Below, in pieces: positions 1-34,732 of a stretch of 34,732 nucleotides of DNA (its first letter is position 1; each line of letters starts with the position of its first letter). The position numbers and the translations under genes are program-made. The notes beneath the pieces were generated by a model that ran no database searches, was not told where the DNA came from, and saw only the letters and a program-made list of their open reading frames with translations. The stretch comes from Candidatus Hodarchaeota archaeon. GTDB lineage: Archaea; Asgardarchaeota; Heimdallarchaeia; Hodarchaeales; Hodarchaeaceae. The stretch spans positions 1 through 34,732 of the forward strand of contig JAEOTM010000115.1 of the NCBI GenBank assembly GCA_016839815.1, in the 5' to 3' direction.

Positions 1-619
1 ACTAACGACTCTTCCCAGAGAGCTAGCTCAATTAAAGTCAGTAGAAGAAATAATTCTTTCAAGAAATCTATTCTCTATTGTGCCAGATTGTTTATTATCT
101 CTATCCTCATTAAAAATTCTTCACCTTGTTGAGAATAAACTTTCTGAATTCCCAGAAGATTTGAGGAAGTGGGGTAACTTACGAGAACTCGGCCTTACGA
201 AGAATGATTTACTCCAGCTTCCTGAATCATTTGGGGATTTAACTGGGTTGGTTGAACTCTCAATGTCAAAAAATCAAATTCCAGTCTTACCAGCCAACTT
301 TACTAAGTTAAAAAAGCTAAAATTCTTCTTTGCGTACTCCTGCTCAATTCATTCCTTACCCGATAACTTTGGTGATCTTAAAGCTCTTGAAAAGCTTGAT
401 CTAAGTATCAATGAACTACATGAGCTCCCAAAAACAATAGGACAATTACCCAGACTCAAGAACATTGATGTACAACAAAACCAGCTTACATCAATTCCAG
501 AAACGCTTCTGTCACTACCCTCTCTAAGATATCTGAATTTAACGAAAAACCCATTATCTACATATACTCGAACCCAAATCATGTCACGATCACTAGAAAA
601 AGTAAAGATTTTACTCTAA
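1..619 (+). CDS. Leucine-rich repeat protein (5'-truncated by window edge)
   Basis: Repeating 23-aa LxxLxxLxLxxNxLxxLPxx units (e.g. LKALEKLDLSINELHELPKTIG). The frame is open from base 2 (LTTLPRELAQLKSVEEIILSRNLFSIVPD), so the true start lies left of the window rather than at 80. Confidence 0.92.
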   Translation, partial: LTTLPRELAQLKSVEEIILSRNLFSIVPDCLLSLSSLKILHLVENKLSEFPEDLRKWGNLRELGLTKNDLLQLPESFGDLTGLVELSMSKNQIPVLPANFTKLKKLKFFFAYSCSIHSLPDNFGDLKALEKLDLSINELHELPKTIGQLPRLKNIDVQQNQLTSIPETLLSLPSLRYLNLTKNPLSTYTRTQIMSRSLEKVKILL

Positions 620-642
620 CTCATAAAACAAAGGGCTTATCT

Positions 643-1488
643 ATGCTTATCCCCATTTTCATTGCATTAATTGGAACGATCATCCTTAATATTGGCTTTG
701 TTCTCCAAAAAAGTGAAGCATCACAATTGCCTTCCTTTACACCAACAGATATTAAACTCAAGCTGCAACAAATAGTCACCTGCAGAAAATGGATACTTGG
801 TACGACTTTAACGACTACTGGTTGGTTATTCTTTCTGATCGCAATTGCTGTAGCACCGTTAACTGTAATAGCCCCCTTAAGTAATGCAGGAGTGGTTGTT
901 CTTGCAGGAATTGCCTATTTTTATTTACAGGAATCTTTGCATGTGTATGAGTGGATGGGATTTATTGCTATTCTACTCGGAGTTGTCTTCATACCTATCT
1001 TTTCTACATCGAAGCAAGTTGATATAAAAGAGTTAGATGCAGTATTACTCTTGTTAATGACTAGTATTTTTATAGTTGGTATGATATTCCTTGTTATTTG
1101 TCAAAAACTTTTATTTCCCCTTAAAAATGGGAGTGTACTAGGAATTTTATCAGGAATAACGGCTGGTATGGGTTCTGCGTTTACTAAGATGATTTCTTTT
1201 GTGATTGATGAATTTATTTTGTTGGTAATGACATTGATCTTAGTTGGAATATTTCAGATTCTCTCATTCATCACCCTGCAGACAGCATTTCAACAAGAAC
1301 GTGCCACAATTATTGTCCCTCTGTTTAACAGCTTCGCTACTCTTCTTCCCCTAATTTACGGAATACTTATCTTTTCAGAGGTTGTTCCGATTGGTCAAAT
1401 GCTTGGGATAATTATGATCGTGTTGGGAGCTTCCGCGTTGTTCCAATTTAGTGGAGAGGATTTTAGCAAGAAATTACAAGGAGAATGA
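643..1488 (+). CDS. DMT-superfamily transporter, NIPA/Mg2+-transporter-like
   Basis: About 9 hydrophobic segments. Motifs GFVLQK, APLTVIAPL, YFYLQESL and IIVPLF...GILIFSE match the DMT/NIPA pattern. Substrate not determinable. Confidence 0.75.
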   Translation: MLIPIFIALIGTIILNIGFVLQKSEASQLPSFTPTDIKLKLQQIVTCRKWILGTTLTTTGWLFFLIAIAVAPLTVIAPLSNAGVVVLAGIAYFYLQESLHVYEWMGFIAILLGVVFIPIFSTSKQVDIKELDAVLLLLMTSIFIVGMIFLVICQKLLFPLKNGSVLGILSGITAGMGSAFTKMISFVIDEFILLVMTLILVGIFQILSFITLQTAFQQERATIIVPLFNSFATLLPLIYGILIFSEVVPIGQMLGIIMIVLGASALFQFSGEDFSKKLQGE

Positions 1489-1491
1489 CTG

Positions 1492-2343
1492 ATGCCTGAA
1501 GGACCTGAAGTTGAGGCTGTTCGTAGAGAACTATTACAACTACAAAATCAAGAAATTGACAAAATCACTTTCACCCCTCTGTCACAAAAGTACCCAAAGT
1601 ATCAAGGAAAAGAGCATGAATTTTCCCATTTCTCATCTCAAAAAACCAGAGATATTCATCGATTTAACAAATTTCTCGTTTGGGAGTTTGAGAACGAACC
1701 AGTTATTCTGAATCACCTTGGTATGACTGGTCGTTGGACAATGATCAAATCATTAAAAGAAATTGAGAACAAAACCACTCATCCCAAAGTTATCGTGAGA
1801 ATGAAAAGTCCTCCACATGCAGTCTTTGATGATAGTCGAAATTTTGGACAATTCAGAACCTTTCCATCGATGGAAGAGATAAAAAAATATCCTCCAATCA
1901 AAAAATTAGGAATAGATGGATTAACCGATCCTTTTCCTCTCGAGGAATACTTAACGAGACTTGGGGAACAACGTTTTCAACAAAAACAGATCGGAGATTT
2001 ATTAATGGACGCTCGATTAGTTTCAGGTATCGGAAATATCTACAAAGCAGAATCACTGTATGAAGCAAAAATTCATCCTGAACGGAAAGTGTCTACATTA
2101 TCTGAAGAGGAGGCTGAATTATTAGGAAAATCAATATCAAAAACACTTCTCAGAGCATTTCATGATAAAGGAAGTTCATTCGATGCAAGGTATAGACTCC
2201 CATCAGGTGAGGAAGGACAAGCTCAACGCTGGCATAAAGTATATCAAAGATTAGATGAATCTTGTCCTGAATGTAACACGAAAATTGAGAAAATTATCCA
2301 GAATAATCGAAGTACCTATTACTGCCCCACTTGCCAAAAATAA
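1492..2343 (+). CDS. mutM: Fpg/Nei family DNA glycosylase/AP lyase
   Basis: N-terminal catalytic PEGPEV, HLGMTG, DSRNFG, H2TH motif GIGNIYKAESLY and a C-terminal C4 zinc finger (CPEC...RSTYYCPTCQ). Starts 3 nt after the DMT stop. Confidence 0.92.
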   Translation: MPEGPEVEAVRRELLQLQNQEIDKITFTPLSQKYPKYQGKEHEFSHFSSQKTRDIHRFNKFLVWEFENEPVILNHLGMTGRWTMIKSLKEIENKTTHPKVIVRMKSPPHAVFDDSRNFGQFRTFPSMEEIKKYPPIKKLGIDGLTDPFPLEEYLTRLGEQRFQQKQIGDLLMDARLVSGIGNIYKAESLYEAKIHPERKVSTLSEEEAELLGKSISKTLLRAFHDKGSSFDARYRLPSGEEGQAQRWHKVYQRLDESCPECNTKIEKIIQNNRSTYYCPTCQK

Positions 2344-2360
2344 GATGAAAACATTCACGA

Positions 2361-2401
2361 AATAATAAAGAAAAGGATTTTGAAGATGATTTCATCAAAA
2401 T
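2361..2401 (-). terminator. Possible terminator between convergent mutM and HMG-CoA synthase
   Basis: Inverted repeat ATTTTGA...TCAAAAT (2377-2401) followed on the minus strand by CCTTTTCTTTATTATT. Confidence 0.35.
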
Positions 2402-2424
2402 AACCTAGAATCGTGGGTTACTAC

Positions 2425-4104
2425 TTAATTTGATTTAAAATCCCTGCGTAAATGAGTAAACATAGGGACATACAAAAGAGGAACCCAATCTTTGGGATTA
2501 GGTCTCCAGCGACCAACAACGGCCTTAACTTCTTCGCCTTCAGTGAAGTTACAGATTTTAGGATTGTAATTGAAACCTCTTACCATACCTTGGTCAAACA
2601 TAGCCCAGTAGGGATTTCCTGGTTGACCTGCAGCTTTCTTCACATTCGGACCATAGAAGTGTACATTTGTGATTTTTGCTCGTTTTGGAATTTTAGCAGT
2701 CTCTAATTCTTCTCCACAAATTCGTTTGGCATCAGAACTATCCTTCTTAATTCCACGTAAACATTTCCCCTTGAGCTGTTCAAATTTCCGAGGAGGAGCA
2801 AAATCTGGAAAATTCTCTTTACTCCAGCTATCACCAAAATAGACTGCTCCACATTTGGGGCAGCCTTCAACTTCATAATAATCTTCTGAGATAGGTTCAT
2901 ATTCAATCAGAGCAATATGTTTAGCAGCGTTATCGGGGTTATCACGGAATTTAATATAATCATCAACAGATATTTTTTGCTTATATTCAATCTGTTCCTG
3001 AACAGTAGGTACACCATTATTCGCCGATTTTGAACCATTTTGTTTAACATTAATACTAATGACATCAGAACCAGCACCAGAACCATAAAGCACGGTCATA
3101 ATTTCTTCACCTTTCTTGGCTCTTTCAATGGCGTCACACAGTGCAGTGGGAACAGTAGCCGAGTATCCATTGGCAATATTCGGGGCGAGATTTGAAACTT
3201 TTACCTCGGGTTTGATGCCCAGCATACGTCCGTCATCATCAAATTCTTTTTTCGCAAGTGTGACACCAAAATGGTTGGAGACATCAAGCAGAGCTTCATT
3301 GGGGAATGAACCATTAGGACTATGAATAACCCATGTTTTATTGGGAAGACAGGTAGGATCAATATCATACCTTTCCACATGCTTTTTTACGGCAGATAAA
3401 ATCATTCCACGAAAAGCTAAACTTGTACCTTGACCCTCATGTTCGGGAAAACTCATTCCTTCTTTTCTAACGAAATCGGAGAAGTCATAGTTTACTGAAG
3501 TGCGGCCTTTTATTTCAGCGATTCCATCATCTTTACCTAAAATTATCGTGGTTGAATAAAAGGAGGCAGAAAATTCTAGATCATCACCAGGAGCTCCCTG
3601 TGAAGCATCAGTTGCCGTAATAGCTACATATCTGCATCGATCAGCATCGATCAAGGCTGCACCAATTTCTAAAAATTCCCCGAAGGGCTTACATGCAAAT
3701 TCTCCTCGAACACCAAAACGTATATTCGTCAAACCTGCTTTTCCAGCAATAGCGGTGGATGATTTTACAGCATAAGGATAAGATTCAGAAACAACGAACA
3801 ACGCATCAATTTGAGTAGGATCAATATCAGCGCGTTTAACAGCATAATTTAAACTCCTAATGCCTGCAGTTAAAGCATCTTCATTCGGTCCAGGGACAAT
3901 TTTTTCTCTTAATAAGAGACGTTGATTGTAAACCCACCGAACAGAACGTAGTGCTTTTCCTCTGAAACGGTTAACCGTGTCTTTCATCATACGCAATGCG
4001 GTTTTATAATGCAATTGCGACATTGAATGATAATGATCAACTAACTCCTCTATTTCCAGCCGATTAGCAGGAATGAATGAAGCGATTGATTTAATTTCAG
4101 CCAT
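2425..4104 (-). CDS. Archaeal-type hydroxymethylglutaryl-CoA synthase fused to C-terminal DUF35-like (Zn-ribbon/OB-fold) domain
   Basis: Archaeal HMGS signatures EKIVPGPNED, SESYPYAVK (catalytic Glu), EFACK (catalytic Cys), QGAPGDDLE, HSPNG (His) and GSGAGSD. The extra ~155-aa C-terminus has CPKCGAVYF...PPR...C...CGEELE followed by beta-rich sequence. Confidence 0.85.
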   Translation of the reverse strand: MAEIKSIASFIPANRLEIEELVDHYHSMSQLHYKTALRMMKDTVNRFRGKALRSVRWVYNQRLLLREKIVPGPNEDALTAGIRSLNYAVKRADIDPTQIDALFVVSESYPYAVKSSTAIAGKAGLTNIRFGVRGEFACKPFGEFLEIGAALIDADRCRYVAITATDASQGAPGDDLEFSASFYSTTIILGKDDGIAEIKGRTSVNYDFSDFVRKEGMSFPEHEGQGTSLAFRGMILSAVKKHVERYDIDPTCLPNKTWVIHSPNGSFPNEALLDVSNHFGVTLAKKEFDDDGRMLGIKPEVKVSNLAPNIANGYSATVPTALCDAIERAKKGEEIMTVLYGSGAGSDVISINVKQNGSKSANNGVPTVQEQIEYKQKISVDDYIKFRDNPDNAAKHIALIEYEPISEDYYEVEGCPKCGAVYFGDSWSKENFPDFAPPRKFEQLKGKCLRGIKKDSSDAKRICGEELETAKIPKRAKITNVHFYGPNVKKAAGQPGNPYWAMFDQGMVRGFNYNPKICNFTEGEEVKAVVGRWRPNPKDWVPLLYVPMFTHLRRDFKSN

Positions 4105-4125
4105 AAGCTACAAATCCAAATTCAT

Positions 4126-4224
4126 TTACATGACATAAAAAATTCTTATATTAGGTTGTGTGTGTACTTTTATTTCGATCCGAGTGGCAGGAAAAAACGA
4201 GGCGGTCGATTTCATCTCAGCCAT
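4126..4224 (-). other. 32-codon upstream ORF whose first 18 codons are a diverged copy of the HMGS N-terminus
   Basis: Hand translation MAEMKSTASFFPATRIEIKVHTQPNIRIFYVM* versus HMGS MAEIKSIASFIPANRLEI gives 13/18 identical residues. The ATG is exactly 120 nt upstream of the HMGS ATG. Confidence 0.8.
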
Positions 4225-4614
4225 TGGATTAACTTTCCAGAGTATTTACCTATACCAAAGTGCAACAAATATAATACTGTCAGAGACAACAATAGTTGCT
4301 GTTCTTCGGAATTAAAATTTCTTTAAATTCTTATTTAATGGTTTCTAGTAAGTTTTCTCCGACAAAACATCGAAATGGGTATGTGCACTGGGTAGACAAT
4401 TAATAGTTTGGTTCACTACTCGAAAATTATTTCCAAATAATATGAAAAGCTCTTAAACAATTCAGTGGTTGACGGTAAGATTTAACATTAAATCAACACA
4501 TGAAATCCAAAGTAATTGTGTAATTTATTACTAAAAGTGGAAAAGACCCTAAGAAATATCCAAGAAAGTGAAAAGTTTCTTGAAATCGGAGATCTAATCA
4601 GAGATCGAGGAAAA

Positions 4615-5601
4615 TTAAACACTTTTTTGAGCAAGAATTCGAACATTTCTACTAGTGATATCTGGATCCATGAATCTTGTAAACTTCAGAATATGAAAAC
4701 CACTGCTTCTAATCACATTTTGTAGATCATTGATTGTTTCTTCTGCAATATCATAAAATGTGTCGCGTGAGTAATCATAAGCACCTATAGTAATGAAAAA
4801 ATACCCTAGAGGTTTGAGTATTTGTTGAATCGAATTAAACAACGATTTAAACTCTTGGATGGTATTCTTCTCACTAACAAAGATAGCTAGAATTGAGGTG
4901 ACCCCATCAAAGGAACTTGGAGGAAGCTTATGTAAATCTACAAAAAAATTACCCTTTACAAATGTAACGAGATACCGAAACTTCACTTCATCTTCCGTCA
5001 TATCAAACCTATCGAATGTTGTAACTTTAAAACCTGATTTAACTAAGAACTTTACCATCCCAGATGTATCACCTCCAGATCCAAGATCCGCAATAGAGGC
5101 GTTTTTTGGTAGTAATGGGTTCAGCTCGCTGTAATCCAATAATTCTGTATAGGTGCGTTGTCTGCCACTGTAAACCCACTCCTCATATTTGAGGAACAAT
5201 TTGACCGAAATTCTTAAGAAATCAGTTAATTCCCAAACCTCGATATTATTTTTCTGTAACGTTTTGTGCTCTCGGTGGGAGAATGATTGATACACCTTTT
5301 CTTTGAGGATTAATAACTTTTTGCAGTTTGTAAAACTGTTATCACGAAAATTTTGGAGGATTATATCTACCAATGTTTTTCGATGGGCGTAACAGTATCC
5401 AATGCAGTATCTAGTTCGTCGGTCACTCCGTTTCCGTGTGACACTAATGAGAAATAAAGGATCATTCGTAGGGGGCGTTGAATACCAACTGGTGAGACCT
5501 AGAGAGGTAACTAAATGGATCATCCCTCTCTCTGCTTTTCTTTTACGGCCTGAAAAGAATTCTTTTTTCCAATATTCGATGTAATGTTCTTCTGAGTGCA
5601 T
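4615..5601 (-). CDS. Class I SAM-dependent methyltransferase with extra N-terminal domain
   Basis: Motif I IADLGSGG, VTTFD, FVKGNF, SFDGVTS and ILKPLGYFFI in the C-terminal ~170 aa. The N-terminal ~140 aa is unassigned. Confidence 0.8.
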   Translation of the reverse strand: MHSEEHYIEYWKKEFFSGRKRKAERGMIHLVTSLGLTSWYSTPPTNDPLFLISVTRKRSDRRTRYCIGYCYAHRKTLVDIILQNFRDNSFTNCKKLLILKEKVYQSFSHREHKTLQKNNIEVWELTDFLRISVKLFLKYEEWVYSGRQRTYTELLDYSELNPLLPKNASIADLGSGGDTSGMVKFLVKSGFKVTTFDRFDMTEDEVKFRYLVTFVKGNFFVDLHKLPPSSFDGVTSILAIFVSEKNTIQEFKSLFNSIQQILKPLGYFFITIGAYDYSRDTFYDIAEETINDLQNVIRSSGFHILKFTRFMDPDITSRNVRILAQKSV

Positions 5602-5692
5602 TGCTTGCTTCCTGAAGAGAGATTTAGTGATTTAATCCAATTTTGATCTAGTAGTGAACGTTTTCTCCATTAATTGCCTTTAATGGTAGATT

Positions 5693-6775
5693 TCATTCAA
5701 CTGGAACGATCCATCCGTACGGATCTGGTATTTTCCCATATTGGATACCAAGGAGTTTTTCTCTTACTTTTTGTGTAACAGATCCTATTGTAAAGTTATT
5801 CATCACATAATCTACATTTTGATAATAAATACTCCCCACAGGGGCAATAGAGGCAGCTGTGCCTGTACCAAAACTTTCAGTTACCGTTCCATCCTTGATC
5901 CCTTTTATAATATCCTCAATGGCTAATGATTCTTCTTTCACCTTATAACCAATATCTTGCAAGAGCTTTATTGTACAATCGCGTGTAATCCCATGTACAA
6001 TAGTATCCTGCTCAAGAGGAGTCGTATAGACATTATCATTATAGACAAAGAAAATATTCATGGCACCCACTTCTTCTACAAAGCGTCGATGGATAGCATC
6101 AAGCCATAAAACTGCATGAAATCCCTTTTTCTTTGCATTATGCTCTTCTAATAAACTACCCCCATAATTGCCTCCTGTTTTAGCTGAACCCATCCCACCA
6201 GGTGCGGTCCGTATGTATCGCTCACTTACATATATCTTCAGGATTTCAGGAAAATAGGCTTTAGAGGGTAACAGAATAATGAAAAATAAATATTCGTTTG
6301 AAGCTCGCAATCCAATACTTGGTTCTATCCCAATCATCGCAGGACGAATATAAATAGAGGAGCCTACTGATTTAGGAGCCCAATCTTTTTCCAAACGTAA
6401 CAGCTCTTTTAGTCCTGTAAGATAAATATTAGGATCAATTGTGGGCATCATCATTCGTTTTGCAGATAGGTTGAAACGAGCAATATTTTGTTCAGGCCGA
6501 AATAACTGAAGCTGGCCATCTGAAGTGAGAAATGCTTTCTGCCCCTCAAAAATAGTCTGCCCATAATGAAAACAAACAGCAGTCGGATCTAGAACTATTT
6601 TAGAGTATTTTTTTATCGTGAATTCTTGCCAAACTCCATCTTTATATCTAGCTGTGAACATTCGATCAGTTTTAATCTGTCCAAACCCGATATCGTCCTC
6701 AGATTCAAATTTGGGCTTCAGCTCAGAATCAGGAATCATTTCGACATTTATTTGATTTTTTTTCAATCTCCTCAA
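5693..6775 (-). CDS. ilvE: Branched-chain amino acid aminotransferase
   Basis: FHYGQTIFEGQKA, LFRPEQN, YIRP, KTGGNYG (PLP lysine), EEVGAMNIF, GITR and GTAA motifs. Exact start codon uncertain. Confidence 0.95.
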   Translation of the reverse strand: MRRLKKNQINVEMIPDSELKPKFESEDDIGFGQIKTDRMFTARYKDGVWQEFTIKKYSKIVLDPTAVCFHYGQTIFEGQKAFLTSDGQLQLFRPEQNIARFNLSAKRMMMPTIDPNIYLTGLKELLRLEKDWAPKSVGSSIYIRPAMIGIEPSIGLRASNEYLFFIILLPSKAYFPEILKIYVSERYIRTAPGGMGSAKTGGNYGGSLLEEHNAKKKGFHAVLWLDAIHRRFVEEVGAMNIFFVYNDNVYTTPLEQDTIVHGITRDCTIKLLQDIGYKVKEESLAIEDIIKGIKDGTVTESFGTGTAASIAPVGSIYYQNVDYVMNNFTIGSVTQKVREKLLGIQYGKIPDPYGWIVPVE

Positions 6776-7002
6776 CAGGTAGACAGACTAAAGACTATAT
6801 AAATTTACTTCGTCAAGACTTAAGGCTAAAAAAAATCTAAATGTAGTTCCTAAATGATTCAAATTTCGTATGGTGAGTTTTTCGTCGAATTGATATTCAT
6901 TGATACTGCAAAAGGAACAGGAATTCTGATAAATCTCGAATATCAAAATATAATAACTGCAAATTGTTGATATTTTCTTTAAGACGTTCAGGAGTTGAGT
7001 GG

Positions 7003-7278
7003 ATGAGCGATCTGGCCTCTCGAGCAATCAATATATTTGAGGCACTCTTTTCAGATCAAGAAAAAGTCGAATTAGAGGAGGGTTCATATCGTATTGGTAC
7101 TACTCGGGGAGGATTGCGATGTATCACAGTCGATGGAATATTTTATATTGAACAAAATCCTGATAAAGGATCTCGCTGGGCAAAACAAGCGCAAGCGGGA
7201 CACCAAATCATGTGGGGACTAAAAGGACGAGTGTATGTCTTACAAGTGGTTGATGGAGTGTTTAAAAAACTAAGATAA
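7003..7278 (+). CDS. Small hypothetical protein (EQNPxKxSRWA motif)
   Basis: ATG at 7003 preceded by GGAG, preferred over the 6964 start. Globular-looking 91-aa sequence, function unknown. Confidence 0.7.
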   Translation: MSDLASRAINIFEALFSDQEKVELEEGSYRIGTTRGGLRCITVDGIFYIEQNPDKGSRWAKQAQAGHQIMWGLKGRVYVLQVVDGVFKKLR

Positions 7279-7338
7279 ATCTAGCTAGATGGACTATCTA
7301 TTATTATAATAAGGAATATTGAGAAGGAAATTGGGACA

Positions 7339-8034
7339 ATGAGAATCACATTGATAGCAGATACACACACTTTGCATAACAAACTGGAATTACCAGGAGG
7401 AAATATGTTGATTCATGCGGGTGATATAATGGATAGTGGTTATGATCAAGCGGAAATACTAGAGTTTTGTAAATGGTTCTCAGTTCAAAAGTACGAGACA
7501 CTTATATTCATTGCAGGGAATCATGACCTTAAATTTGAGAATCAATTAGAAGATGTTAAACAAATCATTCAATTATTTCAGAACATAACATATTTACAGG
7601 ATGAAGAGCTAGTAATTGGGGAAGGTGAAAACATAGAATCTCCTATTACAATCTATGGAAGTCCTTGGCAACCAGAATTTTTTGATTGGGCATTTAATTT
7701 ACCAAGAGGTGGGATAGAATTAAAAGCTAAATGGGAGGCGATTCCAGACAATACGGATATACTAATTACTCATGGGCCACCACAAGACTACTTGGATGTT
7801 AGTGGACCTCCGTACAATGAACCACAGTTAGGTTGCGAAATATTGAAAATAAGAATAGAGAAAATTAGACCGAAGATTCATGTCTTTGGACATATTCATG
7901 GTGGATATGGATATAAGTTCGTCAATGGGACACATTTCTTTAATGCATCAGTCTTAAATGAACAATATCGACCAGTCAATAAACCTATCACTATCGAGTG
8001 GAATCGTGCATCAAACGAAATTAAAATTATATAA
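7339..8034 (+). CDS. Metallophosphoesterase, MPPED/239FB-like
   Basis: Calcineurin-like motifs DTH, HAGD, GNHD, THGPP, GHIH, plus family-typical YGSPWQP, GCE and NAS. Confidence 0.9.
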   Translation: MRITLIADTHTLHNKLELPGGNMLIHAGDIMDSGYDQAEILEFCKWFSVQKYETLIFIAGNHDLKFENQLEDVKQIIQLFQNITYLQDEELVIGEGENIESPITIYGSPWQPEFFDWAFNLPRGGIELKAKWEAIPDNTDILITHGPPQDYLDVSGPPYNEPQLGCEILKIRIEKIRPKIHVFGHIHGGYGYKFVNGTHFFNASVLNEQYRPVNKPITIEWNRASNEIKII

Positions 8035-8040
8035 CACTGG

Positions 8041-8086
8041 AAAGAAAAAAACACCATCCAAAAGACGATTGATATCTTTTGAATGG
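8041..8086 (-). terminator. Intrinsic terminator-like hairpin plus T-tract for the giant surface-protein operon
   Basis: Minus strand reads CCATTCAAAAGA-9 nt-TCTTTTGGATGG (12-bp stem with one G:U) then TGTTTTTTTCTTT, starting 17 nt after the stop at 8104. Confidence 0.65.
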
Positions 8087-8103
8087 CTAGAGTTCACCTA
8101 TAG

Positions 8104-11100
8104 CTACTTTTTCTTCCTTTTGGTTGTCTTGAAATTAATAAGAAATATAACAGCTAATCCAACAAGTACTAAGCGGAATCCAGGAGTATCTACGCTAGGT
8201 TCAGTTAGAATTTTTTCCTCTAGGACGAGATTAATCAGCAATTCATCAGTGGCTATGTTTCCTGACGAGTCTCTCACTTCTAAATAGAGTGTGTGATTAC
8301 CAGCTGGCCATCCGACAAGATGAAGCACAATGTCTGATCCATCCCAGCTAAATTGACCTAATGAATCCTCATTCCGTTTGAACTCATAATTTGCGGGGTG
8401 TAAATCAAAAGCAGACCAAGTTAATTTGATATCTGGATCCCCGCTAACAAATCGACAATCTGAAATGTGAGTAAGCGTTGGTGTGGTTATATCTACCAAG
8501 GATACATAGGACGTACAGGTGTGAGACAAGCCGAATTGATCATAAACAACTAAAACGAACGCATGCGTACCCAAAGTTAGATCATCTAATGAAACTGAAA
8601 GATTAGTAGTAATTAATGTACCTGATGAACGTAAAGTACCGTCTACATAAATAGAGTAGTTATTCGGGTTTGCTTCAAGTATAAACCATCTTAGGAGATG
8701 ACCAGATGTCCCTTCAGATATGATTAAATCATTAGGTTGGATTATAAGGGGGGGAGTAAAATCTGTAACCTTAACGATTATAGATATTTCACCCACATTA
8801 GCAGATTCATCTTCAACAACCAACGTAAACTCGTAAATACCTGTTGATAATCCAAGTAAACTAACGAATACATAGGGGTCACCTGTGATTAATGGTTCAT
8901 CTTCGATGAGAGTGTTATTCCTGTATAATCGGTATTGAGAAGGATGAAGCTCGTTTACCAAAAATTCAAACCAATTCGGAGAATATAGAGGTTCATACTG
9001 AAGCCTTCCAATAGACATAATTAGAGGTTTAATTATATCTAACATTGTAACTTCAATAGAAGAGTAAAGACTGTTACCGGTAGCATCTCGGAAATAGGCG
9101 TCATATACATAAACACCGGGATCTAATCCAGCCCATGGAAGATCAAAAGTTCCATTATTTTCAACCCAAACACCAGTAGCAATCGATATGCCATCTCTTA
9201 AGATTTCATATGTACCTGGTCGTGAATCAAGATCCATGATTGACCAATATGGCAACTCAAGCTTAGTATAGTTGTGTTCAAATATGGTGATTTGGGAAGC
9301 TGGTCCAATAATCATTTCTGGTGGGTCAACATCAACAAGAGTAAAAGTCCATTGGTGGCTATAGAGATTACCCGCAAGATCATATACGTTAAAGAACAAC
9401 TCGTGAGGACCAACAGAAATAGCCAATGTATCGACATTAACACTTATAGGATTAGTATTTAGCCAGTCTCCTGTATGTAGGAGAGTGGTGTTATCCATTT
9501 TCAGCTCATAGTACCAAGGATTAGTATCATTTGCTGTTGCTGAGATCGTGTTTCCATAACCTAATAATGAAGAAGCGCTAGGAAGGGCAAGTAAATTGGG
9601 ATCTGTAACATCAATTGGTGTTATAGTAATGAAAACAGTGCTTTTTGCGATGTTATTACTCATGTCTTGAAGAACCATGGTGAAGTTCCAAATTCCTTCT
9701 ACTAACGTACCAGGTACAATAATATGTTTCATAGTCCAGTTTCGTGGATCATCTACATTCCATTTAAAGCAGAAATTATCCAAGTAGGTTAACGGAATAG
9801 GTAAACCATTGCGATACAAGGTTAAAGTGTATATAAAGTCTTCAGAGCACTCCCAATAAATTTCAATATTAGTGTAGTAATTTACTGGAAAAATCTCTTT
9901 TCCTGGAAGATAATCAATAATGGGATTGTCAACATCTTGGGGAACAATCTCAAGCCAAATCTGATCTGTTGCAATATTGTCGCTACTATCATTAAAGGCT
10001 ATCGTGATATTATAAACACCTACTGCTAATGGATTCGTCCCAGTGACAGGAACATCAACCAATGTTGCATTTGTCCAAGATCTAGTATCATATTCTGTGT
10101 CATTAATGAAAACAGTATAAAATCTCGGATAATCGTCTACAGCTTGCCAAGTAAAATTGTGGGTCAATGGAGATTCTGGATAAATATACATATCATCCCT
10201 GTAGAAAGGTTCGCGCAAAGTAATAGCGGGGGCCACCCTATCAGGTCTGAGAATAGTAATAGCAACTTCACAAGCAGAGAAGACCAGCTGAGCACCACTC
10301 TTTTCTGAGGTTACAATGATACCGAAATTATATGTATCTGGGGTAATGAAGTCTGGATCAGGAATTCTGAGGGTGATAATGACCTCTTGTTGCTCCATAG
10401 ATGTAACATTGACGATTCTAGAAGGATAAATGAGGTAATAATCCCATACAGTTGACTCAATGGTGAAAGTGTCATTTGAGTTACCAGTATTATTGATACT
10501 GAGAGTAAAATTCGTTTCCCAATTGGCAAATACTGTAGTATTTGTAGGTGATATAGTGGCCTCAACATCATAGGCTTCCGAAAAATTAAGAGTTAGACTT
10601 AATTGTTTATCAACAAAGGGTGTTAAGGAACTATTGGCTGTTACTTCGAAGTCATAAAGACCTGGACTAGGAAATACATCTGATTTATCAAAGACAAATG
10701 TAAAAGAGCTTAAGATATGATCATTAGGTTCTGAACCATAAGGATCTACATTAAACTCTTCTGACCATGTATGGTTGACCATTCCAGTATTCAGTTGAGC
10801 AGTGACATTAATTACATCATTCATATTTCCCAAATTTTGTCCTGAAAAATCGATGGATACATTGTCACCATGGTTAATTACCATTCCATCTAAAAGGTAT
10901 GATGCAAACTCAAGATCAACTCCATGGATCTCTGGAACAGTTAATACTGCAGTTTGGGTGATTGAGGAGTCGGGTAATTCATAATGGACACTTTGCAGAG
11001 AAGTAGCGGTAATATCAAAGGACCAATCCCCTGGAGGAGCATCTGTATATTCAGGTCCATAGATATTTAATCTTGCCGTACTTTGACCGGCCACCCCAAA

Positions 11101-12837
11101 TGGGTTAGTATTAGGCTCAATTATCGAACTAAAGGACGCTCCCTCTGTTTCACCAGGTAAATCCCCACCATATTCAATAGTAAAACTACCAGGGTCAGCC
11201 ACATCTGATCCTGAAAGTTTATAAAGGGCAGGATCTAAATCAAACTCATAACGGAAACCCTTGGGTAATCCCGAAACCTCTAGTTCTATTGTATCTGACT
11301 GATCAGGATTTAAATTCGAATTTGTCAAATCGATTTCAAATTGTTGAAAAGGACCATAAGGAGACGGAGCAAGGTCTTGAACTTTGGTTACTGTCATATC
11401 GAAATCGTAAATAGCTGAATAATCTTCTGTAACACTAACACCACTCGATTTGAACAAATCATTGGTGAAGATCGGTAACGGAGCGGATATGTCAAATTCT
11501 GGAAGATAGTACTTTTTACTCCCTATCCAAGATAGTAATCCCTCAAATTTCACCTTAATATATGGATGAAACACCATTCTCTTCAACCAATAAGTGAGTC
11601 CAGTTATCGAAAATTCTAGGTTAGAAATTAATTTATGACTCAGTATTGTAAATGAAGTCGATGCAGTTTGGTCTGCTTCGTTCCAACTGATTAAACGAGA
11701 ATTCCAAAGATTAGGAGAAGTTATCATAAATCCAGTAATTGACTCACCATAGAGATCAGTTTCCCCTAGGGAAACATAAAATGAGATCAAATCTCCCCAA
11801 CTTCCACCAAGACCACCAACTTTTACTTCAGGCAAAGTAAAGGAGATTTTGTCTCCACCAAGAGGGGTTGTAAACGATTTTTTCTCAGAAAAACCTCTAC
11901 TCTTTGAGTAACTTGATCTTAGTTTCCAACCTGCATACCACTTTCGTTTAGCACAATACCTTATTTTAAGTATCGGGGTTCTCTTGTATTTTTTGCATTT
12001 GCTCCAAACTCTCCACTTCCATTTTTTATATCCATATCTCATTTTAAAGGTGAATTCATATTCATTCCCATCAATGTTGAGGGGTATCACTTTACATGAA
12101 TATTCATATTCTTGTCCTTCAAATACTCTTGTTGGATGTGTTATTTCCAAATCTACTGGAAAATAGAGATTGATTTTCATATCAAATTTAAACCAAGCTT
12201 TGAATTTCTCAACAAGAGGTATTTTATATCGAATTGTCTTATCGATATGTACACTAGGTAAACGAAAACCAAACATAACTCGGTGAGTAGTTGTTGTGTA
12301 TTCAGGGACAAAATCCTCTGGCATTTCAGTTTTGGCTAGAACTGGGACTGAAATATTGGTAAATAATGAGTCTTTGAAATCAAAAACTCTTATAGCAGGT
12401 TTCTGAGAGTAAATTGTTTCTTCACTGTATTCTGTACCTTGGAGATTCGTCTTAAGTAGTAGGCTAGCTTTTTCAGGGGATTTTTCTTGGGTAACCTCCC
12501 AACCTTTTATGGTTTCTTTAGAGAATGAATACTCTGGTGAAGCTATCCAGCTATCATAGAGAGTTTTTTCTAAAATCCTCGAAATATCGGAGAATTCTTC
12601 AGGTGATAAAGGCATTGACACCTCAGAAGGAGAGATTTGCTGGTTTAGATCATTCTGGACATTTTCTTGGACATCGGATAATATATCATCGGATTCTTCA
12701 GCTAATTTCTGAAGACGGGTCTGAAGAGACTGTGCTTGAGAATCAATGTTTATAGTCGCTATACTCGAATATACTATAAGCGAAATAAGAACAAATGAAA
12801 CTATCTTTATTCTATAATCTTTTAATGAAACTTTCAT
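8104..12837 (-). CDS. Giant secreted, membrane-anchored surface glycoprotein (1577 aa) with ~7 Ig-like repeats and PGF-CTERM-like anchor
   Basis: N-terminal signal/TM, central CARDB/NEW3-like units (NTGNSNDTFTI), seven ~90-aa repeats (P.I..P......W...D..P..Y......W....DxxGN), many NxS/T sequons, and C-terminal TPGF + TM + KRKKK. Confidence 0.85.
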   Translation of the reverse strand: MKVSLKDYRIKIVSFVLISLIVYSSIATINIDSQAQSLQTRLQKLAEESDDILSDVQENVQNDLNQQISPSEVSMPLSPEEFSDISRILEKTLYDSWIASPEYSFSKETIKGWEVTQEKSPEKASLLLKTNLQGTEYSEETIYSQKPAIRVFDFKDSLFTNISVPVLAKTEMPEDFVPEYTTTTHRVMFGFRLPSVHIDKTIRYKIPLVEKFKAWFKFDMKINLYFPVDLEITHPTRVFEGQEYEYSCKVIPLNIDGNEYEFTFKMRYGYKKWKWRVWSKCKKYKRTPILKIRYCAKRKWYAGWKLRSSYSKSRGFSEKKSFTTPLGGDKISFTLPEVKVGGLGGSWGDLISFYVSLGETDLYGESITGFMITSPNLWNSRLISWNEADQTASTSFTILSHKLISNLEFSITGLTYWLKRMVFHPYIKVKFEGLLSWIGSKKYYLPEFDISAPLPIFTNDLFKSSGVSVTEDYSAIYDFDMTVTKVQDLAPSPYGPFQQFEIDLTNSNLNPDQSDTIELEVSGLPKGFRYEFDLDPALYKLSGSDVADPGSFTIEYGGDLPGETEGASFSSIIEPNTNPFGVAGQSTARLNIYGPEYTDAPPGDWSFDITATSLQSVHYELPDSSITQTAVLTVPEIHGVDLEFASYLLDGMVINHGDNVSIDFSGQNLGNMNDVINVTAQLNTGMVNHTWSEEFNVDPYGSEPNDHILSSFTFVFDKSDVFPSPGLYDFEVTANSSLTPFVDKQLSLTLNFSEAYDVEATISPTNTTVFANWETNFTLSINNTGNSNDTFTIESTVWDYYLIYPSRIVNVTSMEQQEVIITLRIPDPDFITPDTYNFGIIVTSEKSGAQLVFSACEVAITILRPDRVAPAITLREPFYRDDMYIYPESPLTHNFTWQAVDDYPRFYTVFINDTEYDTRSWTNATLVDVPVTGTNPLAVGVYNITIAFNDSSDNIATDQIWLEIVPQDVDNPIIDYLPGKEIFPVNYYTNIEIYWECSEDFIYTLTLYRNGLPIPLTYLDNFCFKWNVDDPRNWTMKHIIVPGTLVEGIWNFTMVLQDMSNNIAKSTVFITITPIDVTDPNLLALPSASSLLGYGNTISATANDTNPWYYELKMDNTTLLHTGDWLNTNPISVNVDTLAISVGPHELFFNVYDLAGNLYSHQWTFTLVDVDPPEMIIGPASQITIFEHNYTKLELPYWSIMDLDSRPGTYEILRDGISIATGVWVENNGTFDLPWAGLDPGVYVYDAYFRDATGNSLYSSIEVTMLDIIKPLIMSIGRLQYEPLYSPNWFEFLVNELHPSQYRLYRNNTLIEDEPLITGDPYVFVSLLGLSTGIYEFTLVVEDESANVGEISIIVKVTDFTPPLIIQPNDLIISEGTSGHLLRWFILEANPNNYSIYVDGTLRSSGTLITTNLSVSLDDLTLGTHAFVLVVYDQFGLSHTCTSYVSLVDITTPTLTHISDCRFVSGDPDIKLTWSAFDLHPANYEFKRNEDSLGQFSWDGSDIVLHLVGWPAGNHTLYLEVRDSSGNIATDELLINLVLEEKILTEPSVDTPGFRLVLVGLAVIFLINFKTTKRKKK

Positions 12838-15800
12838 GTCCTAAACCTCCTTTTAAACATAAATATCTTTCTAAACACAATTATTACTGAAATGATCAGT
12901 AAGCTAGTTAAAAAATCAAATCCTGGAGCTCCTTGAGATTTTTCTATAGTAACTCTAACATCATCCATGGCAAAATTCCCCGAAACATCAAATACTACAC
13001 AACGAAAGTGATATTCTCCAATTTCGAAGAATCGTAAATCGAAGGCAATGTCGGAACCATCCCAAGCGGCATCAACAAGAGAACTACCGTCAGTAAGGTT
13101 AATAATTTGATAGCGGGCAGGAGCACGATCAGAAGCAATCCATGTTATAATCCCAGATCCTTTTGATACAATCATGTCAGGAACAGGAGTTATTTCTGGG
13201 GGATCCAGATCTCCTTCAACAGTAACCACAACTGATCTTGTTTCATTGTTCTTATAGCTATCCCAAGCAAAAATCTCAATCGTATAAGTCCCGATACCGA
13301 GACCATCAACTGAAACATTGACACCAATATTAGGGATAGACCAGGTATGCTCAGAAATGAGAGAGGTATCAATGAATACTTGATATCCCTCTGGATGTTG
13401 ATCAAATAAGAAAAAGCTAATTATGTTACCTGTAGTACCATATATAATGTTTAAATCTGCCGGATGAGAGATTTCTGGTGATGTAATGTCATAAATACTT
13501 CCTGGTGATACTTTTACAATTGTACTACCTGATGCACTATTACCTGCTTCATCCCACACGGTGAGAGTAAATTCCCAAGTACCAAGTGGGAGAGATACAA
13601 ATGAATATTGAACTAGTCCAGACGACCAATGACCTAGAGAATAGACAATTGTTCCATTTCGATAAATCACACACACACTTGGATGTTCATCAAAAACTTC
13701 CCAAGTTATCGTTCCACGCATATTTTCAGCTATAACTTGCTCCGCGGGATCACTGACTGTTGGTGGTGTTGTATCAGGTACTAATGGAGTGACTATTACC
13801 TGAACGGCATCAAAAGCTGTATTCCCCGATAAATCCCAAAGAGTGATGTTATATAGATATGTACCAATTGGTAATCCATCAACGTTTAAGGTTATATTCT
13901 CTCCATGCCAAGGAGAATATACTAAAACCTCATCGTCTTTTGAGATTTGGTATGCATAAGGATGAGCATCAGCACAAATCCAATCCAATGTATTATCAAC
14001 TGAATCAACCTCATAAATAAGTGATCCAGGAGAAGTGATACTTGGAGAATCAACATCTGGAACAAATGGTGCAACAGTTACAATAACTACATCGAAAGCC
14101 TGATTACCTGCTTCATCCTCGAGCGTGCAATTAAAAAGGTAGGTACCCTCTGTAAGTCCGTCTAAAGGAATGTTGATGTCATTTCCAATCCACACTTGAC
14201 TATAAATCAACGTTGCATCTCGTTGTACCGTCGCCCATCGAGGAGCCCTATCATCTGATGTAATCCATGTAATTGAGTAACCAATACTCCCTTCCTCGAA
14301 AGAAATATCAGCGGGAGAGGATATTGTTGGAGGAGTAATATCAGGAGTTCCAGGTAAAACGGTCACCCAGACTTCATCAGATGCTGTTGCTCCCCCTGCA
14401 TTACTACATACTAGTGTAAAATTATGTAATCCCTCTTCAAGTCCATCCAGGGAAAGTATAACGGAAGTTGTCCAATTACCAGTTTTGTGAACAGTGTTAT
14501 TTTTATAAACCGTATAGTTTGCTGGAATAGGATCTGATACGGTCCATAGTATAGAATAACCAGGTTCACCAAAGTTCATAGAAAAGTCATTAGGACCAGT
14601 TATAGTAGGAACGGATAAAATGGTTTGGAATGATGAAGTACTTGAGGAATACCAATTACCAGTGCTATCAGCACAATGAACCTGGATATTGTGATTACCG
14701 TTGTCGGTCATAGGAATGACAGTATTACCAGGGATTGCCAAAATAGGATCACCATCAACGGAATAGCCTGCCCAGTCTACTGGGTTTGGGATAGAATAAT
14801 CAAGTAGCAAACCTTCAATGAGGTTAGCTCCTACCTCGTACCCAGATTCAAAATTAAAACCAACAGCATCATACCATGTCCCATAGTTAGGATTACAGCC
14901 TGACCAATGAGTACCTGTGGAGAAGAAGTAGAAATGTGTTGGTGCATTGAAAAATGTGTAGCTGTAACCAGCACCATAAAGCACACCATCGAAAACCACT
15001 TGATACCCTCCTTGTGAAATATCAAAGTCAATCTGCATATGATGCCACATATTCTTAGTTACGACATTATCACCCACAACTACCCTATCAACCCAACGAT
15101 TGGCGTAAAGATCCATGTTCTCTACACCAAACTCGATAAACCCACCCTCTCCTACTACTGCAAATTTAGTAGCATCCGTAGCTGAATCTGTATCTTTGTA
15201 GAACCAAAACTCGATTATTCCCTTGGTGACATTGGAAGTGAAATATTTATGAAGTGCGGCACGTGTACCTCCTCCAGCTTTTCGCATGTGAGCAACATTC
15301 TTATGACCATCAAGTTCTGCTTCGACTCTGACAAATCCACTACCATCAGGAATCCCATATGCCCACCCTATTGGCAATTCACCTGGTGGAGTATTTTCAA
15401 AGCCGTAAGGGCCAGCATAATAACCCTCCATTGGTGAAAAATAAGTCAATGGTTCAGGTGAAACAATTATGGGATTGGTCTCAATGGACGCTATTGAATC
15501 TAACACATTGCATTTACGAACAAAAACCCAGTCAACTTCAATTGAAGTTTTATCTGACCCATCATATTGATAATCATGATAAGAGTAGGAGTGTAATGCT
15601 CTTCCTATCTGTCCAGGTTTAACAATTGAGCGCATTTCCGCACTATAACCATAACCCAGACCAGAATTACCTGAATGGGTTAATATTCTTACTCCGTACA
15701 AACCATCTGGTGTCGTGGTGCTATCAGTATGTGTCAAGATGGCGGATTCATTATCATATTGGACTAGTGAATCAGAGAGCCAACGAATCTCACCATTAAA

Positions 15801-17465
15801 CCAAGTTCTTTGAGGGACTACTAGGTCTTCAATAGTTCCAATTGCAGAACTCACTGTGTAAACTTTATCACCACGTTCCAGCATACCAAATGATAACCCA
15901 TTTGTCATATTTGTACCAAAAGATTGACGAGGCCAATCAACTTCAAAATCACTTAATCCTAGAGATGAACCAGCCCCAAAGGTATTAGGAGTATCAGTAT
16001 ATAGGGTAACAGTGCCACCTGATACAGTTAAAGTACTATAAGTATCAGTTCGACTCCACCACTTAGTAGCATTAAGAGAACTTCCAAGGAAGTCCTCAAA
16101 AAATAAGAAAGTGGCTTCCCCATTGCTCTCCGATATTAAACTAGAATCGCCATATAACATGTTAAACCTATTGGTTTCAGCAGTTGGAATCTTTACCCAG
16201 ATGGTAGATGTACCAGAAGTATTCCAATATTGTACCCAATAATTGAGAGGGTTATCGTTTTCATCGGTAAAACGAATATCGCTCCCGCCAGGAGTACTTT
16301 GTGAATAATCAAAGTTATTAGGATTCAATTCAATCTTAACTTGGTAATCAGATTCTGGAGTGGCAGGATTAATGTTTATGATACTTTTACATAATCCATC
16401 AATGGTTACAATAGGTTCAACAGGATTACATTCACGAACAAGCAGCCATTCACAGTGTAATCGCTGATCGTCATCGGAAGGATACCGATTCCAGCTATAA
16501 AATCTCAACGCTCTTCCAGTTTGCCCCCAAGACACAACTGAAGTAGCCATAGCTCCATAATGAGCCCCTGCAGGAAAATCAACCATTCTGGCTGATAATT
16601 GTATAGTAAGAGGATCACTAGGGATGCATTGGGTCTTAATGATGGGAGTTGTACCATTATGGAATTCGACTAACTGATTTCCTAGCCATCGAATTTCCCC
16701 AAAGAACCAGCTTTCATAGGGGACTGTGTTAAACGTTCTTGTATCATAGCCATACAGTCCACTTATTGTTTCATCATAAGTACTGCAAGTATCATCGTTA
16801 AACAATGCAGATTTGGTCGATGTAGTTCCAAAACCAGCCCCATGATTAATAACAATGTCAGAAAAACCAATACTTACACCCTGAGCGTGATATTGGGTTA
16901 CAGAAGCGGAAGTCAGTATCAGTTGACTGCTATTTACATTTACATTGGAATATGAATCTCCCTCAAAGACCCACTTACTAGAATTAAGACTATTAAAATC
17001 ATCAAAGAAAAGGAAAGTGGTCTCTCCATTACTTTCAGACATTGCAGAGGGATTACCATAGTATAAATGAATGGTAGATGTCCCCGCGGTGGGTATTTTC
17101 ACCCAGATAATCGATTCTCCGACTGGATTCCAAGTTTCCATCCAATAACTCAATTTATTATCTGAAGAATCATAAAATCGAATATCACTCCCATCACCAT
17201 TAGCTTTAGCATAATTAAAATTGTATGTATTAAGGATAACCTTAACTTGATAATTATCCAACGGTGTGGTTGGCTTAATAGTCAGAATACTTTCATAGAT
17301 CCATCCTACAGGAATATCTTGAACCTTAGCGCTCGTGTCAGACAAATCTTGGTATTTTATTTCCTTAAAATTATTTCTTGAATCATTAACCGTAAATAGA
17401 ACCAAAAATATTACGGTAACAACAATTATCATTTTTATGTAAACTTTATAATAATTAACTCGCAT
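12834..17465 (-). CDS. Giant surface protein (1543 aa): two DUF2341 modules, ConA/LamG-like domain, ~6 Ig-like repeats, PGF-CTERM-like anchor
   Basis: Twice YQVK..L...NF.Y......GSDIRF.D....L.YW...WN.....IWVKIP.......YG......SNGE.TFLFF.DF. GIIEFWFY...WHHMQIDFD is lectin-like. Ends in APGF + TM + KRRFRT. Overlaps the downstream gene by ATGA. Confidence 0.88.
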   Translation of the reverse strand: MRVNYYKVYIKMIIVVTVIFLVLFTVNDSRNNFKEIKYQDLSDTSAKVQDIPVGWIYESILTIKPTTPLDNYQVKVILNTYNFNYAKANGDGSDIRFYDSSDNKLSYWMETWNPVGESIIWVKIPTAGTSTIHLYYGNPSAMSESNGETTFLFFDDFNSLNSSKWVFEGDSYSNVNVNSSQLILTSASVTQYHAQGVSIGFSDIVINHGAGFGTTSTKSALFNDDTCSTYDETISGLYGYDTRTFNTVPYESWFFGEIRWLGNQLVEFHNGTTPIIKTQCIPSDPLTIQLSARMVDFPAGAHYGAMATSVVSWGQTGRALRFYSWNRYPSDDDQRLHCEWLLVRECNPVEPIVTIDGLCKSIININPATPESDYQVKIELNPNNFDYSQSTPGGSDIRFTDENDNPLNYWVQYWNTSGTSTIWVKIPTAETNRFNMLYGDSSLISESNGEATFLFFEDFLGSSLNATKWWSRTDTYSTLTVSGGTVTLYTDTPNTFGAGSSLGLSDFEVDWPRQSFGTNMTNGLSFGMLERGDKVYTVSSAIGTIEDLVVPQRTWFNGEIRWLSDSLVQYDNESAILTHTDSTTTPDGLYGVRILTHSGNSGLGYGYSAEMRSIVKPGQIGRALHSYSYHDYQYDGSDKTSIEVDWVFVRKCNVLDSIASIETNPIIVSPEPLTYFSPMEGYYAGPYGFENTPPGELPIGWAYGIPDGSGFVRVEAELDGHKNVAHMRKAGGGTRAALHKYFTSNVTKGIIEFWFYKDTDSATDATKFAVVGEGGFIEFGVENMDLYANRWVDRVVVGDNVVTKNMWHHMQIDFDISQGGYQVVFDGVLYGAGYSYTFFNAPTHFYFFSTGTHWSGCNPNYGTWYDAVGFNFESGYEVGANLIEGLLLDYSIPNPVDWAGYSVDGDPILAIPGNTVIPMTDNGNHNIQVHCADSTGNWYSSSTSSFQTILSVPTITGPNDFSMNFGEPGYSILWTVSDPIPANYTVYKNNTVHKTGNWTTSVILSLDGLEEGLHNFTLVCSNAGGATASDEVWVTVLPGTPDITPPTISSPADISFEEGSIGYSITWITSDDRAPRWATVQRDATLIYSQVWIGNDINIPLDGLTEGTYLFNCTLEDEAGNQAFDVVIVTVAPFVPDVDSPSITSPGSLIYEVDSVDNTLDWICADAHPYAYQISKDDEVLVYSPWHGENITLNVDGLPIGTYLYNITLWDLSGNTAFDAVQVIVTPLVPDTTPPTVSDPAEQVIAENMRGTITWEVFDEHPSVCVIYRNGTIVYSLGHWSSGLVQYSFVSLPLGTWEFTLTVWDEAGNSASGSTIVKVSPGSIYDITSPEISHPADLNIIYGTTGNIISFFLFDQHPEGYQVFIDTSLISEHTWSIPNIGVNVSVDGLGIGTYTIEIFAWDSYKNNETRSVVVTVEGDLDPPEITPVPDMIVSKGSGIITWIASDRAPARYQIINLTDGSSLVDAAWDGSDIAFDLRFFEIGEYHFRCVVFDVSGNFAMDDVRVTIEKSQGAPGFDFLTSLLIISVIIVFRKIFMFKRRFRT

Positions 17466-17597
17466 ATCTCATACTTCCCACTAATAATCTCCGACTCTTC
17501 TCCTCTATTATGATTATTAGACGTTTAACTCCCATCTAGGACTTTTTCAAACTAATTAAGGAATCTCAACGGGAAACCGACTGGACTCGAAAGGAGA

Positions 17598-17638
17598 TGA
17601 ATTCAATTTCAATGAAATTTCTACTTCAAATGAAATAG
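17598..17638. promoter_or_regulatory. Tandem TTCA-N1-2-TGAA palindromes in divergent intergenic region (possible operator)
   Basis: AATTTCA-A-TGAAATT (17605-17619, perfect) next to CTACTTCA-AA-TGAAATAG (17621-17638, one mismatch). Confidence 0.35.
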
Positions 17639-17773
17639 TAATTACAGGATATTTGTGTATATATAATCTTCTAACTTAAAAACAAAATGAAGGATATTTT
17701 TTTTACATCCTGACAAAAAGTAATTAATCTCTTTACTATCAGAGTAACAGATATACTCGATGGCAAAGGAAGA

Positions 17774-18604
17774 ATGAAGATGAGTGTGGATTGGGAAGAG
17801 AAGTATAATCGGTTTGTAAGCGCCAGTAAGGAACAAAATAAGGAAGAAATGTCGAAAATTCAAGAAGAGGTTCAGGAATTTTTTTTAAATCCATCACAGG
17901 AAGATGTAGAATGGATTAAATCGTATTTGTCTGATGATAATAGAAAATGGTTTGTAGGGACGAATATCAGGGGATTAAGCGCGTTTTCAGAAGAGCTCTT
18001 TATCCCATTAATGTCTGCTGCAATAGAGGAAATAAATCCAGATTTTAATCGGACCTTTGTCGAACCCTGTATGAAAGCGTTTGGTGCAAGACGGGTGAAT
18101 GAATATCTATTACACATATTAGAGAGAGGTCCTCCTTTTGAACAGGCAGGCGCAGTTAACGCATTATATTGGGCACAAATACCCTTAAATTACGAGATGA
18201 AAAATATTGATATCGAAGCAGAACCAGATTCACAATTTACACTAAAAAATGCGACAGAAGAGTCACGGAAGGCGTATCTCGAGTTAGCGGACATTTGGCA
18301 GAAGAAGCATCTTTTATATTTAGAACATTTCGTAAAAAGTAAACATACAGAGGTACAACAAAGCCTAATTCCATCTTTAGATCTAAACGAGGAGCATTAT
18401 CCCGAATCTCATAAATTTCTGGTAGCTAAAGCAATAAAAATTGCCAAATCCCATCCAGATGAGTACATTCGCCATCGGTTGGGTGTACAACTAGGTACAG
18501 AAAAATACCTGAAACCTCTACCCTATAGAAGAAAGGATCATGGAAAGAAGAAGAAATCTTTGAAAGAGAGAATAGAAAGGATTTCAAAGAAATTCAAGGA
18601 GTAG
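17774..18604 (+). CDS. Hypothetical alpha-helical protein (AGAVNALYWA / DEYIRHR motifs)
   Basis: 276-aa ORF with a helical, HEAT-like pattern and a basic tail. No catalytic motif recognised. Confidence 0.75.
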   Translation: MKMSVDWEEKYNRFVSASKEQNKEEMSKIQEEVQEFFLNPSQEDVEWIKSYLSDDNRKWFVGTNIRGLSAFSEELFIPLMSAAIEEINPDFNRTFVEPCMKAFGARRVNEYLLHILERGPPFEQAGAVNALYWAQIPLNYEMKNIDIEAEPDSQFTLKNATEESRKAYLELADIWQKKHLLYLEHFVKSKHTEVQQSLIPSLDLNEEHYPESHKFLVAKAIKIAKSHPDEYIRHRLGVQLGTEKYLKPLPYRRKDHGKKKKSLKERIERISKKFKE

Positions 18605-18613
18605 GAAATTCGT

Positions 18614-19321
18614 ATGGAAGAAGAGGGAATGTATGCTTATCGTTACCGGGATACTTTGTTAATTCTTAAAATGACCTTGAAAGTCTTGTTCGGATTCATC
18701 TTGATATCCCCGATATTTCTACTACGTTATGGTCGAATGAGTTTCGTGGAGCTGTTAACCCAGGGTATTTTTGCTATTCTTTTCATCGCATTTCTTTGGG
18801 GCATTATGGCTTTTGTTATTATCTTCTTGTTATTCTATATTGTTGATAAACCTCTATTATTTCCGGAAGTTCATCCCTTAACCTTCCGTAATATTAGACT
18901 AATTTCTCTTCCTACTGATCCTCCTCACCAATCTTCCTCTCCAGCTTCTAATCCTGCTCCCGCCTTACAAGTTAGATTATTCATACCCCAAAGCAATCTA
19001 GGACAAGCAATCAGTTACTATTTTCCCTGTCCTATTTTTTTTCCTCGAAACGCAGGTTTAAAAAGTAAATTATTAAATACCCTTGATATACCTATTCCTT
19101 TTGATGCAAAGAATAATGAAATTTTCCGCTGTGCAGGATTATTTAAGACTCGCAACAATCTTCATCAGAAGGTCAGAGGTGACCTATACATTAAAGTGAG
19201 GATTATTCGTACAGCTTATTATTACCTTTTTCTCTTGCTCATCGTGATTATTGGATTTGGGATATACCTAGGAATCCTCATCTACATCCAGAATCTTGGT
19301 ATCTTTCCAGTAAGCCCCTAA
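18614..19321 (+). CDS. Membrane protein with DnaJ C-terminal-like domain
   Basis: Two N-terminal and one C-terminal TM segments. The soluble part contains TLDIPIPFDAKNNEIFRCAG...RGDLYIKVRI. No HPD J-domain. Confidence 0.6.
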   Translation: MEEEGMYAYRYRDTLLILKMTLKVLFGFILISPIFLLRYGRMSFVELLTQGIFAILFIAFLWGIMAFVIIFLLFYIVDKPLLFPEVHPLTFRNIRLISLPTDPPHQSSSPASNPAPALQVRLFIPQSNLGQAISYYFPCPIFFPRNAGLKSKLLNTLDIPIPFDAKNNEIFRCAGLFKTRNNLHQKVRGDLYIKVRIIRTAYYYLFLLLIVIIGFGIYLGILIYIQNLGIFPVSP

Positions 19322-19408
19322 GATGCAAATTCATACTCGTGTGGGGATTTAAAGCTTTTTAGTGAAAATCGAACACTCGTCTCTTATCCCCTTAGATTCA
19401 TCGGTCTC

Positions 19409-21802
19409 CTAAATCAGCTCCTTTTCTCGAAGCAGGAGAATTCCTAAGGATATGGCAACCAGTGTAGAAACAATAAAACCAAGTCCTAGAAGAAATCCTT
19501 CGTCTCCTCCTGAACCGCTTGGATCAAAGTCATAGGCACCTTCCCAACTGGCTCCAGAAATCCAATTAAAGCCGAAATCATAACTCGCAGTTACATATGA
19601 CACTTGCATACTCGAATCAAGAGTTTCAGGATAACTAACGACATAAGAATAGGAAAATTGTAGATCGGGAGGGAGAAAATCCCATGAAGTGGAAGTGGTC
19701 CCAGAAATTAGGGTGAAATTCTCTATAGGGTAAATATCATCAATATCAACAGAGTAGGCACTAGTATCACCGACATTTTTCGCTGTTATAGTCACCTGGT
19801 AAATATTTTCATTTTCAATCTCGAGATCAATGATGGATTTACTCAGTTGGATTAAAGCCCCATAACTTTTCTGCGTTTGTGGATAGAGATTTATAGGAAT
19901 TTCATTCGCATACTGGACTCGAATCGCACCTCCTCGATTACTGACAAAATCATAATCGACATACGCATCTGAATAGGGAGAAAAGAAGCGGGATTCCAAA
20001 AAGGCACCGTTAAATCGCTCTGGATAATCAACCATGAAGGAGCTGTTTACACTTATGCTGTCAGAGGAATCTAGGAAATCAATATAGCCACTGACAGCCG
20101 AAGTGTTAATACCTAGCACGGGTAAACGCCAATTAAGGTCAGTAGCATTATTCCCAACGTTAATAATATCCATATAGACGGTTACTAGATCTCCCGTAAC
20201 AAACGACGTATCAGGGAGTGTATATTCAACCAGTAGATTCGGGGAAATAACATCACAGAGAACAAGGATTTCACTCCCATCAATCTGATATCCTCCACCA
20301 TAATCTCGTGGATTACGAGCCCAGATATTCTCATCTGCGTAATTACTAGCATGATATTCTAATACAGGATCAAACCAGAGAAATGAACCATTCTCAGCTG
20401 TGGTATTACAATAAATCTTGACTGAATAGTTAACTGAAGAGCCCCCTGGAATAGATTCCCAAAATCCTTCGATCTCTTCGTCATCATCGGGATCACCTTC
20501 GACAATCGTATAATTTACTGGAAAACCATAATTAAAGTCGTCATCCAGAGAAACATCATACGCAGGGACCTCTCCAATGTTTGAGATCGTGTAAGTAATA
20601 GTAATATTTTCTCCTGGCATAATATTATATTTATCAGAAGCTACTTGAGCTGTTAATACTGGAATTTCACTCATTCCATCAGTGAAATTTACGTGGGCTG
20701 AATCAGGAAGGACATAATCTGCTCCTTCTCCACTATCAGCGATCATATCAAGGGAATAACGGGTTTGATAGCGCGGGATGTTTTCAAACTTCGGTCGAGC
20801 CGCAATGATTTCACTCCCATGGTAAAGATTGATGTTCAGGTTGCTGTCATTTGCATGAGGATTACATGTAAGTCCATTGCTATAGGGTATTATATCTCTA
20901 AAGCGTAACACATTGGCGGAATTCGAATCAATAGAAAAATGACCTGACTCTAAGAGAGAAATCCCTGCAATATATTCCCAGCGTTGATCGAAATTCTCAG
21001 TAGTACCGTCTATGTACGGTTCTTGATCATAACTATCTGATCCACTCTCATTCATTCCATCCCAATTAGCAGCGAGATGAATACTTTTGTGATTCGCCTC
21101 CAAGAATCGTTTAGTGTTAGGAACTGAAAATAAACCCTCAGAAGGAAGACAATGCTGGAGGAGATATTCAAAGATTGAACGTAAATCTTTACTCGTTGGA
21201 AAGGCGCGCCAGGTTTGTGTAAGTCTTCTTCCACCTAAAGAGAAGCTTTCTCCAAACTTAAAGAACGTAGCTCCACTCCATAATGCTTCGAGTTCGGAAA
21301 TATATTCTTCAAACATTGGGTAGATGATGGAAACATTTGCAGGATCATCTAGTAAGATATAAAACTCAAGAAAGATATGGGAAACAATACTTTCGATATC
21401 ATCATCATAAAGAAATTCATAACTAGTATCCTGATAAGTGATGGGCCCCCATTGCTCAAAAAATTGATCATGTTGAACGATAGCTAATCGTACCCGGAGA
21501 TCCTCAAGAGAAACTGTGGAAGCATTAACAGGAGTCGTAAGATTAATAGGAAATGAGATATCACCTATTCCCTGATCAACTAAATTCCATTCTTTTAATA
21601 TTGAACCGTCCTTGAGAACAGTCAGATCAAGATATTCCGAATAATAACTATTATCGGGTTCTGGGGGGATCCATGATTGAGTTACTTTCATGCTATTCTT
21701 AGAATTCTTATAAACCAAATCTCTATTCATACTAGAATTGGAGGTTAGCATCAGTATACTGAATATTATCAAGAGAGTGATCTTGTGGTGAGTAAGTTTC
21801 AT
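19409..21802 (-). CDS. Secreted, C-terminally anchored acidic surface protein with three DUF11/TRAP-beta-like Ig domains
   Basis: Start reassigned to MKLTHHK at 21802 (AAGGAG RBS, signal peptide follows). Domains GENITITYTISNIGEVPAYDV, GDLVTVYMDIINVG and YQVTITAKNVGDTSAYSV. C-terminal TM. Confidence 0.8.
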   Translation of the reverse strand: MKLTHHKITLLIIFSILMLTSNSSMNRDLVYKNSKNSMKVTQSWIPPEPDNSYYSEYLDLTVLKDGSILKEWNLVDQGIGDISFPINLTTPVNASTVSLEDLRVRLAIVQHDQFFEQWGPITYQDTSYEFLYDDDIESIVSHIFLEFYILLDDPANVSIIYPMFEEYISELEALWSGATFFKFGESFSLGGRRLTQTWRAFPTSKDLRSIFEYLLQHCLPSEGLFSVPNTKRFLEANHKSIHLAANWDGMNESGSDSYDQEPYIDGTTENFDQRWEYIAGISLLESGHFSIDSNSANVLRFRDIIPYSNGLTCNPHANDSNLNINLYHGSEIIAARPKFENIPRYQTRYSLDMIADSGEGADYVLPDSAHVNFTDGMSEIPVLTAQVASDKYNIMPGENITITYTISNIGEVPAYDVSLDDDFNYGFPVNYTIVEGDPDDDEEIEGFWESIPGGSSVNYSVKIYCNTTAENGSFLWFDPVLEYHASNYADENIWARNPRDYGGGYQIDGSEILVLCDVISPNLLVEYTLPDTSFVTGDLVTVYMDIINVGNNATDLNWRLPVLGINTSAVSGYIDFLDSSDSISVNSSFMVDYPERFNGAFLESRFFSPYSDAYVDYDFVSNRGGAIRVQYANEIPINLYPQTQKSYGALIQLSKSIIDLEIENENIYQVTITAKNVGDTSAYSVDIDDIYPIENFTLISGTTSTSWDFLPPDLQFSYSYVVSYPETLDSSMQVSYVTASYDFGFNWISGASWEGAYDFDPSGSGGDEGFLLGLGFIVSTLVAISLGILLLREKELI

Positions 21803-21973
21803 CTTTGTCTCCTTCTTTCTTTTCAAATAATGACGAATTAGATGAATTAACACTAATTTCGGCCTTAAATAATCTTGTATATGTTTTAATATAATACACA
21901 TATGCAGTCGCTTAGTGTTTTTTCATAAAAATACAAGAGAATCAACACCGTCCCGTCCACAACCCGTTATTTA

Positions 21974-22807
21974 TCAATCCTTCTTTCTCGTTTCCATTCG
22001 TATGAAAAAAAACCATGACAAAATTAAAGCAATTGCAATAATTATCCCGAAGAAACTGAATGCTTCATTCACCTCTCCAATGGTTGATATTTGCTCTTCT
22101 TGTGTCATAAAAAGGTAATTCGTGATGATATAAACCCGGAAGTACGTAGAGAACTGTAACATTTCCTCAGTGGCAAATCCCAGGTAAATTGAGCTGAAAA
22201 TGAAAAATGGAATCACAAAAAAAACGATAATTGGGAAGCCACTTCCCATTCCACTCAAAGATCTGTATTTCATCACTAATGTATTACCAAACACAGTCAC
22301 CATTAGGGGGACGGTTGAGACGATTAGTACAATAACTAGAGCGACCAAAAATCTTTCCAATGATATTGGTACGTCTTGTTGCCAAATGAAAAAGGAGATT
22401 ACACATCCAATCCATGTACTCAGACTTGTAAAAAGGAGTACAATCGCTGATGTGCTCAGTTTTCCAATAAACACTTCAGACTTCTTTGTTGATGTGAATA
22501 AGAATTCAAGAGCTGACTCATTGAGAAATAATTCTTGAATAACAACAATTGATACCAGAATATTGACCACATAAGCGAATGTGACATAAATCTGAAGAAC
22601 ATGGCCAACAAACCACTCATATCCATTCAGATGTAAGTAGATCTCTAATGAGGCATTCTGACCAGCAAAACTGACATATAATAGTGTAGGGACAAGACAA
22701 AAACTCAGGAGTATTAAGGCACGATTTGAGAACAAAAAACGCTTTGCTTCATACTTTGTAATGATTAAGCTGTTCCTGATAATGAACCAGATTTCCCATA
22801 TGACCAT
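21974..22807 (-). CDS. ABC-2 type exporter permease
   Basis: Six TM pattern, TKYEAKRF and EFLFTSTKKSEVFIGK signatures, adjacent to an ABC ATPase. Confidence 0.85.
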   Translation of the reverse strand: MVIWEIWFIIRNSLIITKYEAKRFLFSNRALILLSFCLVPTLLYVSFAGQNASLEIYLHLNGYEWFVGHVLQIYVTFAYVVNILVSIVVIQELFLNESALEFLFTSTKKSEVFIGKLSTSAIVLLFTSLSTWIGCVISFFIWQQDVPISLERFLVALVIVLIVSTVPLMVTVFGNTLVMKYRSLSGMGSGFPIIVFFVIPFFIFSSIYLGFATEEMLQFSTYFRVYIITNYLFMTQEEQISTIGEVNEAFSFFGIIIAIALILSWFFFIRMETRKKD

Positions 22808-22836
22808 TTTTGCAGGATTTTTAACTTGCGTCTTTC

Positions 22837-23487
22837 TCAGCTCTCTCTTTGAATTGGAAAATGGATTTTTCGATAATTGGTAAAATGAGCTTTCTCATGT
22901 GAGGCAGCGATTACAATATTTCCTTTCTTAGTATAATTTTTCAGATAATCCTCTAGATAACGCTTCATTTGATCATCTAAATTCGCATATGGTTCATCAA
23001 GGAGTAAAACTTTCGGTTCATTCAATACTGCAGCACATAAACCCATCCGTTGTCGCATCCCTTCGCTATACACACTAACATCAATATTTATCCATTTATC
23101 AAGTCCAAATTGAACAAGTAACCGCGTTGCTCTCTCTTTGGGGGATTTAATTCCCATAAGTCTTCCTAAATAACATAAAAAATTAAGTCCAGATACTCCA
23201 GCATGAAATTTGCATGCCTCAGGCATAAAACCAATCATGTCAAGCAATGACCTGCTTCTACGTTTTGTATTGTGACTAAATACTACAATATTTCCAGAAG
23301 TAGGCATTGACAATGTTCCTATCATTCTCAAAAGAGTCGATTTTCCAGATCCATTTGGCCCTAATAATAAGACTAACTCACCTTCGGAGATTGTTATCTC
23401 AAGATTATCAATTACTCGTACCTTAAGTCCCGCCCTCCATATTCTAAAACTTTTACTCACGTTTTGAATCGAGATTTCTCCAACCAA
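22837..23487 (-). CDS. ABC transporter ATP-binding protein
   Basis: Walker A GPNGSGKST, signature YSEGMRQR, Walker B LLLDEP and H-loop ASH. Short C-terminus. Confidence 0.93.
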   Translation of the reverse strand: MVGEISIQNVSKSFRIWRAGLKVRVIDNLEITISEGELVLLLGPNGSGKSTLLRMIGTLSMPTSGNIVVFSHNTKRRSRSLLDMIGFMPEACKFHAGVSGLNFLCYLGRLMGIKSPKERATRLLVQFGLDKWINIDVSVYSEGMRQRMGLCAAVLNEPKVLLLDEPYANLDDQMKRYLEDYLKNYTKKGNIVIAASHEKAHFTNYRKIHFPIQRES

Positions 23488-23638
23488 CGAAGTAGCACCC
23501 TTACTTCCGTAAATATAGATTATTACTCATGAAGGAACAGCTAAATGAAGTGAATATCAGAAGTGTAAAAAGATTCCTTTTCAAAAATGTTCATTCTAAG
23601 TGTGAAAGAGTATTTTTATTTGAAATTTTAGTTGGATA

Positions 23639-24478
23639 ATGATGCGAAATTTCTACTCAAAGAATTTCTTTATTGTCTTTTTCCTCTTATTATGTCTCTC
23701 TCCCATTCAAAGTATCAATTCTACTTCCCAGAATGAACCCAGACTCATCCCTTTTATCGGAATGGTTGTAAGTTATAGATTGGAAGCTCAACTTGATGTA
23801 GGATTGCCTCTACCCATCCCAGTCATTGCAAACTGGACAGTGGTCTGGGAACAGTATAATACATCACACCCCGATATTTTTATATCTACATTATCATTAA
23901 AATCGCTTTATTTGACTTTATACGGGGGAATTGATCAAGAATCTGGGATCATTGTGGAGAACATCACTTCTCGCCAGGTATTATGGGTTGAGATAGAAAA
24001 TACTACCTTTTTAAAGAAAATGTACTCACTATATTATGCTCCAGATCGGCCCAATTATTCTCCTTTTTATATTCCCACAGACGATCTAAGTATCAACATG
24101 AGTATGGGTATCTACAATTATTCAATGACTGTTATCACTAAAGATAGAATTACAGTTAGTGAATTTGGTTATCGAGATGTGTGGATTATCCAAAAAAATG
24201 TGACAAGTTCAAGTGCTGTAAACCATTTTATTAGCTTAATTTATGATGATATTACAGGTGTACTTGTGGGAGGTAGTCTTTACACTCGTTGGTTCAGGGA
24301 GAATGATACTGAGGATATATACAGTGTTAAAATTATTTGTCAGACTACAAATGCATTAGCAAGGCATTTAGTCATCATTAGAACTAATGAACTACTTGTT
24401 ATACTAATTAGTTGTTTACCCATTATCCCCTCTTTAATTAAACTAATGAAACTAAAAGAAATCAGAGGGGGTCTCTAA
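23639..24478 (+). CDS. Secreted, C-terminally anchored hypothetical glycoprotein
   Basis: Signal peptide, beta-rich body with LIYDDITGVLV, several NxS/T sequons, C-terminal hydrophobic segment and basic tail. Confidence 0.75.
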   Translation: MMRNFYSKNFFIVFFLLLCLSPIQSINSTSQNEPRLIPFIGMVVSYRLEAQLDVGLPLPIPVIANWTVVWEQYNTSHPDIFISTLSLKSLYLTLYGGIDQESGIIVENITSRQVLWVEIENTTFLKKMYSLYYAPDRPNYSPFYIPTDDLSINMSMGIYNYSMTVITKDRITVSEFGYRDVWIIQKNVTSSSAVNHFISLIYDDITGVLVGGSLYTRWFRENDTEDIYSVKIICQTTNALARHLVIIRTNELLVILISCLPIIPSLIKLMKLKEIRGGL

Positions 24479-24488
24479 CCTTTTATGA

Positions 24489-25136
24489 ATGATTGTCCTC
24501 ATAGTAAAGGGAGATTCAATGTTACAAAATCAAAAACTCGATTATTCCAGATTAATCATCTCTTTCTCTGCAATCCTAGCATTTATTCTCTTGTTCCTTG
24601 AACTACTGATTTTAACTCCTCGTCCTTGGCCGTATACAGACGGTGGTGGATGGGAACGTATTAGTCTTTACCAATCCATTTTCTGGACTCAATATATTGC
24701 TCACTGTCAGTTTTTCAAACCTACAGTTTTTGGCCTTCTTATCTGGAAATATTGGGGACTAGGTTTAGCTGTTTTCCTCAGTCAGTTCAACTATTTTAGC
24801 AAAAAAAAACCAGCCAGCAATTTCAAAATTCCAATTAATGTAGGTTATGCTTTCAGTTTGGCTCTTATTCCCCAAGTGGCACTCTATTTCTTGTATGCCT
24901 TTCGATTTCAAAAATTGTATTACCATGGCCTTTTAAATCCTCTTTTCACTCCACATTACTTGGTTATCTCATCCTTAGGGCTAATAATCTTCCCTTTAAT
25001 CACTTTTCTAGCAGCATTCGGGAGCCTTCGTTCCAAGGATATTTCCTATTTTTTCGGACTATTCGTTTGGGTTCTATTTGATATTTTTATATCATTAATT
25101 CTGCTGAATTTCTTGTTATGGGGTTGTGGAGGTTAA
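24489..25136 (+). CDS. Hypothetical polytopic membrane protein (~5 TM)
   Basis: Hydrophobic segments, 10 nt downstream of the previous gene. Start may be the MLQNQK ATG preceded by GGGAG. Confidence 0.7.
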   Translation: MIVLIVKGDSMLQNQKLDYSRLIISFSAILAFILLFLELLILTPRPWPYTDGGGWERISLYQSIFWTQYIAHCQFFKPTVFGLLIWKYWGLGLAVFLSQFNYFSKKKPASNFKIPINVGYAFSLALIPQVALYFLYAFRFQKLYYHGLLNPLFTPHYLVISSLGLIIFPLITFLAAFGSLRSKDISYFFGLFVWVLFDIFISLILLNFLLWGCGG

Positions 25137-25201
25137 TAATCATATGATAGGAGATCTTTGGAATTCACTAGTCGTGATAAGGCTGTAGAAGTAGAATAAT
25201 T

Positions 25202-25402
25202 GTGAAACTTATGAAAATTCTAACAAAAGATATCCAAATCTATATTAGATTATTCCTGTTTAATCTTGGACTAGTTGTTTCCATCTCTTCTTTCATATTG
25301 CTAGCAATTTTCAAATTTAGAATTATCCCCGGGATCTTATTTATTTTTACTTTAGTTCTTGGGATATTTATTACTCAAAAATGTATGAGGTTTAGGCGGT
25401 GA
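25202..25402 (+). CDS. Small two-TM membrane protein
   Basis: Two hydrophobic helices with a basic tail, co-oriented and closely spaced with its neighbours. Confidence 0.55.
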   Translation: MKLMKILTKDIQIYIRLFLFNLGLVVSISSFILLAIFKFRIIPGILFIFTLVLGIFITQKCMRFRR

Positions 25403-25409
25403 TTACACG

Positions 25410-26435
25410 TTGAAAGCTATAGTACTAGACAAACTAGGACGTTCGGATGTCCTTCAAGTTAAAAATGTACCCAAACCAGATATTACAACATCAAATGAAA
25501 TTCTGGTTAATTTAAAATTCTCTGGTATAAATTTTGCTGAAATTCTTGCACGTAGAGGCCTTTACAAATGGGTTCCATCGAAAAGAGGTTTTATCTTAGG
25601 AATGGAAGGAGCAGGGATTGTTGAAGAAGTAGGGGGTGATGTTACTAATTTCAATAAAGGGGATTCTGTTATCGTAGCAAGAGGATTTGGTTGTCATGCA
25701 GAATATATCTCAATAGATAAAAAATATGTTTTTCCAACTCTTCCACAATATACGTTACAGCAGAATGCAGCCTTTTCTGGATCATTCTTAACTGCTTACA
25801 TTGCACTAGTACAAATGGCAAGAGTGAGAGTAGGGGAAACTATCTTAGTTCAAGCGGCAGCAGGAGCACTAGGAACTGCAACAGTCATTCTCGCCAAAGC
25901 TCTTGGCTTAAAGGTTGCTGGAACTGCTTCCTCATCTGAAAAAATCGATTTTCTACATAAAATCGGCGTCGATTTAGGTATAAATTACTCTAACCAGAGA
26001 TTTCAGGATATAATATTGGAATGGACAAATTTTAAAGGTATCGACGTGGTATTAGAGAGTGTGGGAGGCGAAATATTTCAGAATTCCCTCTTATGTCTTT
26101 CTCCAATGGGCCGCTTAGTTTTTGTTGGTCTAAGCAGTGTTCGATTTAATAAATTCAATCCTTTAACATGGTGGTCGACATACAAACTCATCCCACGAGT
26201 TAACCTACTGAATATGCTAGGCAAGTCACAGGGAATACTCACATTTCATATAGGTAGATTACTTGATACTAGTTACACAGAATTAAGAGGAATATTTGAG
26301 GATCTAGTTGATTTTGTTTCTCAACATCAGATAACTCCTTATATTGGTAGGATTTTTCCGTTGAAAAAAATTGCAGAAGCTCATCAATTTATAGAATCAC
26401 GACAAAGTATTGGAAAAGTTGTACTAGAGATTTAG
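25410..26435 (+). CDS. NADPH:quinone oxidoreductase, zinc-independent MDR family (VAT-1-like)
   Basis: GINFAEILARRGLY, LGMEGAG, ILVQAAAGALG, GIDVVLESVGG and AHQFIESRQSIGKVVL. No catalytic Zn ligands. Confidence 0.9.
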   Translation: MKAIVLDKLGRSDVLQVKNVPKPDITTSNEILVNLKFSGINFAEILARRGLYKWVPSKRGFILGMEGAGIVEEVGGDVTNFNKGDSVIVARGFGCHAEYISIDKKYVFPTLPQYTLQQNAAFSGSFLTAYIALVQMARVRVGETILVQAAAGALGTATVILAKALGLKVAGTASSSEKIDFLHKIGVDLGINYSNQRFQDIILEWTNFKGIDVVLESVGGEIFQNSLLCLSPMGRLVFVGLSSVRFNKFNPLTWWSTYKLIPRVNLLNMLGKSQGILTFHIGRLLDTSYTELRGIFEDLVDFVSQHQITPYIGRIFPLKKIAEAHQFIESRQSIGKVVLEI

Positions 26436-26559
26436 AATCTTCAGGAGAATCATTACGATTGCTTTAGTCTTTTGAATGAGGGATGAAAAATCGATGAAAT
26501 AGGTAAGTTCAAAAAACATCTATGACAATCTTTTGTTTATTCATAATAAGGGGAAAATT

Positions 26560-27411
26560 ATGCAAAAATTAGAAACGAAAGCAACTAGTAACAAAAAAGC
26601 TACAAATGCATTATTGGGTGTAGGAGTATTTGTATTTCTAACGATCTTGATTCCATTTTTCAAATTAGGGGGGGGTTTTTTGACTTATTCTTCGTACGAT
26701 GAACTCTCTGGTTCCACAGGGACGATTGATTTCTTTTGGGACGAAATGTCTGTTTCTGTATCATTTATCGAAGTGGGATTTAGTTATTCCGATTTTTCCT
26801 CAACTTTTGGTTTCGCCTCGAATGTACAATTTGTTTGGGATCTCCTTCCTATCTGGGGTTTCCTCTTCCTAATCCTTGGAATTCTCGGAGCAGTGCTCGT
26901 GGCCATTACTCCTCTTCAACAGTTAGGAGGATCTCAACCAAGTGAATCATCATATGGAAGAAACGGTTTAATAGTTGCTTTAATAGGTACAGGTGTTGAA
27001 TATAGCCTTTTCCTTATTTTATGGGCATTTGAAGATTGGGGAACTCGACCAGACTTAAATTTGATCATTCTTGGATGTTTCATTCTAGGGTGGATAGCGT
27101 TAAGCTGGGGGCATTCAGCAGCAGCTGCGATCCCGACAAGTGACTCGATTCAATATTCAGCACCATCTAGATCCGTGATGCGACCAACATCTCTCTCGAC
27201 AAAACGATGTCCTAGCTGTAGCAATATTTGTGTTGATCATGCCACCTTTTGTGAAAAATGTGGTCAAAAATTTACGGTTGAACAAGTTATTCCAGTTACT
27301 AAATACTGTCCTATTTGTAGTTTTTCGAATAATCCTGAAGCAAAGTTCTGTGAATCATGTGGTACTCCTCTTCAGGGGAAACTAGAGGATAACGAACTTT
27401 CCTCTCCCTAG
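26560..27411 (+). CDS. Four-TM membrane protein with C-terminal double zinc ribbons
   Basis: Four TM segments, then CPSC...CEKCG and CPIC...CESCG. ATG at 26560 preferred. Its stop overlaps the convergent ankyrin gene stop (CTAG 27408-27411). Confidence 0.8.
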   Translation: MQKLETKATSNKKATNALLGVGVFVFLTILIPFFKLGGGFLTYSSYDELSGSTGTIDFFWDEMSVSVSFIEVGFSYSDFSSTFGFASNVQFVWDLLPIWGFLFLILGILGAVLVAITPLQQLGGSQPSESSYGRNGLIVALIGTGVEYSLFLILWAFEDWGTRPDLNLIILGCFILGWIALSWGHSAAAAIPTSDSIQYSAPSRSVMRPTSLSTKRCPSCSNICVDHATFCEKCGQKFTVEQVIPVTKYCPICSFSNNPEAKFCESCGTPLQGKLEDNELSSP

Positions 27412-28505
27412 GATTTTTGTGAAAGCTGTAACATTTTAATAATATCTGTATGATTTCTCTCTATCGCCAATGAAAGTGGAGAATGTCCCTGGGCCTCACA
27501 TTCTGGATCTGCCCGATGTTTCAACAGTAATGAAGTAATTTCAATATTGCCCATCTCTGCTGATCTATGTAAGCTTGTAAAGCCTCGATTATCACCTTTA
27601 TTAACATCGGCACCTTTCTCAATTAAGTATTCTACTACCTCAATATTTTGTTCTTGTACAGCAGACATTAATGCCGTTGTCCCTTCAATCGAAGGGCAAT
27701 CAATATGTGCACCATTGTGTAATAAGAAATCCATCATTTCGAAATTTTTAAGACCACTCGCCCATTGAAACGGTGAAAAACCATCTTTTGCTAAAAGATC
27801 TATGGGAATTCCTTTTTCTAAGAGATTTTTAACAGAAGTTATAGCACCTCTTGCCACTGCAATGTGAAATAAGGTAGTTGATCGTAAAGGGCTGGTAATT
27901 TTATTATTTGGTATCTGATGGTGAGTAGCTGCCAATGAAATTCTACCGAAATTGGAAAAACACCACATTGGCACTTGTTGTGGGGATTCGGCCATTTCTT
28001 TTGAAATCGGAACTGGATAGACCGTGTTATACACTAAATTTCGCATCAAGAAGTTAAAATACAGTTCTGTTGATTTTGGGGATTCATCATCTTCTACGAA
28101 GGTTCCAAGAATATCAGTTATCTCAATAGAGTCTTTTTTTTGTATAACTTGCGCTACAACTTGAACTTCTCTCAACCAACTTCTAACAAATATTATTTTT
28201 TTATCATGGTAAAAAACAGCCCACTTATCTTCCATTGCAGAAGGAACAAACAATACACCATCAAAAAGAGTACCATCTGTGGGAAAAATAAAAGACACTT
28301 TGATTTTTCTCTTATTTGGAGGTTTCTGGTCGCTGAAACTAAGACCATCATCTCCCCCATATGAGATTGCATTCTTTGCTTTTTCAGGATCTTCCGAATA
28401 AGAGGTTATTTGCGATGTGACTGGTCTTAAGTCTAATACAGGTACTTTCCATGGATTCTCCTCCGCTTTTAACCACGTTATTTCACTATCTAAAATATCT
28501 GTCAT
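27408..28505 (-). CDS. Ankyrin-repeat protein with uncharacterised N-terminal domain
   Basis: About 5 ankyrin repeats (GFSPFQWA, GTTALMSA, GFTSLHRSA, GHSPLSLA) after an ~205-aa domain containing MEDKWAVFY...FVRSW. Confidence 0.9.
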   Translation of the reverse strand: MTDILDSEITWLKAEENPWKVPVLDLRPVTSQITSYSEDPEKAKNAISYGGDDGLSFSDQKPPNKRKIKVSFIFPTDGTLFDGVLFVPSAMEDKWAVFYHDKKIIFVRSWLREVQVVAQVIQKKDSIEITDILGTFVEDDESPKSTELYFNFLMRNLVYNTVYPVPISKEMAESPQQVPMWCFSNFGRISLAATHHQIPNNKITSPLRSTTLFHIAVARGAITSVKNLLEKGIPIDLLAKDGFSPFQWASGLKNFEMMDFLLHNGAHIDCPSIEGTTALMSAVQEQNIEVVEYLIEKGADVNKGDNRGFTSLHRSAEMGNIEITSLLLKHRADPECEAQGHSPLSLAIERNHTDIIKMLQLSQKS

Positions 28506-28583
28506 TTCAATACCACCACATACTCTCTACCCAAACAAGGGAATCATAATTAACTTTTCTTTTTCCTCAGATATCGCACATAG

Positions 28584-28952
28584 ATTGCTAAGGAGAAAAA
28601 ACGCTCGGGAATAGTCAACTGGATACGGGTTGCACGCGATGCCCAGGCCAAAAAGTTAACAGAGATTCAATCTGAGAAGAATCCGCAGGACTATGATGTA
28701 ATCGTAATAGGATCTCCTATCTGGGCTGGTAATCCAACACCAGCTCTTCGGACCTATCTGACAAAGCACGATTTGAAAGGGAAGAAAGTTACGTTTTTCA
28801 TTTGCTCAATTGTAAACAGATATGCTAATGTCTTTCCTCAACTCAAGGAAATGACTCCAGAATCAGAACATGCTGGCATTTTTACCGCATCACGATTCAG
28901 AAAAGGTGACCACGAACCCGAACTTAATGCACTTATTGAGAAGCTCAAATAA
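28584..28952 (+). pseudogene. 5'-truncated flavodoxin-family gene
   Basis: Not in the ORF track. Hand translation after TAG 28581: IAKEKKRSGIVNWIRVARDAQAKKLTEIQSEKNPQDYDVIVIGSPIWAGNPTPALRTYLTKHDLKGKKVTFFICS...IEKLK*. No upstream start, and the N-terminal YxSxTGNT FMN-binding loop is missing. Confidence 0.85.
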
Positions 28953-29033
28953 TACCCTTTTCAAGGAATTAGGAAGCATGAACTGAGAGATGGGTAGAGT
29001 TCAAGTTCCCCATTCGGTCATTTAGCAGCGAGT

Positions 29034-29063
29034 CTTTACCGATTGTGGTTGAGAAGAAGAACT
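29034..29063. repeat. 30-bp exact direct repeat, copy 1 (intergenic, 5 nt past LVIVD gene stop)
   Basis: CTTTACCGATTGTGGTTGAGAAGAAGAACT, identical to 31439-31468. Flanking bases differ on both sides. Confidence 0.95.
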
Positions 29064-29068
29064 CCAGT

Positions 29069-31816
29069 TTAAGTGTTTCTTGTTTTTCTTGAAAACACAA
29101 CGACAAAAGTGAAAATCACTATAACAACATTCCAGCTAGGACTAGAAGCAGAAGTTGTTGAGGAGAGAGTTGTTGTGGTACCTAGAGTTGTACTTGAGGT
29201 GGATTCAATATTTTGAATTGTAAAGGTGATAGAACTATATGCAATATTACCTGCAGTATCACTTCCATACGCATGAAGGGTGTAAGTACCGTCAACCAGA
29301 GTACGACTAACTGTGGTAGTCCATGTATGATTTTGATTATCAACAGATTCAATAAAATACCAGTAGTCATCTGCATCCCCTGTTATTGAAACAGAAATAG
29401 TGTTTGTAGAGTATATTTTCGAGGTAGGTGAAAGAATACTAAGACTAGGAGGGGTAGTGTCAATACTAAACGTAACATTGGTGTATGCGATATTACCAAA
29501 AGAATTGTTACTATATGCGTGGAGCACATAAGTCCCATCAAGAAGAGATCGCTGAACCGAGGTAATCCAGGTATGGTTTGAATTATCAATATTTTCTATT
29601 TTATACCAATAGTGCTCAGCTTCACCAGCTAGCTCAACAGAGATAGTCTCCGTAGTATAAGTTGTAGCAATAGGGGAAGTAATGAGTATTTCGGGACGAG
29701 GAGTAACGAGAACAGTAACGGTATCATTCACATCGTTCCCAGTTAGATCATAAGCAGTACAGGTATAGTTATGAGGACCGAGAGGAAGTCCATCAATAGA
29801 GATAGTTATTGGATCACCTTGCCAAGATCCTTCTGCAATCCAAGTGCCATCTTTATATACCTGAAATGATTCTGGTTCTGATGATAAGGGCGTCCAAGTG
29901 ATAATATGGCCAGAAGTACCAAAAGCATAATCCACATCAACAGGATGATTGATACTATCAACTAAAAAGCTCTGAATAGTTGAAGTATATCCCCACTCAT
30001 CATAGAGACTTTTTGTTCCTACTCGCCAAAACCATATCCCTGGAGTTAATTCTCGCATTTGTGGCGAGGGCCCCTCATACGTTACTGTATATGACGACTC
30101 AGTAATCAGTCCCTTTTCGCGAAGATCGGGGGAATCAAAGGTTGGAGATCGGTCTAGTTGAAGGTGATAATACTCCGCATCAGGAAAGCCTTCCCAAACA
30201 AGAGTAGGGGTATTATCAAATGTCATCCAACCTTCTAAAGGGGCAAGAAGTGTTGGCGGGTCCAACTGTGAAATATGATATTCGCAGGAGATTTTGGTAA
30301 TACGGGGTGTAGACTCAAGATAATCAGTCTGTAATATTGTCTTCCATCGTAGATCAAAACCTTCTTGAGAAAAGTAAAGCCATTCTCCTTGGCTAATAAT
30401 TTCCCAGTGAATTCCACCATCAGATGATAAAAAGAAATCAATTGAAGTACCGAAAGGAATTTCACACTCTAATTCCCAAAGGATTGCATACTCAAAAAAA
30501 ACGGATCCATACGTCGCAAACATAGTAGTTGACTGAGCTGTAGCAGAGGATTCGTAATATCCAGTATCAAAAATCTCAAAAATAAGTCCAAAAACATAAA
30601 TAGCATCTTTGTCCCTGAAGATTGATAAATATTCTTGAGGATGGGCACCAGATAGAGAAATAGTTGCGATTTGTATTGGATTGGACGGATTACGTAAATC
30701 AAATACCTGAAATCCGGCCTGGAAAGTATCACCATATACGATATATCCTTCTGTTTTATCAGCCCAATATGAATCCACCCAGACTGAATGAACTTTTTGG
30801 GGAGTTGAGTAGGTTGTAAGAAAAACTGGGTTCGTGGGAGAGCTTACATCAATTATGTGGAGTCCTTGATCTAGATCACAGAGATATGCATAATCTCCTG
30901 AAGAATCATCTACGACAAAAATTGTTGTAGGTTTACTTCCAATAGTGAAATTTGCTGAAAGCGTTAGGTGAGTTGGATCACTAATATCAAAAATATAGAA
31001 TCCTTGATAACCATCTGGAACGAAAAGATGGTTACTTAACAGAAATGTATCAATATTAAAATCAAAGCCTGTAAATTGAAAGGAAACCGGAATTCTAAAA
31101 CTAGATTCTAGAATCGGATCAGTGACATCAGTTATATTTATACTCATCATTGAATAGGAGGTATGTTCAAAGGCAGGATTAAAGTGATAAGCGAGGACAT
31201 ATACCCACTCTCCTTCAATATTAATGTCCGCCATAATAAAAAATTCAGAAGAAAAATCGGTTTGATTTGAAACCGAACCGATTGGGATAGGATTAAGCGG
31301 ATCAGCTACATCTAATATTGTAAAATAGCTTGTTAAGGTAAAATCCACTGAATCGATATAATAATTTGTTAAACACAGATAATCACCAAAAGATGTCATC
31401 TGATACTTAACATCTAGACTGAAATTCGTGTTAATCCACTTTACCGATTGTGGTTGAGAAGAAGAACTTATCTCTACTATTTCTAATCCACCCATGCTTT
31501 CTTCTTCAGTAAAAAAAGCGTATTTGTCACCCGCATGTTCTGTTATAGCAAAACTGTGTGCTGGTTCAAGGAGGTCTTCAGAACCTTCCTTTGAAAAACT
31601 TTTAGGTAAAGAAATTTCTCCAGAATGCTCTTCCCATCCTTTAACAGTAGTATTTCCAAAATCCGTATAGGTTGACGTTGTAAAATTTTCTGAAAAACTT
31701 GGATCAAACCCATTAACTTCTTGAATATTAGTAGGGAAACTCTCTCCTCCAATGGAGAGAATCAAAACTATTAATATGATAATGCCGATTACATCCCTCA
31801 CTCTCCTATTTTGCAT
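29069..31816 (-). CDS. Surface protein with LVIVD beta-propeller repeats, Ig-like domains, Ser/Thr linker and C-terminal anchor
   Basis: Signal peptide. Repeats GLEIVEIS, ILDVADPLNP, GFYIFDISDPT, GLHIIDVSSPTNP, GFQVFDLRNPSNP. Ig/FN3-like domains including a similar tandem pair. STSSTTLGTTTTLSSTTS linker, then SPSW + TM + RKTR. Confidence 0.88.
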   Translation of the reverse strand: MQNRRVRDVIGIIILIVLILSIGGESFPTNIQEVNGFDPSFSENFTTSTYTDFGNTTVKGWEEHSGEISLPKSFSKEGSEDLLEPAHSFAITEHAGDKYAFFTEEESMGGLEIVEISSSSQPQSVKWINTNFSLDVKYQMTSFGDYLCLTNYYIDSVDFTLTSYFTILDVADPLNPIPIGSVSNQTDFSSEFFIMADINIEGEWVYVLAYHFNPAFEHTSYSMMSINITDVTDPILESSFRIPVSFQFTGFDFNIDTFLLSNHLFVPDGYQGFYIFDISDPTHLTLSANFTIGSKPTTIFVVDDSSGDYAYLCDLDQGLHIIDVSSPTNPVFLTTYSTPQKVHSVWVDSYWADKTEGYIVYGDTFQAGFQVFDLRNPSNPIQIATISLSGAHPQEYLSIFRDKDAIYVFGLIFEIFDTGYYESSATAQSTTMFATYGSVFFEYAILWELECEIPFGTSIDFFLSSDGGIHWEIISQGEWLYFSQEGFDLRWKTILQTDYLESTPRITKISCEYHISQLDPPTLLAPLEGWMTFDNTPTLVWEGFPDAEYYHLQLDRSPTFDSPDLREKGLITESSYTVTYEGPSPQMRELTPGIWFWRVGTKSLYDEWGYTSTIQSFLVDSINHPVDVDYAFGTSGHIITWTPLSSEPESFQVYKDGTWIAEGSWQGDPITISIDGLPLGPHNYTCTAYDLTGNDVNDTVTVLVTPRPEILITSPIATTYTTETISVELAGEAEHYWYKIENIDNSNHTWITSVQRSLLDGTYVLHAYSNNSFGNIAYTNVTFSIDTTPPSLSILSPTSKIYSTNTISVSITGDADDYWYFIESVDNQNHTWTTTVSRTLVDGTYTLHAYGSDTAGNIAYSSITFTIQNIESTSSTTLGTTTTLSSTTSASSPSWNVVIVIFTFVVVFSRKTRNT
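31439..31468. repeat. 30-bp exact direct repeat, copy 2 (inside LVIVD CDS, codons SSSSQPQSVK)
   Basis: Identical to 29034-29063, 2405 bp away. Confidence 0.95.
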
Positions 31817-31821
31817 TCATC

Positions 31822-31870
31822 TCACCCAGTTTTCCCTAATCATGGATCAATAACTATTATAAATTTATCG
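31822..31870 (-). promoter_or_regulatory. Archaeal BRE/TATA promoter and RBS for the LVIVD gene
   Basis: Minus strand CGATAAA-TTTATAAT (31870-31856) about 40 nt upstream of the ATG, and GGTGA at 31826-31822. Confidence 0.55.
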
Positions 31871-31962
31871 AGTAAAAAGAGATACCACAATTATTATGAT
31901 AGATGATAAATTCATTACAATAGTTCTTGTTCTAATGAAAATTCCTTTTTTTTCTTTGTCGC

Positions 31963-32850
31963 TTATTTTTCTAAAAACGTCTTTAACAGCGGATTTACAA
32001 ATTCAGGATGGGTATATTGAGGGATATGCCCACCTCCAGTGATAGCATGAAATTCAATTTCCGGTACCGCTTCAATTACTTTTTTATGCGTATTAAATGG
32101 AAGATTCTGGTCAAGATCGCCCCAAAATAGCTGCATTGGTATTTTCTTACCGACTCTGGTATACACATCTCGTAAATTAGTGAAAGAAATATTCTTCAGT
32201 GTTGAGCGTAGAGCTTGCATGATCCCTTTATACTCGAATTGTTCCATGTACTTCTTCATGTATTTTTTAACGTTCGGATTTTGATGTTGGAAATCAGTTT
32301 GTTGCCCTTCTATCAACATTTCAGGACTGAAGAATCTCATTGTAAGTTGATTTAGAAGAGGTATACGAAGATAAAAGGGAAGAGTTCTGGAATCCGATGG
32401 AAAACCAATCGGAGAAATTAGAGTGAGTTTACTAACCATATTCATATAGTGATCCGCAAATGTCACACATATTCCTCCCCCTAAATTAAAACCAACGAGT
32501 GACAAATTATAATCGTGTATCTGGAGTCTCTCTAACAGCTTGTAAAGTTGATCCACTAGAAATTCTATAGTATACTTAGCTTTCGGACGATCAGAGAATC
32601 CCCGACCAAATAGATCATATCTCAAAACTCGGAAACCAGCATTAACAAGAGTTCTAAAGGTATGATCATAGACCAATAGCGGTGCTGTAAACCCAGGTAC
32701 TAAAATGACATTTTTACCATTTTCTGGCCCTTCTAATTCATAATAGACTTGTCCTCCAGAAATCTCAACAAATTTACCTGGAAGGGATTGTCTTTCAGAT
32801 GCCGTAAGAACTTTGGATTCATATTTAGTTGAGTTTAAATCGCTTCCCAT
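31963..32850 (-). CDS. Alpha/beta-hydrolase fold protein with non-canonical nucleophile elbow
   Basis: YDLFGRGFSDRP, LVGFNLGG, WGDLDQ (acid) and GGHIP (His). Confidence 0.9.
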   Translation of the reverse strand: MGSDLNSTKYESKVLTASERQSLPGKFVEISGGQVYYELEGPENGKNVILVPGFTAPLLVYDHTFRTLVNAGFRVLRYDLFGRGFSDRPKAKYTIEFLVDQLYKLLERLQIHDYNLSLVGFNLGGGICVTFADHYMNMVSKLTLISPIGFPSDSRTLPFYLRIPLLNQLTMRFFSPEMLIEGQQTDFQHQNPNVKKYMKKYMEQFEYKGIMQALRSTLKNISFTNLRDVYTRVGKKIPMQLFWGDLDQNLPFNTHKKVIEAVPEIEFHAITGGGHIPQYTHPEFVNPLLKTFLEK

Positions 32851-33147
32851 TATTTGGTCTCTCGACAGTTCTTGAAATCGTGGGTATTTTAGATAGAATA
32901 ATTTTGGGAATCACTATTCATTTCTAGAACGGATGATTTTTCAGACTTCAGTTATGTAATTACCGAAATAACAGAGGTCTCTAAGTTCAGTCGACTCCAA
33001 GGGATAGCTTAATAATTTTTGGTTGGTTTTACTCACTTCTTGTTCTCGATTCTGACATAGACGTCCATTTCCTAGAGATCCCCATAATTTTGGGGGATTT
33101 TCACAATAAGAAGTAGAAGATGAATCCACTTACTGCGATAGGTAAAC

Positions 33148-33872
33148 CTATTCGATTAATCCATGACTGAATTGGTTCATCGTAAAAGAACTCTCCGAAC
33201 CCTCCGCTATGATGGTACCGTTATTGATAATACCAATTCTGGTACAGAGTTGTTGGGCTAGGTTCATAATATGACTGGAAAACAAGATAGAACCCCCTTG
33301 TTGAATATGAAGTCGAAAAATTTCTTTCCAAATCACAGCGGATCGAGTATCCAGACCTGAAAGAGGTTCATCTAGTATTAAAAGTGGTGGCCTGTGTAAT
33401 AAAGCGGTAATAATTTCTATTTTCCTTTTATTACCCTTGCTGAGACTTGCAATCAATCAGGTATAATATTTTCTAGCATTTAATACCGTTAATAGATGAT
33501 CCAAGGTTTTATACGTAGACTCTGGATTAAGATTCCGTATTGAGGTGATAAAATCTAATAATTCCTTAACAGTCATCGATTCATATAACGAAGATTCTTC
33601 AGGAAGGTACCCAATCAGCTCCTTTACTTGAATCGGTGATTTTATTGGATCATATCCTGCAACCGAGATGTTTCCTGAGTCAATTTCCAATAAACCAAGT
33701 ATTGATTTAAGAGTTGTCATTTTTCCTGCCCCATTTGGTCCTAATAAGCCATAAATTTCACCAGTGAATACAGTAAAGGTAAGTTGATCTACTGCTGTTG
33801 TTTGGCCAAAGTTTTGACTAAATTATTCACTCTTAAGACCGTTTCATTTTTATGTTGTTTAAGATTTCTCAT
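33148..33872 (-). pseudogene. Decayed ABC exporter ATP-binding gene
   Basis: Start MRNLKQHKNETVLRVNNLVK at 33872 (GGTGA RBS). A 1-nt frameshift near 33812-33816 leads into FGQTTAVDQLTF...GPNGAGKMTT. In-frame TGA at 33457-33459, then LSKGNKRK, LILDEP, SSH. Homology appears to end after IIAEG. Confidence 0.9.
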
Positions 33873-33894
33873 TTATGTTTCACCATGGGAATTT

Positions 33895-34269
33895 TCATGT
33901 ACCCAATTGAAAGAGTTGTTGCATGGATTCTCTATACTTATCAAATGCTTTTCTTCCATCCTTTGTCAAACTGATATATGTTCTGGGCGTTTTTTTAGAA
34001 CTTTTCTTCTTTTTAACGAGTTCTTTCTTAAGTTCCACATAACCCACCTCTTGCAGTTTATCTAAATGTGAGGCTAATCTCCCCCAAGTGAATTCAGTTT
34101 GATTCTTTAAATATGTAAAATCTGTTTCTTCCAATGAGTATAAATAAGCAATGATCTTTAACCGAGATGGATCGTGTAAAGTTTTATCAATTTCATTAAT
34201 GGTATCCATATCAATTGGAATAGAGCTAGTTTTTTTCTTAGGCGTCATCATTATCTTCCTGTATGTCAA
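33895..34269 (-). CDS. Winged-HTH transcriptional regulator (ArsR/MarR-like, HTH_34 type)
   Basis: LHDPSRLKIIAYL...DFTYLK.......G.LASHLDKL...GYV...PRTYISLT..GR.AF. Real start may be a downstream Met. Confidence 0.88.
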   Translation of the reverse strand: MTYRKIMMTPKKKTSSIPIDMDTINEIDKTLHDPSRLKIIAYLYSLEETDFTYLKNQTEFTWGRLASHLDKLQEVGYVELKKELVKKKKSSKKTPRTYISLTKDGRKAFDKYRESMQQLFQLGT

Positions 34270-34732
34270 GCTGTTCAGAATCTTTAATTATTGGATATTT
34301 TTTTATGAATCTAACAAAAGTAATGAGTCCAATAATGATAGAAATGCTTCCTAATAGTAGTAGATAGATTGTGAAACCAAATTTGGCATTTGGGAAATTC
34401 AACCAGACTATTAACGATCCTAAACTAGTTGAAAATATTCCAATACTGTAATATATTCTTTGACCCGTTTTATCGACCAAATCAAGACTGGGACCAAACA
34501 TAATTAATCCAAAAACGATGGGTAGAAATCTATACCAGTTATCATAGTCGTAAAGTACTCTAGGGTCACCACCAGTAAATGCTATTAACAGAATAAGAAA
34601 TGCAATAATTATCCCAAATGTAAACAGAAGTATACCTGGAAGTAGTTTCTTAGGATCTTCCGTTTTTACTTTAAAATACCCAAGACGAGGATAGGTAAAA
34701 CGAGATTGCAATGATTTGTATAAATAGATAAA
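34238..34732 (-). CDS. Hypothetical membrane protein (5'-truncated by window edge)
   Basis: Frame open to the window end (FIYLYKSLQSRFTYPRLGY...), at least 4 TM segments, directly upstream of the wHTH regulator. Confidence 0.8.
   Translation of the reverse strand, partial: FIYLYKSLQSRFTYPRLGYFKVKTEDPKKLLPGILLFTFGIIIAFLILLIAFTGGDPRVLYDYDNWYRFLPIVFGLIMFGPSLDLVDKTGQRIYYSIGIFSTSLGSLIVWLNFPNAKFGFTIYLLLLGSISIIIGLITFVRFIKKYPIIKDSEQLDIQEDNDDA

Follow-up and report, generated by a model that had tools for sequence, protein, structure and literature searches.

A 30-nucleotide copy of a surface-protein coding segment next to a synteny breakpoint in an Asgard archaeon: probable templated filler DNA

The window analyzed here is a stretch of 34,732 nucleotides from an Asgard (Heimdall-group) archaeon. 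It is the complete contig C67 of genome G000, a MAG of 4.24 Mb in 206 contigs (89.5% complete, 7.8% contamination). In this window, 30 nt of the coding sequence of a surface-protein gene occur a second time just past the stop codon of the same gene. We consider that the downstream copy (copy 1) is probably a one-off, non-functional piece of templated filler DNA at a rearrangement junction. This reading rests on the exactness of the copy, the native state of its source, the presence of a breakpoint with microhomology, an adjacent pseudogene, and the uniqueness of the repeat in the genome. The original prediction, which was made from the sequence alone, had offered three options for copy 1, i.e., the guide part of a small RNA, one half of a recombination pair, or a scar. 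Only the scar is supported, and copy 1 is a single ordinary mutational footprint. The features involved are listed in Table 1.

Table 1. Features at the junction between the flavodoxin-like pseudogene and the surface-protein gene
Feature	Position	Strand	Remarks
5'-truncated flavodoxin-like pseudogene	28587..28952	+	Equivalent to residues 36-157 of the G001 protein (157 aa)
Flavodoxin 3' flank (spacer) with weak stem-loop	28953..29033	+	Common only to G009
Derived 30-mer copy (copy 1)	29034..29063	-	Same orientation as source; non-coding; out of frame with gene stop
CCAGT between copy 1 and stop codon	29064..29068	.	Right-hand junction, 5 nt
Surface-protein gene, 915 aa	29069..31816	-	LVIVD beta-propeller and Big_13 Ig-like domains (Pfam scan)
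Source 30-mer copy (copy 2)	31439..31468	-	Codons 117-126, SSSSQPQSVK, in frame

The repeated segment, CTTTACCGATTGTGGTTGAGAAGAAGAACT as read on the plus strand, was found by a window search at the two sites given in Table 1, with 30 of 30 positions identical at both, and the exact duplication was thus confirmed. No third site was found in the window when up to 3 mismatches were allowed, and the whole genome of G000 contains only these two copies. Their starts are 2405 nt apart, and the arrangement is of the form R-B-R (30-mer, 2375 nt, 30-mer), which equals one unit plus 30 nt. Copy 1 lies 5 nt beyond the gene's stop codon (29069-29071), as had been claimed. The flanks of the two copies have an ungapped identity of 17% and 25% over 40 nt; because they are unrelated on both sides, the copies have sharp ends, again in agreement with the earlier observation. 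A chance origin had been judged implausible, and controls bear this out: none of 100 shuffled windows gave two matches to the 30-mer, and the longest local repeat in a Markov control was 18 nt. In a census of exact repeats of at least 24 nt across G000, the 30-mer was the sole isolated pair within one contig that reached 26 nt; the others were tRNAs, paralogues, IS ends or a known multi-copy repeat. It also ranked first, as the longest isolated pair, in a census of local repeats in G000 (k of at least 15, within 5 kb). The 24-nt core of the 30-mer had no exact match in metagenome, genome or viral contig collections.

Which of the two copies is native can be judged from the protein. The surface protein begins with an N-terminal TM/signal segment and ends with a C-terminal TM segment and a basic tail. 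No exact match to it was found elsewhere on record, and the gene has no nucleotide-level relative among the relatives compared. Its nearest homologues are 39-45% identical, the two closest, at 42-45%, coming from G020 (45%, the closest) and G001. The source copy sits inside a conserved blade motif, GLEI..IS.P..P, and residues G110, L111, E112, I113, I116, S117, and P122 are invariant in the alignment. Both the G020 and the G001 homologue align without gaps across SSSSQPQSVK, with residues in 10 of 10 columns. The coding copy is therefore the original, and the copy past the stop derives from it. The 3' end of the gene encodes RKTRNT* in the window and RRKQNRN* in the G020 homologue, and the native 3' end is intact. 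Read-through from the gene into copy 1 was considered and rejected, as copy 1 and the stop are in different reading frames.

On its other side, copy 1 adjoins what is left of a flavodoxin-like gene and its 3' flank. The first 35 codons of this gene are missing and no start codon occurs in frame ahead of position 28773, which makes it a pseudogene. A DNA search of the genus matched positions 28594-28953 to the 3' part of flavodoxin-like genes in four species, at 86-94% identity. The spacer that follows was found, among 83 genomes of the class, in G000 and in one of the 82 others, G009 (CP070695.1, Ca. Heimdallarchaeota bin6), which is among these four species. The window and G009 are identical at 164 of 174 positions in the flavodoxin coding 3' end (28779-28952) and at 80 of 86 positions (93%) in 28953-29038, and identity then drops to 24 of 60 (40%) in 29039-29098. 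Homology to G009 therefore stops within the first five bases of copy 1, the left edge of which lies at most 5 nt from the synteny breakpoint. The junction reads GCGAGT CTTTA CCGATT in the window, GCGAGT TTTTA TTCAGA in G009, and AATCCA CTTTA CCGATT at the source copy in the gene. TTTA is common to all three sequences, and CTTTA is common to the window and the source. Beyond the breakpoint, the G009 flank meets a convergent PNP_UDP_1 gene at its 3' end, with the stop of this gene 11 nt from the breakpoint; no close counterpart of this gene was found in G000, and a synteny search revealed no neighbors shared by the G009 locus and the window on either side. In G009, a 100-N gap lies just upstream. 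By comparison with this relative, copy 1 is located at a rearrangement breakpoint, the position that a filler insertion would occupy. We infer that G000, not G009, is in the rearranged state; this direction rests on one relative that is non-syntenic on both sides.

The flavodoxin 3' flank adjoins a variable region of accessory surface-protein genes. Between 22 and 34.7 kb, the window matches relatives solely as separate blocks on different contigs. In G001, G016, and G021, a hydrolase-like gene is located directly upstream of flavodoxin. The G000 orthologue of this gene is found at the very edge (start) of another contig, C78, and the genes downstream of flavodoxin in G016 and G021 have no orthologues in G000. 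A C-terminal fragment of an ABC ATPase is present at 33148-33456, and the ORF that abuts it has a weak, below-cut-off match to DUF6119. Around the breakpoint, accessory genes form a decaying mosaic.

Because G000 is a fragmented MAG with the completeness and contamination given above, copy 1 might be an artefact, produced by chimeric reads or by a chimeric contig in the metagenome bin, and the division of the native flavodoxin neighborhood between contigs C78 and C67 fits such an origin. However, all exact 127-nt repeats in G000 (16/16) are overlaps between one contig end and another. These overlaps point to a de Bruijn assembly, and its final k appears to have been 127. As this k is larger than 30 nt, each copy is held together with both of its flanks within single k-mers, and collapse or mis-resolution of the repeat is excluded as the source of copy 1. 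Doubly chimeric reads could still yield it, but they would have to create two novel junctions 30 nt apart, and the left flank is independently supported by G009. An artefact of this kind is very unlikely.

How such a footprint could have been formed may be pictured as follows. An accessory surface-protein gene would have become linked to the 3' flank of a flavodoxin gene in decay. In the course of break repair, or of a template switch during replication, 25-30 nt would have been copied from codons 117-126 of the gene, i.e., from a template 2.4 kb away on the same DNA molecule, and the nascent end would have annealed to the flavodoxin flank via the 4-5 nt of microhomology, TTTA/CTTTA. We infer that the mechanism was templated synthesis of the SD-MMEJ type or an MMBIR-like process. 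The original prediction had named a templated-insertion or duplication-deletion scar as its third option, and the breakpoint with its microhomology, the adjoining pseudogene, and the uniqueness of the repeat in the genome all favor it. Two features count against templated filler: the right junction (GAACT followed by CCAGT) shows no microhomology to the flank of the source copy, and the template is direct and 2.4 kb distant. The absence of mismatches in 30 nt, compared with 7% divergence in the neighboring spacer, dates the event only weakly. Copy 1 may have incidental activity.

The two junctions could also have been made in two steps. A tandem duplication of 29064-31468 (2405 bp), followed by deletion of the left copy save its last 30 nt, predicts that the duplication was joined at 29063/29064 and the deletion at 29033/29034. 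It would explain why the R-B-R arrangement is exactly one unit plus 30 nt; the blunt right junction suits a duplication junction, and microhomology of the kind seen at the left junction is frequent in deletions. This history, however, invokes two independent events where one suffices, and its deletion must land exactly on the G009-type flank. No remnant of a second gene copy was found. We therefore regard a duplication followed by a deletion as unlikely, and prefer a single templated insertion.

The first option of the original prediction was that a stem-loop beside copy 1 serves as the scaffold of a small RNA and the 30-mer as its guide. A stem-loop is indeed present at approximately 28982-29020 (5 + 5-6 pairs with a 3-nt bulge), but its stability does not exceed that of shuffled sequences. 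The z-scores against shuffles were -0.63 for the stem-loop alone and -0.41 for the whole spacer, and a further fold gave +0.57; with values so close to the shuffled level, the stem-loop is no more stable than shuffled sequence. The spacer had only chance-level matches in Rfam and belongs to none of its families. A functional RNA of this kind, transcribed from the plus strand, would comprise the stem-loop and the 30-mer and would target the surface-protein gene or its mRNA, either by antisense pairing or as a guide. The 30-mer has a spacer-like length, and transcription of the plus strand would yield an RNA antisense to the coding copy. By eye, an A/T-rich, TATA-like stretch covers the flavodoxin stop and lies approximately 25 nt ahead of the hairpin; a T5 run is located downstream, at approximately 29080-29090.

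Comparative data speak against such an RNA. It had been suggested that the hairpin might recur in the genome in front of other gene-matching segments, but neither the stem-loop nor the spacer has a second copy in G000. In public collections, a 26-nt hairpin-arm pattern was detected only in CP070695.1 (G009). The hairpin is present in 1 of the 82 other genomes of the class, and it was not found in metagenome contigs; nor was the core of the 30-mer detected in viral contigs. A check of related loci for self-matching 3' segments had also been proposed. G009 shares only the flank, and the 30 nt that follow the flank in this organism have no second match in the G009 genome, with up to 3 mismatches allowed, so that the idea of a conserved scaffold with a variable guide fails the one available test. 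Within a genome that is 89.5% complete, a periodic k-mer scan found no CRISPR array and a search for Cas1, in which positive controls were detected, found no Cas1. No direct repeat flanks copy 1, its two flanks being approximately 44% alike by eye. Three TnpB loci occur in G000, all outside the window, and the spacer has no similarity to any of them. A guide or antisense function for copy 1 is, on this evidence, exceedingly improbable.

Several related ideas were examined and rejected. A tRNA remnant or att site was dismissed, as ARAGORN found no tRNA in the window and the loop motif GTTCAAGT is too short. The candidate for a degenerate CRISPR repeat, AGTTCAAGT/AGTTTAAGT, consists of two sequences 67 nt apart whose likeness ends after 9 nt, and the second of these is coding. 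A segment of the 30-mer, ACCGATTGTGG, is complementary to the 3' arm of the hairpin at 9 of 11 positions, and approximately 0.5 such matches are expected by chance (an estimate).

The remaining option was that the two copies recombine and excise 2405 bp, which would turn off the surface protein or exchange a cassette. Most of the surface-protein gene does lie between two identical 30-bp direct repeats, and their spacing agrees with this proposal. The predicted product of the deletion, however, is aa 1-126 followed by TRC*, and the change would be irreversible. The alignment with homologues is collinear across copy 2, no second example was found in the genome, and no alternative cassette bears the 30-mer. 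Pfam scans of the window, which covered most ORFs of at least 90 aa, apart from two giant surface-protein genes and the HMGS gene, identified no recombinase, RT or guide-directed nuclease in the ORFs scanned. This is consistent with the earlier statement that the window encodes no nuclease, recombinase or RT; the sole DNA enzyme in these ORFs is an Fpg/Nei glycosylase (1492-2343). An att pair was also considered, and it meets the same two points, i.e., a recombinase is absent from the scanned ORFs, and the gene, which aligns collinearly with its homologues, would be truncated if the 2405 bp were removed. A diversity-generating retroelement was rejected because there is no RT in the scanned ORFs and the copies, of only 30 nt, do not differ from each other.

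A programmed exchange would have a parallel in G020, in which the closest homologue is a cassette between multi-copy repeats: it is flanked on both sides by the multi-copy repeat of the genus, with the downstream copy approximately 3-10 nt past the stop. However, this repeat has no match in the window (and its G020 copy has none in Rfam). Recombination between the two 30-mers as a switch or cassette exchange is accordingly very unlikely, and the pair could at most serve as a chance substrate for deletion, with no indication of programmed use. The repeat-bounded cassette of G020, together with the fact that the window gene is also cut 5 nt past its stop, suggests one more reading, in which copy 1 is a footprint of accessory-gene cassette movement in the genus. 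A circular, rolling-circle or transcript-templated intermediate of one unit plus 30 nt could then have given rise to the R-B-R arrangement. We assign this variant only a very slight chance.

Copy 1 is of little importance by itself. As a clean, natural templated filler insertion, it would show that error-prone joining with template copying takes place in an Asgard (Heimdall-group) archaeon. It also illustrates that recurrence, conservation or machinery is needed before a self-targeting 30-mer beside a hairpin is called a guide RNA or a phase switch.

It is useful to place copy 1 among known systems that produce or use short repeats of this kind. Like a self-targeting CRISPR spacer or mini-array, it is 30 nt long and exactly matches a gene of its own genome; unlike a CRISPR spacer, it has no flanking repeats, and its genome has neither an array nor Cas1. 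The omega-RNAs of TnpB and IscB consist of a scaffold with a guide immediately 3' of the element end, and in the window, similarly, a stem-loop precedes a boundary by 13-18 nt and a gene-matching segment comes next. In contrast to omega-RNAs, the spacer resembles no TnpB locus, the stem-loop is insignificant, and the adjacent segment in G009 has no target. As in deletions of surface genes mediated by direct repeats, identical direct repeats bracket most of the gene and could recombine, but the pair is confined to a single locus, with no recombinase and no reversibility, and its location at a breakpoint accounts for the repeat. The repeat-bounded cassettes of the genus, as seen in G020, resemble the window in that the gene is cut shortly after its stop, and differ from it in that the window carries no copy of the multi-copy repeat.

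The best match is provided by templated insertions (filler DNA) at junctions, which have been described for SD-MMEJ (PMC2943611), for MMBIR (PMC8421209), and, as short templated insertions, at yeast breaks (PMC11724301). The signature used by MMBSearch is an inverted copy less than 100 bp away (PMC8421209); copy 1 differs from it in being direct, with a template 2.4 kb away and a blunt second junction. It also differs from all of these cases in its host, an Asgard archaeon. As in known templated insertions, copy 1 is a short exact copy at a rearrangement junction, with microhomology on one side, and represents a single event with no associated machinery.

By nucleotide comparison, the stretch from 22000 to 34732 of the window is a mosaic. 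Five blocks within it match different species of the genus at 76-94% nucleotide identity, each on another contig, and the stretches between them, including the entire surface-protein gene, have no nucleotide match in species of the genus.

The flavodoxin-like gene is truncated at its 5' end, covering residues 36-157 of 157, and is without a start codon. The orthologue of the usual upstream neighbour of flavodoxin is present in the source genome (82% amino acid identity versus G001, a relative), where the beginning of contig C78 cuts it off. From these two features, the native flavodoxin locus has either been rearranged or been divided by an assembly gap. In the Heimdallarchaeota relative G009 (CP070695.1, labelled a "complete" chromosome), a run of exactly 100 N lies directly upstream of the flavodoxin 3' fragment, so the left limit of the shared segment is unreadable there. 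A further rearrangement junction may lie where two short ORFs abut, one an ABC ATPase C-terminal piece and the other with a weak DUF6119 match (E = 4e-4, below cut-off). Eukaryote-like repeat proteins are also encoded on the contig: an ankyrin-repeat protein adjoining the flavodoxin-like pseudogene, and an LRR protein where the contig begins.

The surface-protein gene has its closest homologue in the relative G020, between co-oriented copies of a ~100-nt multi-copy repeat that contains the stretches …GTGTGGAAAGTGTCAGTCCTCTCGTTTT…GCCTTAAGGAGTCAAATAG…. The source genome has at least 30 copies, with none in the window; the G020 copy has no Rfam match. On contig C196 of the source genome, a duplicated Rab-like GTPase unit is seen as an exact 57-nt repeat.

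Features of the window and of related loci
Feature	Location	Positions	Strand
Matched blocks	window	22002-24477, 25385-26439, 28594-28953, 31965-32825, 33197-34697	
Flavodoxin-like gene	window	28587-28952	+
Upstream-neighbour orthologue	C78	1-938	
100-N run	G009:C1	9715-9814	
ABC ATPase piece (ABC_tran 107-136 of 137)	window	within 33148-33720	-
DUF6119-like ORF (158-233 of 524)	window	within 33148-33720	-
Ankyrin-repeat protein, 365 aa	window	27408-28505	-
LRR protein	window	1-619	+
~100-nt repeat	G020:C106	1235-1299, 4003-4099	co-oriented
~100-nt repeat	source genome: C62, C196, C120, C107, C132, C133, C158, C192, C199, C13		
TnpB-like loci	C149; C170; C40	31044-31244; 844-1041; 426-626	

Elsewhere in the source genome, three TnpB-like (Cas12f1-like_TNB) loci were found. 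Near the one on C149 are exact repeats of 25-40 nt, common to C149, C45, C185 and C47, which look like the ends of IS200/605-type elements.
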